Shown: piece by piece, positions 1 to 64,000 of the stretch
How the letters are laid out: each line of letters begins with the position of its first letter
Numbering within the stretch: position 1 is the stretch's first letter
Source: an uncultured Rhodospirillaceae bacterium
Lineage (GTDB): Bacteria > Pseudomonadota > Alphaproteobacteria > UBA7887
NCBI GenBank assembly: GCA_964408735.1
Contig: CAYPAX010000002.1
Span: 10,921-74,920 of the forward strand
Direction of reading: 5' to 3'
DNA length: 64,000 bases
Made by a program: the position numbers and the translations under genes
Notes under the pieces: generated by a model
What the model was told of the DNA's origin: nothing
Database searches by the model: none
What the model saw: the letters and a program-made list of their open reading frames with translations, nothing else

Positions 1-1291
1 GTCGGCCTACGCCGCTTTCGACAACGACGACGCCGTCGATTCGAGCGCCGTGGGTGGCCTCCTGAAGTCGCTCGAGAAGGACATCGTGCGTGGCGCCGTG
101 CTCAAGACCGGCAACCGTATCGATGGCCGCGACACCAAGACGGTGCGCCCCATCACTGCCGAGGTCGGCGTGCTGCCGCTGGCCCATGGCTCGGCCCTGT
201 TCACCCGTGGCGAGACCCAGGCGCTGGTGGTGACCACGCTTGGCACCGGCCAGGACGAGCAGATCATCGATGCGCTCGACGGCGAATATCGCGAGCATTT
301 CATGCTGCACTACAATTTCCCGCCCTATTCGGTGGGCGAGGCAAGCTTCCTGCGCTCGCCGGGGCGGCGTGAAATCGGCCACGGCAAGCTGGCCTGGCGT
401 GCCATTCATCCGGTCATGCCGGCCAAGGACGACTTCCCCTATACGGTGCGTGTGGTCTCCGAGATCACCGAATCCAATGGCTCGTCGTCGATGGCCAGCG
501 TCTGCGGCACCTCGTTGTCGCTGATGGATGCGGGCGTGCCGCTGGGCCGCCCGACCGCCGGCATTGCCATGGGTCTGATCAAGGAAGGCGACGACTACGT
601 CGTGCTGTCGGACATCCTTGGCGACGAGGATCACCTTGGCGACATGGACTTCAAGGTCGCCGGCACCGACCAGGGCATCACCTCCCTGCAGATGGACATC
701 AAGATCACCGGCATCACGGCCGAGATCATGGAGGTCGCACTCGGTCAGGCCCGCGATGGCCGCCTGCACATCCTTGGCGAGATGTCCCGCGCGCTGGAGG
801 CTTCGCGTGAGGAGGTCAGTGGCAATGCCCCCCGCATCACCACCATCAACATCCCCAAGGACAAGATCCGCGAAGTCATCGGCACCGGCGGCAAGGTGAT
901 CCGCGAAATCACCGAGACCACCGGCACCAAGATCGACATCGAGGACGACGGCACCATCAAGGTGGCAGCGGTATCCTCCGAGGCCAGCGAGGAGGCCTTG
1001 AAATGGATCCGCGACATCGTCGCCGAGCCCGAGATCGGCGAGATCTACGACGGCAAGGTGGTCAAGGTCGTTGATTTCGGCGCCTTCGTGAACTTCATCG
1101 GTACCCGCGACGGCCTGGTGCATATCAGCGAGCTGGCACCGCATCGGGTCAAGTCGGTGACCGACGTAGTCAACGAGGGCGATACGGTGAAGGTCAAGGT
1201 GCTGGCGGTCGACGATCGCGGCAAGGTGCGGCTCAGCATCAAGGCCGTGAGCGAGGAAGCCGAGGGCGAAAGCGAAGAAGCGGCGAACTGA
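1..1291 (+). CDS. pnp: Polyribonucleotide nucleotidyltransferase (PNPase), C-terminal part with KH and S1 domains; 5' end lies outside the window
   Basis: The frame is open from nt 2 and the ORF track starts at 50. The translation shows RNase PH-like core motifs, then a KH region ([20 protein letters not shown]), then S1 ([15 protein letters not shown]...GLVHISE). Stop codon at 1289-1291. Confidence 0.9.
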
Positions 1292-1294
1292 GGC

Positions 1295-1996
1295 TCAGCT
1301 CGCCACGGCTGTCGTGCGGGGTAGGTCGAGGGCATCGAGGATGCCGTCGACCACCACGCCGACCACCATGGCGATACGTTCCGGGGTGTACTCGTCCCAG
1401 CCGAGATTGCGCAGGATCACCGGCCGGTTGCGGTGAAAGATCAGGCACTCGCCGATCAGCGCATTGGTCAGGATGATGGTTTCGGCATCACCGGGGCTGC
1501 GCCGGCTGGTGGCGGCTACCAGGCTGCCGAAGCTTTGATTGAGCGGCTTGAAGATGCCTTCGTAGAGGGTGTCGAAGGCGGCGGTCGGGTGGTCGATTTC
1601 GCGCATGATCAGATGCCGGGTCCAATTCTGCGGACCCATGCCGAGCAGGCCGCCGAGGACGGCGCGCACGAAGGCGGCGGCGGCATGGGCAAGCGCTTCC
1701 CTGTCGTCGCCGGCGCCCGCAAGGCTGTCGCGTAGGCTTTCCTCGGCGCCGCCGACCAAGGTCTGGACGCTGGTTACAGTGTGTTCGATGGTGGCCCGGT
1801 AGAGCCCTTCCTTGCCGCCGAAGTAGTAGCCGATGGCGGAAAGATTGACGCCGGCAGCCTTGCTCAGTTCGCGCGTCGAAACGGCGTCGAGCCCGGAATC
1901 GGAGAACAGAATGCCACCGACGTGCAACAGGCGCTCGCGCGAGCTCGAGGGATCCTCGCAGAGGCTCTCGATCAGCTCCTGTGTCAGCTCGCCCAT
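1295..1996 (-). CDS. TetR/AcrR family transcriptional regulator
   Basis: 233 aa. N-terminal HTH reads LLHVGGILFSDSGLDAVSTRELSKAAGVNLSAIGYYFGGKEGLY, which is typical of TetR. It is divergent from the NMO-family gene. Confidence 0.8.
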   Translation of the reverse strand: MGELTQELIESLCEDPSSSRERLLHVGGILFSDSGLDAVSTRELSKAAGVNLSAIGYYFGGKEGLYRATIEHTVTSVQTLVGGAEESLRDSLAGAGDDREALAHAAAAFVRAVLGGLLGMGPQNWTRHLIMREIDHPTAAFDTLYEGIFKPLNQSFGSLVAATSRRSPGDAETIILTNALIGECLIFHRNRPVILRNLGWDEYTPERIAMVVGVVVDGILDALDLPRTTAVAS

Positions 1997-2036
1997 GGCT
2001 TTGCCGGTCCCGTCCGTGGCAGCGCATCATTCTAAC

Positions 2037-2050
2037 GGGGAATTTCCCGC
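2037..2050. promoter_or_regulatory. Short palindrome (cGGGGAAtTTCCCg) in the TetR/NMO divergent intergenic region; candidate TetR operator
   Basis: Seen directly in the sequence: GGGAA-T-TTCCC inverted repeat 41 bp upstream of the TetR start. No functional evidence. Confidence 0.2.
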
Positions 2051-2152
2051 GGGTCAGGGGCTGGTTTTTTCAAACCGATGCGCCATATACCCGCCTGACA
2101 GGATGGCGCCGCGCGGGCGCCTTCTCCACATTCGGCCGCGGTAAGGAATCCA

Positions 2153-3550
2153 TTGAAAGCGCTCAATCCCATTCTGCTCTCGGGCAAGGAAGTTCTGCCG
2201 CTTGTCGAGGGCGGAAAAGGTGTGGCCATCAGCAATGGCGCAAGCTCGGGTGCCTGGGCGGCCGCCGGCGGCGTCGGCACCTTTTCCGGCGTCAATGCGG
2301 ACAGCACCGACGAGGACGGCAATCTCATCCCGGTGGTATTTCATGGCCGTACCCGCAAGGCCCGCCACGAGGAACTGGTGGCCAACGGCATTCGCGGCGG
2401 CATCGAACAGGCCCACACAGCACACGAGATCTCCAACGGCCATGGCCGCCTGCATGTCAACGTCTTGTGGGAGATGGGTGGCTCGGAGCGGGTGCTGGAA
2501 GGTATCCTCGAGGGCACCAAGGGCTTAGTCCACGGCGTTACCTGTGGCGCCGGCATGCCCTACCGCATTGCCGAGATCGCCGCGCGGCACGGCATCTACT
2601 ACTATCCCATCATCTCCTCCGCGCGTGCCTTCCGGGCCTTGTGGAAGCGTGCCTATCACAAATACGGCGAAGGCCTCGGCGGCGTGGTCTACGAGGACCC
2701 CTGGCTGGCTGGCGGCCATAACGGGCTGTCGAACAGCGAAGATCCGCTCGCGCCCCAGGACCCCTATCCGCGGGTCCGCGCCTTGCGCGAGATCATGCGC
2801 GATTTCGGTCTCGACAGCACGCCCATCTTCATGGCCGGCGGGGTCTGGTATCTGCGTGATTGGGAAGACTGGATCGACAATCCGGAGCTCGGTCCGATCG
2901 CCTTCCAGTTCGGCTCCAGGCCGCTGCTGACCGTCGAGAGCCCCATCTCGCTGCAGTGGAAGGAGCACCTGCGCAGCCTCGAGCCGGGCTCCGTGACCCT
3001 CAATCACTTCAGTCCGACGGGCTTTTGGTCGTCAGCCGTCAGCAATGACTTCCTGCACGAATTGGCGAAGCGCTCCGAGCGCCAGGTCGCCTACACCACC
3101 GAGCCCCTCGGCGAGCACAATACCGAATTCGCCATCGGGCCGCGCAAGCGGGCGCTCTATCTGACCGAGCCCGATAGCCTCAATGCCAAGGCCTGGGTGG
3201 CCGAGGGCTTCAGCGAAGCCTTGCGCACCCCAGACAGCACCTTGATTTTCACCACGCCCGAGAAGGCTGCCGAGATTCGCACCGATCAGGTGGATTGCAT
3301 GGGTTGTCTCAGCGCCTGCAATTTCAGCAACTGGTCGCAGAACGGCCGCAACTCGACCGGCCGCAAAGCCGATCCCCGCAGCTTTTGCATCCAGAAGTCG
3401 CTGCAGTCGATCGCTCATGGCGGCGATGTCGAGAACGAACTGATGTTCGCCGGCCATGGCGCCTATCGTTTCGCGGTCGATCCCTTCTATTCCAACGGTT
3501 TCACGCCGACGGTCGGGGAACTGGTCGAGCGCATTGTCACGGGCGATTGA
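2153..3550 (+). CDS. Nitronate monooxygenase (NMO, 2-nitropropane dioxygenase-like) family flavin oxidoreductase
   Basis: 465 aa. Contains GGKGVAISNG near the N-terminus and TIM-barrel NMO-like motifs (GVTCGAGMPYRIAEIA, IFMAGGV). The start is probably TTG at 2153, preceded by AAGGAA. Confidence 0.65.
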   Translation: MKALNPILLSGKEVLPLVEGGKGVAISNGASSGAWAAAGGVGTFSGVNADSTDEDGNLIPVVFHGRTRKARHEELVANGIRGGIEQAHTAHEISNGHGRLHVNVLWEMGGSERVLEGILEGTKGLVHGVTCGAGMPYRIAEIAARHGIYYYPIISSARAFRALWKRAYHKYGEGLGGVVYEDPWLAGGHNGLSNSEDPLAPQDPYPRVRALREIMRDFGLDSTPIFMAGGVWYLRDWEDWIDNPELGPIAFQFGSRPLLTVESPISLQWKEHLRSLEPGSVTLNHFSPTGFWSSAVSNDFLHELAKRSERQVAYTTEPLGEHNTEFAIGPRKRALYLTEPDSLNAKAWVAEGFSEALRTPDSTLIFTTPEKAAEIRTDQVDCMGCLSACNFSNWSQNGRNSTGRKADPRSFCIQKSLQSIAHGGDVENELMFAGHGAYRFAVDPFYSNGFTPTVGELVERIVTGD

Positions 3551-3628
3551 CGGCGACGATTGAAGTTTTCCCCCTGGCGGCCTACTTTGAAAGAAAGCGG
3601 CCCCAAGCAACGAGCGCGGAAGGCACCG

Positions 3629-4069
3629 ATGATGGATATGGCTCACGCAGCGACCCTTTTGCGGTCGGTAGGATTGCGCCCGACGCGGCAGCGCCAGGCC
3701 TTGACGCAGCTGATGCTTGCCAGTGGGCACCGGCATTTCAATGCCGAGCAGCTGCATGACGATGCGCGCCGAGCTGGCGTCGGTGTGTCCCTTGCCACCA
3801 TCTACAACACGCTGCATCAGTTCACGGATGCCGGCCTGCTGCGCGAGTTGGTCGTCGACTCGGGGCGCTCCTACTTCGATACCAATACCAGCGAACATCA
3901 CCATTTCTATGACGAGGATGACGGCTCGCTGAGCGACATTCCGGCCGAAGCGGTGGTCGTCAATGCCATTCCCGCCGCCGGTCAAGGCCGGGAAATCAGT
4001 CGCGTCGATGTAGTGGTGCGGGTGCGCTCGTGCGGGCCTGCGGCAGCTGCCGATACCAGCAAAGATTAG
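3629..4069 (+). CDS. Fur family transcriptional regulator, PerR/Irr-like
   Basis: The Fur-family helix reads RPTRQRQALTQLMLASGHRHFNAEQLHDDARRAGVGVSLATIYNTLHQFTDAGLL, followed by an HHHFY metal-site region. The start was moved to the ATG at 3629 (GGAAGG RBS); the track ORF begins at 3560. The gene sits directly upstream of rubrerythrin. Confidence 0.75.
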   Translation: MMDMAHAATLLRSVGLRPTRQRQALTQLMLASGHRHFNAEQLHDDARRAGVGVSLATIYNTLHQFTDAGLLRELVVDSGRSYFDTNTSEHHHFYDEDDGSLSDIPAEAVVVNAIPAAGQGREISRVDVVVRVRSCGPAAAADTSKD

Positions 4070-4080
4070 AATAGTTCTAA
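4066..4080. promoter_or_regulatory. Per/Fur-box-like 7-1-7 inverted repeat TTAGAAT-A-GTTCTAA
   Basis: Seen in the sequence. The arms TTAGAA/TTCTAA are perfect and resemble the PerR box TTATAAT-N-ATTATAA. It overlaps the Fur-family stop codon and lies immediately 5' of a TTGACA -35 for rubrerythrin. Confidence 0.35.
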
Positions 4081-4084
4081 TTGG

Positions 4085-4113
4085 TTGACACGATAGGCGG
4101 TGCGGCGCATAAC
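4085..4113 (+). promoter_or_regulatory. Candidate sigma70-type promoter for rubrerythrin (TTGACA - 17 nt - CATAAC)
   Basis: Seen in the sequence: -35 TTGACA at 4085-4090 and a -10-like CATAAC at 4108-4113, 62 nt upstream of the rubrerythrin ATG. Confidence 0.3.
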
Positions 4114-4174
4114 CCTGCCGCCGGTGTGGCAAGGTTTTGCACCGGTGCATCATCCATCTGCCGAGGAGGACACA

Positions 4175-4591
4175 ATGTCGCTTGCCGGGACCAAGACCGA
4201 AGACAATCTGAAAGCCGCGTTTGCCGGCGAATCCCAGGCCAATCGCCGCTATCTCTATTTCGCCCAGAAGGCCGACGTCGAAGGCTATAACGATGTCGCC
4301 ACCGTGTTCCGTTCGACCGCCGAGGGTGAGACGGGCCACGCGCTTGGCCATCTCGAATTCCTTGCCGAGACCGGCGATCCGGCCACCGGCAAGCCGATCG
4401 GCAGCACCGCCAACAACCTCGAGGCGGCAGTGGCCGGCGAGACCCACGAATACACGGATATGTATCCGGGCATGTCCAGCACCGCGCGTGAGGAAGGCTT
4501 CGACGAGATCGCCGACTGGTTCGATACCCTGGCCAAGGCCGAGAAGTCCCACGCCGGGCGTTTCCAGCGCGCGCTCGACACCCTCGACTGA
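4175..4591 (+). CDS. Rubrerythrin family protein (ferritin-like diiron domain; no C-terminal rubredoxin domain)
   Basis: Shows [37 protein letters not shown] and ExxH repeats (AVAGETHEY). The start was moved to the ATG at 4175 with a GAGGAGGA RBS; the track ORF starts at 4100. Confidence 0.85.
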
Positions 4592-4614
4592 GCCTAGGAG
4601 CAGACCCGGCAATC

Positions 4615-5952
4615 ATGGAAGGCGGCCTGAAGGCGCCCGTGCGCCATCCGATCGACTACGCTGATCCCGCCTTCCACGATCCGCAAGCGATCGACGCGGA
4701 GCTGCGTCGCGTCTTCGACATCTGCCATGGCTGCCGGCGCTGCTTCAACCTCTGCGACAGCTTCCCCAGGCTGTTCGACCTCGTTGACAAGTCGGACACG
4801 GGCGAGCTCGACAGCGTGGACTCGGCGGACTTCAAGCCGGTCATCGATGCCTGCACGCTCTGCGACATGTGCTTCATGGTGACCTGCCCCTACGTGCCGC
4901 CGCACGAGTTCAACCTGGACTTTCCCCATCTCGTCCTGCGAGCCCGCTCGGCCGATCTCGCGGCGGGCAAGCTCGGCTGGGCGGACAAGGCGCTTGCCAA
5001 GACCGACCGCAACGGCAAGCTCGCCCGCCCCGTGGCACCCGTCGCCAACTGGGCCAGCGATCGCCGCAACCGCCTGACCCGACCCGTCATGCAGGCCGTC
5101 GCCGGTATCCATCAGGATGCCTCCTTGCCGCGCTATCAAAGCAAGACCTTCACCATGCGTGCCAAGCAGGCGCCGACCGTTAATACGGATGCGCCGGCCG
5201 CGGGCCGCAGGGTGGCGATCTTCGCGACCTGCTTCGTAAACTACAACAGCCCCGAGATCGGCGAGGCCGCGCGCGCCGTCCTCGCCCATAACGGCGTCGA
5301 GACCGAGGTCGCCTATCCCGGCTGCTGCGGCATGCCGCAGCTCGAGCAGGGCGATTTCGCCGCCGTCGCGGAGAAGGCCAGGAAGACCGCAGCCGTGCTC
5401 TGCGACTGGATCGATAAGGGCCACGACATCGTTGCCCCGGTGCCGAGCTGCGCGCTGATGCTCAAGTTCGAGTGGCCCCTGATTTTGCCTGACGACCCGG
5501 CAATAAAGCGCGTCGCCGCGCACACCGCCGATATCACCGAATATGTCGCCGATATTGCCGAGAAAGAGGGCCTGGCCGATGGCCTCAAGCCTCTCGACGG
5601 CGGCATCGCGGTGCATCTCGCCTGCCACGCCCGGGCGCAGAACATGGGGCCCAAGGCGGTGGAGATGCTCAAGCTCATCCCCGAGGCCGACCTCGAGGTC
5701 ATCGAGCGCTGCTCGGGCCATGGCGGCGCCTGGGGCGTGAAGAAGGACTTCTTCGAGGTGGCGCTCAAGGTGGGCAAGCCGGCGGCGCGCAAGGCGGCCA
5801 AGTCGGCCAAGGCCCATCTGGTGTCCGAATGTCCTTTGGCCGGTGAGCATCTGCGCCAGGGCATCGAGGCGATGGGTGACGGGGCCCTGGCCGAAAACCC
5901 GGCCCGCCACCCCATAGAGCTGTTCGCCCGCGCCTACGGTCTGGTGTCATGA
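4615..5952 (+). CDS. CCG-domain (Fe-S)-binding oxidoreductase, GlpC/HdrD/LutA-like
   Basis: 445 aa. Ferredoxin-type CxxCxxCxxxCP motifs (CHGCRRCFNLCDSFP; CTLCDMCFMVTCP) and two cysteine-rich CCG-like regions (CCGMP..., PSCALM, CSGHGGAWG). Confidence 0.75.
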   Translation: MEGGLKAPVRHPIDYADPAFHDPQAIDAELRRVFDICHGCRRCFNLCDSFPRLFDLVDKSDTGELDSVDSADFKPVIDACTLCDMCFMVTCPYVPPHEFNLDFPHLVLRARSADLAAGKLGWADKALAKTDRNGKLARPVAPVANWASDRRNRLTRPVMQAVAGIHQDASLPRYQSKTFTMRAKQAPTVNTDAPAAGRRVAIFATCFVNYNSPEIGEAARAVLAHNGVETEVAYPGCCGMPQLEQGDFAAVAEKARKTAAVLCDWIDKGHDIVAPVPSCALMLKFEWPLILPDDPAIKRVAAHTADITEYVADIAEKEGLADGLKPLDGGIAVHLACHARAQNMGPKAVEMLKLIPEADLEVIERCSGHGGAWGVKKDFFEVALKVGKPAARKAAKSAKAHLVSECPLAGEHLRQGIEAMGDGALAENPARHPIELFARAYGLVS

Positions 5953-6536
5953 GCAAGCGCACGATCACCCGCGCCGACATTTTGGCAATGGACGTCTATG
6001 CCGCCGAGCGCAAAGAGCGCCGCGCGAAGACCTCGATCCTCAAGGAGCAGCGCCGCCTCGCCGTCGGACCCTTCGCCACCTTTCATTTCGAATGCTATGA
6101 GACCATGTGGATGCAGATCCACGAGATGCTCTATATCGAGAAGGGCGGCGAGGCGCAGATCGCCGACGAGCTGGCGGCCTACAACCCGCTGATCCCCGAC
6201 GGCCGCGAGCTGGTGGCGACCCTGATGTTCGGCATCCCCGAGGCAGAGCGCCGCGCCCGTATTCTGGCTACCCTCGGCGGCGTCGAAGACCGCATCGCCA
6301 TCGAGATAGACGGCGATCCGGTCGCGGCGTTGCCCGAAGGCGATGTCGAGCGCTCGCGAGAGGACGGCAAGACCTCCGCCGTGCACTTCCTGCATTTCCC
6401 CTTCACGGAAGCCCAGATCGCCGCCTTTCGCGATCCGGAGAGCCGCATCACGCTGTCGGTATCCCACCCCAATTACGGCCACATCGCCGTCTTCCCCCCT
6501 GCCTTGCACGAGGCGCTCGCCGCCGACTTCGATTGA
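5949..6536 (+). CDS. DUF3501 family protein
   Basis: 195 aa with a 4-bp overlap onto the upstream Fe-S gene. The DUF3501 call is from memory of the family's length and genomic context (commonly next to rubrerythrin plus a CCG Fe-S protein), not from an alignment. Confidence 0.55.
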   Translation: MSKRTITRADILAMDVYAAERKERRAKTSILKEQRRLAVGPFATFHFECYETMWMQIHEMLYIEKGGEAQIADELAAYNPLIPDGRELVATLMFGIPEAERRARILATLGGVEDRIAIEIDGDPVAALPEGDVERSREDGKTSAVHFLHFPFTEAQIAAFRDPESRITLSVSHPNYGHIAVFPPALHEALAADFD

Positions 6537-6575
6537 ACAGCTTCCTGAGCACGGCTAGCATGCATCCCCTAGGGG

Positions 6576-9500
6576 GTGCGCGCGGTGGCTGAGGACCAGA
6601 GCACGAGACGCTTGGCGGCGATACTGGCGGCGGATGTCGTCGGCTATACCCGCCTCATGCGCGATGACGAGCAGGCCACCATCGCCGCGCTCGAAGCCTG
6701 CCGCGCCATCTTCGCCGACGCCATCGCCACCCATGGCGGGCGTGTGGTGGACATGGCGGGCGATTCCGTGCTCGCTGTCTTCGAGACCGCCGGCGGCGCC
6801 GTCGAGGGCGCCCTTGCCATCCAGCAGCGGCTGGCGGCCCGCGAGGAGCCCGAAGGGCGCCGCATGCGCTACCGCATCGGCGTCAACTCCGGCGATATCG
6901 TCGAGAAGGCCGACGGCACCGTCTATGGCGACGGCGTCAACGTTGCCGCCCGCCTCGAAGGCCTGGCCGAGCCGGGCGCGGTCTGCGTCTCCGGCTCGGT
7001 CTACGATTCGGTCGAAGCCCATTTGGACGCCAGATTCGCCTATCTCGGCAAGCAGACGGTCAAGAACGTCGACAAGCCCGTGCGCGCCTACCGGGTCTTG
7101 GAGCCTGGTGCCGAAGCGCCCAAGGCGCCGCGCAGGCGCTATGCGATTATCGCCGCCGCGGCGGTGGTCCTCATCGCCGCCGGCCTCGGCGTGCGCTGGC
7201 TGACCTACGTGCCGCCATACTCGGACATGGTCACTGTCACCGGCGAATTTACCAACGACCCGGTGCTGGCAGCACCCACGGGCCCGGCCATCGCCGTGCT
7301 GCCGTTCGACGATCTCTCCGAGGACACCGGCCAGGGCTTCTTCGCCGACGGCCTCACCGAGGACATCATCACCGGGCTGTCGCGCTTCAGCAATCTGCGC
7401 GTCATCGCCCGCCACTCGACCTTCCAATACAAGGGCCAGGCAGTCGATGTGCGTGAGGTCGGCGAGGCGCTCGGCGTGCGCTACGTGCTCGAAGGCAGCG
7501 TGCGGCGGGCGGGCGAGTCCCTGCGCGTGACCGCCCAGCTTCTCGATGCCCGCGACGGCACGCACCTGTGGGCGGAGAACTACGCCCGCGATCTGAGCAC
7601 CGCCGACATCTTCGCCATCCAGGACAGCATCATGGAGCGCATCGTCGGCACGCTCGGCAGCAGCGTCGGCGTCATCAGCCGTGCCCTACTGGAGGAGAGC
7701 GCGGCCCGCTACACCGACAATCTTGCCGCCTATGACTGCGTGCTGCGCGCCTATGCCTATTACGACCTGGCGACCGCGGACGAGCACCTGGCGGTGCGCA
7801 CCTGCCTGGAAGAGGCGGTGGCGCAGGACCCCTCCTATGCCGAGGCTTGGGGCTGGCTCGCCGGCATGTATCAGGACGAATACAAGTTCGCCTTCAACCC
7901 ACGCGCGGAAGCGGACGATCCGCTGGCGAGAGCCATCGCGGCGTCGCGGAACGCCATCAACGCCGATGCGACCAGCCAGGTCGGTTACGAGACCCTGGCC
8001 GGCGGGCATTATTTTTCGGGCGATATCGAACAATTCCGCGCCGCCGCCGAGCGCGCTCTGTCGCTCAACCCCAACAACTCCAATACCCTCGCCTGGATGG
8101 GCTTTCTCACGGCCTATTCCGGCGCCTGGAACAGAGGCATCGCCCTGCTCGACAAGGCGGTCAACCTCAATCCCAATCATCCCAGCTGGTATCACGTTGC
8201 CTACGCCCTGCATCACTATCACAAGGGCAATTACGAGGCGGCGCTGTTGGCGGCCAAGCGCTACAACCTGCCGGGTTTCTACTGGCACCACCTGAATCTG
8301 TCGATGATCTACGCGCAGCTCGGCCGGCTCGACGAGGCACGGGCTGCGGTTGCCGAGCTTACCAAGCTCTATCCCGGTTACGCCGACGTCGCCCGTGCCG
8401 ACCTGGAGAAATGGTTCAAGGACGAAGCGCTGGTCACGGCCATGCTGGAGGGCCTGGAGAAGGCCGGGCTGTTCGACGAGCCCGAAGTCACGCGTCCGGC
8501 CATTGCCGTGCTGCCCTTTGCGAACCTTGGCGGCGACCCGGCCCAGGCCTATTTCGCCGACGGCATCACGGAAGAGCTGACCGAGGCGCTGGCGCGCTTC
8601 CAGGGGCTGTCTGTCACGGCGCGCACCCCGACGCTGCAATACAAGGAGACGACAGCGGACGTGCGCGAGATCGGCCAGGCGCTGGGCGTCGGTTATGTGT
8701 TGGAGGGCAGCGTGCGCCGCGACGCCGACACGGTCGGCATAACGGCGCAGCTCATCGACACAGCCGACGGCGCACATCTGTGGAGCGAGACCTACGAGCG
8801 CGACCTCATTGTCGGCGGCATTTTCGCGGTGCAGGAGGATATTGCGGATCGGGTGACGGTGGCGCTTACCGGTCGCCACGGGGTCCTTGTGGAACGAGAC
8901 TTGGCAGAAGCCCGTCAGTTGGCCCCGGAGAGCCTCGAGCACTATGACTGTGTTCTGTTGGCATCGGTCTATTGGGAGCACGCGGAACAGAAAACCTATC
9001 CGGCATTGCTGGATTGTCTCGAGCACGCGGTGGAATCGAATCCAGACTACGTAGACGCATGGATAGCCTTATCGGAGTTCTATGCCAACGACTACGAGCT
9101 TTCGATTGGCGCAAGGCCGGATCCTGCCTCACTAGCACTCGCCGCAGCGGAAAGGGCGGTCGAACTCGCGCCGAGACGTCACGACGCCCATGGGGTGAAA
9201 TCGAACGCGCTTTTCTTTTTGCACCAGCTCGATGCCTTTGAGAAGGCAGGCGATGTCGCGGTTGAGCTTAATCCGAGTGATCCCGAAATCCTGGTCCTGA
9301 CCGGGCTCCATTTGGTCCTGGTGGGCAAATGGGAGAAGGGTATCACCTTGGTGCATCGGGCGATGGAGCTTCAGCCCGATCATCCGACTTGGTGGTATTT
9401 CCCGACGATTTGGGAGCATTACCACAATGGTCGTTACGAGGCCGCGCTTGCTGACGCCCTCAAGATCGATCTCGAGGATTACCTGTGGACCCACACCGCG

Positions 9501-10922
9501 CGCGCGATCGCCTATGCGCGTCTCGGCCGCATGGCCGAAGCGCGGGCGGCGGCGGCGCGCGCAGCCGAGGTCTATCCCGGCTTCTCGATCGAGGCCCAGC
9601 GTGCCGAGCTGCAAAAATATAATTTCGAAGAGTCACTCATCGCCGACACTCTCGGCGCCCTCCGTCTCGCCGGGGTGCCGGAGACGCCGCCGGCGCCGGC
9701 GCGGCCGGTGATTGTCGTGCTGCCGTTCGACAATATGGGCGGCGATGGGAGCCAGGACTTTTTCGCCGACGGCATTACCGAGGATATCACCACGCGGCTG
9801 TCGCGCTTTGCTGACCTTGCCGTGATCGCGCGCAACTCGGCCTTCCAGTACAAGGGCCAGGCCGTGGATGTGGAGGCCGTGGCGGCCGAGCTTGGCGCCG
9901 ACTATGTGGTGGAGGGAAGCGTGCGGCGCTCGCAGGACCGCGTGCGCGTCACCGCCCAGCTCCTCGAAGCCGGCGCCGCCACCCACCTCTGGGCCGAGAC
10001 CTACGACCGCGACCTGACGGCCGGCGACGTCTTCGACATCCAGGACGAGATCACCGACTCCATCGTCGGCGTCATAGCCGGTGTCCACGGTGTGATTTCC
10101 CGCTCCGGTGCAGCCGATGCCCGTCGGCGCCCCGAAAGCCTCGACACCTATGACTGTTTGTTGCTCGCCTATGCTTATGACCGTCAAGTGACCGCCGAGG
10201 CGTTCCACGCCGGAAAACAGTGCCTCGACGCAGTGCTGGCGCGCGAGCCGGATTATGTCGATGCTCTGTCCGCATTTACCTATCTCGCGGCCGACGGCTC
10301 CACCATGGGCTGGGGTGGACTGACGGACGACGAGCGTGAGGCCCTATTGGCCGAGGCCCTTGCGACGGGCCACCGTGCCATCACCTTGGCACCGGATGAC
10401 GCCAAGAGCCAGTGGACTCTCGCTTATGCCAAATTCGTCGCCGGCGACGTGCCCGGCTTCCGGGCTCACGCCGAGCAGGCCATGACGCTCAACCGGAACG
10501 ATGCGGACGTTAAGGGCTATGCCGGATTGTTGCTGGCTTTCGCTGGCGACTACGATCGGGGCCTTGAGCTGCTCGAAGAAGCTTTCGCCCTCAACCCGCA
10601 TCATCCCCAATGGTGGCAATTTGGTGTGGCGACCGCGCATTGGGCCGATGGCCGCTACGAGGAAGCCCTGGCCGCCGTCCGCAAAGTGGATCAACCGGAC
10701 AGTTATTGGACGCACATATGGCGTGTCTTGGCTTTCACCGGCGTCGGCGACATGGACTCTGCTCGTGCGGCGGCCGCCGATCTGGAGCGCGTCTATCCCG
10801 GCTTTACCATCGCTGCCTATCGCGATGAGGTCGCCTATTGGCAGCTGAAGCCGGATCTTGTTGATAAGGCCATCGCCGCCCTACGCAAGGCCGGCCTGCC
10901 AGAGGGCGGCGACAGCGACTAG
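6576..10922 (+). CDS. Class III adenylate/guanylate cyclase with one TM segment and three tandem TolB-N-like plus TPR-like sensor modules (1448 aa)
   Basis: GTG start. The N-terminal CHD cyclase domain reads LAAILAADVVGYTRLM...GDSVLAVF...YGDGVNVAARLE. A hydrophobic segment follows (YAIIAAAAVVLIAAGLGV). Three ~404-aa modules then each begin P[AV]I[AV]VLPF.[DN]...FADG[IL]TE[DE][IL]T..L[SA]RF and end in TPR-like helices. Confidence 0.85.
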   Translation: MRAVAEDQSTRRLAAILAADVVGYTRLMRDDEQATIAALEACRAIFADAIATHGGRVVDMAGDSVLAVFETAGGAVEGALAIQQRLAAREEPEGRRMRYRIGVNSGDIVEKADGTVYGDGVNVAARLEGLAEPGAVCVSGSVYDSVEAHLDARFAYLGKQTVKNVDKPVRAYRVLEPGAEAPKAPRRRYAIIAAAAVVLIAAGLGVRWLTYVPPYSDMVTVTGEFTNDPVLAAPTGPAIAVLPFDDLSEDTGQGFFADGLTEDIITGLSRFSNLRVIARHSTFQYKGQAVDVREVGEALGVRYVLEGSVRRAGESLRVTAQLLDARDGTHLWAENYARDLSTADIFAIQDSIMERIVGTLGSSVGVISRALLEESAARYTDNLAAYDCVLRAYAYYDLATADEHLAVRTCLEEAVAQDPSYAEAWGWLAGMYQDEYKFAFNPRAEADDPLARAIAASRNAINADATSQVGYETLAGGHYFSGDIEQFRAAAERALSLNPNNSNTLAWMGFLTAYSGAWNRGIALLDKAVNLNPNHPSWYHVAYALHHYHKGNYEAALLAAKRYNLPGFYWHHLNLSMIYAQLGRLDEARAAVAELTKLYPGYADVARADLEKWFKDEALVTAMLEGLEKAGLFDEPEVTRPAIAVLPFANLGGDPAQAYFADGITEELTEALARFQGLSVTARTPTLQYKETTADVREIGQALGVGYVLEGSVRRDADTVGITAQLIDTADGAHLWSETYERDLIVGGIFAVQEDIADRVTVALTGRHGVLVERDLAEARQLAPESLEHYDCVLLASVYWEHAEQKTYPALLDCLEHAVESNPDYVDAWIALSEFYANDYELSIGARPDPASLALAAAERAVELAPRRHDAHGVKSNALFFLHQLDAFEKAGDVAVELNPSDPEILVLTGLHLVLVGKWEKGITLVHRAMELQPDHPTWWYFPTIWEHYHNGRYEAALADALKIDLEDYLWTHTARAIAYARLGRMAEARAAAARAAEVYPGFSIEAQRAELQKYNFEESLIADTLGALRLAGVPETPPAPARPVIVVLPFDNMGGDGSQDFFADGITEDITTRLSRFADLAVIARNSAFQYKGQAVDVEAVAAELGADYVVEGSVRRSQDRVRVTAQLLEAGAATHLWAETYDRDLTAGDVFDIQDEITDSIVGVIAGVHGVISRSGAADARRRPESLDTYDCLLLAYAYDRQVTAEAFHAGKQCLDAVLAREPDYVDALSAFTYLAADGSTMGWGGLTDDEREALLAEALATGHRAITLAPDDAKSQWTLAYAKFVAGDVPGFRAHAEQAMTLNRNDADVKGYAGLLLAFAGDYDRGLELLEEAFALNPHHPQWWQFGVATAHWADGRYEEALAAVRKVDQPDSYWTHIWRVLAFTGVGDMDSARAAAADLERVYPGFTIAAYRDEVAYWQLKPDLVDKAIAALRKAGLPEGGDSD
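7284..10919 (+). repeat. Intragenic tandem triplication: three ~1.21-kb modules (7284-8495, 8496-9704, 9705-10919) encoding residues 237-640, 641-1043 and 1044-1448
   Basis: Module boundaries were placed by hand at the recurring PAIAVLPF/PVIVVLPF motif. The modules are of equal length. Similarity is recognisable at DNA level and strong at protein level. Confidence 0.7.
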
Positions 10923-10930
10923 AGCGCCGC

Positions 10931-11398
10931 TCACTCCTCCGGATAGACCCCCCACAGAAACGCCCGCCGCATCCAGCCGCGATAGCTGTGCAGGGTGACC
11001 TCGCACCAGGCGCCGCGGCAGTCGTGCAGCCTGCCCTGGACGCGGGCCTCGGCGTGGGCCAGGGCCCGCGATGAGGGGTCGGGCCTGGCGTGCAGGGCGC
11101 GGCCGTCGCCTAGCACCAGCACCGTGCGCTTGCCGGACAGCATGGCCTTGTGCACCCAGCCCTCGGCGCCTTCGAAGTCGCGCACGCGGCGCCATTGCTC
11201 GAACTCGGCGACGATCTCCACCGGCATGGCCTCGCGCACGAACACCCAGGCCACGGGATAGCGCAGGCCGGGGCCGGTGCGCAGATTCACCTCGTCCGCA
11301 CCGAGGCTGACGAAACGCGGCAGCGGCAGGTCGCCATCGGCCCCTTGCAGGGGAGGCGATACAAAGAGGAGGGCGAATATTAGGGGCAAGAGGCGCAT
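10931..11398 (-). CDS. Secreted SH3b-like domain protein (hypothetical)
   Basis: 155 aa with a signal peptide (MRLLPLIFALLFVSPPLQG). It is convergent with the cyclase gene across a 9-bp gap. The domain assignment is weak. Confidence 0.45.
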   Translation of the reverse strand: MRLLPLIFALLFVSPPLQGADGDLPLPRFVSLGADEVNLRTGPGLRYPVAWVFVREAMPVEIVAEFEQWRRVRDFEGAEGWVHKAMLSGKRTVLVLGDGRALHARPDPSSRALAHAEARVQGRLHDCRGAWCEVTLHSYRGWMRRAFLWGVYPEE

Positions 11399-11472
11399 GA
11401 TACGTCGCCACTATAGCGCAAGCCCGCCCCCTGGTATAAACAAGCCCGGTCCCGAACGCCGGAGTTTCTTCG

Positions 11473-12462
11473 ATGCCCCGTAACAAGCCGCTCGTCGTGG
11501 TCACGCGCAAGCTCCCCGAGGTCATCGAGACGCGGATGATGGAGCTGTTCGACACCAAGCTCAATCACGACGACACGCCGATGGACCGCGACGCCCTGCA
11601 GGCCGCGATGGCCGAGGCCGACGTGCTGGTGCCTACCGTAACAGATCGTATCGATGCCGGAATGATCGCCCAGGCGGGCGAGCGCCTCAAGCTGATCGCC
11701 AGTTTCGGCGCCGGTGTCGACCACATCGATGTCGCCAGCGCCCACGCCCGCGGCATCACCGTTACCAACACCCCCGGCGTGCTTACCGAGGATACCGCCG
11801 ACATGACCATGGCGCTGATCCTCTCGGTGCCGCGGCGCCTGGCCGAAGGCGAGCGCCTGATGCGATCGGGGAACTGGGAGGGCTGGGGGCCGACCTCCAT
11901 GCTCGGGCGGCGCATCTGGGGCAAGCGCTTGGGCATCATCGGCATGGGCCGCATCGGCACGGCCGTGGCCCGGCGTGCCCGCGGCTTCGGCGTATCGATC
12001 CATTATCACAACCGCCGCCGGGTGCCGGACTCCCTCGAAGCCGAGCTCGAGGCGACCTATTGGGAGAGCCTCGATCAGATGCTGGCGCGCATGGACATCA
12101 TCTCGGTCAATTGCCCGCATACTCCGGCCACCTACCATCTGCTCTCGGCGCGCCGCCTCGGGCAGTTGCAGCCGCACGCCTATATCGTCAACACCTCGCG
12201 CGGCGAGGTCATCGACGAGGCGGCACTAACGCGCATGCTGCGCGAGGGCAAGCTGGCAGGCGCCGGGCTCGATGTCTTCGAGCACGAGCCGGCCGTCAAT
12301 CCCAAGCTCTTGGAACTCGAAAGCGTCGTGCTGCTGCCCCACATGGGCTCGGCGACCCTCGAAGGGCGCACCGATTCGGGCGAAAAGGTGATCGTCAACA
12401 TCAAGACCTTCGTCGATGGTCACGCGCCGCCCGACCGCGTGCTGGCGACGGCCACGGTTTAG
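11473..12462 (+). CDS. D-isomer-specific 2-hydroxyacid dehydrogenase (glyoxylate/hydroxypyruvate reductase-like)
   Basis: 329 aa. NAD-binding GxGxxG (GIIGMGRIGTAVARRA) and the catalytic-region family motifs. Confidence 0.85.
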   Translation: MPRNKPLVVVTRKLPEVIETRMMELFDTKLNHDDTPMDRDALQAAMAEADVLVPTVTDRIDAGMIAQAGERLKLIASFGAGVDHIDVASAHARGITVTNTPGVLTEDTADMTMALILSVPRRLAEGERLMRSGNWEGWGPTSMLGRRIWGKRLGIIGMGRIGTAVARRARGFGVSIHYHNRRRVPDSLEAELEATYWESLDQMLARMDIISVNCPHTPATYHLLSARRLGQLQPHAYIVNTSRGEVIDEAALTRMLREGKLAGAGLDVFEHEPAVNPKLLELESVVLLPHMGSATLEGRTDSGEKVIVNIKTFVDGHAPPDRVLATATV

Positions 12463-12724
12463 AGCCTTATGTGGTTAGGTGGAATCGGTTTGATGGCCCA
12501 AGGTGGCCTTTCGGGCAGGAGCGGCGCGCTGGGCGATGCGGGGCATCGTTCAAGCGTAGCGACGCATCCGAAAAGCCTCATTGGGCCACCGCAGGCCGGC
12601 CTCAGCGACGCCCTGGCGGCGTTGCGCGTCTTGCCCGATGTCCCCGCATCGCGCGGCGACGCGCGCCTAGCCAGGACGGCGCTGAGACCGGTCAAACCGG
12701 TTCTACCTAATCACATAAGGCTCT
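12461..12724. mobile_element. MITE-like ~264-bp element bounded by 33-bp imperfect terminal inverted repeats
   Basis: Left repeat AGAGCCTTATGTGGTTAGGTGGAATCGGTTTGA (12461-12493). The reverse complement of the right repeat (12692-12724) is AGAGCCTTATGTGATTAGGTAGAACCGGTTTGA, a 30/33 match. The element exactly fills the gap between the dehydrogenase stop and the next gene's start. Confidence 0.5.
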
Positions 12725-12729
12725 AGCTC

Positions 12730-13626
12730 ATGAAAATCCTGAGACTTGCCGCCGGCCTCGCCTTGCTGGCAACGTCGGCCCTTGCCGACGGCCCGACGTC
12801 CGCCTGGCAGGCCAAGACCGCGACCTTGGAAGCTGTTCCCGATGCCATGAACCCGGCCTGTCGGCCCGAGGCCGAAGCCTGGCGGGCCCTGGTGGCGGAG
12901 ATCCTGGCCGCAGCCGATATGGCGCTGGTCGAGGATGCGGGCCTGCGTATCGACCTCGACGGGCTCGCCATGCCCGGGCCCCAGGAAGGGCTCTGCCATG
13001 TCGATATGAACTTCGCCATCGCATTGTCGCCCAATGCGGCGCCGGCGCCCGACACCCTGCCCGACCACGCCGGTCGCGTGCATGCCTGCCCGCGCGCCAT
13101 CACCCAGATCAGCCAAGAGCAGGCCACCGAGTTCTGGCGCGAGATGACGCGCCGCTGCCTCGCCGACTACCTGCAGGCGCGCCAGCTCAACGCCGGCGCG
13201 GCGAGTGCCGCCGAGCTCGGCAAGGACGGCAAGATCGCCTATCTGATGACGCTCAGCGGCATCGCCGTCGAGCTGCGCAACGGCCGCAACAAGATGCTGC
13301 TGGCGCTTCAGGACCGCCTGCGCCAGTTGGCGCCCAGTGTCGGCTCCGACGATGCCTCCGAGATCGAGGCGGCACTGGCGGCGCAGATCGATGACGCCTT
13401 GCCGAGTTTCTTCGAGACCTTGCGCCCTATCTATGACGCCCGCTTCACGGAGCCCGAGCTTGACGCCCTGATCGCCTTCTTCTCCAGCCCCGTCGGGCGC
13501 ACCATGATCCGCAGCGAGGCCGAGATCCGCAGCGAGATCATGTCCGCCTCGGCCGGCTGGTCGATGCAGACCATGCAGGCCGCCGTCGACACCCTGGAGC
13601 GCCTGGTCGCAGAGAAGGGGCTCTAA
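12730..13626 (+). CDS. Hypothetical periplasmic protein (signal peptide; possibly DUF2059-like)
   Basis: 298 aa. N-terminal reads MKILRLAAGLALLATSALA. It is Ala-rich and no catalytic motif was recognised. Confidence 0.5.
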   Translation: MKILRLAAGLALLATSALADGPTSAWQAKTATLEAVPDAMNPACRPEAEAWRALVAEILAAADMALVEDAGLRIDLDGLAMPGPQEGLCHVDMNFAIALSPNAAPAPDTLPDHAGRVHACPRAITQISQEQATEFWREMTRRCLADYLQARQLNAGAASAAELGKDGKIAYLMTLSGIAVELRNGRNKMLLALQDRLRQLAPSVGSDDASEIEAALAAQIDDALPSFFETLRPIYDARFTEPELDALIAFFSSPVGRTMIRSEAEIRSEIMSASAGWSMQTMQAAVDTLERLVAEKGL

Positions 13627-14045
13627 ACGAACACCACGCTGCCTTCGGCGCGGGCGTCGTTGAGGAAGGTAACGAGGCCGCCGAACTCGATGCCGAGGTC
13701 GTCGCGCAGGGCATCCTGCGCCATGTCGATGGCGGTCAGCCCCATGGTGCAGACCAGGAAGCGCACCCCCAGCGCGTGACAGGACTCGAGCAGCTCCGCG
13801 AAGCCGACGACATTGCGCGCTTGCAGGGTGGCGTCGCTTGCTGCGGCATCGCCGGCCAGGCCGTGCCAGCCGTCGTCCTTGGCGAGCGCACGGCTCGCCT
13901 CCATGGTGAAGAAGAGCGTCGCGGGGATGTCGATCGCGGCCGCGGCCGCGGCCATCGCCAGGGCGTAATGTACCTTGGCGAACTCACCCGAGAAGACGAC
14001 CAGCGACAGCTTCGCCGGGCGCGCGCCTTGGTCAGCCGGCGGCAT
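13623..14045 (-). CDS. DsrE/DsrF-like (TusD-like sulfur relay) family protein
   Basis: Conserved Cys context FLVCTMGL, about 140 aa from the ATG at 14045. The track ORF extends to 14090 and would overlap the upstream ThiF gene by 58 bp. Confidence 0.5.
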   Translation of the reverse strand: MPPADQGARPAKLSLVVFSGEFAKVHYALAMAAAAAAIDIPATLFFTMEASRALAKDDGWHGLAGDAAASDATLQARNVVGFAELLESCHALGVRFLVCTMGLTAIDMAQDALRDDLGIEFGGLVTFLNDARAEGSVVFV

Positions 14046-14838
14046 GGGCCGAGAGGTCGTGGATGGTCGCCTGGGCGCCGCATAAGTCACAAGCCGGGTC
14101 GGTGCGCACCTTGACCTTGCGGAAGGTGGTATTCAACGCGTCGAAGATCAGCAGGCTGCCCGACATGCTGTCGCCGATGCCCAGCAACTCCTTGATCACC
14201 TCGACCGCTTGTAGGGAACCCAGCGTGCCGGCCAGCGCGCCGAGCACGCCGCCCTCGGCGCAGCTCGGCACCAGCCCCGGCGGCGGCGGTGCCGGGAAGA
14301 TGCAGCGATAGCAGGGATTGTCGCCGCCGAGATGGGACTTGAACGTGCTGAGCTGGCCTTCGAAACGCAGGATCGCGGCGGAGACCAGGGTCTTGCCGGC
14401 GAGCCTGGCGGCGTCGTTGACGAGAAAGCGCGTCGGGAAATTGTCGCTGCCGTCGACCACCACATCATAGCCGGCGAACAGATCGAGGGCGTTGTCCGCC
14501 ACCAACCGCGTCTGGTGCGGCACCAGCCGCACCTCGGGATTGATGCGCTCGACGCTGGCTGCCGCACTCTCCACCTTGGCCACGCCCACACGGTCGCTGT
14601 CGTGCAGCACCTGGCGTTGCAGGTTCGACAGCGCCACCACGTCGTCGTCGACCACGCCGATGGTGCCGACGCCGGCCGCCGCGAGATAGAGGATCAGCGG
14701 CGAGCCGAGGCCGCCGGCGCCGATCACCAGCACGCGCGATTCCATCAGGCGTGCCTGACCGGTACCGCCGACCTCCGGCAGAATGATGTGTCGGGCGTAG
14801 CGCTCGACCTGCTCGTCGCTGAATTCCATACCGTCCAT
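14032..14838 (-). CDS. ThiF/MoeB/HesA family E1-like adenylyltransferase
   Basis: Nucleotide-binding motif VLVIGAGGLGSPLILYLAAAGVGTIGVVDDD and C-terminal CxxC pairs (CYRC...CDLC). At 268 aa it has no rhodanese domain. Confidence 0.8.
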   Translation of the reverse strand: MDGMEFSDEQVERYARHIILPEVGGTGQARLMESRVLVIGAGGLGSPLILYLAAAGVGTIGVVDDDVVALSNLQRQVLHDSDRVGVAKVESAAASVERINPEVRLVPHQTRLVADNALDLFAGYDVVVDGSDNFPTRFLVNDAARLAGKTLVSAAILRFEGQLSTFKSHLGGDNPCYRCIFPAPPPPGLVPSCAEGGVLGALAGTLGSLQAVEVIKELLGIGDSMSGSLLIFDALNTTFRKVKVRTDPACDLCGAQATIHDLSAHAAG

Positions 14839-14840
14839 TC

Positions 14841-15789
14841 TCAGTCGTCCAGGCCCTCGAACAATACCGTAGACAGATAGCGCTCGGCGAAGGAGGGAAT
14901 GATCACCACCATCAGCTTGCCCGCCATGTCGTCGCGGCTGCCGACGCGGACGGCGGCTTCCAAAGCGGCACCCGAGGAGATGCCGACGGGAAGGCCTTCG
15001 AGCGGCGCCAGCTTGCGTGCCATGGCGAAGGCCTCGTCGTTGCTCACCTGGACGATCTCGTCGATGACGTCGGTGTCGAGAATGTCGGGCACGAAGCCGG
15101 CGCCGATGCCCTGAATCTTGTGCGGCCCGGGCGAGCCGCCGGACAGCACCGGGCTGTCGACAGGCTCGACGGCGATCATCTGCACGGACGGCTTGCGCTC
15201 CTTGAGCACCTGGCCGCAGCCCGTGATGGTGCCACCGGTGCCGATGCCGCTGACCACCGCATCGACCGCGCCGCCGGTGTCGCGCCAGATCTCCTCTGCC
15301 GTTGTCTTGCGGTGGATCTCCGGATTGGCCGGGTTCTGGAACTGTTGCGGCATCACCGAGCCGGGGATTTCTTCCAGCAACTCGGTGGCGCGGGCGATGG
15401 CGCCGTTCATGCCTTTCGGACCCTCGGTCAGCACGATCTCGGCGCCGAGGAAACGCAGCATGCGGCGGCGCTCGATCGACATGGTCTCAGGCATGGTGAG
15501 GATCAGTCGGTAGCCCTTGGCGGCGGCGACGAAGGCGAGCGCGATGCCGGTATTGCCCGAGGTCGGCTCGACCAGGGTATGGCCCGGCTTGATTTGTCCC
15601 GACGCTTCCATGGCCTCGATCATCGAGACGCCGATGCGGTCCTTGACGCTGGCCAGCGGGTTGAAGAATTCGAGCTTGCCGACAAGGTCGGCCTTGCAGC
15701 CGGTCGCCTCGCGCAGCCGGGAAAGGCGCACCAGCGGGGTGTTGCCGATGGTCCCGGTAATGTCGTCGTGAATTCTCGCATCCGTCATC
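14841..15789 (-). CDS. cysK: Cysteine synthase (PLP-dependent, CysK/CysM family)
   Basis: Shows [16 protein letters not shown] (PLP lysine) and GTGGT motifs. The start was moved to ATG 15787-15789, preceded by GGAG. Confidence 0.85.
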
Positions 15790-15805
15790 GTGTTGTGACT
15801 CCTTG

Positions 15806-16264
15806 TTATGTCGATTTGCCTTGGCCCGTCGACCCGAAACCGCCTTCTCCCCGTGCGGTCTCGGGCAGGGCTTCGACCTCCTGCCATTCCAGTCGCGACA
15901 CCGGCGCCACCACCAATTGGGCGATACGCATGCCGCGGCTGATCGTTACCGGCTCGCTGCCGAGGTTGATCAGGATGACGCCGACCTCGCCGCGATAGTC
16001 CGCGTCGATGGTGCCCGGCGTATTGACCACGCTCAGTCCGTGGCGCAAGGCCAGACCCGAGCGCGGGCGGACCTGCGCCTCGTAACCGTCTTCGAGCGCG
16101 ATGGCGAGGCCCGTCGGTACCAGCGCGCGCTGCCCCTGTTTCAGCACCAGGTCGGCGTCTATCGCGGCGGGCAGGTCGACACCGGCGCTTTGTGCGCTTT
16201 CATAGGCTGGCAGGGCACCATCCAAGGCATGGGGCAGGCGGCGTACCGCCACGGCCACGCTCAT
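15806..16264 (-). CDS. dut: dUTP diphosphatase
   Basis: 152 aa with the dUTPase motifs ([31 protein letters not shown]; GFGSTG). Confidence 0.9.
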
Positions 16265-17475
16265 ACGGCGATGCCCTTCTCGGCGATGGTCGCGGCGATG
16301 CGCTCGGCGAGCTTCGCCGCCACCGCCGCCTTGCTGGCCTTGGGCCAGGTCTCGACGCCGTCGCCGTCGATCACGTGCACCGTGTTCTCGCCGCCGCCGA
16401 AGACGCCATTTTCCGCTGAGACATCGTTGGCGACGATCCAGTCGCAGCCCTTGGCGAGGCGCTTGGCGGTGGCGTTTTCGACGACCTTCTCGGTCTCGGC
16501 GGCGAAGCCCACGACTAGCGTCGGGCGGCCCTTGGCGAGCCCGGCGAGGGTGGCGAGGATGTCGGGATTGGCCACCATGTCGAGGCTGCGCTCGGCCGTC
16601 TTGCCGCGCTTAACTTTCTGATTGGCCTGGCTGGCGGCGCGCCAGTCGGCGACCGCTGCGGCACAGACAGCGACATCCGCCGGCAAGGCGGCGCGGCAGG
16701 CGGCCAGCATCTGCTCCGCCGTCTCCACCCGCACCACCGTGGCGCCGGCGGGGTCGGGCAGCGCGGTCGGACCGCTGACTAAGGTCACGTCTGCGCCGAG
16801 CGCACCGAGCGCGCCGGCGATGGCATAGCCTTGCTTGCCCGACGAGCGATTGGCGATATAGCGCACCGGGTCGATGGGCTCGTGGGTCGGCCCGCCGGTG
16901 ACCAGCGCCCGCACCGCGCGCAAGGGCCCGGCAGCGCCAAACCGGCTCTCGATCGCGGCGACGATGGCAGCGGGCTCGGCCATGCGGCCCTCGCCAACCT
17001 CACCACAGGCGAGATCGCCGGGCTCCGGGCCGATATAGGCAATGCCGTCGGCCGCCAAGGTTGCCGCATTGCGCTGTGTCGCCGCGTGCTGCCACATCAT
17101 GGTGTTCATGGCCGGCGCGATCAGCACCGGCTTGTCGGTCGCCAGCAGCACCGTGCTGGCGAGATCGTCCGCCAGGCCTGCCGCCATCTTGGCCATCAGG
17201 TCGGCGCTGGCCGGCGCCACCACCACCAGGTCCGCTTCCCGCGACAGGCGGATGTGGCCCATCTCGGCTTCGTCGTTAAGCGAGAACAGATCCTCATACA
17301 CGGGCTCGCCGCTGAGCGCCGACATCGACAGCGGTGTGACGAACTGGCTTCCGCCGCGCGTCAGCACGCAGCGCACTGCCGCGCCGCGGTCTCGCAGGCG
17401 ACGGATCAGCTCGAGGCTCTTATAGGCCGCGATACCGCCCGAGACGATGAGAAGAATGCGTTTTCCGTCAAGCAT
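16261..17475 (-). CDS. coaBC: Bifunctional phosphopantothenoylcysteine decarboxylase / phosphopantothenate-cysteine ligase
   Basis: 404 aa. The N-terminal flavoprotein domain begins [13 protein letters not shown]; the CoaB domain follows. There is a 4-bp overlap with dut. Confidence 0.9.
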
Positions 17476-17541
17476 TTGCCATGTTCCTGCCGGAGGCGAA
17501 TACGCTAGTGCATTCCGGCAATCAAGGAAACCTTCACGCGC

Positions 17542-19050
17542 TCACGACAGCGTTAACACCACGGCCATGAGAACAGCGCCGGTGCCGAACGCCAACAATA
17601 GTGGCCAGGTCGAGGTGCGTCGCCGGGCCGCCCGCTCGTCCCAGGCCGCCAGCCTGTCGAGCGCTTCCTCCGCCCGCTGGGCCAGGCCCGGCAGGCGCTG
17701 GACGAAGCCGACGGCGCTCTCGGCACCTGCCTTGGCCCGCGCACCGGGGCCGAGATGGCTCGCCATCCAGGCCTCCGTCAGGGGGCGTGCCAGCTCCCAC
17801 ATATTGGCTTGCGGGTAAAGTTCTCTGCCCACGCCTTCGGCCACCACCATCACCTTCTGCAGAAGCAGCAGATGCGGTTGGGTGCGCATGCCGAAAGTCT
17901 CGGTGACCTGGAAAAGCTGGCCGAGCAGGCGGCCCAGCGAAATCTCCGCCGTCGGCAGACCCAGGATAGGCTCGCCGATAGAGCGGATGGCCTGGGTGAA
18001 AGCGCCGCGATCCTTGTCCGCCGGCACATAGCCGGCGCGGAAATGGACCTCCGCGACGGCCGCGTAATCGCCATTCAGGAAGCCCATCAGCATTTCCGCC
18101 AGATAACGCCGGGTGGCATCGTCCAGCCGCCCCATGATGCCGAAATCCACGGCCCATATATTGCCGTCCCCGGCGACGAACAGATTGCCCTGGTGGGGAT
18201 CGCCGTGGAAGAAGCCGTCGCGGAAGACCTGATTGAAGGTGGCGCGGGCGGCTTTCTCCAGCACGGCAAGCGGATCGTGCCCGGCCTCGATCAGGGCCTC
18301 GCGGCGATCGACCGGGGTGCCGTGCACGCGGGCGCTGGTCAGCACGCGGCGCGCCGTGCGCGGCCAATCGATGGCGGGAATGTTGAAGCTGTCGTCCTCG
18401 TTAAAGCTCGCCGCCATTTCCGAGGCGGCGGCGCCTTCGAGGCGCAGATCCATCTCGATCGCCACCATGTCGGCGACCGTGCGCACCGATTCGACCGGGC
18501 GCAATCGCCGCAGGCGCGGCTGCGTGCGCTCGATCAGCTCCGCCAGCCAGAACAGCAGGTCGAGGTCGCGCTGGAAGGCTCTTTCGATGCCGGGGCGCAG
18601 GATCTTCACCGCCACCTCGCGGCTGTCGCTGGTGGTGGCGAAATGCACCTGGGCGATGGATGCCGCCGCCACCGCCCTATCGTCGAACTCGGCAAACAGC
18701 TCTTCGACCGGCTGGCCAAGCTCATCGATGAGCACCTGGCGTGCCTCAGCCGCCGGGAAGGGCGGCAACCTGTCGCGCAGCATGGCGAGATCCTCGGCCA
18801 CCTCGGCGCCGATCAGATCGGCGCGGGTCGACATGGCCTGGCCGAGCTTGATGAAGCCCGGACCCAGCGCCACCGCCGCATCGGCGAGCCTTTGCCCGAG
18901 CCGTCTGCCATCCGCCTTGGGCCGGACCAACCAGCGCAAGGGTCGCACCAGCCACGGCGCGGTATCAGCCAGCGGCTCCAGCGCATCGTGGCGCGCCAGC
19001 ACCCGTGCGATGACAACAAGCCGCCAAAGATTTCGTGGGGTCCGAAACAT
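17542..19050 (-). CDS. ubiB: Ubiquinone biosynthesis protein kinase-like UbiB
   Basis: 502 aa ABC1/UbiB family protein ([10 protein letters not shown]...; [11 protein letters not shown]) with a C-terminal TM segment. Confidence 0.9.
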
Positions 19051-19056
19051 CTTTGC

Positions 19057-19821
19057 TTAGACGCGCCAGGCGCTGTGCAGGGCGACAATGCCGCCGCTCA
19101 GCTTGCGGGCGCGGATGCCGGCAAAGCCCGCTTCCGCCATCATTGCCGACAGCGCGTCCGGGGCAGGGAAGCGGCGAATACTCTCGACGAGGTAGGTGTA
19201 GGAGCCCTGGTCGGCGGCTACGATCTTGCCCAGCGCCGGGATGACACGGTCCGAGAAGGCGTCGTAGAGCGGTGCCAGCGGTGCCGCCACCTCAGGCGAG
19301 AATTCGAGGCAGAGGAAGCGCCCGCCCGGGCGCAGCACGCGGGCGATCTCCGCCAGGCCCGGCTCGATCTTGGCGAAGTTGCGCAGGCCGAAGGCGATGG
19401 TGCAGGCGTCGAAACGGCGATCTGGAAACGGCAAGGCGTCGCCGCTGCCGCAGACCCAGCGCGGGGCATCGATGCGGCCCTGGTCCCAGGCGCGCCGCCG
19501 GCCCTCGACGAGCATGGCCGGAGTCAGGTCGCATACTGTGACGTCAACGGCGTGGCGGTCGAGGATGCGCGCCGCGATGTCGCCGGTGCCGCCCGCCAGG
19601 TCGAGGATTCGCGCCCCCGCCTTGGGCTCGAGCGCCGCCACCATGGCGCGCTTCCACAAGCGCTGCACGCCGCCGCTCATGAGGTCGTTCATGAGGTCGT
19701 AACGGGACGCCACGCTGTCGAAAACACCCGCCACGAGCGTCGCCTTCTCGGCCGGATCGACGTCGCGAAGCCCGAACGGAACGGTCTTTGTCGTGTGGTC
19801 TGTCGCCATGCGCCGAACCAT
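19057..19821 (-). CDS. ubiE: Ubiquinone/menaquinone biosynthesis C-methyltransferase UbiE
   Basis: SAM-binding motif [12 protein letters not shown]. An alternative ATG exists at 19809. Confidence 0.9.
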
Positions 19822-19854
19822 AGCCTAGCGCCATGGGCCGCGCTACAGTCGCCC

Positions 19855-20685
19855 ATGCCCGAGCTTCCCGAAGTCGAGACCGTCCGCCGTGGCCTGGCAC
19901 CCAAGCTCGAAGGCCATCGCATAGCGCGCATCACGGTGCGGCGCGGCGATTTGCGCTTTCCCTTGCCGGCGGATTTCGCAACCCGCCTCGAAGGGCGCTG
20001 TGTCGAGACCATCGGCAGGCGCGGCAAATATCTGCTTTTCGCGCTCGACGACGGCCAGGTCGTGATCGGCCATCTCGGCATGTCCGGGCGCCTCTTCGCT
20101 CGGCCCGAGGCCGGCGCCGCACCCGAGAAGCACGACCACATTCTCTTCGTCACCGACGACGGCGTTGAGATCGTCTTCAACGATGTGCGCCGATTCGGCC
20201 TCTTCGATCTCACGCAGGCCGCGGCGCTAGACGATCACCCCCTGTTGCGCGATATGGGCCCCGACCCCCTTGGCAACGACTTCTCCGGCCCTGTGCTTTC
20301 CGCGGCCCTCGCGGGCCGGCGTTCGCCCATCAAGGCCTTGCTGCTCGATCAGCACCTGGTCGCCGGCATCGGCAACATCTATGCCTGCGAGAGCCTGTAC
20401 CGCGCCGGCATTTCGCCGAAACGCCTCGGCGCCAGCGTTGCCGGGGCCAGGGCCGAGCGTCTGGTGCCCGCCATCAAGGCCGTATTGGGCGATGCCATCG
20501 CGGCCGGCGGCTCGTCTCTGCGCGACTATGTCCAGGCCTCGGGCGAACTCGGCTACTTTCAGCATGCCTTTTCCGTCTATGGCCGCGAGGGCGAGCCTTG
20601 CGCCAGCGGCGCGCCCGGCCATTGTGTCAAGCGCATCGTGCAGGCGGGGCGCTCCACTTTCCTTTGTCCCAAATGCCAGCGCTGA
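19855..20685 (+). CDS. mutM: Formamidopyrimidine-DNA glycosylase
   Basis: N-terminus MPELPEVET and a C-terminal zinc finger (CxxC...CPKCQ). This is the real start inside a spurious 976-aa track ORF. Confidence 0.9.
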
Positions 20686-20698
20686 GGTAGGTTGGGGC

Positions 20699-21061
20699 AT
20701 GGCACGCCTGCGCGAAATTCTGGCCGCCCTTTCGTTGCTGTTGGCCTTGCCGGCAGCGGCAGACGAGGCGGTGTTCGTCGCCGGCTTCGATGACCTGCCG
20801 CTGATGGCGGTGCTGAGCGAGCTCGGCGATGCGGGGGTGATCTTCGATACGCCGCAGGGGCGAATCGTCGAGCGCTATGCCAGCGGCGCCACCGATGCGG
20901 CGGCGGTGTCCCGCTTCTACGGCGACACCCTGCCGGCGCTCGGCTGGCAGGCTTCCGGGCCGCTGCAATACGAGCGCGAGGGCGAACGCCTGACCATCAC
21001 CATCTATCCCGCCGATTCGGCGCAACGCCTGACGGTGCGATTTTCCCTCGCGCCAAGCTGA
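20699..21061 (+). CDS. Hypothetical secreted protein (121 aa)
   Basis: Signal peptide MARLREILAALSLLLALPAAA. The ATG is at 20699 within a longer track ORF. No recognised domain. Confidence 0.4.
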   Translation: MARLREILAALSLLLALPAAADEAVFVAGFDDLPLMAVLSELGDAGVIFDTPQGRIVERYASGATDAAAVSRFYGDTLPALGWQASGPLQYEREGERLTITIYPADSAQRLTVRFSLAPS

Positions 21062-21076
21062 GAACAAGGACCTAGC

Positions 21077-21850
21077 ATGGCTTATGAGAACATCGCCGTA
21101 GAGAGGCGCGGCAAGGTCGGCGTCGTCACGCTCGACCGCCCGAATGCGCTCAACGCGCTGAACAGCGCCCTGGTAGCCGAGCTGGGCCAGGCACTGGCCG
21201 AGTTCGATGCGGACGACGGCATCGGCGCCATCGTGCTGACCGGCTCGGAGAAGGCTTTCGCCGCCGGTGCCGACATCAAGGAGATGCAGTCGAAATCCTA
21301 TATGGATGCCTATTTCGGCGATTTCATCGGATCCTGGGAGTGCCTGGCCGCGTGCCGCAAGCCGATCGTTGCGGCGGTAGCCGGCTTCGCGCTTGGCGGC
21401 GGCTGCGAGTTCGCCATGATGTGCGACATCGTCATCGCCGCCGACAATGCCCGCTTCGGTCAGCCCGAGATCAAGCTCGGCACCTTTCCCGGTGCCAGCG
21501 GCACCCAGCGCCTGCCGCGCGCTGTCGGCAAGGCCAAGGCCATGGACCTGATTCTGACAGGCCGCATGATGGATGTGGAGGAGGCCGAGCGCGCCGGGCT
21601 GGTCAGCCGCATCGTGCCCCTTGGCGAGCTTATGAATACGGCCATGGACGTGGCCGAGACCATCGCCGCGATGTCGCTGCCCGTGGCGATGATGGCCAAG
21701 GAGGCGGTCAACCGGGCCTATGAGACGCCACTCAGCGAAGGTGTCATGTTCGAGCGCCGGCTGTTCTATTCCACCTTCGCGCTCGAGGATCAGAGCGAGG
21801 GCATGGCCGCCTTCGCCGAGAAGCGCAAGCCCGATTTCAAGAACCGCTGA
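21077..21850 (+). CDS. Enoyl-CoA hydratase (crotonase family)
   Basis: 257 aa. Crotonase motifs ([17 protein letters not shown]; [20 protein letters not shown]). Confidence 0.85.
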
Positions 21851-21882
21851 TTCGGGCGCAGGCGATTCGCTCGGGGTGGCTG

Positions 21883-21911
21883 TTGACGCTCCCGATTCGC
21901 CCGGTTATAAC
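21883..21911 (+). promoter_or_regulatory. Candidate sigma70 promoter for rpsT (TTGACG - 17 nt - TATAAC)
   Basis: Seen in the sequence. It is followed by a perfect 7-bp stem hairpin, GCGGACG-gag-CGTCCGC (21925-21941), in the 5' leader. Confidence 0.3.
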
Positions 21912-21967
21912 CGCGCCCTTTCCTGCTGCGGACGGAGCGTCCGCGGGCAATTCCAGTCGGGTTGAGC

Positions 21968-22231
21968 ATGGCGCATCACAAATCGGCCAAGAAACGCATT
22001 CGCCGCAACGAGCGGCAGCGGCTCGTCAATCGAGCCCGCATCGGCAGCATCCGCACGTCCGTCAGGACCGTCGAGGTGGCGATAGCCGGTGGCGACAAGG
22101 CGGCGGCGCAGGCTGCCTTCGTCCAGGCGCAGCCGCAATTGATGCGTGGCGTCGTCAAGGGCGTGGTGCCGCGCAACGCCATGCGGCGCAAGCTGTCGCG
22201 CCTCAGCCGCCGCATCAAGGCGATGGCGTAG
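21968..22231 (+). CDS. rpsT: 30S ribosomal protein S20
   Basis: Translation reads [22 protein letters not shown]... across 87 aa. The track ORF starts two codons earlier, at 21962. Confidence 0.85.
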
Positions 22232-22261
22232 GTCCTTCGAAGCACAGGTTATGTCGGCCAC

Positions 22262-22288
22262 GGCCGCGCTCGGGCGCGGCCGTTCTTG
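22262..22288 (+). terminator. Candidate rho-independent terminator after rpsT
   Basis: GGCCGCGC-tcgg-GCGCGGCC hairpin followed by GTTCTTG. Confidence 0.35.
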
Positions 22289-22687
22289 CATCCGCAGCCC
22301 GAGGCGATTCGCGTTGCCGATGCGCACTCGTCCAAGAAAAAATGCATGTCAAGGTTCCGATTCTGTTGCAGTCGGCGGCCTGCATCGGTAGTCTTTGATG
22401 GTGGTGCTGAGGTGGCTGCGGCCAAGTTGGGCAATAAGTATTCGCATTTGGTAACCTAGAATAACGTTACAAAATAGGCGGATACGGTAAGTCTTGCCGA
22501 AATCTAGCTGGAATGATTGTGCGACGTTACTGTACGTCGTTGGGTGTGGTTGTTGTCGATAACGGCAGAATTGGCGGCTCAGGGGGGTCATGACCATTTC
22601 ACCAGCAAGATTTGACTGCGGGTTCTCCACGATGTCCCAGTGTCGGCCCTCGCCGATGCTTGATTCGATACAGCGCTAGCGGGCGTC
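22289..22687. promoter_or_regulatory. dnaA upstream control region: local AT-rich stretch (~22430-22520) and a DnaA-box-like TTATCGACA (22554-22562, reverse strand)
   Basis: Seen in the sequence: one mismatch to TTATCCACA. The rpsT-dnaA arrangement is typical of Alphaproteobacteria. Whether this is oriC is unknown. Confidence 0.3.
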
Positions 22688-24079
22688 TTGGCGGTCGTGG
22701 CAGAGACACAAAACAGGCTGGAAGCCGACGAGAGCTGGCGGCGCGTGCGCGACCGTTTGCGCGGCGAGCTGGGCAGCACCACCTTCGAGCGTTGGATGGA
22801 ATCGGTCGAGCTGGGAAGCGTCACGGGCGGGCGGGTTCAGCTTTGCGTGCCGACGCGTTTTCTGCGTGATTGGGTGGCGCCGCGCTATGGCGACCGGCTG
22901 CGCGCCTTGTGGCAGGACGAGAGCAAGAACGTGGCGGCCGTCGATATCGTGGTGCGCCCGGGCCTGCCGACTCCGGTCGACCCACCGCGCCCGAGCGGGC
23001 TTGCGACCGAGGCCGAGACGGCCGGCGAAGATCCCTTCGGCGATATCGATTCGATCGGGGCGGCGCTCGATTCGCGCTACTGCTTCGACAATTTCGTGGT
23101 CGGCAAGCCCAACGAGTTCGCCCACGCCGCGGCAAAGCGGGTCGGCGAATCGGACGACGTGCCTTTCAATCCGTTGTTCATCTATGGCGGCGTCGGCCTC
23201 GGCAAGACCCATCTGATGCACGCCATCGGCCTGCAGGTGCGAGAGCGCCGCCCCGACAAGCGAGTGATCTACCTCTCGGCCGAGAAGTTCATGTACCAGT
23301 TCATCCGCGCCCTGCGGTTCAAGAACATCATGGGCTTCAAGGAGCTGTTCCGCTCGGTCGACGTGCTGCTGATCGACGACGTGCAGTTCATCGGCGGCAA
23401 GGAATCGACCCAGGAAGAGTTCTTCCACACCTTCAATGCGCTGGTCGACCAGAACAAGCAGGTGATCGTGTCCGGCGACCGCTCGCCGGCGGATCTCGAA
23501 TATATGGACGAGCGCATGCGCTCGCGCCTCAGCTGGGGCCTGGTGGCGGAGGTGCATCAAACGTCCTACGAGTTGCGCCTCGGCATCCTGCAGGGCAAGG
23601 CCGACCAGCTCGGCGCCGGCCAGGTGCCGCCCAAGGTGCTGGAGTTCCTCGCCCACAAGATCAGCTCGAATGTGCGCGAGCTGGAGGGCGCGCTGATTCG
23701 CGTCGTCGCCCATTCCACCCTGGTGGGGCGCCCCATCACCCTGGAGAGCACCCAGGAGGTCCTGCACGACCTGCTGCGTGCCAACGACCGCAGGGTGACC
23801 ATCGAGGACATCCAGAAGCGGGTCGCCGAGTACTACAACATCAAGGTCTCGGAGATGAGCTCGGCGCGGCGGGCGCAGATGGTGGCCCGGCCGCGCCAGG
23901 TCGCGATGTATCTGGCCAAGCAGCTGACCCAGCGCTCGCTGCCGGAGATCGGCCGCAAGTTCGGCAATCGCGACCACACAACGGTGATGCACGCGGTGCG
24001 CAAGGTCGATCAGCTGCGCCAAAGCGATGCCGGCTTCGCCGAAGACGTGGAGCTGCTCAGGCGCATGCTCGAGGCCTGA
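22688..24079 (+). CDS. dnaA: Chromosomal replication initiator protein DnaA
   Basis: AAA+ Walker A (GGVGLGKTHL), Walker B (LLIDDVQF), sensor motifs and the C-terminal DNA-binding domain. The start is TTG at 22688 or GTG at 22697 and is uncertain. Confidence 0.95.
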   Translation: MAVVAETQNRLEADESWRRVRDRLRGELGSTTFERWMESVELGSVTGGRVQLCVPTRFLRDWVAPRYGDRLRALWQDESKNVAAVDIVVRPGLPTPVDPPRPSGLATEAETAGEDPFGDIDSIGAALDSRYCFDNFVVGKPNEFAHAAAKRVGESDDVPFNPLFIYGGVGLGKTHLMHAIGLQVRERRPDKRVIYLSAEKFMYQFIRALRFKNIMGFKELFRSVDVLLIDDVQFIGGKESTQEEFFHTFNALVDQNKQVIVSGDRSPADLEYMDERMRSRLSWGLVAEVHQTSYELRLGILQGKADQLGAGQVPPKVLEFLAHKISSNVRELEGALIRVVAHSTLVGRPITLESTQEVLHDLLRANDRRVTIEDIQKRVAEYYNIKVSEMSSARRAQMVARPRQVAMYLAKQLTQRSLPEIGRKFGNRDHTTVMHAVRKVDQLRQSDAGFAEDVELLRRMLEA

Positions 24080-24225
24080 GCGGCCGCTGCCCGAAAGGGC
24101 GAAAAAACTATAGAAAACACACGAGTCTGGTATAGTTCCGGACCCGGGGGCGACGGCGCCGCCGGCGGCTCGACGGGCGGCTGGCGCCTGTCGGCTGGCA
24201 GCTTTCAACGAGGGTTTCCGGCGAC

Positions 24226-25337
24226 ATGAAACTGACCATCGAGCGCTCGCATCTGCTCAAGTCGCTGCAGCACGTGCAAAGCGTGGTCGAGCGCCGCAAT
24301 ACCATTCCGATTTTGTCCAATCTGCTGATTTCGTCAAACGGCGGCAAGCTCAGCCTGACGGCCACCGACATGGATATCGAGGTGATCGACGCGACACCGT
24401 CGGAGGTCGGCCAGGAGGGCACGGCGACGGCGCCGGCGCATATGCTCTACGACATCGTGCGCAAGCTGCCCGAGGGCGCCCAGGTGGAGCTGGCCAGCGA
24501 AGAAGGCAGCGAGCGCCTGGCGCTCCGCAGCGGCGGCTCGGCGTTCTCTCTGCATTGCCTGCCGCCGGTGGACTTTCCCGCCTTCTCGGCCGGCGATCTC
24601 GATCACAGCTTCGCCATTCCGGCAGCCGATCTCAGACGGCTGATCGACAAGACCCGATTCGCGATCTCGACCGAGGAGACGCGCTACTACCTCAACGGCA
24701 TTCACCTGCACGCGGTCGAAGAGGGCGAGCGGGCCCTGCGTGCGGTGGCCACCGACGGCCATCGTTTGGCGCGGGTCGAGGTGGACCTGCCGGCCGGCGC
24801 CGAGGGCATGCCGGGCATCATCGTGCCGCGCAAGGCGGTCACCGAGCTGCGCAAGCTGCTCGACGATGCCGAGGACGAGGTCGCGGTGGCGCTGTCGGAC
24901 GTCAAGGTTCGCTTCACCATCGACGGTGCGGTGCTGTCGTCCAAGCTGATCGACGGCACCTTCCCCGACTATCAGCGCGTGATCCCGGAAGGCAACGACA
25001 AGGTGATGAGCGTGCACGGCCCGAGCTTTGCCGAAGCCGTGGACCGGGTCTCGACCATCGCCAGCGACAAGTCGCGGGCCATCAAGCTGGCGATCGAGAC
25101 GGGTAAGCTGGTGCTTTCCGCCAACAGTCCCGACCAGGCCAGCGCCACTGAGGAGCTGGTGGTGGACTATGATGGCGAATCGCTGTCGATCGGCTTCAAC
25201 TCCCGTTACGTGCTTGAAATGACGCAACAGGTCGAGGGCGACACCTTGCGCTTTTCCATGGCCGATTCCGCCTCGCCGACGGTGGTTGGCGACAGCGAGG
25301 ATGCGCGCGCGCTCTATGTGTTGATGCCGATGCGCGT

Positions 25338-25341
<4 letters not shown>
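24226..25341 (+). CDS. dnaN: DNA polymerase III beta sliding clamp
   Basis: 371 aa with the typical N-terminus MKLTIERSHLLKSLQHVQSVVERRNTIPILSNLL. Confidence 0.95.
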
Positions 25342-28969
<3,628 letters not shown>

Positions 28970-28972
28970 GCC

Positions 28973-30847
28973 GTGGCGGCGAAGGCAAGCAAGAAAAAGA
29001 AGCCCGCAAAGCCCAAACCGGCCAAGCGGCGCAAGCCCGCGCGGCGTGCCAAGACGGCCACGGCGGCGAAGAAGACGAAGCGGCCACCGCGGCTTTGGCT
29101 GCGCCTGCTCAAGCGCGGGCTCTACTGGGCGGCCGTTGCCGGCATCTGGCTGTTCATTGCGGTCTCCGGCCTGGTTGCCTGGTATGCCACCGACCTTCCC
29201 GACATCTCAGACCTGGACTCTCGGGCGCGCTCGGCCGGCATCACGATCACCGCGGCGGACGGCACCGTGCTCGCCAGCCGCGGCGATGTCTATGGCCGCC
29301 ACGTGCCGCGCAGCGAGCTGCCCCAATCCCTCGTCGATGCCGTCGTGGCGGTCGAAGACAGGCGCTTCTACGATCATTTCGGCCTCGATCCGGTCGGCTT
29401 GGCGCGTGCGGTATACGTCAATTTGCGCGCCGGCAGGCTGGTCCAGGGCGGTAGCACGCTGACCCAGCAGATCGCCAAGAACGTCTTTCTCACCTCCGAG
29501 CGCAGCCTCAAGCGCAAGGTCCAGGAGTTGCTGCTGGCCTTCTGGCTGGAGCGCAATTTCAGCAAGGACGAATTGCTGACCATCTACCTCAACCGCGTCT
29601 ATCTCGGTGCCGGCGCCTATGGCGTGGATGCGGCGGCGCGGCGCTATTTCGCCAAGCCCGCGAGCGATCTCGGCCTTGCCGAGGCGGCCATGATCGCCGG
29701 CCTGCCCAAGGCGCCGAGCCGCTATGCGCCGACCCGCGATCTGGCGGCGGCGCGGGCCCGCGCCGCGGTGGTGCTCGATGCCATGGTCGCCAGCGGCAGG
29801 CTCGACGCCGCCACGGCCGAGGCAGCCAAGGCGCTGCCGGCCAATGTGACGGGCTCGCTCGGCGGCTCAGGCGCGGCGCGCTACTTCGCCGACTGGGTGA
29901 TCGACCGCGTTCCTGCCTATGTCGGACCGATCACGGGCGATCTGGAAGTGCGCACCACCCTCGATGCCACGGTCCAGCGCGCCGCCGAGGCCGCGGTGGC
30001 AGCGAGCCGTGACGCCAGCGCGGCAGCAAGCGCGGGCGAGGTGGCCTTGGTCGCCATGGCGCCCGATGGTGCGGTGCGCGCCATGGTCGGCGGGCGCAAT
30101 TACGGCGCCAGCCAGTACAATCGCGCCACCCAGGCGCAGCGCCAGCCGGGCTCCGCCTTCAAGATCGCCGTCTACGCCGCTGCGCTGGAGGCGGGCATCG
30201 GCCGTGGCGCGCATTTCGACGATGCGCCGATCCAGGTCGAGGGCTGGCAGCCTAAGAATTATGGCGACAGCTATCGCGGCAGCCTCACGGTGACGGAAGC
30301 CTTTGCCCGCTCCAGCAATGTCATCGCGGTGCAACTGTCGGAGCGCGCCGGGCGCGGCCGGGTCATCGCCGCGGCACGCAGGCTCGGCATCACCGCGCCG
30401 CTATCGCCCCACCCCAGCCTGGCTCTGGGCGTGGGCGAGGTCAGCCTGTTGGAATTGACCGGCGCCTATGCCGTGGTGGCAAGCGGCGGCCTCGGCGTCG
30501 TGCCCCACGCCATTGCCGAGATCCGCGGCCGCGACGGCCGGGTGCTCTATCGCCGCGCCGGCTCCGGCCTCGGCCGGGTGCTGGCGCCTGGCATCGCCGC
30601 CGACCTCGATGCCCTGTTGCAGGCGGTGGTGCGAGAGGGCACGGGCAGGCGGGCGGCGCTCGACGTGCCCGCTGCCGGCAAGACCGGCACCAGCCAGGAC
30701 TCGCGCGACGCCTGGTTCCTCGGCTACCGCGAAGGCCTCGTCGCCGGCGTCTGGCTCGGCAACGATGACGGGAGCCCGATGAAAGGCGTCACCGGCGGCA
30801 CCCTGCCCGCATCCCTTTGGCAGGATTTCATGCGACGCCTGAACTAA
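28973..30847 (+). CDS. Class A penicillin-binding protein-like: GT51 transglycosylase plus transpeptidase domain
   Basis: GTG start. Lys-rich cytoplasmic tail, a TM segment, GT51 motifs (EDRRFYDHFGLD; GGSTLTQQ) and the transpeptidase motifs SxxK (SAFK) and KTGT. Confidence 0.8.
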   Translation: MAAKASKKKKPAKPKPAKRRKPARRAKTATAAKKTKRPPRLWLRLLKRGLYWAAVAGIWLFIAVSGLVAWYATDLPDISDLDSRARSAGITITAADGTVLASRGDVYGRHVPRSELPQSLVDAVVAVEDRRFYDHFGLDPVGLARAVYVNLRAGRLVQGGSTLTQQIAKNVFLTSERSLKRKVQELLLAFWLERNFSKDELLTIYLNRVYLGAGAYGVDAAARRYFAKPASDLGLAEAAMIAGLPKAPSRYAPTRDLAAARARAAVVLDAMVASGRLDAATAEAAKALPANVTGSLGGSGAARYFADWVIDRVPAYVGPITGDLEVRTTLDATVQRAAEAAVAASRDASAAASAGEVALVAMAPDGAVRAMVGGRNYGASQYNRATQAQRQPGSAFKIAVYAAALEAGIGRGAHFDDAPIQVEGWQPKNYGDSYRGSLTVTEAFARSSNVIAVQLSERAGRGRVIAAARRLGITAPLSPHPSLALGVGEVSLLELTGAYAVVASGGLGVVPHAIAEIRGRDGRVLYRRAGSGLGRVLAPGIAADLDALLQAVVREGTGRRAALDVPAAGKTGTSQDSRDAWFLGYREGLVAGVWLGNDDGSPMKGVTGGTLPASLWQDFMRRLN

Positions 30848-30864
30848 CTGTCCTCCATTACGGT

Positions 30865-32439
30865 TCATGGGCGCATGGCGAAGCTGGCACGCCCCGGTTC
30901 GCGCAGCGGTGCCACCAGGTTGGCGAACTCGCAGAGCAGCGGGCGGGTGTCGCGGGGGTCGATGATCTCCTCTACGCCGTAGCGCTCGGCGGTGCGGAAA
31001 GGCGAGCGCACGGCTTCGAGCCGCTCGAGGATTTCCGCCTCCATCTTCGCCGGATCCTCGGCCTTTGCCAGGTCCGCCTTCCAGGCCGCCTCGATGCCGC
31101 CTTCGACGGGCAGCGAGCCCCAGTCCCCCGATGGCCAGGCATAGCGGTAATGGAAGCGGCTCTGATTGGCATGGCCCGCACCTGCGACGCCGAAGGCCTT
31201 GCGCATGACCACCGAGCACCAGGGCACGCGCGCCTGGTAGATAGCGGCCAACGCGCGGGTGCCGTGGCGGATGGTCGCCGCTTTTTCGTGCGCCACGCCG
31301 ATGGCGAAGCCGGGGCAGTCGACCAGATGCACCACGGGCAGGTGAAAAGTCTCGGCAAGATCGACGAAGCGGGTCACCTTGAGCGCCGCATCCGCAGTCC
31401 AGCCGCCGGCGAAGACGTAAGGGTCGCCCGCCAACAGCGCCACCGGCCAGCCGTCGAGGCGCGCCAGGCCGGTAATCGCCGAGCGGCCGAAGCGGGCGCC
31501 GATCTCGAGGAAGCTGCCTTCGTCGACCACGGCCTCGATGACCGGGCGCATCTTGTAGATCTTGCGGCGGTTGCGCGGCACCACGTCGATGAGGAAATCC
31601 TCGCAGCGATCGACCGGGTCGTGGCACTCACCGCGTGGCGGCACGTCGTAGACCGAGGACGGCAGGTAGGAGAGGAAGCGGCGCGTACGCGCGAAGGCCT
31701 CATCCTCGCTGTCCACCGCGTCATCGATCGCGCCGTTGGTGGCATGGATGTCCGAGCCGCCCAACCCTTCCTTGTCGACCTGTGCGCCGAGCCGGTTGAC
31801 CACCGGCGGGCCGGCCACGAACATCTGCGATTGGCCCTTGACCATGAGCGAATAGTGGCTGGCCGCGACCCGCGCCGCGCCGAGCCCGGCCACCGGGCCG
31901 AGCGCCAGCGCCACCACCGGCACCGTCGCCATGTTCTCCACCACCCATTCCCAGGCGGGATTGGCGGGCAGATAGGTGTAGCCCTCGGTCTCGACCGTGC
32001 GCACGGAGCCGCCGCCACCGGTGCCCTCGACCAGGCGCACGATGGGCATGCGCAGCTCGTTCGCCATTTGCTCGGCGCCAATCTGCTTGGCACGAATGCC
32101 CGCGTCCGCGGCACCACCGCGAATCGTGAAGTCATCCGCCGCCACGGCGACAGTGCGACCATCGATGCGACCGCGCCCCATCACCACGTTGGAAGCCCGC
32201 AGGTTGGCCAGGCTGCCGTCGTCGTTATAGTCGGCAACGCCGGCAATGGCGCCGATCTCGTGAAAGCTGTCGGGATCGAGCAGGTGCTCGATGCGCTCGC
32301 GCACCGTCAGGCGGCCATTGTCGTGCTGACGCTTGATCTTCTCGGGCCCGCCCATCTCGCGGGCCATGGCCTCGCGACGTTTGAGCTCCTCGATCTCGGG
32401 CCGCCAGCCCTCGCCGCTTCGGTCTGCCTGATCGTCCAT
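30865..32439 (-). CDS. Acyl-CoA carboxylase carboxyltransferase (beta) subunit, propionyl-CoA carboxylase beta-like
   Basis: 524 aa carboxyl-transferase family protein (GRLTVRERIEHLLDPDSFHE...). Both the N and C CoA-carboxyltransferase halves are present. Confidence 0.85.
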   Translation of the reverse strand: MDDQADRSGEGWRPEIEELKRREAMAREMGGPEKIKRQHDNGRLTVRERIEHLLDPDSFHEIGAIAGVADYNDDGSLANLRASNVVMGRGRIDGRTVAVAADDFTIRGGAADAGIRAKQIGAEQMANELRMPIVRLVEGTGGGGSVRTVETEGYTYLPANPAWEWVVENMATVPVVALALGPVAGLGAARVAASHYSLMVKGQSQMFVAGPPVVNRLGAQVDKEGLGGSDIHATNGAIDDAVDSEDEAFARTRRFLSYLPSSVYDVPPRGECHDPVDRCEDFLIDVVPRNRRKIYKMRPVIEAVVDEGSFLEIGARFGRSAITGLARLDGWPVALLAGDPYVFAGGWTADAALKVTRFVDLAETFHLPVVHLVDCPGFAIGVAHEKAATIRHGTRALAAIYQARVPWCSVVMRKAFGVAGAGHANQSRFHYRYAWPSGDWGSLPVEGGIEAAWKADLAKAEDPAKMEAEILERLEAVRSPFRTAERYGVEEIIDPRDTRPLLCEFANLVAPLREPGRASFAMRP

Positions 32440-32613
32440 TCTTCGTCCCCAACGCTGTCAGATGACCCCGATCCAAGCGCAATCGGCGCGCCACCGCAAG
32501 GTGCGAGCGCGCATGGCCATTGACCACACCGCGCAGAGCGTGAAAAACTGTGGAATCCGGCGGGTAGCAAAGGTGCGCCTGCCGTTCGTATAGGGTGAAG
32601 GGGGGATACGCTC

Positions 32614-34569
32614 ATGGAAGCCAAGGTAATCTGGCTTTTCGTCTTCGTGCTGCTGTACTGGTCGTACTGCATCTTCTGGGGCGTCAAGGGCGCGCTCACG
32701 GCCCGCACCGCCAGCGATTACTTCATCGCCGGACGCGGCATCTCGATCTGGGTGTTCGTGCTGGCAGCCACCGCGACATCGTTCTCGGGCTGGACCTTCA
32801 TGGGCCATCCGGGCCTGATCTATCGCGACGGTCTGCCATACGCCTACGCCTCGTTCTACGCCATCACCATCCCCTTCACCGGCGTCATGTTCCTCAAGCG
32901 GCAATGGATGATCGGCAAGCGCTTCGGCTTCGTCACGCCGGGCGAGATGCTGTCGGACTATTTCCGCTCCGACGCCATCCGCATCCTGGTGGTGATCGTG
33001 GCCCTGGTCTTCTCGGTGCCCTATCTCGGCATCCAGCTGCGCGCTTCCGGTTTCCTCTTCAACGTGCTGACCGACGGCATGCTCAACGTCAATGTGGGCA
33101 TGTGGCTCTTGTCGGCGGTGGTGATCATCTACGTCGCCTCGGGCGGTTTGCGCGCGGTGGCCTATGTGGACACCATGCAGTGCGTCCTGCTGGCTGGCGG
33201 CATCATCGCCATCGGCATCATCACGCTGAGCAATGTCGGCGGCATGGGCAACCTCATTCAAGGCATCGCCGCGCTGACGACGATCGACGAAAATCTGACA
33301 CCGGCAGGCTATAGTCACTACATCGCCATTCCGGGCGTCATCCAGTTTGTCGATGCCGGCGCCAAGGCGCAGGGCGGCGCCTGGACCGGCATCATGGTGC
33401 TGACTTACATGTTCGCGCTGATGGGGATCCAGTCGGCGCCGGCCTTCACCATGTGGGCGTTCTCGAACAAGAGTCCGCGGCCGTTCGCGCCGCAGCAGGT
33501 CTGGGCCTCCTCCTTCGCCATCGGCCTGATCCTCTTCTTCTTTACCGCCATTCAGGGCATGGGCTCGCATCTGCTTGGTGCCGACACCGCACTGCTCGCG
33601 GCCCATCCCGAGGTGGTGAACAACGTCATGGGCGCCGGCCTCGAGGGCAAGGACCTCATGGAGTCGACGGGCAAGCAGGGCATGCTGGTGCCCCAGCTCA
33701 TCAACCTGATGGCCGATACGGCACCCTGGCTGGTCGGCCTGCTCTCGGTTTGCGCGCTGGCCGCCATGCAGTCCACGGGCGCTGCCTATATGTCGACGGC
33801 GGGCGGCATGCTGACCCGCGACCTGCTCAAGCACTACCTGATGCCCGGCGCCACCCACGCCCAGCAGAAGCTGGCCGGGCGCCTCGGCGTCGTCGTCATC
33901 GTGCTGGCGGCGCTGTTCGTGGCAACGGTATCGTCGGACGCGCTGGTGCTGCTGGGTGGCCTCGCGGTGGCCTATGGCTTCCAGATGTGGCCGTCGCTGA
34001 TCGCCATCTGCTGGTGGCCCTTTCTTACCCGTGCCGGCGTCACCCTCGGCCTCGTCGCCGGTCTCATTGCCGTCACCCTGACCGAATCGATCGGCCAGAA
34101 GCTCGGCATCACCGGCTGGGGCCGCTGGCCGCTGACCATCCATTCGGCGGGCTGGGGCATATTGTTCAACTTGGGCACCGCGATCATCGTCTCGCGCTTC
34201 ACCCAGAACACAGGTGACATGGAACACAAGATGGTCTTCCACACCTTCCTGCGCGAGCATGCCGGCCTGCCCGAAAGCAAGCGGTATCTGATCCCGCGGG
34301 CCTGGGCCCTGACCCTGGTCTGGTTCCTTTTCGGCATCGGCCCGGGGGCGGTGATCGGCAACTCGATCTTCGGCTCGCCAACGGATGCAACGACATGGAT
34401 GTTCGGTATCCCGTCGATCTGGGCCTGGCAGGTGCTGTGGTGGGTGATCGGCGTGTTCATGATGTGGTTCCTGGCCTACAAGATGGAGCTGTCGACGGTG
34501 CCCCTGCGCGAGGTCGAGGCCTTGCACGAGGATATCGGCGACATCCAGCTGGCGGTCGACAAGCCCTGA
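32614..34569 (+). CDS. Sodium:solute symporter family transporter (651 aa)
   Basis: About 13-14 predicted TM helices; SSF-type glycine-rich helices. Confidence 0.8.
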   Translation: MEAKVIWLFVFVLLYWSYCIFWGVKGALTARTASDYFIAGRGISIWVFVLAATATSFSGWTFMGHPGLIYRDGLPYAYASFYAITIPFTGVMFLKRQWMIGKRFGFVTPGEMLSDYFRSDAIRILVVIVALVFSVPYLGIQLRASGFLFNVLTDGMLNVNVGMWLLSAVVIIYVASGGLRAVAYVDTMQCVLLAGGIIAIGIITLSNVGGMGNLIQGIAALTTIDENLTPAGYSHYIAIPGVIQFVDAGAKAQGGAWTGIMVLTYMFALMGIQSAPAFTMWAFSNKSPRPFAPQQVWASSFAIGLILFFFTAIQGMGSHLLGADTALLAAHPEVVNNVMGAGLEGKDLMESTGKQGMLVPQLINLMADTAPWLVGLLSVCALAAMQSTGAAYMSTAGGMLTRDLLKHYLMPGATHAQQKLAGRLGVVVIVLAALFVATVSSDALVLLGGLAVAYGFQMWPSLIAICWWPFLTRAGVTLGLVAGLIAVTLTESIGQKLGITGWGRWPLTIHSAGWGILFNLGTAIIVSRFTQNTGDMEHKMVFHTFLREHAGLPESKRYLIPRAWALTLVWFLFGIGPGAVIGNSIFGSPTDATTWMFGIPSIWAWQVLWWVIGVFMMWFLAYKMELSTVPLREVEALHEDIGDIQLAVDKP

Positions 34570-34594
34570 CGCCGGCCAAGCCGGGGGCCGCGCG

Positions 34595-34822
34595 GTGAAC
34601 CAGAGCGGCTATGTCGCCTGGAGCATGGCGCTGGCGGCGGCGCTGTGGTGGCCGGTCGGTCGCATCGTCTGGGTGATGGCGGTGCGCCGGCTCGAACGGC
34701 GCCTCGGGCGCAGCCTTGACCCAACCGAGGTCGCCGCCCAGCGCCGCCGCGCCTGGCTGCTGGCCTTGCCCCTCTGCCTGGTCTTCTCGGGCCTGTTCAA
34801 TCTGCGCCTGCTGCAAGGATGA
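34595..34822 (+). CDS. Small membrane protein (75 aa)
   Basis: Two hydrophobic segments. Its stop overlaps the downstream TPR gene start, so it is probably co-transcribed with the symporter. Confidence 0.4.
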   Translation: MNQSGYVAWSMALAAALWWPVGRIVWVMAVRRLERRLGRSLDPTEVAAQRRRAWLLALPLCLVFSGLFNLRLLQG

Positions 34823-35388
34823 CCAACCAAGCCTGGAAGCGCCTGGCGGTCGCCCTCGGCCTGGCCACCGCCGCCTGGTTCCTCTACGACATGCTGATTG
34901 CCGGGCGTGACCCGGGCCTCGATGCCCAATCGGCGGCCGACAGATTGTTCGAGGACGGCGCCTATGAACGCGCCCTGGCGCTCTATCGCGAGCGCGATGC
35001 GATCGAGCCTGGCAACGCCTTTGCGCTACGTGGCATCGCGCTGAGCCTGATGCAGCTCGGCCGCACTGACGAGGCGCTCGGCGCCTTCGCAGCCGCCATT
35101 GACGCCGACCCGCAAGATGCCAGCGCCTTCGCCAATCGCGGCATTCTGCATGATCGCTTAGGCGACTACGAACGCGCCATGGCCGACTACCGCCAGGCGC
35201 TGACCCTTGACGCCGAGATCGCCGACGGCCCCGGCTTCCTCACCCGCTTCCTGCGCAACCAACCCGACCGCCCGCCGTCCGTCGCCGACCGCCTCGGCTA
35301 CCTCGAAGCCGAGTTCGCCAAGCCGGAGGAAGAGCGCGTGCTGATGATGCCGGACGCTGACGCGGAGCAGCGGCCGTATCAGCAGTAA
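34819..35388 (+). CDS. Tetratricopeptide repeat protein with N-terminal TM anchor
   Basis: 189 aa carrying TPR motifs (AFALRGIALSLMQLGRTDEALGAFAAAIDADPQDASAFANRGILHDRLGDYERAMADYRQAL). Confidence 0.6.
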   Translation: MTNQAWKRLAVALGLATAAWFLYDMLIAGRDPGLDAQSAADRLFEDGAYERALALYRERDAIEPGNAFALRGIALSLMQLGRTDEALGAFAAAIDADPQDASAFANRGILHDRLGDYERAMADYRQALTLDAEIADGPGFLTRFLRNQPDRPPSVADRLGYLEAEFAKPEEERVLMMPDADAEQRPYQQ

Positions 35389-35632
35389 GGATAGGGCCTC
35401 ACGCGGAGGCGCTGGCTCGCGGCGCACAACAGTCGCGAAGATTGCAGATCAACATTCGAGCTCTAACGCCTTGATTTGCAAATTAAACAGCACGCAAGGA
35501 ACGATCACCGACGCCCGGAGAATGGCAACACAGCAAGCCTATCCTGTCCGTTGCAAATGAAAGGGGCGCTAGATACCCTCACCTAACGCGTATCGATGCG
35601 ATGGAATCAGATCAAAATTGGAGGGAGATAAA

Positions 35633-36928
35633 ATGTCAGTAGCAAGACTCACTTGTACGCTTTTCGTCGCCCTGGGCCTGTCGGTCGCTTCGGCAATTGC
35701 AGGGGAAATGCCGACAACCACACCGGAGGAAGTCGGATTGTCCGAAGATCGGCTAACCCGAATTGGTGATACCATCAACAGCGAGATTGCCGCTGGAAAC
35801 ATCGCAGGCGGTGTCCTGCTCGTGGCACGGCATGGAAAGGTCGCCTTTCTGGAGGCTTATGGCGAGCAGGATGCCGTTGCGGGAACCCCGATGGCACCCG
35901 ATTCCCTGTTCCGCCTGTGGTCGATGACCAAACCAATCGTTAGTGTTGCTGTCCTGATGCTGAACGAGCAGGGGAAGCTGCTTCTCAACGACCCTGTCGC
36001 CAAGTATATTCCGGCATTTGGTGAGACGCGGGTGTGGGTCGAGGGTACAGGCGGCGATAACGGCCCGATGGAGTTCGAGGCGGCTGTGCGTCCGATTACC
36101 ATCCAAGACCTGCTTCGGCACACCTCCGGCATCGTCTATGGCCTGTTCGGGAACACGCCTGTCCATGCCATGTACAACGAAGCCGGCGTCATGAGCTGGG
36201 ACAATACGACCGCCGAGTTCGCCGACAAGATGGCGGGCCTTCCTGTCGCGCATCAGCCGGGAACGGTTTGGGATTACGGTCAATCGACGGACGTGCTGGC
36301 GCGGGTCATCGAGGTTGTCTCCGGGCAGCCGATGGATGTCTTCCTGCAGGAGAATATATTCGGACCCCTCGGCATGAGCGAGACCGGCTATTGGTTCGGC
36401 GCGGAAGATGGCGATCGCGTCGCCGAGCAATTGCCGAATCCGGAGACCGGCGAGCCGAGTCCGGGTCGCGACGTTACGGTCGAGCCGACATGGCGGCCGG
36501 GCGGCCACGGCCTCGTATCGACGGCGTCGGACTATTGGCGTTTCGCGCAGATGCTGTTGAACGGCGGTGAGCTCGACGGGGTGCGGATACTGAGCCCGAC
36601 CACTGTCGCCTATATGGCCAGCGACCATCTCGGCAATGGGATCGAGAAGCGGCCGGGGCTGATGTGGTGGGTCGGCGAGGGCCAAGGGTTCGGCCTCGGT
36701 GTCGCCGTGCGCCTGCAGGACGGCGTCACCCATTGGAATGGCTCGGCCGGGGATTTCTATTGGCTCGGCTATGCGAGCACGAACTTCCTGGTCAGTCCCG
36801 CGAACGATATGGTTGGAGTCTTCTTGGCACAGCAGATCCCGCTGGCGCTGAAATACCGCGACATCGTGTTCAGCTTGCTGCCGCAGACAATCGTCGACGG
36901 CGCATCGATGGAAGTCGCGGCGGAATAA
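35633..36928 (+). CDS. Serine hydrolase, beta-lactamase/esterase (class C-like) family, secreted
   Basis: Signal peptide, an SxxK motif (LWSMTKP) and YxN-like and HxG-like downstream motifs. The ATG at 35633 is preceded by GGAGGGAG; the track starts at the TTG at 35618. The gene and its upstream region have visibly lower GC than their neighbours. Confidence 0.8.
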   Translation: MSVARLTCTLFVALGLSVASAIAGEMPTTTPEEVGLSEDRLTRIGDTINSEIAAGNIAGGVLLVARHGKVAFLEAYGEQDAVAGTPMAPDSLFRLWSMTKPIVSVAVLMLNEQGKLLLNDPVAKYIPAFGETRVWVEGTGGDNGPMEFEAAVRPITIQDLLRHTSGIVYGLFGNTPVHAMYNEAGVMSWDNTTAEFADKMAGLPVAHQPGTVWDYGQSTDVLARVIEVVSGQPMDVFLQENIFGPLGMSETGYWFGAEDGDRVAEQLPNPETGEPSPGRDVTVEPTWRPGGHGLVSTASDYWRFAQMLLNGGELDGVRILSPTTVAYMASDHLGNGIEKRPGLMWWVGEGQGFGLGVAVRLQDGVTHWNGSAGDFYWLGYASTNFLVSPANDMVGVFLAQQIPLALKYRDIVFSLLPQTIVDGASMEVAAE

Positions 36929-37001
36929 TCATAGCCGTCCAGGGCTCCGGTCTTCGCCATGTGGCGCGAAGACTGGGGCCCGATCCCTTTTCTATGCCGC
37001 C

Positions 37002-38294
37002 TCAATCCGCGAAGGGGTCGCTCATGAGGATGGTGTCGTCGCGCTCGGGGCTGGTCGACAGCAGCGTGACCGGGGCGCCGATGAGCTCTTCGATGCGGCG
37101 GACATATTTGACCGCGGTGGCCGGCAGTGCCGCCCAGCTGCGGGCGCCGCGGGTGCTTTCGTGCCAGCCTTCGAGGGTCTCGTAAACCGGCTCCACGGCG
37201 GCTTGGGCGCGGGGGCTCGCAGGCAGGTGGTCGACCATCTCGCCGCCGAGGCGGTAGCCGGTACATACCTTCAGCTCGTCGAAGCCGTCGAGCACGTCGA
37301 GCTTGGTCAGCGCGATGCCGCCGATGCCGCCCAGGCGGATGGCCTGGCGCACCAGCACCGCGTCGAACCAGCCGCAACGCCTGGCGCGGCCCGTGACCGT
37401 GCCGAACTCATGACCGCGCTCGCCGAGCGAGCGGCCGATCTCGTCTTCGAGCTCGGTCGGGAACGGCCCCTCACCGACCCGCGTGGTATAGGCCTTGGTG
37501 ATGCCGAGCACGGTGTCGATGCTGCCGGGCCCGATGCCCGAGCCAACCGCCGCCGCACCCGCCAGGGTGTTCGACGAAGTGACGAAGGGATAGGTGCCGT
37601 GATCGATATCGAGCATGGCGCCTTGCGCGCCTTCGAAAAGGATGCGCTTGCCCTCGCGCCGCGCCTGATCCAGCTCGATGCCGACCGTTGCCGCGAAAGG
37701 CAGGATGCGCTCGGCGACTTCGAGCAGGTCGGCGCGCAGCTTGTCCTTGTCGACGGGCGCGAGATCCATGCCCTGGCGCAGCACGTCGTGGTGCAGTAGT
37801 GCGGCATCGATTCGTGCGGCAAGCAGGCCCTCGTCCGCCAGATCACAGAGGCGGATTGCGCGGCGCGCGATCTTGTCCTCGTAGGCCGGGCCGATGCCGC
37901 GCCCGGTGGTGCCGATCTTGGCCGAGCCCCGCAGCACCTCGCGCTGACGGTCGAGCTCGCCGTGCAGGGGCAGGATGAGGCAGGCGTTTTCGGCGATGCG
38001 CAGGCTTTCGGGCGTCGCCGTCACGCCCTGGCCGGCGAGGCGGTCGATCTCCTCGAGCAGGGCCCAGGGATCGATGACCACGCCATTGCCGATCAGAGAG
38101 GTCTTGCCGGGCCGCACGATGCCCGACGGCAGCAGGCTCAGCTTGTAGGTGACGCCGTCGATGACAAGGGTATGGCCGGCATTGTGCCCGCCCTGGAAGC
38201 GCACCACGATATCGGCGCGCTCCGACAGCCAGTCGACGATCTTGCCCTTGCCCTCGTCGCCCCATTGCGAGCCGACCACGACCACATTGGCCAT
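37002..38294 (-). CDS. purA: Adenylosuccinate synthetase
   Basis: N-terminus [21 protein letters not shown] and GHNAGHT. Confidence 0.95.
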
Positions 38295-38304
38295 TCCCTA
38301 CTCC

Positions 38305-39447
38305 TCAGTCGTCCTCGGCAAGCGGCCTGACGGCGCCATCCTGCCAGATATGCGTACAGGCCAGGCGTCGGGCCTCGGCGATATCGCCATTGCCGGCGGT
38401 GACCAGTCCCTTGACGGTCTGCCAACCCTCCGCCCGCGCCTCTGCCGCGGCTTCCGCCGGCGCCTCGTAAGGCACGAAAAGGCGGTCGGGCGCGGCGGGC
38501 TGGGGTGCCGAGTTCAGCAAAGCATCGCCGAGCAGGGTGAAACCCGTGGCGGGCTCGCCGGCGGCGGTGATATAGCGCCCGCCGAAACCGAGCTCGGTGC
38601 GCGCGCCGAGCGCATAGAGCGTGAACGATATGCCGCTGTGATACTCGAAGCCACGACGCTCCAGGGGATCGACGGTGAGGGTCAGATCGGGCGCGGCGCT
38701 GCGCACCAGCTCGACCACTTCGGTCAGGCGCGCGACCAGGCGCGCCGGTGCCTCGGGTAGGCCGTCGATGGCGCAATCAACCGAGAGCAAGCGCCCAAAC
38801 AGCCGCGCCACGTCGCCATTGGCACCACTGGTGGCGGCTTCGGTCAAGGCCGCGGCATCCTTGCGGTCGATGGCCGCTAGCACGCCCGCGCGCGCGTCGC
38901 CGTCGAGAGCGAAGGCATCGCAGATCGCGCCTGCCAGATCGGGCACGTTGATGTCGACGCTGAGGCCTTCGATGCCGAGCCCGGCCAGCGCCTCGGCGGC
39001 AAGCAGGATGACCTCGGCATCGGCGGTGCCGGCATGGGCGGGGCCGATCAGCTCGACGCCGATCTGGCGGAACTGGCGATCCTCGCGCAACTGGCCGCCG
39101 CGCACGCGCAAGACCTCGCCGGCATAGCAGAGCCGTAGGGGCCGCGCCTCGGCCGCCAGCCGGGTGGCGGCGATGCGTGCGATCTGCGGCGTAATGTCGG
39201 CGCGCAAGCCCATCATGCGCTGGGACACCGGATCCATGATGCGGAACGTCTGTCCGGCCATGGCAGCGCCGACACCGTCGAGCAGGCCTTCCTCGAACTC
39301 GACCAGCGGCGGCTTGACGCGCTGATAGCCGAAGCGCGCGAAACGGTCGAGAAGCGCCCGGCTCAGGCCGTCCTCATGGTCGGCGAGCGGCGGCAGCAGA
39401 TCCTGCAGGCCCGCCGGCAACAGGGTTTTCTGGCGTGGATCGTTCAT
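38305..39447 (-). CDS. hisZ: ATP phosphoribosyltransferase regulatory subunit HisZ (HisRS-like)
   Basis: 380 aa class II aaRS-like protein lacking an anticodon-binding domain. The position next to purA is typical. Confidence 0.75.
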   Translation of the reverse strand: MNDPRQKTLLPAGLQDLLPPLADHEDGLSRALLDRFARFGYQRVKPPLVEFEEGLLDGVGAAMAGQTFRIMDPVSQRMMGLRADITPQIARIAATRLAAEARPLRLCYAGEVLRVRGGQLREDRQFRQIGVELIGPAHAGTADAEVILLAAEALAGLGIEGLSVDINVPDLAGAICDAFALDGDARAGVLAAIDRKDAAALTEAATSGANGDVARLFGRLLSVDCAIDGLPEAPARLVARLTEVVELVRSAAPDLTLTVDPLERRGFEYHSGISFTLYALGARTELGFGGRYITAAGEPATGFTLLGDALLNSAPQPAAPDRLFVPYEAPAEAAAEARAEGWQTVKGLVTAGNGDIAEARRLACTHIWQDGAVRPLAEDD

Positions 39448-39481
39448 AGCGCGGAGAAACTACCTTACTCACGCCACAATG

Positions 39482-41056
39482 TCAGAATTTCAACGACTTG
39501 GCTTGGACCACACCGTCGAGCACCCGCAGCTCTTCAAGCAGGGCCGCCGGTACTTCCTGGTCGACCTCGACCAGGGCCATGGCCTCGCCACCCGCTTGTG
39601 AGCGCCCGAGGTGGAACGTCGCGATGTTGATGCCGGCGTCGCCCAGGGTCTTGGCGAAGGAACCGACCATGCCCGGCAGGTCGCGGTTCTTGATGTAGAG
39701 CATGTCCGTGCCGATGCCAGCATCCATGGCGATGCCTTCGATCTCGGTGATGCGCGGGCGCTCGCCGAGCAGGGTGCCCGAGATGCTGCGCGTGCGACGC
39801 TCGGTGGTCACGGTCAGGCGAACCAGGGTGTGATAGTCGCAACGGCCGTCGAAGAGAGTCTCGCGTACCTCGATCTCTCTCTCCTTGGCGATGACCGGCG
39901 CGTTGACCATGTTGACGCCTTCCAGCTGCGGCGCCAGCAGGCCTTGGAGGACCACCGCCGTGACGGGCCGACAATTGAGGGTCGCCGCGTGCCCTTCGAA
40001 CTGCAGCGAGACGGAGGTGATGCCGCTTTCGGTGATCTGCCCGGCAAAGCTGCCGAGCTGGCGGGCCAGCGCCAGATAGGGATCGAGCCTGGGCGCTTCT
40101 TCGGCGGTCACGGACGGCATGTTCAGCGCGTTGGTCACGGCACCGTCGAGCAGGTAATCGGCAATCTGCTCGGCGACCTGCAACGCCACCTTTTCCTGCG
40201 CCTCGCTGGTCGAGGCACCGAGATGAGGCGTGGCGATGACCTGCTCGAAGGCGAATAGCGGGCTCTCGCCAACCGGCTCTGTCTCGAAGACGTCGAGCGC
40301 CGCGCCTGCCACGTGGCCGGACTCGATGGCCCCCGCCAGATCGGCCTCGTTGACCAGACCGCCGCGGGCGCAATTGACGATGCGCACGCCCTTGCGGGTC
40401 TTGGCCAGGGCTTCGGCATCGAGAATATTGCGTGTGCTATCGGTCAGCGGCGTATGCAGGCTGATGAAGTCGGCCCGCGACAGCAGCGCGTCGAGCTCGA
40501 CCTTCTCCAGCGCCAGCTCTGTGGCGCGCTCGCTCGACATGTAGGGGTCGAAGGCGATGACGCGCATCTTCAGGCCTTGCGCGCGGTCGGCGACGATCGA
40601 GCCGATGTTGCCGCAACCGATCAGGCCCAAGGTCTTGCCCGCAAGCTCCACCCCCATGAAGCGCGATTTCTCCCACTTGCCGGCCCGCGTCGAGGCGTCG
40701 GCCTGGGAGATGCGCCGGGCTAGCGCCATCATCATGGCAAGGGCGTGCTCGGCAGTGGTTACCGAATTGCCGAAGGGCGTATTCATCACCACCACGCCAT
40801 CGGCGGTGGCCGCCGGCACGTCGACATTGTCGACGCCGATGCCGGCGCGCCCGACCACGCGTAGCTGTTTCGCCGCCGCCAGCACCTCGGCCGTGACCTT
40901 GGTCGCGGAGCGGATGGCCAGGCCGTCGCAATCGGCAATGCGATCCAGCAATGCGTCCGGGTCGAGCCCCGGTGCCTCGTCGACCTCGATGCCGCGGTTG
41001 CGGAATATCTCCGCCGCCAGCGGACTGAGCTTGTCGGATATCAGAACTTTTGGCAT
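39482..41056 (-). CDS. serA: D-3-phosphoglycerate dehydrogenase
   Basis: NAD-binding GxGxIG (GLIGCGNIGS) and a C-terminal ACT domain. The start was moved to the ATG at 41056 (MPKVLISDKL); the track ORF extends to 41230. Confidence 0.9.
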   Translation of the reverse strand: MPKVLISDKLSPLAAEIFRNRGIEVDEAPGLDPDALLDRIADCDGLAIRSATKVTAEVLAAAKQLRVVGRAGIGVDNVDVPAATADGVVVMNTPFGNSVTTAEHALAMMMALARRISQADASTRAGKWEKSRFMGVELAGKTLGLIGCGNIGSIVADRAQGLKMRVIAFDPYMSSERATELALEKVELDALLSRADFISLHTPLTDSTRNILDAEALAKTRKGVRIVNCARGGLVNEADLAGAIESGHVAGAALDVFETEPVGESPLFAFEQVIATPHLGASTSEAQEKVALQVAEQIADYLLDGAVTNALNMPSVTAEEAPRLDPYLALARQLGSFAGQITESGITSVSLQFEGHAATLNCRPVTAVVLQGLLAPQLEGVNMVNAPVIAKEREIEVRETLFDGRCDYHTLVRLTVTTERRTRSISGTLLGERPRITEIEGIAMDAGIGTDMLYIKNRDLPGMVGSFAKTLGDAGINIATFHLGRSQAGGEAMALVEVDQEVPAALLEELRVLDGVVQAKSLKF

Positions 41057-41081
41057 GGCAGGTGTTCTTGCTCCAGGATGG

Positions 41082-42239
41082 TCAAGCGGCCGCGCGGGCC
41101 TCGGCGAAGGCCCAGTCGAGCCATGGCAGCAGGGCGTCCAGATCGTCACCTTCGATGGTGGCGCCGGCCCAGATGCGCAGGCCCGGCGGGGCATCGCGGT
41201 AGGCGCCGATATCGTAGGCCACGTCCTCATTTGCGAGCGCGTTGGCGATGCTCTTGGCGACGGCGCGCTGATCGGCCTCGTCGAGCCCCGCGAACCAGGG
41301 ATCGACGATCTTCAGACACACCGATGTGGACGAGCGCTCGGCTGTCTCGGCGGCGAGAAAGTCGACCCAGTCGGTCTCCGCCACCCAGGCCGCGATACGC
41401 GCGAGATTGCCTTCGCTGCGCGCCACCAGCGCCGCGCCGCCGCCGAGAGATTTGGCCCAGCGCAAGGCGTCAAGCGCATCCTCGACGCATATCATCGACG
41501 GCGTATTGATGGTCTCGCCCTTGAAGATGCCTTCGATAAGCTTGCCGCCCTTGGTCAGCCGGAAGATCTTCGGCATCGGCCAGGGCGGCGTATAGCTCTG
41601 CAGGCGTTCCACGGCCCGAGGACCGAGCGCCAGCATGCCATGCTGCCCCTCGCCGCCGAGCACTTTCTGCCACGACCAGGTCACCGCATCGAGCTTGTCC
41701 CAGGGCATATCCATGGCGAAGACGGCGGATGTCGCGTCGCACAGCACCAGACCGTCGCGATCGCCCGAGATCCAGTCGCCGTTGGGTACGCGCACGCCCG
41801 AGGTGGTGCCGTTCCAGGCGAAAACCACGTCGCGATCGGGCGAGACCTCCGAGAGATTGGGTAGCGCGCCATAATCGGCTTCGTGCTTTCGCAAATCGTC
41901 CAGCTTGAGCTGGGAGACGATGTCGCCTAACCAGCCCTTGCCAAAGCTTTCCCAGGCCAGCACATCGACCCCGCGCACGCCGAGCAGCGACCACATGGCC
42001 ATCTCGAAAGCGCCGGTGTCGGATGCGGGCACGATGCCGAGGCGCCAATCGGCCGGCAGGCCGAGAATGTCCCGGCTCAGGTCGATGACCTCTGCGAGCC
42101 GCGCCTTGGCGTCGCCGGCGCGGTGGGAGCGGCCGACCAAAGCGCCTTCGAGCGCGTCAAGCGACCATCCCGGGCGCTTGGCGCAGGGCCCCGACGAGAA
42201 GCGGGGCATGGCCGGCTTGCGGCCAGGCTTGTCTGTCAT
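41082..42239 (-). CDS. serC: Phosphoserine aminotransferase
   Basis: 385 aa. N-terminus reads ...[14 protein letters not shown], characteristic of the alphaproteobacterial SerC type. Confidence 0.85.
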
Positions 42240-42425
42240 GGAATGCGATCTTGTGTGCGGTGCAACAAAGGGCGCGGAGCATAGGCGCGCAAAGGCTTTG
42301 CGTCAATAACACACAGATGATGACGGAGACCTCACGAGCGTTCACGACAAGTTGCCCAGGGTGATGCGCTCCTGCGTGGTAGCTTTTTGGCTCGGCTTTA
42401 CAACGAGAGCAATCGGGAGGGAGCA

Positions 42426-43004
42426 ATGACCGCAAACATCGTTAGCGGAATGGACCTCGACAAGCTCGAGGCGTTCCGGTCGGCACTTGACGACAATCCG
42501 GTGATTTTGGGGCTTGAGGCGCGTGGCGTCTGGGAGGGCCATTCCGGGCGCAGCACCATCCACATCGGACCCTTTGAGCTGGCCGGCGAGAAGATCGACC
42601 GCGAGACCCGGCACTACACGATTCCCTACGGCGCCTGGCGTGAGGTCGAAGAGGCGATCGGTTTTGTCGGCCCGACCGACCGCGTCGAGCCCATCGAGAT
42701 GGCATTGGGTGCTGTGGCCGCCTGCCTGTGCAACAGCATCGCACTCAATGCGCCGCGCAACGGCATCGATCTCGAAGGCCTCGAGATCAACGTTCACACC
42801 GATGTCGATCCGAGCGTGCTTTTCGAGGTCAAGGATCCGGAGTCCCATACCTCGTGCATGCCCAAGATCACCACCGAGGTGACGGTCAAGGGCGACATCT
42901 CGGACGAGCAGCTCGCCACCATCCAGCGGCTGGTCCATTACTCGCCCGTGCACGGCCTGGTCGAATACGCCAACACTGTCGAAAGCCGCGTTTCGCGGGC
43001 CTGA
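42426..43004 (+). CDS. OsmC/Ohr family protein
   Basis: Conserved Cys pairs in the OsmC fold (ALGAVAACLCNS). The ATG at 42426 is preceded by GGGAGGGAG. Confidence 0.75.
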   Translation: MTANIVSGMDLDKLEAFRSALDDNPVILGLEARGVWEGHSGRSTIHIGPFELAGEKIDRETRHYTIPYGAWREVEEAIGFVGPTDRVEPIEMALGAVAACLCNSIALNAPRNGIDLEGLEINVHTDVDPSVLFEVKDPESHTSCMPKITTEVTVKGDISDEQLATIQRLVHYSPVHGLVEYANTVESRVSRA

Positions 43005-43054
43005 GAAAAGGCTGACGGTCCGGCGCTTGGCGCCGGACCGTCGTCTCTCCAGCG

Positions 43055-43351
43055 ATGTATGCCGTCTTGATCCTGTTCGGCGAGCCGGTGGACCCCGCCG
43101 CCTTCGCGCGTCATGTCGAGGAAACCCATCGGCCCTTGCTCGACGGGCTCCCCGGTGCCGAGGCCGTCGGGCTGAAATGGGTCGCCGGGAGGCTTGCCGG
43201 CGAGCTGGCCCTCCACCTCGTGATCGAAATCGGCTTTGCCACCGAAGCGGCGTTGCAGGATAGCCTGAACTCGCCGGCCGGACAGGCCATGGCGCGGGAC
43301 TACCCCAATTTCGCTTCCGGCGGCGTGACCATACTGGCCTCAGTCGGGTAG
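43055..43351 (+). CDS. EthD-like small protein (98 aa)
   Basis: EthD/Dabb-like size and hydrophobic pattern. This is a weak call. Confidence 0.4.
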   Translation: MYAVLILFGEPVDPAAFARHVEETHRPLLDGLPGAEAVGLKWVAGRLAGELALHLVIEIGFATEAALQDSLNSPAGQAMARDYPNFASGGVTILASVG

Positions 43352-45067
43352 GCCGGCGGCGCTGAACCCTTCGTCAAACCGTGCCGCCATGGCAGTATCG
43401 TGGATATGCATCGGCCGCATGGTGCTGCGGCTCAGCGCCGGCTCGCCGGCCAGCAGCTCCTGCACGCATTTCTGCGCTACCTCCTGCTGCCCGGCATGCC
43501 AAAGGATCGGCACAGAGATGAGGTGGTTTCGCAACAGATCCGGGGCCTGGCGCACCAGCTTGCTGACCACCTGGGCAGCCCGCTCCGGCTCACCGACGAT
43601 GAAATGGGCCAGCGCCAGCTCGCGCTGATGGCGGAAGCGGTGGGGGTCCTCCGGCGCCGCCTGGATGCCGTTTTGCAGCAGCTGCAAGCCCTCGTCCTGC
43701 TCACCCAGATGGAACTTGGCGATGCCTGTCATGGCCGTCGCCTGGGAGAAGCTCGAATTAAGCTCGAGCGAGGTTTCCGCATGCACCAGGGCGGCATCGA
43801 AATCGCCGCGCAAATCCTGATGGATCATGGCCGCGATGAGATGGGCGAAGAAGCTCGACGGATCGACGGACAATGCCGCCTTGATGCCGGAAGACAGCTC
43901 CTCCCTCACATCCGCCGGCATGTCGAGCACGGAGAACTCGAACATGCGATAGCGGCAAAAGATCATCATCGCCATGGCCATGGCATTATCGGGCTTGCGC
44001 GTCAGCGCCGCCTTGAGGGTTTCCGCCGCCTCGTCGTTATGGCTGTACGAACTGACGAAATAGCCAGCCGCCTTCGACAGCAATTGCGGCACCGAGAGCG
44101 CATCGTTGACCGTGTTGCGAAGCTTCTCGAAGGCCTTGGCCTTGATGCGGATGCGCACGGCCGCTGCGACGCTCATGGAGATCTCGTCCTCGAGATCGAA
44201 GACATCGTCGAGGTTGCGGTCGTAGCGGTCGGACCAGACCTGACTGCCGCCCACCCCCTCGGCAAGCGTGAACGACAGCCTGAGCCTGTCGCCGGCCGCG
44301 CGAACGCTGCCTTCGAGGCGGAAATCCGCGCCCTCGGCCACCTCGCCAGCATGCTCGCCAATTACTGCAATCGCCGTCTGCTTGGTCAGGCCGCCGACGA
44401 TGTCCTGTTGCAGGCCCTCGGCCAGGGAGGCGATCTCGTCGCCGCCGCTGATGACCTTGACGGGCGCCACGGCGACGGTGGGCAGCTCCTCGCCATCCTT
44501 CCTGGTCGGCTCACGATTGGTCCGCTTGCCCTCCCCCTCGACACCGAACTGATAGACCGCCACGGGATCTGCGATATTCTTCAGCTCCTGCTCGCCCATG
44601 AAGGCGAACGGTCCGCCGACCTTGGCGCGCACACTGTCGAATACCGTGCCAGAGACGTTGATGCCGCCGGGGCTTGCCATGGCTTGCAGGCGCGCCGCCA
44701 CATTGACCCCGTCGCCGTAGATCGAGCCGTCTTCCTTCTCCAGGATATCGCCGAGATTGAGGCCGACCCGGAACAGCATCTTGCGGTCGTCGGGCAAGGG
44801 CTCGTTGCGCTTGGCAAGCTCCCCTTGCGCCTCGGTGGCCGACGTCACGGCGCTGATGGCGCTTTCGAAAATCGCCAGCACCGAATCGCCCGCCATATCG
44901 ACGATGCGCCCGTTATGGGCCTCGATACACTTGCGGAAGATGCCGCGAAACTCGTCGAGGGTGGCGACCGTGGCGCGGTCGTCCTCGCGCATCAGGCGCG
45001 AATAGCCGACAGCGTCGGCCGCCAATATGGCAGCCAGACGTTCCTTCGGCTCCTTGGTCTCGGTCAT
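43340..45067 (-). CDS. Class III adenylate/guanylate cyclase, soluble, with a degenerate TolB-N-like module and TPR-like C-terminus (575 aa)
   Basis: The CHD cyclase domain reads LAAILAADAVGYSRLM...GDSVLAIF...YGDGVNVAARLQ. No TM segment is present. The internal stretch VAVAPVKVISGGDEI...LEGSVRAAGDRLRLSFTL is a degenerate copy of the module seen in the other two cyclases. Confidence 0.8.
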   Translation of the reverse strand: MTETKEPKERLAAILAADAVGYSRLMREDDRATVATLDEFRGIFRKCIEAHNGRIVDMAGDSVLAIFESAISAVTSATEAQGELAKRNEPLPDDRKMLFRVGLNLGDILEKEDGSIYGDGVNVAARLQAMASPGGINVSGTVFDSVRAKVGGPFAFMGEQELKNIADPVAVYQFGVEGEGKRTNREPTRKDGEELPTVAVAPVKVISGGDEIASLAEGLQQDIVGGLTKQTAIAVIGEHAGEVAEGADFRLEGSVRAAGDRLRLSFTLAEGVGGSQVWSDRYDRNLDDVFDLEDEISMSVAAAVRIRIKAKAFEKLRNTVNDALSVPQLLSKAAGYFVSSYSHNDEAAETLKAALTRKPDNAMAMAMMIFCRYRMFEFSVLDMPADVREELSSGIKAALSVDPSSFFAHLIAAMIHQDLRGDFDAALVHAETSLELNSSFSQATAMTGIAKFHLGEQDEGLQLLQNGIQAAPEDPHRFRHQRELALAHFIVGEPERAAQVVSKLVRQAPDLLRNHLISVPILWHAGQQEVAQKCVQELLAGEPALSRSTMRPMHIHDTAMAARFDEGFSAAGLPD

Positions 45068-45141
45068 GCGCCCCCCACGTCCCGCTTTGCGCGATTATGG
45101 CACAGCCTCAGCCATAGGCGATACGCTTCGCCAAATCGTGA

Positions 45142-45786
45142 TCAGGCGCGCTTCCGCAACCCGCTCTGTTGCAAGCGCCAGAGCATCAGATCCAGCCGGT
45201 CTTGGCCGAAGAAAGGCTCGCTGTCGAAGACCAGGGTCGGCACGCCCCAATGGCCGGCAGCGGTGAGCGCATTCTCGTTGGCGACGAGGGCGTCGTCGCA
45301 GGCTTCGGTGGCTGCGGCCTCAAGCGCGTCCGCATCGAGGCCGGCGCGGCGCGCGGCCTCGGCCAGGTGGTCGCCTTCGTGCCAATTGTCCACATCGCCG
45401 CTCCAGATCAGGCGCGAGACCTCGTCGAGATACGGCAGGCCGCGGCCCATCTCCGTCGCCGCCACGCCGAGGCGATTGAGACGGTGGATGTAGGGCTGCT
45501 CGGCCGCGATGGCACGGGTCTGCAGGTCCATCACGACGGGATCGGGCTTGGGCCAGCGGAAGGGAATACCAGCCTGCTCGGCGACGCGGTGCGAATCGCG
45601 CACCACGTAGGACGGCATCAGGGGATCGACGCGCTTGAAGAAGTTCGGATCGCGGATGGCGATGGGGCGCACCACGCGCACGGCCACATCGAGATCCCAG
45701 GTCTTGGTGAGCGCAACGATGCGCCCCGTCGCAAGATAGGAATACGGGCTGCGGAAGGACCAGTAGAGCTCGACGGTCAAGGTCAT
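45142..45786 (-). CDS. 2-hydroxychromene-2-carboxylate isomerase / DsbA-like thioredoxin-fold protein
   Basis: N-terminus reads LYWSFRSPYSYL, typical of the HCCA isomerase family. Confidence 0.7.
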   Translation of the reverse strand: MTLTVELYWSFRSPYSYLATGRIVALTKTWDLDVAVRVVRPIAIRDPNFFKRVDPLMPSYVVRDSHRVAEQAGIPFRWPKPDPVVMDLQTRAIAAEQPYIHRLNRLGVAATEMGRGLPYLDEVSRLIWSGDVDNWHEGDHLAEAARRAGLDADALEAAATEACDDALVANENALTAAGHWGVPTLVFDSEPFFGQDRLDLMLWRLQQSGLRKRA

Positions 45787-46583
45787 GAGGCGGCCTCCAG
45801 GGGGTGGGCGTGGTTGAGCGGCCCGTGGCCGTGGCCGAAACCGGGCGCGCCGATGATGGCGGCACGCACATAGGCATCGGCGCGCGCCACGGCGGCGGGA
45901 AGGGGTAGCCCTTGGGCGATGCCGGCAGCGATGGCGGAGGCCAGCGTGCAGCCGGTGCCGTGGGTATGGGGCGTATCCAGGCGCGGCGCCGTGAAGCGGT
46001 GCGCGCCTGCGTCATCTACGAGCAGGTCTATGACTGTCTCGCCCGCCATGTGGCCGCCTTTCATGAGCACCGCCTTGGCCCCCATCTCGCGCAGACGCGC
46101 CGCCGCAGCGGCCATGCCGGCTTCGTCGGCGATGGTCATGCCGGTCAGCGCTTCGGCCTCCGTCACATTGGGGGTGAGCACGGTCGCCAGCGGCAACAAC
46201 TCGTCGACCAGCGCCTGGTGGGCATCGTCGTCGAGCAGCTTGGCGCCACCCTTGGCGACCATCACCGGATCGACGATGACCGGCACGTCCGCGGCCAGCT
46301 CCCTGAGGCAGCGCGCCACGGTGGCGATGATGTCCGGATGATGCAGCATGCCGGTCTTGATGGCATCGGCGCCGATATCCTCCAGCACGACGCGGATCTG
46401 CTCGGCGATGAAGCTTTCCGGCACGTCATGGATGGCGTGCACGCCCTGGGTGTTCTGTGCGGTCAGCGCCGTCACTGCCGTGGCGGCATAGGCATCGAGC
46501 GCGGTGATGGTCTTGATGTCTGCCTGAATGCCCGCGCCACCGCCTGAATCCGACCCGGCAATGACCAGTACGCGTCCCTTCAT
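45783..46583 (-). CDS. thiD: Hydroxymethylpyrimidine/phosphomethylpyrimidine kinase
   Basis: N-terminus [25 protein letters not shown]. The ATG at 46583 overlaps the glmM stop in an ATGA. Confidence 0.85.
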
Positions 46584-47926
46584 CGATTCGCCTCCGTAAT
46601 CGCTGCTGCAACCTGGGCCACGGCCGCCGCGACCTTGGCCTCGTCCTCGCCTTCCGCCATCACGCGCGCCTTGGGCTCGGTGCCGGACAGGCGCACCACC
46701 AGCCGGCCATTGCCGGCGAGAGAAGATTCCGCTGCCTGCACGGCGTCGGCAACGGTGCTGCTTTCGAGCACCGGCGCGCCGGCGCAAGCCAGACTTTGCG
46801 TGATTTGCGGCAGCGGCTCGAAACGGTGCGCCGCCGCGCTCGCTGGAGCATCGGCATCCTTGAGCACCGCCAGTGCCTGCAGCGCCGCGACCAGGCCGTC
46901 GCCGGTGGTCGCGTGATCGGTCAGGATCAGATGCCCAGACTGCTCGCCGCCGAAATTGTAGCCATTGGCGCGCATATGCTCGACGACATAGCGATCGCCG
47001 ACCTGGGTGCGCGCCAAGTGCAGGCCCTCTGCCTCCAGGTGCCGTTCGAGGCCGAGATTGGACATCAAGGTCGCCACCACGCCGCCGCCTTGCAGGGCAC
47101 CGCGGCCATGCAGATGACCCGCGATGAGGGCCAAAAGCTGATCGCCGTCAATGGTCCTGCCGGCCTCGTCGCACATGGCCAAACGGTCGGCGTCGCCATC
47201 GAGGGCGATGCCGAGATCGGCGCCGCATTCGACCACGCGGGCGCACATCGCTTGCGGCGATGTCGAGCCGCAGTCGCGGTTGATATTGAAGCCGTCCGGC
47301 TCGGCGCCGAGCGTCTCCACCTCGGCACCCAGTTCCCACAAGACCGTGGGCGCGACCCGATAGGCGGCGCCATTGGCGCAGTCGAGCACGACCTTGAGGC
47401 CGTCCAGCGTCATGCCCTTGGGGAAGCTCTGCTTGGCGAATTCAATATAGCGGCCCGGCGCATCGTCCAGGCGGCGCGCACGGCCGAGATCGGCGGGTGC
47501 CGCCAGCGCCTCGGCCGAGCCGTTCTCCATGCGCGCCTCGATCTCAGCCTCCGTGGCATCGGAGAGCTTGTAGCCGTCGGGCCCGAAGAGCTTGATGCCG
47601 TTGTCGTGGAAAGGATTGTGCGAGGCCGAGATCATGACACCGAGATCGGCGCGCAAAGAGCGCGTAAGCATGCCGATGGCGGGCGTCGGCAGGGGCCCGA
47701 CCAGGATCACGTTCATGCCCATGGAGACGAAGCCCGAGGTCAGGGCCGGCTCGATCATATAGCCCGAAAGCCGCGTGTCCTTGCCGATCACCACGCTGTG
47801 GCGGTGCTCGCCGCGGGTGAAGACCTGGCCTGCCGCCATGCCGAGCCTGAGCGCGGTGGCCGCGGTCATGGGCTCGGTATTGGCGCGGCCGCGGACGCCG
47901 TCAGTGCCGAAAAGCTTGCGTGTCAT
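46580..47926 (-). CDS. glmM: Phosphoglucosamine mutase
   Basis: N-terminus [10 protein letters not shown] and the active-site serine region. The ATG at 47926 is preceded by GGGAG. Confidence 0.9.
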
Positions 47927-48032
47927 GGACCCGACATACTCCCTAGTCCTCGCCCCGCGCAAGGCCCCTTTCCCTATGCCCGAGTCTGACGCACACTGCG
48001 CCCGATGAAGAGAGCATCTGTGGGAGGAGAAT

Positions 48033-48770
48033 ATGGCGATTGCGGACTACAAGACGGCGCTGGTGACGGGCGCCTCGGCGGGTATCGGCGAGGCCACCGT
48101 GCGTGCGCTCGTGGCCAAGGGGCTCGCAGTGACGGCCGTGGCGCGGCGGGCGGAGCGCCTGGAAGCCCTGGCTGCGGAAACAGGCTGCACACCGCTCGCC
48201 CTCGACCTGACCGACACCAGGGCCCTCAACGCCGCATTGCGCGGGCTGGAGGTCGACGTGCTGGTCAACAATGCCGGCCTGGGCCGCGGCATGGCGAGCT
48301 TTCTCGAGGCCAGTGCCGAGGATATCGACCTTACCATCGAGACCAACGTCACCGCCTTCCTGCACGTCATTCATGCCGTGGCACCCAACATGGTGGCGCG
48401 CAAGACCGGCCATATCGTCAATATCGGCTCGATCGCCGGGCTCTACCCGTTGCAATCGCCGATCTACGGCGCCTCGAAGGGCGCGGTGCGGCTGGCCTCG
48501 CAGAATTTGCGCATCGACCTTGAAGGCACCGGCGTGCGCATGACCGAGATCTGCCCGGGCCGCGTCGTTACCGAGTTCCTGGTCCAGGCCTCGGGCGAGG
48601 AAGCGGCGCGCCAAACCTATGGCCAGTTCAACGAGCTGCAGCCGGTGGATATTGCCGACGCCATCGTCTATGCCGTGGATGCGCCGTGGCGGGTCAACGT
48701 CTCGACCATCGAGATCGTGCCCACCGAGCAGATCATTGGCGGTATCCACACCACGCGCGTCGAACGCTGA
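48033..48770 (+). CDS. SDR family oxidoreductase
   Basis: [10 protein letters not shown] Rossmann motif, NNAG, and YxxxK (YGASK). Confidence 0.85.
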
Positions 48771-48791
48771 CAACAAAAGAGGGAGAGAGAC

Positions 48792-49097
48792 ATGTCCGTA
48801 TACATGATTGCCCATGCCACCGTGAACGATCCGGAAGCCTACAAGCCCTATCTCGAGGCAGCGCCCGCCTTCGTGAAGAAGTATGGCGGCGAGTACCTGG
48901 TGCGTGGCGGCAAGGTCTTGGCGCAGCGCGGCGAGTGGGATCCGAAGCGCCTGCTGATTTTCCGCTTTCCCAGCCACCAGGCGATCGAGGATTTCATGGC
49001 CGATCCCGACTACCAGCCCTGGAAGGCGCTGCGCGAGCGCGTGACCACGCCGCACAGCATGCTGATCATCGAAGGCGTCAAGGACGGCGAGGTATAG
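48792..49097 (+). CDS. DUF1330 family protein
   Basis: 101 aa. The size and the MIAHATVNDPEAYKPY start fit DUF1330. Confidence 0.55.
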   Translation: MSVYMIAHATVNDPEAYKPYLEAAPAFVKKYGGEYLVRGGKVLAQRGEWDPKRLLIFRFPSHQAIEDFMADPDYQPWKALRERVTTPHSMLIIEGVKDGEV

Positions 49098-49102
49098 GCG
49101 CC

Positions 49103-49825
49103 ATGATAGATCTGCATTACTGGCCGACGCCGAACGGCAAGAAGGTCACCATCCTGCTCGAGGAATGCGGCATGCCGTACAACATCGTGCCCTGCCATAT
49201 CGGCCGCGGCGACCAGTTTGAGGACGCGTTCCTGGCGATCTCGCCGAACAACCGCATGCCGGCCATGGTCGACCACGAGCCGGCGGACGGCGGCGAGCCG
49301 ATCGCCCTGTTCGAGTCCGCCGCCATCATGATGTACATCGCCGAGAAGGCGGGGAAGTTCTATCCGCAAGGCTTGCGCGCACGCTACGAGGTCGATCAGT
49401 GGCTGATGTGGCAGATGGCGAACCAGGGCCCGAAGACCGGCGAGCGCGGCCACTTCAATCGCCTCGGCGAGGACTATGGCGACCAGACCTACGCCCTGAC
49501 CCGCTTCACCAACGAGGTCAACCGGCTTTATGGCGTGCTAAACATTCGCCTCTACGACCGGCCCTACATCGCCGGTGACGAATACACCATCGCCGACATG
49601 ATCTGCTACCCCTGGACCGTGGCCTGGAAGATGCAGGACCAGGACCTCGACGAGTTCAAATATTTCAAACGCTGGTGGGAGGAGATGTCGGCACGGCCCG
49701 CCGTGCAGCGCGGCCTCGCCGTGGGCAAGGACATGGGCGAAGACCCGGCAACCCTGTCCGACGAGGAGAAAGCCCGCCGCCGCGCCCTGATGTACAACCA
49801 GCGCGCTCGCCCGGCGCCTGTGTAG
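49103..49825 (+). CDS. Glutathione S-transferase (Nu/YghU-like)
   Basis: N-terminus IDLHYWPTPNGKKVTILLEECG and a GST C-terminal domain. The ATG at 49103 lies within a longer track ORF. Confidence 0.8.
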   Translation: MIDLHYWPTPNGKKVTILLEECGMPYNIVPCHIGRGDQFEDAFLAISPNNRMPAMVDHEPADGGEPIALFESAAIMMYIAEKAGKFYPQGLRARYEVDQWLMWQMANQGPKTGERGHFNRLGEDYGDQTYALTRFTNEVNRLYGVLNIRLYDRPYIAGDEYTIADMICYPWTVAWKMQDQDLDEFKYFKRWWEEMSARPAVQRGLAVGKDMGEDPATLSDEEKARRRALMYNQRARPAPV

Positions 49826-49828
49826 GCC

Positions 49829-51283
49829 CTACTCGGCGGCCGTCGACAGGCCGGCGTTGGCTTCCACGCTGGGCGAAAGGTAGGCGCCCTGGCGCAGCAG
49901 CTCGCGCTGTACCAGACGCGCATCCAGAGCCCGCGGCGCAATGCCCGCGTTCGCCGCCAAAGCCGCCGCGGTGCCTGCCGCCTGGCCCGTGAGCCAGCAT
50001 TGCGGCACCTCGCGCAGGAAGGAGTGCGAGCTGGCATCGCAGGCGATATGGCGGCCGGCGCCGAGCACCCCTTCCAGCCCTTGCGGCAGCAGCGAGCCGT
50101 AGGGCACCGAGATATTGGGGAACTTCGGCGACAGCGAGGTCGAGACGCCGATCTCGTCGTCCCACACCTTGCCTTCGTCCCATTGCGCGCGGGTGACCTT
50201 GGCATCGCTCGCCAGGCGCCGGCTGTGGCGCACGCCGACCTGCGGTGCGCCGAGCATGAGGAAGGCGCCTTCGAAGCCCGGCGCGTGGCTCCGGTAGAAA
50301 TCGACATGGGCGACCGTGAGGGCGCGCGAGCGCAGCTCCACTTCCGTCAGGTCGTCCACGTCCACCGCCGAATAGCCCGTCAGCCGCGGCCCCATGAACA
50401 GGGCGACATCGTTGCGCCAGCCCGGGAAAGGCTTCTCGAACGAGCCCACGCTGTCGCGCCCGCGCGCCATCATGTCCTTGAAGCCCTGGGGGTCGTCGGC
50501 ACGGAAGGCGAGCCAGCGCTCGATATCGACGCCGCCGACCAGGAAGGCGGTGTTGACGCAATGGTGGATGTCGCCCTCGTCGATATCGGATTCGAGCGGC
50601 GCGCCGGCGCGCGCCAGCAGATCCGCATCGCCCGTGGTATCGACAACCACCTTGGCCAGGACCGCCTGGCGGCCGGCCTTGCTCTCGAAGATGGCGCCGC
50701 GCATGACGCCGTCCTCGACAATCGGTTCTGTGGCCCAGGCGTGCAGCACGAGATCGACCTTCTGCTCCTGCACCATGGTCATCGAGAGGGTCTTGAGCGC
50801 TTCCGGATCGACGGTCGGCGACCAGGTGACGATGCCGTGATAGGCGGCGGTGCGCTGCGTCCAATAGGCCGCCGTGGCGGCATCGCGCGAGCCCCAATCG
50901 GCGCGCGGCGGGCCTTGCAGGGCGTCTGCCGGCAGCCGGTCCATGAGGTCGTGCGCGAGGCCGCGGATGACCTGCTGGCCGTTCCAGTCGGTCATGCGGT
51001 CGATCCAGATCACCAGGCCGCCCGTGGACAGCCCGCCCAGGTGGTTGTAGCGCTCGACCAGCATGACATCGGCGCCGCTGCGCCCGGCCGCGATGGCCGC
51101 CGCGGTGCCGGCTGGCCCGCCGCCGACCACCAGCACGTCGGTCTCGGCGAATACAGGGGTTTCGCGAGCGGCTTCGGCGATCGTGCGCCCCGTCGCCGGG
51201 CGCCTGGCCCGCTTCTCGCCGCCGTCGAAAAGCTCGATGCCTTGCTGGCCGCCGATGCTGTTGGTCAGGTTTTCGCCGGACAT
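49829..51283 (-). CDS. FAD-dependent oxidoreductase
   Basis: Dinucleotide-binding motif VLVVGGGPAGTAAAIAA near the N-terminus; 484 aa. Confidence 0.7.
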   Translation of the reverse strand: MSGENLTNSIGGQQGIELFDGGEKRARRPATGRTIAEAARETPVFAETDVLVVGGGPAGTAAAIAAGRSGADVMLVERYNHLGGLSTGGLVIWIDRMTDWNGQQVIRGLAHDLMDRLPADALQGPPRADWGSRDAATAAYWTQRTAAYHGIVTWSPTVDPEALKTLSMTMVQEQKVDLVLHAWATEPIVEDGVMRGAIFESKAGRQAVLAKVVVDTTGDADLLARAGAPLESDIDEGDIHHCVNTAFLVGGVDIERWLAFRADDPQGFKDMMARGRDSVGSFEKPFPGWRNDVALFMGPRLTGYSAVDVDDLTEVELRSRALTVAHVDFYRSHAPGFEGAFLMLGAPQVGVRHSRRLASDAKVTRAQWDEGKVWDDEIGVSTSLSPKFPNISVPYGSLLPQGLEGVLGAGRHIACDASSHSFLREVPQCWLTGQAAGTAAALAANAGIAPRALDARLVQRELLRQGAYLSPSVEANAGLSTAAE

Positions 51284-51332
51284 ATCACCCTCCTGTCATG
51301 TCAGCTTTATATACGCCGAAGGCGTCGCCGCG

Positions 51333-52442
51333 TCACCTTTGCAGGAAATCGAGCAGCAGTGCCGTGACAGCCTGCGGCTGCTCCTGCTGCACCCAATGGC
51401 CGGCGCCATCGACCAGATGGCAGCCGCGCATGTCCGTACAGACGCTCTGCGGCATGCGCTCGAAATCGCCCGGTTTCTGGTACGTGCCCCAGTCGCTCTT
51501 GCCGGCGATGAACAGGCTGGGTACGTCGATGCTGCGCCCGGCAAAGAGCCGCAGCTCGGCCGAGTGCTCGGGCGAGGTGGCGCAGCGGTAGAACTGCAGT
51601 CCGCCCTGGAAGCCGTTGCGGGCGTATTCTCCGGCATAGACCGCGAGCTCGTCGTCGGGCAGCCAGGCGCAGGCGGTGCTTGGCATGTGCGGCGCCACGG
51701 TTTCGGCCATGTTCCGGTCGAGATCCATGATGTAGTAGGTCGGCATCTTGGCCAGCTCCGTGGCCGTCCAGCCGCTCAGGGGATAAGGCGTGTTCTCCGC
51801 CCAGTCGGCGCTCTTGTGGTGGTAGTAGGCGCGCAGGAAGTCGTGGATTCCTTGCGGGCAGGCGCACATGTCGTCATTGGCCGGGCGCGTCGAATAGTAC
51901 CACTGGTAATGTTTGCGCGGGCGTTCCAGCGCCGCCATGTCGGCGTGCACGTCGGGCCCCGTGCGTGGCGCCCAGGAGGGCGGTCCGCCAAACGGCGCGC
52001 TCATCAGGGCGACCTTGGCGAACACGTCGGGCCGTGCCACCGCGCACCAGGCCGAGACCGGCGAGCCGAAGTCGTGGCCGATAAGCCCGTCCACATGATC
52101 GCGACCCAACGCCGTGACCAGCGCCAAGGCATCGCGCACCACGTTGAGCATGCGGAACGGCACGAGATCGGTGTCGTAGTCCGCGCTCCAGCCCGTGGTG
52201 CGGCCATAGCCGCGTTGGTCGGGTGCGACTACGTAGTATCCGGCGTCCGCCAGCGCCGGCATCACCTTGCGCCAGCTATAGGCGATCTCCGGGAAGCCGT
52301 GCAGCAGCAGCAGGCACGGCCGGCCGGGCGCGTCGTCGCCGGCCTCCAGGATATGCATGTCGAGGCCGTTGACGCCGCGCACCATGCGCGAGCGGATGCC
52401 GGCGGGCAGGGGTAGCGGGGCGAGGTCGGCTGTGTCGCTCAT
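51333..52442 (-). CDS. Alpha/beta hydrolase (epoxide hydrolase-like)
   Basis: LLLHGFPE and the nucleophile elbow GHDFGS; 369 aa. Confidence 0.8.
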   Translation of the reverse strand: MSDTADLAPLPLPAGIRSRMVRGVNGLDMHILEAGDDAPGRPCLLLLHGFPEIAYSWRKVMPALADAGYYVVAPDQRGYGRTTGWSADYDTDLVPFRMLNVVRDALALVTALGRDHVDGLIGHDFGSPVSAWCAVARPDVFAKVALMSAPFGGPPSWAPRTGPDVHADMAALERPRKHYQWYYSTRPANDDMCACPQGIHDFLRAYYHHKSADWAENTPYPLSGWTATELAKMPTYYIMDLDRNMAETVAPHMPSTACAWLPDDELAVYAGEYARNGFQGGLQFYRCATSPEHSAELRLFAGRSIDVPSLFIAGKSDWGTYQKPGDFERMPQSVCTDMRGCHLVDGAGHWVQQEQPQAVTALLLDFLQR

Positions 52443-52535
52443 GAAACTCTCCTTATCTCATCACCTTAGAGCGCGCCGCCCCGCATTGCGCAAGCCCCTG
52501 GCAAGCCGTACCATTCCACCAGGGAGGGGTGCGGC

Positions 52536-55500
52536 GTGAGCGAGGACGGCGGACAAGAAGGCACCACCGAGCGCGTCGCGGCGATCCTGGCGGCGGATGC
52601 CGTGGGCTATTCGCGCCTCATGGCCGACGACGAGAAGGCGACGATCGCGGCGCTGGATCGCGCGCGGGCGGTGTTCACAGAACACATAGAGGCCAACCGT
52701 GGCCGGGTGGTGGACACGGCGGGCGACAGTGTGCTGGCGGTGTTCCAGACCACAGGCGGCGCTGTGCGGGCTTCGGTGGCAATCCAGGAAGGCCTGGCGG
52801 CGCTGGGCGAGGGTGTGCCCGAGCCGCGGCAAATGCTGTTCCGCATCGGCATCCACCTCGGCGATATTCATGAGAAGGCGGATGGCACCATCTACGGCGA
52901 TGGCGTCAATGTGGCGGCGCGGCTGGAGGCGCTGAGCCAGCCAGGGGGGATAACGGTTTCCGACTCAGTGCATGGCAGCATCCGCGACCGGCTTGACGTA
53001 AGCTTCGAGTTCCTGGGCGAGCACGAAGGCAAGAACCTCCGAGCGCCTGTGAAGGCGTATCGTGTGTTGCCAGAGGGCGTGGCTCTTGACACGTCAAAGA
53101 GTAAGCTAGGAATTCCGCGTAGTGGTGTCATCGCCGCGGCAGTGGCAGCCATCCTTATCGTGGTGGGAGCGGTTTGGTGGCAGACGCGGGCGCCCGAACT
53201 GCCGCCGATGGTGAGTGCCGCCGGCACGCCCACCGACGACCCCATTCTGGCCGCGCCCTCGGGTCCGGCGATTGCAGTGCTACCTTTTACTGATTTGTCC
53301 GAGGCAGCTGGACAAGCGTTCTTTGCCGACGGCTTGGCCGAGGACATCATTACCGGGCTGTCGCGTTTCAATCATTTGCGTGTCATCGCCCGCAACTCGA
53401 CCTTCCAGTACAAAGGCCAGGCGGTCGATGTGCGTGAGGTCGGCGAGGCGCTGGGTGTGCGCTACGTGCTCGAAGGCAGCGTCCGGCGAGCGGGTGACTC
53501 GTTACGTGTCTCGGCCCAGCTTCTCGATGCCCGCGACGGCACCCACCTGTGGGCGGAAACTTATGCCCGCGATCTCACTACCGCCGACATCTTCGGTGTC
53601 CAGGACAGCATCATGGAGCGTATCGTCGGGACCCTTGGTGATGAGCATGGTGTCATCAGTCGTGCCGGATTGGCAGAGACCGCAGCTCGCCACACCGACA
53701 ATCTCAGCGCCTACGAATGCGTGCTGCGCGCCTACGGCTATTACGACGTGATCACCCCGGCTGAGCATCTTGCGGTGCGCGCCTGCCTGGAGGAAGCGGT
53801 GGCTCTTGACCTGACCTACGCCGAGGCCTGGGGTTGGCTATCCCACATGTATCAGGACGAATACAAGTTCGGTTTCAATCCACGCCCCGACGTGGGCGAT
53901 CCGCTGGCGTCGGCCATCGCGGCTTCGCAGAATGCGATCAAGGCCGATCCGACCAGCCAGATTGGCTACGAATCCCTGGCCACGGGGCACTATTTCGCCG
54001 GCGACCTGGAGCAATTTCGTATCGCTGCCGAACGGGCGCTGTCGCTCAATCCGAACAACTCGCAAACGCTGGCCTATCTCGGCCAAATGATCGCATTTGC
54101 CGGTGATTGGGACAGAGGGATTGCCTTGATGGACAAGGCGGTGAGCCTCAATCCCAATCACCCCACCTGGTATCACGCCGCATACCTCATGCGACACTAT
54201 CGCGACGCCGACTACGCGGCGGCCTTGCTTTCGGCCAAGCGCTACAACTTGCCCATATTCTTCGCGCACCATTTGTTTCATGCGATCATCTACGCACAGC
54301 TGGGCCGGACCGAAGAGGCGCGGGCATCTATCGTCGCGCTTGAAGCGCTGTACCCGGGATATGCCGACGTAGCGCGCAGCAATCTGGAAAAATGGTGGAA
54401 AGACGAGGCGGTGGTCACTGCCATGCTCGACGGCCTGGAAAAAGCCGGCCTCTTCGATGAGCCCGAACCGCCATCCCGGCCCGTCATTGCCGTGCTGCCC
54501 TTCGACAATCTCTCTGGCGATCCCGAGCAGGACTATTTCGCCGACGGCATCACCGAGGACATCATCACGCGGCTGGCGCAGTTTCCGGACATTCTCGTGC
54601 TCGGGCGCAACACGACCTTCCAGTTCAAGGGCGAGGCGGTGGACGTGAAGGAGATCGGCGCCAGGTTGGAAGCCGACTACATCGTCGAAGGCAGCATCCG
54701 CCGCGCCGGCGAGACCGTGCGGGTCAACGCCCAGCTGCTCGATACCGAGAGCGGTGGCCATATCTGGGCCGAGACCTACGACCGCGCCCTTGACCCAGCC
54801 AACCTCTTCGCCATGCAGGACGAGATCACGGAAGCCGTCGCCAGCCGTATCGGCGACCGACATGGGGCGATTGGCCGTGCCGAGTTTCAGCGCTCCTCCC
54901 GACAAGCGCCAAAGAGTCTTTCGTCATACGAGTGCATTCTGAGATTTGTCGAGTTTCAACGGCACTTCAACGAGGAGACCCATGGTGTGGCGCGTGCCTG
55001 CCTGGAGGAAGTCGTCGAGGCAGAGCCCGATTACGGCGAGGCCTGGGCGCTGCTTGGTAATGCGTACCTCAATGAGATCAATTTTGGATTCAATGCCTCG
55101 GCGGAGTCTTCTTTGGCGCGGGCGATAGAGTTTATGGAGCGGGGTATTGCTATCGACCCGGGAAGCGGTCTGGCCCACGTTCACTTGGCCTGGGCGCTTC
55201 TCACCAACGACAACCCGGAGCGTGCCCTGCGCGAAGCCGAGGAAGCCCTGCGGCTCGATCCCAACAACGTCGAAGTCATCGCGACGGCTGGCATAGTTTT
55301 CGTGAACACGGGGGAGTATCAACGCACCGAGGAGATCATGGCCAAGGTCACGCTGCTGAACCCGAACTATCCCGCCTGGATGAACTGGAACATGGCAAAA
55401 GTTCACCTCGCGCGCGGCGACTATGCGGACGTCGTGGCGCGCCTTGAGATGACACAGATGGCGTGGTGGTATTGGACCAAAGCCTTCCTCGCCGCCGCCC

Positions 55501-55718
55501 ATTGCGCCAACGGCGATATCGAGCGTGGGCAGGAGGAGCTCGATGCCGCCCTCCAAGCTAACCCCGACCTCGCCGAGGCGTATTGGCCGGAGGTCTATTA
55601 CTTCAACAAGAGACCCGAGGTGCAGCCAATGATCGATGCCCTCTCCGCTGGCCTTGAGGTCTGTGGCTGGGACGTGCCGCCTGACCCGGGGCGACAGGCC
55701 GCGGCTGCGCCTAAATAA
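52536..55718 (+). CDS. Class III adenylate/guanylate cyclase with one TM segment and two tandem TolB-N-like plus TPR-like modules (1060 aa)
   Basis: GTG start and a CHD domain. A TM segment follows (VIAAAVAAILIVVGAVWW). The modules start at residue 244 (PAIAVLPFTDLSE...) and residue 649 (PVIAVLPFDNLSG...). Confidence 0.85.
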   Translation: MSEDGGQEGTTERVAAILAADAVGYSRLMADDEKATIAALDRARAVFTEHIEANRGRVVDTAGDSVLAVFQTTGGAVRASVAIQEGLAALGEGVPEPRQMLFRIGIHLGDIHEKADGTIYGDGVNVAARLEALSQPGGITVSDSVHGSIRDRLDVSFEFLGEHEGKNLRAPVKAYRVLPEGVALDTSKSKLGIPRSGVIAAAVAAILIVVGAVWWQTRAPELPPMVSAAGTPTDDPILAAPSGPAIAVLPFTDLSEAAGQAFFADGLAEDIITGLSRFNHLRVIARNSTFQYKGQAVDVREVGEALGVRYVLEGSVRRAGDSLRVSAQLLDARDGTHLWAETYARDLTTADIFGVQDSIMERIVGTLGDEHGVISRAGLAETAARHTDNLSAYECVLRAYGYYDVITPAEHLAVRACLEEAVALDLTYAEAWGWLSHMYQDEYKFGFNPRPDVGDPLASAIAASQNAIKADPTSQIGYESLATGHYFAGDLEQFRIAAERALSLNPNNSQTLAYLGQMIAFAGDWDRGIALMDKAVSLNPNHPTWYHAAYLMRHYRDADYAAALLSAKRYNLPIFFAHHLFHAIIYAQLGRTEEARASIVALEALYPGYADVARSNLEKWWKDEAVVTAMLDGLEKAGLFDEPEPPSRPVIAVLPFDNLSGDPEQDYFADGITEDIITRLAQFPDILVLGRNTTFQFKGEAVDVKEIGARLEADYIVEGSIRRAGETVRVNAQLLDTESGGHIWAETYDRALDPANLFAMQDEITEAVASRIGDRHGAIGRAEFQRSSRQAPKSLSSYECILRFVEFQRHFNEETHGVARACLEEVVEAEPDYGEAWALLGNAYLNEINFGFNASAESSLARAIEFMERGIAIDPGSGLAHVHLAWALLTNDNPERALREAEEALRLDPNNVEVIATAGIVFVNTGEYQRTEEIMAKVTLLNPNYPAWMNWNMAKVHLARGDYADVVARLEMTQMAWWYWTKAFLAAAHCANGDIERGQEELDAALQANPDLAEAYWPEVYYFNKRPEVQPMIDALSAGLEVCGWDVPPDPGRQAAAAPK
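53265..54479 (+). repeat. Dispersed direct repeat: module 1 of the 52536 cyclase is ~85-90% identical at nucleotide level to 7284-8495 (module 1 of the 6576 cyclase)
   Basis: Direct comparison by eye of 7381-7680 with 53381-53680. Protein identity is ~80% across roughly 400 aa, whereas the catalytic domains are only ~55-60% identical. Confidence 0.6.
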
Positions 55719-56850
55719 TCCGCTCGCCGAACTTCTCTATCGCATCCTCCGACAGCGTCAGCCCGAGCCCCGGCGCGTCGTTCAGGGTCAGCCAGCCGTC
55801 GGCGATTTGCGGCGGGTTCTCGAACAGCTCGGCCTGGAGCGGGTCGCGCTGGGGGTCGGTGAAGCTTTCGACGATGTAGCCGGCGGGCGTGGCGGCGACG
55901 AGCTGGGCGTGGATGAAGCAGTCGTGGTGCGGGGCCACGTGGACGTGGTTGAGCTCGCAAAGGGCAGCCAGCTTGCGCCCGCCGGTGAAACCGCCGAACA
56001 TGGTGCAGTCGAACTGCAATATGCGGATCGCCTGCTCCTCCAGCAGCGCGCGGCAGCCGTAACCGGTCAACTCGCTCTCGCCGGCCGAGAGGGGGATATG
56101 GGTTCGCTGGCTCAGCATCTTCAGCTCGCGGCGGTCGTCGGCCCAGCGTACGGGCTCTTCCAGCCACAGCGGGTTCAAGTCCTCGAGCGGGGCAATGGCC
56201 TCAAACGCCGTTTCCAGATCCCAGCCGCGGTTGACGTCGATCATCAGGTCGCGCTCGTCGCCGATGACCTCGCGCACCAGCTCCAGCCGCGGCATGTCCT
56301 CTGCCAGCGGCAGGCCGCCGGCCTTGGCCTTGAAGCCGCGATGGCCCTGGGCCACCAGTGCTTCGATCTCGTCGCGCAGCTCGGCCTCGTCCTTGCCGTC
56401 GCGGTAGTAGGCGCAGGTGACGTAAGCGGGCACCTTGTCGCGATAACCGCCGAAGAGCTGGTAGAGCGGCAGTCCGGCCATCTTGCCGACGATATCCCAG
56501 CAGGCGAGGTCGACCGCCGCGGCGACGCGCACCAGGGCCTCGCGGCCCCAGCCCTTTTCGAAGGCGAGGCGTTGCGAGGTCAACCCGAACAGCGTGTCGT
56601 GCAGGCGCTCGGGCGCCAGGGCGCTCATCCCCAGCACTTGCTCGCCGACGCCGCTCCGGAAGGCCTCGACCACGGCAGCCGGCCCGCCATAGCTGGTGGC
56701 CTGGCCGAAGCCCTCGACGCCGTCGTCGGTGCGCAGGCGCACCAGCACCTCGGCCGCCCGCGGCACCACGAAATGGCTCACCCAGTGGGGTCGGCCTGCT
56801 TCCGGCGCGGTCAGCAGATGTACGTCGATGTCGGTGATGGTCGCGGCCAT
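55711..56850 (-). CDS. Mandelate racemase/muconate lactonizing enzyme (enolase superfamily) protein
   Basis: N-terminal capping domain followed by a barrel with metal-ligand Asp/Glu spacing. The ATG at 56850 is preceded by GGGAG. Confidence 0.8.
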   Translation of the reverse strand: MAATITDIDVHLLTAPEAGRPHWVSHFVVPRAAEVLVRLRTDDGVEGFGQATSYGGPAAVVEAFRSGVGEQVLGMSALAPERLHDTLFGLTSQRLAFEKGWGREALVRVAAAVDLACWDIVGKMAGLPLYQLFGGYRDKVPAYVTCAYYRDGKDEAELRDEIEALVAQGHRGFKAKAGGLPLAEDMPRLELVREVIGDERDLMIDVNRGWDLETAFEAIAPLEDLNPLWLEEPVRWADDRRELKMLSQRTHIPLSAGESELTGYGCRALLEEQAIRILQFDCTMFGGFTGGRKLAALCELNHVHVAPHHDCFIHAQLVAATPAGYIVESFTDPQRDPLQAELFENPPQIADGWLTLNDAPGLGLTLSEDAIEKFGERII

Positions 56851-56907
56851 GGCAGGCTCCCGTCGGTGGTGGCTGGACATTGCGAAAAGGTTGCCCGGGT
56901 CATTCTG

Positions 56908-57528
56908 TCAGCGATCGTTAAGCGCCGGAAAGTCCCGGTAGTGCTCGCGGTGGCTGCCGGCGTGGTTGGCCATGCCGGGCTTGGTCAGCAGGCCGCGCGG
57001 CGCGATGTAGCTGTGGATGCTGCGCTTCGGCGCCTCGTGCCAGGCGATGTTGAAGGCGGCGAGCTTGGGGAAGAACTGCAGCCGGCTGTAGGGCAGGTGG
57101 TCGTGTATCCACCAGGCCAGGGCGCGCCAGTCGGCGCCTTCCGCATACAGGTCGGCGAACCAGGGCACGATGATGCAGGCGACCGCCCCCATGCAACCGT
57201 CGCCATCGCGGCGGTCCCAGATATGGCCGGCATGGTTGGCTGCGTTCGATGCACAGTTCAGACGCAATCGGTTGCCCAGCGCATTGACGTCCGCGGAGCG
57301 GTAGGCCGAGCGAATGGCGAGGCGGCCGAAGGTGGCGTTGAGCGGCTCCAATAGCTCGCCGCAGAGCTTGCGCCCGGCGGCGATGGCAAGGTCCGGATCG
57401 TCGGGAACATTGGCCAACCCATGCAACTCGGCGATCTCGCTATGCAGAAAATCGCGCAGATAGAACGACGGCGACAAACGCACCCGCCCCAGATCTTCCA
57501 GCGCCCTCACCGAGCCCGGCTTGCGCAT
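56908..57528 (-). CDS. Hypothetical protein (~207 aa), possibly zinc D,D-peptidase (M15)-like
   Basis: The segment IRSAYRSADVNALGN...NHAGHIWD...HDH loosely resembles M15 SxYRS...H..G...D...H motifs. It lies only 5 bp after the SDR gene stop. The assignment is weak. Confidence 0.3.
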   Translation of the reverse strand: MRKPGSVRALEDLGRVRLSPSFYLRDFLHSEIAELHGLANVPDDPDLAIAAGRKLCGELLEPLNATFGRLAIRSAYRSADVNALGNRLRLNCASNAANHAGHIWDRRDGDGCMGAVACIIVPWFADLYAEGADWRALAWWIHDHLPYSRLQFFPKLAAFNIAWHEAPKRSIHSYIAPRGLLTKPGMANHAGSHREHYRDFPALNDR

Positions 57529-57533
57529 TCCCC

Positions 57534-58229
57534 TCACCAGGTCTCGCCGAAAGGCCGCAGCTCGACCAGGAAGGAGCGTGCCGAGCGCGGCTGGTGGGCG
57601 GTATGGAAAATCTCGTCCGCCAGCTCCTCGGGCTTGGCGAAGGCCTCGTCGGGCTTGTCGCCGAAGCGGCGTCGCGCAAACGGCATGTCGATCAGCGCAT
57701 CGATCACCACATAGGCCACGTGCACCCCTTGCGGGCCGAGCTCGCGGGCCAGGCATTCGGCCAGGATGCGCTGGGAGGCCTTGGTCGGCGAGAAGCCGAC
57801 GAAGCTCGGAATGCCTCGCGTCGCTCCCGTGTTGCCGGTAACCACCAGCGCGCCGCTGCCGCGGGCGGCCATGGCCGGCGCCAGCTCCTGGGCGGTGACC
57901 AGGAGCCCTGTGGTGTTGACGCGGAAATTGCGCTCGAAGTCGTCCGTATCGAGGCTGGTGTAGTCGGCGAAGGTGGCCAGCGCCGCATTGTAGACCACCA
58001 CGTCGGGCTCGCCCGCCTCGTCGACAATGTGCCGCAACGTCTCGCGATAGCCATCGAGGTTGGTGATATCCGTGGGATAGGCGGTGCTGCCCTCGACCGC
58101 GCCCGCCAGCTCGCGCAGGCGCTCGGCATTGCGCGCGATCATGGACACGCGATAGCCGCCGGCGGCGAAGCGCCTGGCGCAGGCCAGCCCCGTGCCGACA
58201 CCGACGCCGACAACGAGACAATGGGGCAT
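57534..58229 (-). CDS. SDR family oxidoreductase
   Basis: 231 aa with a GVGxGxG N-terminus, NAA and YxxxK-like motifs. Confidence 0.8.
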   Translation of the reverse strand: MPHCLVVGVGVGTGLACARRFAAGGYRVSMIARNAERLRELAGAVEGSTAYPTDITNLDGYRETLRHIVDEAGEPDVVVYNAALATFADYTSLDTDDFERNFRVNTTGLLVTAQELAPAMAARGSGALVVTGNTGATRGIPSFVGFSPTKASQRILAECLARELGPQGVHVAYVVIDALIDMPFARRRFGDKPDEAFAKPEELADEIFHTAHQPRSARSFLVELRPFGETW

Positions 58230-58276
58230 GGCTACGTCCCTGCGCTCAGGTGGGTCCTTGTCACTCAGCCCCGCTA

Positions 58277-58504
58277 TTATGTGTCATCGATCTCCCAGTC
58301 GTCCATGATCACGCTCTGGGATGTGCGCCGGCCGCGACAGCGGATGGTCTTGCCGACCAGCGCCTCAAGGGCCTCGTCGCGGAACGGGTTGCCGCCCTCG
58401 CGTCGGAGCAGAAACTCACCCTCGGGCGTGGCCAGCATGACCGCGTCGCGCTCGCTCTTGGAGCCCGGCGCATAGAGTCGCTTGATGACTTTTCCCGTGA
58501 TCAC
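58277..58504 (-). CDS. Small hypothetical protein (75 aa, GTG start), third gene of the lectin operon
   Basis: High-GC codon usage consistent with coding. It starts 7 nt after the 505-aa gene's stop. No recognised domain. Confidence 0.35.
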   Translation of the reverse strand: MITGKVIKRLYAPGSKSERDAVMLATPEGEFLLRREGGNPFRDEALEALVGKTIRCRGRRTSQSVIMDDWEIDDT

Positions 58505-58511
58505 CGCATGA

Positions 58512-60029
58512 TCATTTCCGATAGAGAGTCCTCACGGAAACGATAACCCCATCGCGCTCCTCGACCAAGAGCACAGCCGCATCCTGGAAAAGATCGCCGG
58601 GCGAGCCGATGGTGCCATAGGTGCTGTGGAAGCGATGCTGTTCGGCAATCATGCTGTGGGCCAGCGCGAAACTCGGACCGCCTTCGACAATGGCGGTGTC
58701 GCGCGCCGTCACCTCCAGGCCGAGGGACGCGACCAGGCGCTCGATGCCTTCGGCGACCGCGCCCTCAGGGGCCGCATCTGCCTGGGCTATGGCAAAACCG
58801 GCCTCGCTCGCCAGCGCCTCGCCGCGCGCGGTCATGCGGATGCGGTCAGCACTCCGCCTGGCCGCCTCGAGCGCCTCCTCGTCCACCACATCGAGCGCGT
58901 GCGCCTCGACAGCTTTCGCCGCCTGGACCGGGTGGGCCGCCGGATCCGAGAGCAGAATGAACTGCGCGATGGTCTTCTGATCGACCGAGCCCAAAGGATT
59001 GTTCTGGCTGATGAAGTCCTGACGCGCGAGCAGCATGGCACTGCCCGCCGAGCGACCGCCGAGAAGCTGTTTGAGGAAATCCTGGGTGATCAGGTCAGCG
59101 GCGCCCTGCCCGCTTGCGGGCCCATAGGCGATGTTGGTGCTGCCGCAAAACGCCGCGACGCCGCCCGACGTCATGGCATTGCAGATCGGCATCGTGCCTG
59201 ATCCGGAGGCGTAGAGTTCGGCGCCATAGCAGCACTCCGCGGTGGCGATCGTGCCGGCAGAGAGGTTGCCCTGGATTTGCGCGGACTCGACAGCCTTCGG
59301 ATAGCTGCTGCCCTTCTGGCCATACCAATTCGGATCCGCGTCGCTGCCGTGGCAGTTGACGAACCAGGACCGTGCGGCGAGTTGCTGGCTGGTCCAATTG
59401 GGGCCGTCGGGCGGTGACAGCTGTAGCGTGGTCGCACTGCCGAAGATTTTGCTGACGCTGGTCGTGGTCGAGCCCTGCCAGACCTCGGCGCTGACCGCGA
59501 GATAGGTCGTGTACTCGTTCTGGGGCAGGGCGGTCAGCGACGCGGAGGTGTTGATCGCGGCAACGAGCTGGGCGGTGTCGTTGCTGCCGGTTATGCCCGC
59601 AAGACGCCCGACAACCCGCGTGGGCGCCAGAAAGTCCGTAATCGTCGTGCTGTAAGCGGCGGCACAGGCATAGGGCAGGTCGGAGGGAACGTTGGCGTCC
59701 GGATCGCCCGATACCGGGTTGGTGAGGGTCTGGTGCGGCACCACGTCCGGCCCGCCGAGGATCATCAGATAGTCCGGTGTCAGTGCGGTGTAGACGCCGT
59801 CCACCGCGTCCTTGTTCTGCTGGTCGTCGGCAATGTTGGTGACCACGGGGGCGCCGAGCTTGCCCATTTGCTTGGCGTTGTCCATGAACACGATCTGGGT
59901 CGTGATGCCGCGCCTTTGGTCGGCCCCGATCAGGGTATTGAGCGCCGCCGAGATCTTCGAGACGTTGGTCCCGTACAGCTTCGTGAGCCCTTTTTGGTTG
60001 GTGACGATAACCTTGCTTGTCGTAGCCAT
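58512..60029 (-). CDS. 505-aa protein with a caspase/gingipain-like (clan CD) His-Gly...Cys signature; function unknown
   Basis: SWFVNCHGSD and GTIATAECCYGA each follow a hydrophobic strand, with 39 residues between the His and the Cys. No signal peptide. It starts 9 nt after the lectin stop. Confidence 0.55.
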   Translation of the reverse strand: MATTSKVIVTNQKGLTKLYGTNVSKISAALNTLIGADQRRGITTQIVFMDNAKQMGKLGAPVVTNIADDQQNKDAVDGVYTALTPDYLMILGGPDVVPHQTLTNPVSGDPDANVPSDLPYACAAAYSTTITDFLAPTRVVGRLAGITGSNDTAQLVAAINTSASLTALPQNEYTTYLAVSAEVWQGSTTTSVSKIFGSATTLQLSPPDGPNWTSQQLAARSWFVNCHGSDADPNWYGQKGSSYPKAVESAQIQGNLSAGTIATAECCYGAELYASGSGTMPICNAMTSGGVAAFCGSTNIAYGPASGQGAADLITQDFLKQLLGGRSAGSAMLLARQDFISQNNPLGSVDQKTIAQFILLSDPAAHPVQAAKAVEAHALDVVDEEALEAARRSADRIRMTARGEALASEAGFAIAQADAAPEGAVAEGIERLVASLGLEVTARDTAIVEGGPSFALAHSMIAEQHRFHSTYGTIGSPGDLFQDAAVLLVEERDGVIVSVRTLYRK

Positions 60030-60038
60030 GTCACGCCC

Positions 60039-60416
60039 TCACCCCTTGTGTTTCCAACAGACCAGCGAGACATAGAGATCGTTGTAGTCGTTATCGTCGC
60101 TGTCCTCGACGCTCAGATTGAAGCCGTGGCCGATGACCACGCCGTCCTCACGCGTGATGTTGTAGGAATCGATCGAGGATTTGATGCTCGTCGATTCCGG
60201 GATGTTGACCGTGATCGCCAGCCCGGTCCCCGCGATGTAGTCGCTGCCGACCGACAGCGGCGGCTCGATGTTGGTCGACTTCCGGCTGGTACTGACATAG
60301 GTCTTGCTCGAATCCTTGAGCGTGACGCCGATGGTGTAGCCAGCTTGTGTGAACATGGTCCAGGCCATGAACAGGCCCTGGTCGAAATTCGGCACACTGT
60401 AAGTTTTGGTGGCCAT
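60039..60416 (-). CDS. PA-IIL/LecB-family calcium-dependent fucose/mannose-binding lectin (125 aa)
   Basis: The C-terminal end reads VEDSDDNDYNDLYVSLVCWKHKG-COOH. It matches the LecB calcium/sugar-binding motif (LecB C-terminus: VGSEDGTDNDYNDAVVVINWPLG), including the C-terminal Gly. Strong GGGAGGGAG RBS. Confidence 0.65.
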   Translation of the reverse strand: MATKTYSVPNFDQGLFMAWTMFTQAGYTIGVTLKDSSKTYVSTSRKSTNIEPPLSVGSDYIAGTGLAITVNIPESTSIKSSIDSYNITREDGVVIGHGFNLSVEDSDDNDYNDLYVSLVCWKHKG

Positions 60417-60593
60417 TGTCTCCCTCCCTCAAATTGCATTTCTTTAAACATTACCATTAAAAATAGATAAAATAAATACACTGCCGCTATTCCGAGTAAA
60501 CAGATCCTGCTTGCGACATCAGGCGTGCCGATAATTGCCGGATCTTTCGGGCGCCGCGGGCTGTCAAAACGAGCCCGCCTTATCGCGCAAGGC
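60417..60593 (-). promoter_or_regulatory. AT-rich promoter region upstream of the lectin operon
   Basis: The stretch reads aaattgcatttctttaaacattaccattaaaaatagataaaataaatacactg. This is the most AT-rich intergenic segment in the window. Confidence 0.3.
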
Positions 60594-61208
60594 TTAGGCG
60601 CGGGCGGTCGGACGTGCGGCGACTCGCTGCCACCAGGCGGCGAGGTTGGCCTGGTCGTCGGCAATGCGCACCTCGCACACTCCCTTGGCGATGAGCACGG
60701 CGCATTGGGCGGTGATATCCGCTACCGTGTAGTCACCCGTGGCGATGAAGTCCCTGCCCGCCAGCTCTTTGTCGAGCCAGTCGTAGCGCGCCTTGATCTT
60801 GTCGCGGCAGGCATCGGCCCAGGCGGGGATCTGCGCCATGCGGCCGGCCCACATCTTGTGGCTGTGGACGAAGGTCTGCATCGCCGGATAGAGAATTTCC
60901 AGCTCCATGCGCCGGTTCCACATCTCCACGTCGGCCTGCTCGCGCGCGTCGCGGCCGAACATGGACGGCTCGGGATGCTCGGATTCGAGATAGCGGCAGA
61001 TGGCCACCGACTCGGCGATGCAACTGCCGTCGTCGAGCTCCAGCACGGGCAGCAGGCCGAGCGAGTTCTTGGTTTCGAGAAATTCCGGCGTGCGGTTCTC
61101 GCCCTTCATCATGTCGACCATGACGGTGGGAATATCGAGGCCCTTTTCGGCCAGGAAGATGCGCACGCGCCGCGTATTGGGCGAGCCGGCGAGATCGTAG
61201 AATTTCAT
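60594..61208 (-). CDS. Glutathione S-transferase
   Basis: 204 aa; N-terminus MKFYDLAGSPNTRRVRIFLAEKGLD. Confidence 0.85.
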   Translation of the reverse strand: MKFYDLAGSPNTRRVRIFLAEKGLDIPTVMVDMMKGENRTPEFLETKNSLGLLPVLELDDGSCIAESVAICRYLESEHPEPSMFGRDAREQADVEMWNRRMELEILYPAMQTFVHSHKMWAGRMAQIPAWADACRDKIKARYDWLDKELAGRDFIATGDYTVADITAQCAVLIAKGVCEVRIADDQANLAAWWQRVAARPTARA

Positions 61209-61220
61209 GGCAAAGCCTCT

Positions 61221-62015
61221 CTATTCGCCCTTGAAAACCGGCGCGCGCTTCTCGAGGAAGGCCTTGACGCCCTCGCGCCCGTCCGCGGTGGTGGTGGAAA
61301 CCCTCACCAGGGCGCGGGTCTCGCGCTCCATCTGGGATTCGAGCGTGTCGTTGGGCGCCGTCTGCAAGAGCGCCTTGACGCCGCCCATGGCCTCGGTCGG
61401 CCCCGCCGCAAGCTGCTCGGCGAGCGCCGTCACCTCCGCCGTGAGATCCGCCGCCGGCACGACCTTGTTGACCAGGCCCCAATCGAGCGCCTCGGCAGCA
61501 TCGAGGGTGCGGTTGGTCATGTAGAGCTCGGCGGCGCGCCGGGTGCCGATCAGGCGCGTGAGGAAATAGGTCGAGCTGCCGTCGGGCGTGAAGCCGAGCT
61601 TGGTATAGGCGCTGGTGAACTTGGCGTGGTCGGCGGCGATGGCGAGGTCGCAGAAGGCGACGACGCTCAAGCCCGCGCCTGCGGCGACGCCGTTGATGGC
61701 GGCGACCAGTGGCGCCCGCATCCAGGCGAAGCGGGAGACCGCGCCGTGCAGGTCGGTGGTCATCTCCTTGATGCGCATCTCGAGCTGCTCTGGCTCGACC
61801 GCGAAGCCGCCGACATCGCCGCCGGCGCAAAAGGCCTTGTCGCCCGTGCCCGTGAGCACTGCGGCGCGCACCCGCTTGTCGCTGCCGCAATGGTTGGCGA
61901 CATCGAGCAGTTCCTTGGCCATGGCCGTATTAAGCGCGTTGTACTGCTCGGGCCGAGTGAGGGTGATCCAGGCGATGTTGTCGCGGATATCCAGGTCGAG
62001 GGCGGTATAGGTCAT
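61221..62015 (-). CDS. Enoyl-CoA hydratase/isomerase family protein
   Basis: Crotonase motifs (AAVLTGTGDKAFCAGGDV). The start was moved to the ATG at 62015. Confidence 0.85.
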   Translation of the reverse strand: MTYTALDLDIRDNIAWITLTRPEQYNALNTAMAKELLDVANHCGSDKRVRAAVLTGTGDKAFCAGGDVGGFAVEPEQLEMRIKEMTTDLHGAVSRFAWMRAPLVAAINGVAAGAGLSVVAFCDLAIAADHAKFTSAYTKLGFTPDGSSTYFLTRLIGTRRAAELYMTNRTLDAAEALDWGLVNKVVPAADLTAEVTALAEQLAAGPTEAMGGVKALLQTAPNDTLESQMERETRALVRVSTTTADGREGVKAFLEKRAPVFKGE

Positions 62016-62857
62016 GAGGGCTCCGTTTCCTTGTTCGCGGCGCCGAAGAGGGGCTCGCGCTTTTCGACGAAGGCGCGCACCGCCTCCTTGTGGTCGTCGC
62101 TGGCCGCGGCTCGCAGCAGCCGTTCGGCCTCGCCGTCGAGCGCGGCGAGAAAGTCCTGTTCGGAGACAGCGTCGAGATTGTCCTTGATCAGCCCCAGCGC
62201 CTGACGCGGGCCGGCCCCGAGCCGCCTGGCGAAAGCGAAGGCCTCTTCGGCAAGCGATTCGCCGGGCACCACCCGGTTGACCAGGCCGATGCGCTCGCAA
62301 GTGGCGGCGTCGATGCGCTCGGCCGTGAACATCAGCTCGCGGGCGCGGGCGTTGCCGACGGCGCGGCTCAGGAGCCAGGCAATGCCGTAGTCGCCGCTGA
62401 GGCCGATACGGGCATAGCCGGTCGAGACGAAGGCGCTGTCGGCGGCAAGGCGGATGTCACAGGCGAGCGCGATGGCAAGTCCGGCCCCGGCGGCCGGGCC
62501 CGGCAGCGCCGCGATGGTGGGCTTGCGCAAAGCCACGAGCGCGCCGGTCAAGGTGCGCTGGCGCTGTCGCAGGTCGGCGACCTTGGCATCGAACGACAAC
62601 CCGCTGCCGATGCCGCTCTTGCTCATGCCCTTGACGTCGCCGCCCGCACAGAAGGCCGTGCCGGCGCCCGTCAGCAACACCGCGCCGACGGCATCATCCT
62701 CGGCGCAGTGGCGGATCATGCGGCGCAGCGCCGGCGTCAGCTCGTTGGACAGCGCATTGCGCGCTTGCGGCCGGTTCAGCGTGATGGTGGCAACGCCGTC
62801 CTGCAGCGCGCATAGCAGCTGATCGGTCCCTGTCTCGATGGCAATCGGCTCGGCCAA
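62012..62857 (-). CDS. Enoyl-CoA hydratase/isomerase family protein (second, in tandem)
   Basis: Crotonase motifs (AVLLTGAGTAFCAGGDV). The proposed start is TTG at 62855-62857, preceded by GGAGG. The long track ORF upstream would collide with the HxlR gene. Confidence 0.65.
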   Translation of the reverse strand: MAEPIAIETGTDQLLCALQDGVATITLNRPQARNALSNELTPALRRMIRHCAEDDAVGAVLLTGAGTAFCAGGDVKGMSKSGIGSGLSFDAKVADLRQRQRTLTGALVALRKPTIAALPGPAAGAGLAIALACDIRLAADSAFVSTGYARIGLSGDYGIAWLLSRAVGNARARELMFTAERIDAATCERIGLVNRVVPGESLAEEAFAFARRLGAGPRQALGLIKDNLDAVSEQDFLAALDGEAERLLRAAASDDHKEAVRAFVEKREPLFGAANKETEPS

Positions 62858-62992
62858 AGCACCCTCCCGTCCTCGGCGGCGACTATGCGCAAGCCCCGGC
62901 ACCGCCGCAAGTTCGAAATTTGAACTTTTGTTCCCGGCAATGATGCCGTAATGGTCTTTCCCGACCGCAACGCCACGGGAGGGAGCGCGGCA

Positions 62993-63460
62993 ATGGATGA
63001 GCAGGGCCGCCCTTACACCAGACTGAATTGCCCAATTGCCGATGCGCTTGGCATCATCGGCGACCGCTGGACATTGCTGATTCTGCGCGACGCCTTGGTC
63101 GGGGTGACCCGTTTCGAGACGTTCCAGCAACGCCTCGGGGTCTCGCGCAGCGTGCTGACGACGCGGCTCAAGCATCTGACCGACGCCGGTCTGCTCGACC
63201 GCAAGCCCCTGCGCCATGACGGTCGCCGACAGGAATATCTGCTCAGTGACAAAGGCTGGGCCATGCTGCCCGTCCTCGCCGCCTTGGCCGAATGGGGCGA
63301 GGCCTGGATGCCGCATGCCGACGGCCCGCGCGCCGAGCTTGTCGACCAACAGAGCGGCGATGCGGTATCGCTTCGTTTTTGCCGGGAAAGTGACGGCACC
63401 AAGGTGCCGGCGACATCCGTGCGCCTTGGCGCAGTCCAATCAGGAGAATACCTTCGATGA
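62993..63460 (+). CDS. HxlR-type (MarR-like) winged-helix transcriptional regulator
   Basis: Typical HxlR core reads CPIADALGIIGDRWTLLILRDALVGVTRFETFQQRLGVSRSVLTTRLKHL. Confidence 0.8.
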   Translation: MDEQGRPYTRLNCPIADALGIIGDRWTLLILRDALVGVTRFETFQQRLGVSRSVLTTRLKHLTDAGLLDRKPLRHDGRRQEYLLSDKGWAMLPVLAALAEWGEAWMPHADGPRAELVDQQSGDAVSLRFCRESDGTKVPATSVRLGAVQSGEYLR

Positions 63461-64000
63461 CACTGCCGCCCGTGCTTGATGGAACCCTGCGCATACCGGT
63501 GATCGGCGCGCCGCTGTTCATGATTTCCAACCCAAAACTGGTCATTGCCCAGTGCACCGCCGGCATCGTCGGCTCGTTCCCCGGCCTCAATGCGCGCCCG
63601 GCCGAGGCGCTCGACGACTGGCTGGCGGAGATCAAGGAGACCCTGGCGGCGCATGATGCGGCACACCCGCAGCGGCCCGCAGCGCCGTTCGCGCTGAACC
63701 AGATCGTGCACAAGTCGAACACCCGCCTCGACCACGACATGGAGATGTGCGTCAAGCACAAGGTACCCATCGTCATCACCTCGCTCGGCGCCCGCCCTGA
63801 AGTGTGCGACGCGGTGCATTCCTATGGCGGCATCGTGCTGCACGACATCATCAACATCCACTTCGCCCGCAAGGCGATCGAGAAAGGCGCCGACGGCCTG
63901 ATCGCGGTCTGCGCCGGGGCCGGGGGACACGCGGGCAGGCTGTCGCCATTCGCGCTGATCCAGGAGCTGCGCGAATGGTTCGACGGCCCGCTCGCCTTGT
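63457..64000 (+). CDS. Nitronate monooxygenase (NMO) family protein, 3'-truncated by the window end
   Basis: Reads IPVIGAPLFMISNPKLVIAQCTAGIVGSFP. Its ATGA start overlaps the HxlR stop. Confidence 0.75.
   Translation, partial: MTLPPVLDGTLRIPVIGAPLFMISNPKLVIAQCTAGIVGSFPGLNARPAEALDDWLAEIKETLAAHDAAHPQRPAAPFALNQIVHKSNTRLDHDMEMCVKHKVPIVITSLGARPEVCDAVHSYGGIVLHDIINIHFARKAIEKGADGLIAVCAGAGGHAGRLSPFALIQELREWFDGPLAL

What the first reader, a model, noticed from the sequence alone, without database searches (positions are those of the whole stretch)
58512..60029. 505-aa protein with caspase/gingipain-like His-Gly ... Cys spacing
A hydrophobic strand is followed by HG (SWFVNCHGSD). Thirty-nine residues later a second strand is followed by a Cys (GTIATAECCYGA). 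This is the diagnostic arrangement of clan CD peptidases (caspases, legumain, clostripain, gingipains HGSE...ACxxG, and CHAT domains). No signal peptide is present. The C-terminal ~200 residues are Ala/Glu-rich and unassigned. If active, it would be a cytoplasmic, lectin-associated cysteine peptidase of an unclassified family.
Basis: inference. Interest (0 to 1): 0.7.

Follow-up and report, generated by a model that had tools for sequence, protein, structure and literature searches.

The report
Cytoplasmic gingipain-like protease with OB partner
The 505-residue protein is a real, probably active cysteine protease with the fold of the gingipain gum-disease enzymes, but it lacks any export signal and is almost always encoded next to a tiny barrel-shaped partner protein that probably keeps it in check, a pairing I found no description of.

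Summary
Window 58512-60029 (minus strand) encodes a 505-aa protein with SWFVNCH227G and ECC267YG. His227, Gly228, Glu265 and Cys267 are invariant in 120 homologues.

So the clan CD reading is right, but "unclassified family" is not. Pfam files it as C25, and NCBI already names homologues "C25 family cysteine peptidase".

"Lectin-associated" is local only. The lectin-like gene recurs in just one relative.

The real conserved partner was missed. A 75-aa gene (58277-58504) lies directly downstream in 76 of 77 informative genomes across many phyla. It is an OB-fold barrel with an invariant Lys16-Ser17 loop, and it is occasionally fused to the protease. Its best structural match is potempin A, an OB-fold inhibitor co-transcribed with its target peptidase, though the margin is small.

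Best reading: a cytoplasmic peptidase that probably cleaves after basic residues, held latent by its co-translated partner. That partner role is inferred, not shown. Verdict: a new variant of a known kind, of moderate interest.

The parts
58512..60029 (-). Gene for the 505-aa gingipain-fold (C25-type) cysteine peptidase
58926..60029 (-). Catalytic domain, aa 1-368, with two alpha/beta subdomains as in gingipains
59346..59351 (-). Codons for His227-Gly228 (predicted general base and oxyanion-hole glycine)
   Evidence: Invariant in 120 and in 81 sequences. hhalign pairs them with RgpB His211-Gly212. They follow strand 221-225.
59223..59237 (-). Codons for Glu265-Cys266-Cys267-Tyr268-Gly269. Cys267 is the predicted nucleophile and Glu265 the predicted S1 acidic residue.
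   Evidence: Invariant E265, C267, G269. Cys267 and RgpB Cys244 / Kgp Cys477 all fall on PF01364 profile position ~271. Kgp has the same Cys-Cys doublet. The Glu265 role is inferred.
58515..58904 (-). C-terminal alpha/beta domain, aa 376-505. It has a long helix 384-409 carrying conserved Arg392 and Arg396. Function unknown, possibly regulatory.
   Evidence: pLDDT mostly above 90. No Pfam or PDB sequence relative. R392 76/81, R396 79/81. Absent in fusion P0311 and in the phage homologue.
58277..58504 (-). Gene for the 75-aa OB-fold partner (GTG start, 7 nt after the peptidase stop)
58451..58465 (-). Codons for the partner's Gly14-Ser15-Lys16-Ser17-Glu18 loop (beta1-beta2 loop). Predicted to be the loop presented to the protease.
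   Evidence: Lys16 and Ser17 are 77/77 invariant. Arg replaces Lys in fusion P0302. Loop position from DSSP.
60039..60416 (-). Upstream 125-aa PA-IIL/LecB-like putative calcium-dependent lectin. First gene of the local three-gene unit and a lineage-specific accessory.
   Evidence: Precomputed PF07472, but no PA-IIL hit with current Pfam. Shares the LecB E-D-x-x-D-N-D-Y-N-D...W motif and a C-terminal Gly. Found only in L006 elsewhere. Its stop lies 9 nt before the peptidase start.
60417..60593 (-). Intergenic leader of the three-gene unit. It has a terminator-like hairpin after the GST gene (60574-60591), then an AT-rich stretch (32% GC at 60431-60520) and a GAGGGAGGGAGA ribosome-binding site.
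   Evidence: These are consensus-level features only.

Best explanation
The gene encodes a catalytically competent, cytoplasmic cysteine endopeptidase of the gingipain (C25, clan CD) fold. His227-Gly228 and Cys267 form the catalytic dyad and oxyanion hole. The invariant Glu265, two residues before the nucleophile, probably lines the S1 pocket, so the enzyme probably cleaves after Lys or Arg.

The enzyme works as an obligate pair with the 75-aa OB-fold protein translated from the next cistron. The most likely arrangement is that the partner presents its invariant Gly-Ser-Lys16-Ser17-Glu loop, backed by the conserved Arg34-Arg35-x-Gly-Gly-Asn-Pro-Phe loop, to the active-site cleft. It would then act as a dedicated, substrate-like inhibitor or latency factor that keeps the intracellular protease silent until the partner is displaced, consumed or degraded. 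The family-specific C-terminal domain would be a second regulatory element.

In this genome the pair has picked up a PA-IIL-like lectin gene as first cistron. That is a local accessory, not part of the core.

Shown: fold, family, conservation of catalytic residues, lack of export signal, gene pairing, OB fold, fusions.

Inferred: activity, basic P1 preference, the inhibitor role of the partner, the regulatory role of the C-terminal domain.
For: Enzyme:
- PF01364 scores above its cut-off.
- AF2 pLDDT 95.5.
- His227-Gly228 pairs with RgpB His211-Gly212.
- Cys267 and the gingipain nucleophiles share one Pfam profile position. Kgp shares the Cys-Cys doublet.
- H227, G228, E265 and C267 are invariant.
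- No signal peptide or membrane segment.

Pairing:
- The partner is downstream in 76 of 77 informative genomes from many phyla.
- Median gap is 15 nt, and 12 pairs have overlapping stop and start codons.
- The reciprocal test held in 3 of 3 cases.
- RefSeq plasmids show the same pair.
- No other neighbour is conserved.

Physical link:
- Three independent natural fusions of protease and OB domain.

Inhibitor reading:
- The partner is a 5-stranded OB barrel whose best PDB match is potempin A; potempin D is also listed.
- Potempins are OB-fold inhibitors co-transcribed with their target peptidases, and they block them by inserting surface loops into the cleft (PMC9890683).
- Lys16-Ser17 is invariant in an exposed loop, and the only substitution seen is the conservative Arg in P0302.
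- A secreted tandem-OB version exists; multi-domain arrays are typical of protease inhibitors.
- Partner pI ranges from 4.7 to 10 (median 7.9), which is not the uniformly basic profile expected of a nucleic-acid binder.
- A phage homologue has neither partner nor C-terminal domain, as expected if both are host-side regulatory add-ons.

Basic P1 (own knowledge): an acidic residue at Cys-2 forms the S1 pocket in Arg/Lys-specific metacaspases (D-C-C in TbMCA2) and in MALT1. The same position is Gln283 in caspase-1 and Val242 in the RgpB S1 wall.
Against: - No activity data exist.
- Foldseek did not list gingipains. It ranked SAVED-CHAT first with TM of only ~0.25.
- The family profile does not find gingipains by sequence in the PDB.
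- hhalign -glob put Cys267 on RgpB Cys255, not Cys244.
- The third catalytic residue of gingipains (Glu152 / Asp388) has no conserved counterpart; aa 182 is variable.
- An invariant Lys-Ser loop fits a substrate as well as an inhibitor.
- The module is absent from PADLOC models.
Confidence: 0.5

Rival explanations
1. The OB protein is the dedicated substrate rather than an inhibitor. The protease cleaves it at Lys16-Ser17 (or Arg34-Arg35), and the cleaved or destabilised product, or its loss, is the output signal. This would resemble a pro-protein/convertase pair, or Craspase cleaving Csx30.
For: The Lys16-Ser17 dipeptide is invariant in an exposed loop. Pairing is strict and fusions exist. 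The predicted P1 preference is basic (inference from Glu265).
Against: Cleavage between beta1 and beta2 would destroy a 75-aa barrel that has no other recognisable effector domain. No downstream effector gene is conserved. The best structural match is an inhibitor family.
Confidence: 0.2
2. The pair is the core of a mobile conflict or abortive-infection module. The protease would be a toxin or activator released on phage or stress cues. The variable upstream genes (GDSL and LCAT-like lipases, SLT+VanY, subtilase, amidohydrolase, lectin) would be its client effectors.
For: Distribution is patchy and spans many phyla: 478 species genomes, and 10 plasmids of which 7 are conjugative. In about a fifth of loci a different hydrolase, none with an obvious signal peptide by eye, is tightly coupled upstream. 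TIR/nSTAND, AbiE, HigB and ParE genes lie nearby in several loci.
Against: Most loci hold only the two genes among housekeeping genes. There is no PADLOC or PHROGs hit. No NTPase or nucleotide-sensor partner is present. The upstream genes were called with a crude ORF finder, so some may be coincidental.
Confidence: 0.12
3. The enzyme is a transpeptidase or ligase rather than a hydrolase, as in PorU, GPI8 or legumain-type ligases of clan CD. It would attach something to the partner's invariant Lys16, or transfer the partner itself.
For: Clan CD contains several transamidases (own knowledge), and PorU is a C25 member. An invariant Lys could be an acceptor amine.
Confidence: 0.06
4. The enzyme is a ligand-activated signalling protease. 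The N-terminal subdomain would be a small-molecule sensor, as in SAVED-CHAT or InsP6-activated CPD domains, and the OB protein a target.
For: Foldseek's top hits are SAVED-CHAT (E 3e-5). There is a weak PADLOC Csm6/CARF hit at aa 11-67 (E 0.0036). Many invariant residues, including basic ones, lie in subdomain A (K6, K73, R138, R142).
Confidence: 0.06
5. The protein is a non-catalytic pseudo-protease or scaffold, or the His...Cys pattern is a chance motif.
For: No conserved counterpart of the gingipain third catalytic residue was found. No activity data exist.
Against: His-Gly, Glu-Cys-Cys-Tyr-Gly and many pocket-region residues are invariant across more than 100 sequences at ~40% identity. 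Fold and Pfam matches agree. Caspases also work with a dyad (own knowledge).
Confidence: 0.03

Closest known systems
Gingipains RgpB and Kgp of Porphyromonas gingivalis (MEROPS C25, Pfam PF01364)
   Different: Identity is only 13-16%, and gingipains are not detected by profile search of the PDB. This protein has no signal peptide, N-terminal prodomain, Ig-like domain or type IX secretion C-terminal domain. It has a different C-terminal alpha/beta domain. The His-Cys spacer is 40 residues against 33. There is no conserved Glu152/Asp388 or Asp163/Asp516 equivalent, but there is an invariant Glu at Cys-2. It occurs in many phyla rather than being Bacteroidota-specific. It has an obligatory OB partner.
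KLIKK peptidase / potempin pairs of Tannerella forsythia (PMC9890683)
   Different: There is no sequence similarity (8% identity). Potempins are secreted lipoproteins encoded upstream of secreted metallo- or serine peptidases, and they use the beta4-beta5 or beta2-beta3 loops. Here both proteins are cytoplasmic, the partner is downstream, the conserved loops are beta1-beta2 and beta3-alpha, and the target is a cysteine peptidase.
Staphopain / staphostatin and streptopain / inhibitor operons
   Same: A cysteine peptidase is co-transcribed with a small cytoplasmic beta-barrel inhibitor that protects the producer (cited in PMC9890683; own knowledge).
   Different: Those peptidases are clan CA (papain-like) and secreted, and staphostatins are eight-stranded barrels. 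There is no homology.
Metacaspases and the paracaspase MALT1 (C14B)
   Same: They are clan CD enzymes with an acidic residue two positions before the catalytic Cys, which builds an Arg/Lys-specific S1 pocket (own knowledge). The D-C-C motif of TbMCA2 resembles E-C-C here. Both are intracellular.
PorU (C25 sortase-like transpeptidase of type IX secretion)
   Same: It belongs to the same Pfam family and is a clan CD fold.
SAVED-CHAT and Craspase CHAT proteases
   Same: They are intracellular, regulated clan CD proteases of prokaryotes, and they are Foldseek's top hits.

Membership tests
Clan CD (caspase-like) cysteine peptidases | His-Gly and Cys each at the C-terminal end of successive strands of an alpha/beta sandwich | tested here: met
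Clan CD (caspase-like) cysteine peptidases | Catalytic His and Cys conserved in homologues | tested here: met
   Invariant in 120 homologues and in 81 genome-derived sequences (the Cys motif in that set is partly pattern-selected).
Peptidase family C25 (gingipain; Pfam PF01364) | Scores above the curated Pfam gathering threshold | tested here: met
   33.6 bits against a cut-off of 23, E 3.2e-8. For several homologues the precomputed hit is only 'weak' or 'faint', so this is a peripheral branch.
Peptidase family C25 (gingipain; Pfam PF01364) | Two-subdomain catalytic domain superposable on RgpB and Kgp | tested here: met
Peptidase family C25 (gingipain; Pfam PF01364) | Nucleophile equivalent to RgpB Cys244 / Kgp Cys477, and base equivalent to His211 / His444 | tested here: met
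   His: hhalign pairs H227-G228 with H211-G212. Cys: fragment mapping puts C267, C244 and C477 all at PF01364 profile position ~271. Caveat: hhalign -glob placed C267 on Cys255, which I attribute to the spacer being 7 residues longer.
Peptidase family C25 (gingipain; Pfam PF01364) | Third catalytic residue (RgpB Glu152 / Kgp Asp388) | tested here: not met
   The corresponding position after strand 176-180 (aa 182) is variable: E23, Q12, K11, A10, D9 of 81.
Peptidase family C25 (gingipain; Pfam PF01364) | S1 specificity aspartate (RgpB Asp163 or Kgp Asp516) | tested here: inconclusive
   hhalign puts the invariant Ser187 opposite Asp163 and finds no Asp opposite Asp516. Invariant Glu265 and Asp312 are candidate replacements. 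Settling this needs coordinates.
Gingipains proper (secreted virulence proteases) | Signal peptide, N-terminal prodomain, Ig-like domain and type IX secretion C-terminal domain | tested here: not met
   Beta-strand 1 starts at residue 4 and there is no hydrophobic segment. The C-terminal 130 aa have no Pfam hit and a mixed alpha/beta architecture.
Peptidase family C25 (gingipain; Pfam PF01364) | Cysteine-dependent peptide-bond hydrolysis | not testable with these tools
   Needs enzyme assays.
Co-transcribed OB-fold peptidase inhibitors (potempin-like), for the 75-aa partner | Five-stranded OB barrel encoded adjacent to and co-directional with the peptidase | tested here: met
   DSSP shows 5 strands and a helix, pLDDT 91. 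Adjacency holds in 76/77 loci, median gap 15 nt.
Co-transcribed OB-fold peptidase inhibitors (potempin-like), for the 75-aa partner | Homology to potempins, and export as a lipoprotein | tested here: not met
Co-transcribed OB-fold peptidase inhibitors (potempin-like), for the 75-aa partner | Stoichiometric inhibition of the linked peptidase | not testable with these tools
   Needs biochemistry or at least a complex prediction.
Type II toxin-antitoxin modules | Antitoxin with a DNA-binding domain that autoregulates the operon, and a growth-arresting toxin | tested here: inconclusive
   The layout is a two-gene, translationally coupled, horizontally spread pair. The partner has no HTH or RHH domain, and toxicity is untested.
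PA-IIL / LecB lectins, for the upstream 125-aa gene | Match to the PF07472 model | tested here: inconclusive
   The precomputed table lists PF07472. hmmscan with the current model gives no hit at E<=1, although LecB itself scores 163 bits.
PA-IIL / LecB lectins, for the upstream 125-aa gene | Calcium- and sugar-binding motif E-D-x-x-D-N-D-Y-N-D and a C-terminal glycine | tested here: met
   EDSDDNDYND...WKHKG-stop. BLASTP against LecB residues 95-111 gives E 3e-4.

The most novel reading that the evidence does not exclude
The protease-OB pair is a self-contained, horizontally mobile intracellular protease switch of a kind not yet described. It would be a gingipain-fold toxin or activator held by a substrate-mimicking OB 'antiprotease'. 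Infection or stress would release it to degrade cellular targets, or to activate the variable neighbouring lipases, cell-wall hydrolases or lectins. That would be a new class of toxin-antitoxin-like or abortive-infection system.
Probability: 0.15. Interest if true: 0.75.

Novelty: new variant of a known kind. Interest (0 to 1): 0.5.

Why it matters
To my knowledge, the characterised members of peptidase family C25 are the secreted gingipains and PorU of Bacteroidota, studied as virulence and secretion factors.

This locus belongs to a large branch with more than 2,000 protein clusters, found in 478 species genomes from Proteobacteria, Acidobacteria, Planctomycetes, Nitrospira, Bacteroidota, Actinobacteria and others. 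That branch has no export signal, carries its own C-terminal domain, and is almost always paired with a tiny OB-fold protein.

If the partner is a cognate inhibitor, this would be the first intracellular gingipain-type protease/antiprotease pair. It would also be a second, independent use of the OB fold as a protease inhibitor. It would be a cheap experimental system: two small soluble proteins, with cultured Rhizobium, Bradyrhizobium and Chitinophaga hosts. It could answer how bacteria keep a caspase-like protease latent in their own cytoplasm, and what such proteases are for.

It also corrects database practice. The partner is annotated only as 'hypothetical protein'.

Tried and rejected
- **PDB by sequence.** phmmer with the protein found nothing. 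The family profile found only a spurious coiled-coil hit.
- **hhalign against gingipains.** Against RgpB alone or RgpB+Kgp in local mode, only the N-terminal subdomain aligned. Global mode aligned the whole domain but misplaced the Cys. I resolved this with Pfam fragment mapping.
- **Other libraries.** NCBIfam, PADLOC and PHROGs gave no meaningful hit for any of the three genes. The weak Csm6/CARF hit (E 0.0036) was judged non-specific Rossmann-like similarity.
- **AFDB Foldseek.** The library was unavailable.
- **Foldseek against the PDB.** It confirmed the clan only, not the family.
- **'Lectin-associated' as a family trait.** Rejected, because the lectin recurs only in L006.
- **Other conserved neighbours.** All-against-all clustering of ORFs within ±5 kb in 81 loci found none beyond the pair. 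The remaining large clusters are antisense ORF artefacts.
- **Phage origin.** No INPHARED hit. There was a single distant 330-aa relative among 2.9 million IMG/VR contigs, and its downstream 96-aa ORF is not an OB partner.
- **Literature.** Searches for the family, for C25 outside Bacteroidota, and for gingipain-type defence or TA systems found nothing relevant.
- **Nucleic-acid-binding role for the OB partner.** Considered but not favoured, because pI is not consistently basic. It is not excluded.
Full report
**1. The observation**

The ORF is real, but it lies on the minus strand: 60029 down to 58512, 505 aa. SWFVNCHGSD occupies aa 221-230 (His227-Gly228). GTIATAECCYGA occupies aa 259-270 (Cys266-Cys267). 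His227 to Cys266 is 39 residues.

An alignment of 31 homologues, then of 120 at 39-52% identity, shows His227, Gly228, Glu265, Cys267 and Gly269 to be invariant. Cys266 is at least 90% conserved and is Ala in P0112, so Cys267 is the conserved thiol. In 81 sequences taken from species-representative genomes, Asn225, His227 and Gly228 are 81/81. The ECCYG invariance in that set is partly circular, because ECCYG was a search pattern.

There is no signal peptide or membrane segment. The maximum Kyte-Doolittle 19-residue mean is 1.0, and the first beta-strand starts at residue 4.

The region outside the peptidase domain is about 135 residues, not ~200. It is Ala/Glu-rich but is predicted with high confidence as a folded domain.

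**2. What the protein is**

- **Pfam.** PF01364 (Peptidase_C25) hits the whole protein at 33.6 bits against a curated cut-off of 23.
- **Model.** AlphaFold2 with a 120-sequence alignment gives pLDDT 95.5 and pTM 0.95.

The relationship is remote in sequence (13-16% identity).
- The family profile finds no gingipain in the PDB.
- Local hhalign recovers only the N-terminal subdomain.
- Foldseek ranks SAVED-CHAT and caspases with poor TM-scores (~0.25) and does not list gingipains.

**3. Residue-level mapping**

I retrieved the RgpB and Kgp chain sequences. My recalled sequences were identical to 4IEF_B 1-348 and 4RBM_A 1-453, and the literature residues E152, D163, H211, C244 and D388, H444, C477, D516 fall where expected.

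Global hhalign (E 1.4e-5) produced these pairings:

| This protein | RgpB |
|---|---|
| His227-Gly228 | His211-Gly212 |
| Arg142 | Arg112 |
| Ser297 | Ser278 |
| Asp362-Pro363 | Asp341-Pro342 |
| Cys267 | Cys255 (misplaced) |

Mapping fragments onto the same Pfam profile resolves the Cys placement. Our aa 259-365 map to profile 263-372. RgpB 231-262 and the Kgp equivalent start at profile 258. So Cys267, Cys244 and Cys477 all sit at profile position ~271. RgpB Cys255 more likely corresponds to our Cys283 (P-I-C against P-C). Kgp has the same Cys-Cys doublet (G-N-C476-C477) as our E-C266-C267.

The gingipain third catalytic residue has no conserved counterpart, because aa 182 is variable. No Asp aligns with the gingipain S1 aspartates.

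The invariant Glu265 lies two residues before the nucleophile. From my own knowledge of the families, that position is Val242 in the RgpB S1 wall and Gln283 in caspase-1. It is an Asp that creates Arg/Lys specificity in metacaspases (D-C-C in TbMCA2) and in MALT1. I therefore predict cleavage after basic residues. This is inference, not shown.

**4. The surroundings and the real partner**

Three genes on the minus strand are packed together:
- a 125-aa lectin-like gene at 60416-60039;
- the peptidase gene, starting 9 nt after the lectin stop;
- a 75-aa gene at 58504-58277, with a GTG start 7 nt after the peptidase stop.

Upstream of the lectin gene lie a terminator-like hairpin and an AT-rich leader, 32% GC in a 66% GC window.

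In 80 loci from other species genomes, the lectin recurs only in the closest one, L006. The 75-aa gene is found immediately downstream of the peptidase gene in 76 loci. Three of the four misses are contig ends, leaving only L063. The median gap is 15 nt, 65 of 77 gaps are 50 nt or less, and 12 pairs overlap.

Clustering all ORFs within ±5 kb shows nothing else conserved. Gene-called contexts confirm a stand-alone pair among unrelated genes. Starting instead from partner homologues on long contigs, the peptidase gene is upstream in 3 of 3. RefSeq rhizobial plasmids show 'C25 family cysteine peptidase' followed by a small 'hypothetical protein'.

**5. The partner**

It has no Pfam, NCBIfam, PADLOC or PHROGs hit. 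A profile search found 1,871 homologues and 794 clusters at 50% identity.

AlphaFold (pLDDT 91) gives five strands with a short helix between beta3 and beta4, which is an OB fold. Gly4, Lys16, Ser17 and Gly58 are 77/77 invariant. Lys16-Ser17 sit in the beta1-beta2 loop (G-S-K-S-E). A second conserved stretch, L-R-R-x-G-G-N-P-F-x-D, follows beta3.

Three cluster representatives are natural fusions:
- P0302 and P0395 are full protease plus OB domain.
- P0311 is catalytic domain plus OB domain without the C-terminal domain.
- In P0302 the loop reads G-S-R-S-E.

A secreted tandem-OB protein (P0254) and other architectures also exist. Partner pI ranges from 4.7 to 10, median 7.9.

**6. Mechanism**

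- **Shown:** a gingipain-fold protein with a conserved catalytic dyad and no export signal; a strictly linked, translationally coupled OB-fold partner with an invariant basic loop; occasional fusion of the two.
- **Inferred:** the enzyme is active and prefers Lys/Arg at P1; the partner presents Lys16 to the S1 pocket and acts as a dedicated inhibitor or latency factor; the C-terminal domain is a further regulatory element. That domain has a long helix with conserved Arg392 and Arg396.

A phage contig encodes a 330-aa catalytic-domain-only relative (hhalign probability 99.6%). It has neither the C-terminal domain nor an OB partner, which fits both being host-side regulatory additions.

I put the enzyme identity at about 0.9 and the inhibitor reading at about 0.45-0.5. 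The main rival is that the partner is the substrate.

**7. Comparison with what is known, and novelty**

The protein meets the Pfam and fold criteria of family C25, and NCBI already names homologues so. It is therefore not an unclassified family.

It differs from every characterised C25 member in these ways:
- it has no export signal;
- it lacks the prodomain, Ig-like domain and type IX secretion C-terminal domain;
- it has its own C-terminal domain;
- it lacks the gingipain third residue and S1 aspartates;
- it has a wide, patchy distribution, including conjugative plasmids;
- it has an obligatory OB partner.

Full-text searches found no description of this branch or of the pair. The searched library is incomplete, so this is absence of evidence only. 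I rate it a new variant of a known kind, interest 0.5.

**8. Limits**

- Model coordinates could not be read, so no distances or docking were measured.
- The upstream 'variable hydrolase' pattern rests on a crude ORF caller plus ten Pfam scans.
- All functional statements beyond fold and linkage are inference.

Noticed in passing
window 60039-60416 (-): The 125-aa protein ends in the LecB/PA-IIL calcium-binding motif (EDSDDNDYND...WKHKG-stop). The current Pfam PA-IIL model gives no hit at E<=1, whereas the precomputed table lists PF07472. Its GC is 57% in a 66% GC window, and it sits behind a 32% GC leader, so it looks recently acquired.
   Followed up: partly
L051 7008-7982, L071 7045-7983, L073 301-1236, L021 642-2309, L065 5111-6784, L046/L057, L047/L056, L076 269-1453, L093/L094 3455-3931: In about a fifth of loci a different gene is tightly coupled upstream of the protease. 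Examples are a GDSL-like lipase (9 loci), S8 subtilase, amidohydrolase, SLT+VanY cell-wall hydrolase, LCAT-like lipase and a type IV pilin-like protein. None has an obvious signal peptide by eye. They may be clients or cargo of the protease.
   Followed up: partly
L090 9910-11199: Directly downstream of one protease-OB pair lies a Peptidase_C14 caspase fused to agglutinin/ricin-type lectin C-terminal domains. This is a second protease-lectin juxtaposition.
   Followed up: no
P0254, P0280, P0255: The G-S-K-S-E OB domain also occurs outside the pair. P0254 is a signal-peptide protein with two tandem OB domains. In P0280 and P0255 the OB domain is embedded between unrelated N- and C-terminal regions.
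   Followed up: no
L096 6028-7020 (IMG/VR contig IMGVR_UViG_3300025030_000118): An AT-rich phage contig encodes a 330-aa catalytic-domain-only relative (LHG...ECCYG retained; hhalign E 7e-25). It sits between primase-like and exonuclease-like genes and has no OB partner.
   Followed up: partly
L091 and L092 (Rhizobium and Bradyrhizobium plasmids): Plasmid copies of the pair sit among ferritin-like, radical SAM, Dyp-type peroxidase and peroxidase-family genes. In Bradyrhizobium they lie next to an AbiEi/AbiEii toxin-antitoxin pair and two serine peptidase genes.
   Followed up: no
L088 1-4665: A TIR_2 protein, an nSTAND/AAA ATPase and a WD40 protein (a defence-island-like cluster) lie about 3 kb from one copy of the pair.
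   Followed up: no
protease aa 6-142 (window ~59604-60014, minus strand): Many invariant residues lie in subdomain A, far from the catalytic dyad in sequence: K6, N11, Y19, K73, D77, D95, N104, D117, P119, Y120, R138, R142. This suggests a second functional surface. There is also a weak PADLOC Csm6/CARF hit at aa 11-67 (E 0.0036).
   Followed up: no
window 52536-55718 (+): A 1,060-aa protein with an N-terminal guanylate/adenylate cyclase domain followed by two TPR-containing repeats lies 2.8 kb away on the opposite strand.
   Followed up: no

Follow-up and report, generated by a model that had tools for sequence, protein, structure and literature searches.

The 64-kb stretch of DNA analysed here (the window) encodes a 125-aa, all-beta protein without a signal peptide that we read, with a probability of about 0.82, as a two-calcium lectin of the LecB/thrombocorticin type, its calcium binding, dimerisation and sugar binding being predicted from the conservation of ligand residues. 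The gene extends the known PA-IIL family, and its product, which the newest Pfam already recognises, is not a novel type of protein. Lectins of the LecB type are targets for drugs and serve as models of unusually tight, calcium-bridged sugar binding; the members characterised so far belong to a small group of beta- and gamma-proteobacterial pathogens, apart from one sponge protein. Here, an intact two-calcium site is predicted to persist in a far more divergent and taxonomically broad subfamily, which reaches marine bacteria, human-gut Bacteroidota and Clostridia. The hallmarks of this subfamily are a T-Q-A turn, a 12-residue tail and the conserved residues W19, D35 and Y40, and it is a source of new scaffolds and perhaps of new specificities.

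The lectin gene is also the first of three genes whose order recurs elsewhere, followed by a gene for a gingipain-like peptidase and one for a 75-aa protein. This recurrent order provides a testable hypothesis for the role of a signal-peptide-less lectin in a free-living bacterium. In addition, the cassette points to a very large, uncharacterised family of C25-like peptidases.

The Lectin Gene and Its Surroundings

The open reading frame that the initial annotation placed at 60039-60416 lies at exactly those coordinates on the minus strand, with an ATG start, 125 amino acids and a TGA stop, and its translation ends in the 22 residues given there, EDSDDNDYNDLYVSLVCWKHKG. A strong Shine-Dalgarno sequence, GAGGGAGGGAGACA (60417-60430), sits immediately 5' of the ATG. 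Further upstream, a terminator-like hairpin on the minus strand (60574-60591) closes the preceding GST gene and is followed by an AT-rich spacer and then the lectin gene. The intergenic region as a whole has a GC content of 0.54, and no sigma-70-like promoter was matched on the minus strand upstream of the lectin gene. An Rfam scan of the whole window gave no match. Elsewhere in the window, the called genes of identical metagenome contigs (L001) describe a 1060-aa open reading frame (52536-55718, plus strand) as a TPR-repeat protein with a guanylate/adenylate cyclase domain, which is unrelated to the lectin. The features of the cassette are collected in Table 1.

Table 1. Lectin gene, its functional elements and the two genes that follow it, in window positions
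Feature	Position	Strand	Basis or remark
Lectin gene, PA-IIL/LecB-fold two-calcium homologue (predicted)	60039..60416, including stop	-	125 codons plus TGA; ATG start
Calcium/sugar-binding loop (predicted), residues 104-113 (EDSDDNDYND), equivalent to LecB E95-D104	60078..60107	-	aligned to LecB EDGTDNDYND
Gln24 codon, equivalent to LecB Asn21 and thrombocorticin Gln25; turn between strands 2 and 3	60345..60347	-	profile alignments
12-residue C-terminal tail LYVSLVCWKHKG, ending in Gly125	60042..60077	-	tail-length counts in representatives
Upstream intergenic region	60417..60593	-	Shine-Dalgarno sequence, AT-rich stretch and terminator-like hairpin
505-aa gingipain-like cysteine peptidase gene (clan CD, Peptidase_C25; predicted)	58512..60029	-	Pfam and Foldseek; starts 9 nt after the lectin stop
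Putative catalytic His227	59349-59351	-	invariance in 42 homologues
Putative catalytic Cys267	59229-59231	-	invariance in 42 homologues
75-aa conserved protein gene	58277..58504	-	alignments A5 and A7; starts 7 nt after the peptidase stop

Several lines of evidence support a genuine, intact gene. A word-indexed search found 10 close homologues (46-70% identity, ~125 aa) that are conserved over their full length and all end in KG-stop, which marks the open reading frame as a genuine conserved gene. Translation of the window in all six frames shows its strict motif, ED..D.D[YF]ND, a single time, in the lectin itself, against a chance expectation roughly estimated at ~2e-4 per window. The overall GC content of the gene, 0.57 against 0.66 for the window, and the AT-rich region upstream would suit a lectin gene that was acquired horizontally and has decayed into a non-functional remnant. 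Such a remnant is extremely improbable, however, because GC at third codon positions (GC3) is 0.83, within the 0.82-0.87 of the neighbouring genes, so that the low overall value reflects amino-acid composition and not foreign origin. The frame is also intact behind its strong ribosome-binding site, at least 24 metagenome contigs (JGI and ENA samples) encode the exact protein beside the same neighbours, and all functional residues are retained in a subfamily conserved at full length. The matching GC3 is also our reason for rejecting the recent horizontal transfer that low GC had suggested.

Predicted Calcium- and Sugar-Binding Site

LecB binds two Ca2+ ions through the carboxylates of Glu95, Asp99, Asp101 and Asp104 and the side chain of Asn103, together with the main-chain oxygen of Asn21 and Gly114's C-terminal carboxylate from the neighbouring monomer (PMC8752737). 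The same neutron and X-ray study shows that Asp96 hydrogen-bonds fucose O2 and thus contacts the sugar, not calcium (PMC8752737). All of the LecB side-chain ligands are identical in the lectin, as E104, D108, D110, N112 and D113, and stand in exact register, while D105 aligns with the sugar-contacting Asp96 and is kept in 130 of 138 representatives. The initial annotation had read the C-terminal 22 residues as a LecB-type loop for calcium and sugar, and this identity of every side-chain ligand and of the Asp96 equivalent upholds that reading. It had also asked about ligands beyond the NDYND run, and the equivalents of Glu95, Asp96 and Asp99 prove to be conserved as well. Among the 150 best representatives, taken without regard to the motif, conservation reaches 95% for E104, 94% for D105, 92% for D108, 97% for D110, 93% for N112 and 99% for D113.

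The remaining elements of the site lie at the two ends of the chain. Gln24, the sole strongly conserved residue of the N-terminal third (114 of 132 representatives, 86%), aligns with LecB Asn21 in both hhalign and HMMER and with Gln25 of thrombocorticin, and the structural model places a hairpin turn at this residue. Since the ligand contributed by Asn21 in LecB is a main-chain atom, a glutamine at this position is compatible with the site. In thrombocorticin, where the terminal Gly131 coordinates Ca-1 through its carboxylate, fucose binding is lost in the Q25K mutant because the C-terminus of the partner is pushed out of place, and a single added C-terminal Gly diminishes binding (PMC9700728). 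Exactly 12 residues follow the last Asp of the loop in 94 of 111 motif-bearing representatives, and 75 of the 111 end in Gly; the corresponding tail has 12 residues in the lectin, 10 in LecB and 11 in thrombocorticin. Because one extra residue weakens binding by thrombocorticin, a tail of constant length is to be expected if the terminal carboxylate is functional. Within the tail, W121 is conserved in 88% of representatives.

Taken as a lectin, the protein would work as follows. The loop E104-D105-x-x-D108-x-D110-Y-N112-D113 and the main chain of Gln24 would hold two adjacent Ca2+ ions. The protein would be at least dimeric, with one chain supplying its Gly125 carboxylate to complete the calcium/sugar site of its partner. 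A monosaccharide with the three-hydroxyl arrangement of the fucose/mannose type would then bind both ions directly and hydrogen-bond to D105, D108 and the C-terminus of the partner chain.

The residues that follow Gln24, A25-G26-Y27, occupy the position of the LecB specificity loop S22-S23-G24. They differ from the specificity loops of LecB, RS-IIL and CV-IIL and vary within the subfamily, so the sugar is not nameable from sequence. On the lectin reading, a preference for fucose or mannose has roughly even odds.

Outside the known calcium/sugar site, W19 (60360-60362), D35 (60312-60314) and Y40 (60297-60299), all on the minus strand, are 83-88% conserved in the subfamily. D35 lies in a hairpin at the end of the sandwich opposite the binding loop. 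One possibility is that these three residues form oligomer contacts.

Homology to PA-IIL and Predicted Fold

At the level of single sequences, the resemblance to LecB is confined to the loop. Pairwise BLASTP against a LecB sequence that agrees with PDB 1GZT aligns an 18-residue loop segment only (10/18 identical, 56%, E 3e-4), which makes the likeness real yet local. Single-sequence hmmscan against the local Pfam-A (PF07472.16) returns no PA-IIL match to the lectin at E<=1, and the same model matches only one of 11 close homologues (E 0.0015). The precomputed Pfam PF07472.18 lists PA-IIL for the exact lectin protein, without a 'weak' or 'faint' mark; the PF07472 model seems to have been broadened recently, with version.18 detecting the lectin where.16 does not. 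A phmmer search of the lectin against the PDB gave nothing significant, only chance-level matches to GFP and nsp8, and a shallow profile of close homologues (A1) also found nothing significant there, with BC2L-A the best lectin match (E 0.16) and LecB at E 3.

So local a resemblance might come from a short shared calcium motif only, D-x-D-[YF]-N-D, as found in DUF4114 (PF13448), and the protein would then be a member of DUF4114 or of some beta-sandwich family unrelated to PA-IIL. The local Pfam indeed yields only a weak DUF4114 match, scoring 13.2 bits where 27 are required (E 0.18) and covering residues 80-117 only, and four of the 11 close homologues match this model weakly, the best of the 11 at E 0.013. 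Consistent with the same view, hhalign of the shallow A1 against a 20-sequence LecB-family alignment covers only the 17 columns of the loop. We consider a shared motif without common family membership very unlikely. A deeper alignment of 56 sequences (A3), built from an exhaustive search of representatives, matches LecB of strain PA7 (E 2.2e-5) and thrombocorticin (E 1.9e-4) in the PDB with residues 9-121 aligned, and when compared with the LecB family by hhalign it reaches a probability of 94.9% and E 4.7e-8 over 94 aligned columns. Judged at the profile level, the lectin is homologous to PA-IIL. Outside the loop of 17-18 residues, its identity to LecB is only ~16-22%, visible via profiles or the model only.

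The structural prediction agrees with the profiles. An AlphaFold2 model of the lectin, built from an 11-sequence alignment, has a mean pLDDT of 94.2 and nine beta-strands; the AlphaFold2 training set (PDB) includes LecB. All 26 Foldseek matches of this model in the PDB at E<=1e-3 are PA-IIL-family lectins, namely LecB, thrombocorticin, BC2L-A, CV-IIL, RS-IIL and the BC2L-C C-terminal domain, with TM-scores of 0.57-0.72, and the next match stands at E 2e-2. The PA-IIL beta-sandwich, proposed in the initial annotation as a test of its claim, is recovered in the model as a LecB-type nine-stranded antiparallel sandwich. As modelled, the fold of the lectin is the PA-IIL sandwich.

A Divergent and Widespread Subfamily

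An exhaustive HMM search of 1.84 billion representatives identified 229 clusters at E<=1e-3, 129 of them at E<=1e-10. The clusters are mostly 125-133 aa long and matched along their whole length. When one genome per species was scanned, the closest named relative proved to lie in a Rhodospirillaceae MAG (58% identity), with others in Prevotella, Segatella copri, Bacteroides congonensis and Phocaeicola, in Ruminiclostridium, Anaeromicropila populeti (743A) and other Clostridia, and in Treponema, other Spirochaetaceae, Myxococcales and Saprospiraceae. For the window itself, the alphaproteobacterial origin named in the initial annotation is plausible. Plasmid, phage and IMG/VR viral-contig collections contained no relatives of the lectin, and we therefore reject a phage- or plasmid-borne lectin. 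Hits from the metagenome scan belong mostly to one human-gut variant and add no further loci with the lectin-peptidase cassette. This variant, 31% identical to the lectin, is matched in the same way on 17 independent metagenome contigs (L038-L054, ~3501-3881), several of them labelled human gut. A gut bacterium carrying the subfamily appears to be common.

The domain also occurs outside the single-domain form. In other organisms it is fused to dockerin, GLUG repeats, cytidine/MafB19-like deaminase, adenosine deaminase, a metallo-beta-lactamase-fold domain, DUF6765 and alkyl sulfatase (proteins P0072, P0140, P0114, P0129, P0156, P0174, P0150 and P0195; locus L025, 2901-5366). Among the fused enzymes seen, the C-terminus is often not Gly. 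Homologues in Bacteroides and Segatella adjoin genes for a BspA-type LRR/Big_2 adhesin and a Mfa-like fimbrillin (L018, 2289-4205; L023, 4036-4992), which suggests a surface-adhesion context in these bacteria. The dockerin, GLUG and alkyl sulfatase fusions and the fimbrillin and BspA-type neighbours fit a role as a carbohydrate-binding module.

Another recurring neighbour is a protein of ~245-280 aa encoded immediately upstream of lectin homologues in one metagenome locus (L034, 852-1589) and in gut Bacteroidota (L012, 4245-4994; L013, L014, L018 and L020). It shows 42-44% identity between loci and a weak match to TENA/THI-4/PQQC. At L034, two lectin paralogues flank the 245-aa TenA-like gene, and the lectin is 67% identical to that of the window.

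The Predicted Peptidase and the 75-aa Protein

The 505-aa product of the second gene matches Pfam PF01364 (Peptidase_C25) with 33.6 bits against a cut-off of 23. H227, G228 and C267 are invariant in 42 homologues, within the motifs NCHG and ECCYG. Its AlphaFold2 model (pLDDT 92.9) begins with a core strand at the N-terminus, and the protein has no signal peptide. Foldseek of this model retrieves gingipain K (E 1.6e-13) and RgpB (E 1.8e-12), then SAVED-CHAT, Craspase, separase and caspases. The Pfam match, the His/Cys dyad and the modelled caspase/gingipain fold identify the 505-aa protein as a predicted peptidase of family C25, clan CD.

The 75-aa protein has no match in Pfam, NCBIfam, PADLOC or the PDB, yet a protein of ~75 aa is encoded 3' of the C25-like gene in every complete locus examined (L001-L008 and L028-L033). 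NCBIfam and PADLOC gave nothing informative for the lectin, the peptidase or the 75-aa protein, and the PADLOC-DB defence models produced no accepted match for the three, only a weak Csm6 match to peptidase residues 11-67 (E 0.0036). We reject a CARF/Csm6-like sensor domain in the peptidase, as these residues form the N-terminal alpha/beta subdomain of the gingipain-like fold.

The pair of C25-like and ~75-aa genes has >2000 database matches, in Planctomycetes, Acidobacteriota, Acidimicrobiales, Verrucomicrobia and others. It stands without a lectin in four sampled contexts (L028-L031; peptidase at 4001-55xx). Some genomes carry it in variable regions, near genes for a HigB toxin, a ParE toxin (L032) or a TIR-domain protein (L031).

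A Recurrent Three-Gene Cassette

The order lectin, C25-like peptidase, ~75-aa protein is found in five of seven assessable close-clade loci, amid unrelated flanks. The complete cassette occurs in the window, at L007 (adjoining a Por_Secre_tail gene), in a Rhodospirillaceae MAG (L008) and at L032, between S30AE and ParE genes; at L036, the lectin is followed by a C25-like gene inside which the contig ends, before any ~75-aa position. Two close homologues lack the peptidase, at L034 and at L010, where non-coding DNA lies downstream, and the more distant homologues have no peptidase neighbour.

Across the cassette loci, identity is 58-73% for the lectin and 47-51% for the peptidase. The two sets of pairwise identities correlate with a Spearman coefficient of 0.68, a modest value from 10 non-independent pairs. 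A peptidase tree does not separate lectin-linked from unlinked peptidases, and our claim is therefore limited to the conserved gene order and does not extend to co-inheritance. The three genes are probably co-transcribed. Because the peptidase pair is widespread without the lectin and distant lectins occur without the pair, the peptidase pair forms the core module, to which the lectin is a recurring addition.

Judging from gene order, and from that only, we think it most likely that lectin and peptidase act together, the lectin for instance guiding the enzyme to glycosylated material or anchoring it there. There is no clear sign of an extracellular adhesin role, because neither the lectin nor the peptidase has a signal peptide and both N-termini are core strands in the models. 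A more specific proposal is that the lectin, the peptidase and the 75-aa protein might form one system, apparently cytoplasmic or non-classically exported, in which calcium-dependent glycan recognition targets or triggers proteolysis; we offer it tentatively and regard it as rather unlikely. If true, it would amount to a glycan-guided protease or to a sensor-effector module of the accessory genome. To our knowledge, lectin-protease coupling of this sort has not been described for the PA-IIL family.

The gene neighbourhood also bears on a different explanation, by which the protein keeps the PA-IIL fold and calcium loop but binds no sugar and serves the peptidase module in the cytoplasm as an accessory subunit for binding calcium or small molecules, such as a regulator, sensor or substrate adaptor. 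The missing signal peptide and the N-terminal core strand would suit this role, as would the tight coupling, in five neighbourhoods, to C25-like and 75-aa genes whose products are equally signal-peptide-less. The HigB, ParE and TIR genes near the peptidase pair in variable regions of some genomes, and the fusion of family domains to cytidine or adenosine deaminases, point in the same direction. Set against this, D105 is 94% conserved, and its LecB equivalent, Asp96, is a sugar contact, not a calcium ligand; the terminal-Gly geometry has been retained as well. All characterised members of the family are calcium-dependent lectins, the dockerin fusions of other members point to extracellular carbohydrates as their context, and most of the family has no peptidase neighbour. 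Moreover, LecB itself lacks a signal peptide and yet acts outside the cell. A subunit of this kind is improbable on balance, and a sugar-binding, two-calcium lectin is the reading that we prefer.

Comparison with Known Systems

The predicted peptidase shares the clan CD catalytic domain and the His-Gly...Cys dyad with the gingipains RgpB and Kgp of Porphyromonas gingivalis, at a structural-alignment identity of ~10%. Unlike them, it has no signal peptide, pro-domain, Ig-like domain or T9SS C-terminal domain; it carries a different alpha/beta C-terminal domain (384-505) and is always followed by the ~75-aa protein. Gingipains act together with haemagglutinin/adhesin domains, a loose analogy to the combination of lectin and protease.

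Compared with LecB/PA-IIL of Pseudomonas aeruginosa (PDB 1GZT and 4UT5; PF07472), the lectin shows ~20% identity in structural alignments and has a chain ~10 residues longer. It has Gln24 in place of Asn21, a specificity loop of A-G-Y in place of S-S-G, and a tail of 12 residues (W-K-H-K-G) where LecB has 10 (W-P-L-G). Its genomic context is also distinct, an operon-like unit with a gingipain-like peptidase. BC2L-A and the BC2L-C C-terminal domain of Burkholderia cenocepacia, RS-IIL of Ralstonia and CV-IIL of Chromobacterium resemble the modelled lectin in fold and calcium loop (Foldseek E 6e-6 to 9e-5). These four are close relatives of LecB (E 1e-16 to 1e-48 against LecB) with a 10-residue W-P-x-G tail, and the lectin falls outside their cluster.

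Thrombocorticin from the sponge Corticium (PDB 7F91 and 7F9F) is ~17-20% identical to the lectin, and its Gln25 aligns with Gln24. Its calcium loop contains a four-residue insertion (N107-D108-GGCIVG-D115-R-D117-F-N119-D120) and has Asn for the first Glu, whereas the lectin retains the uninterrupted LecB-type loop. The lectin thus belongs to a divergent subfamily that stands at about the same distance from LecB as from thrombocorticin.
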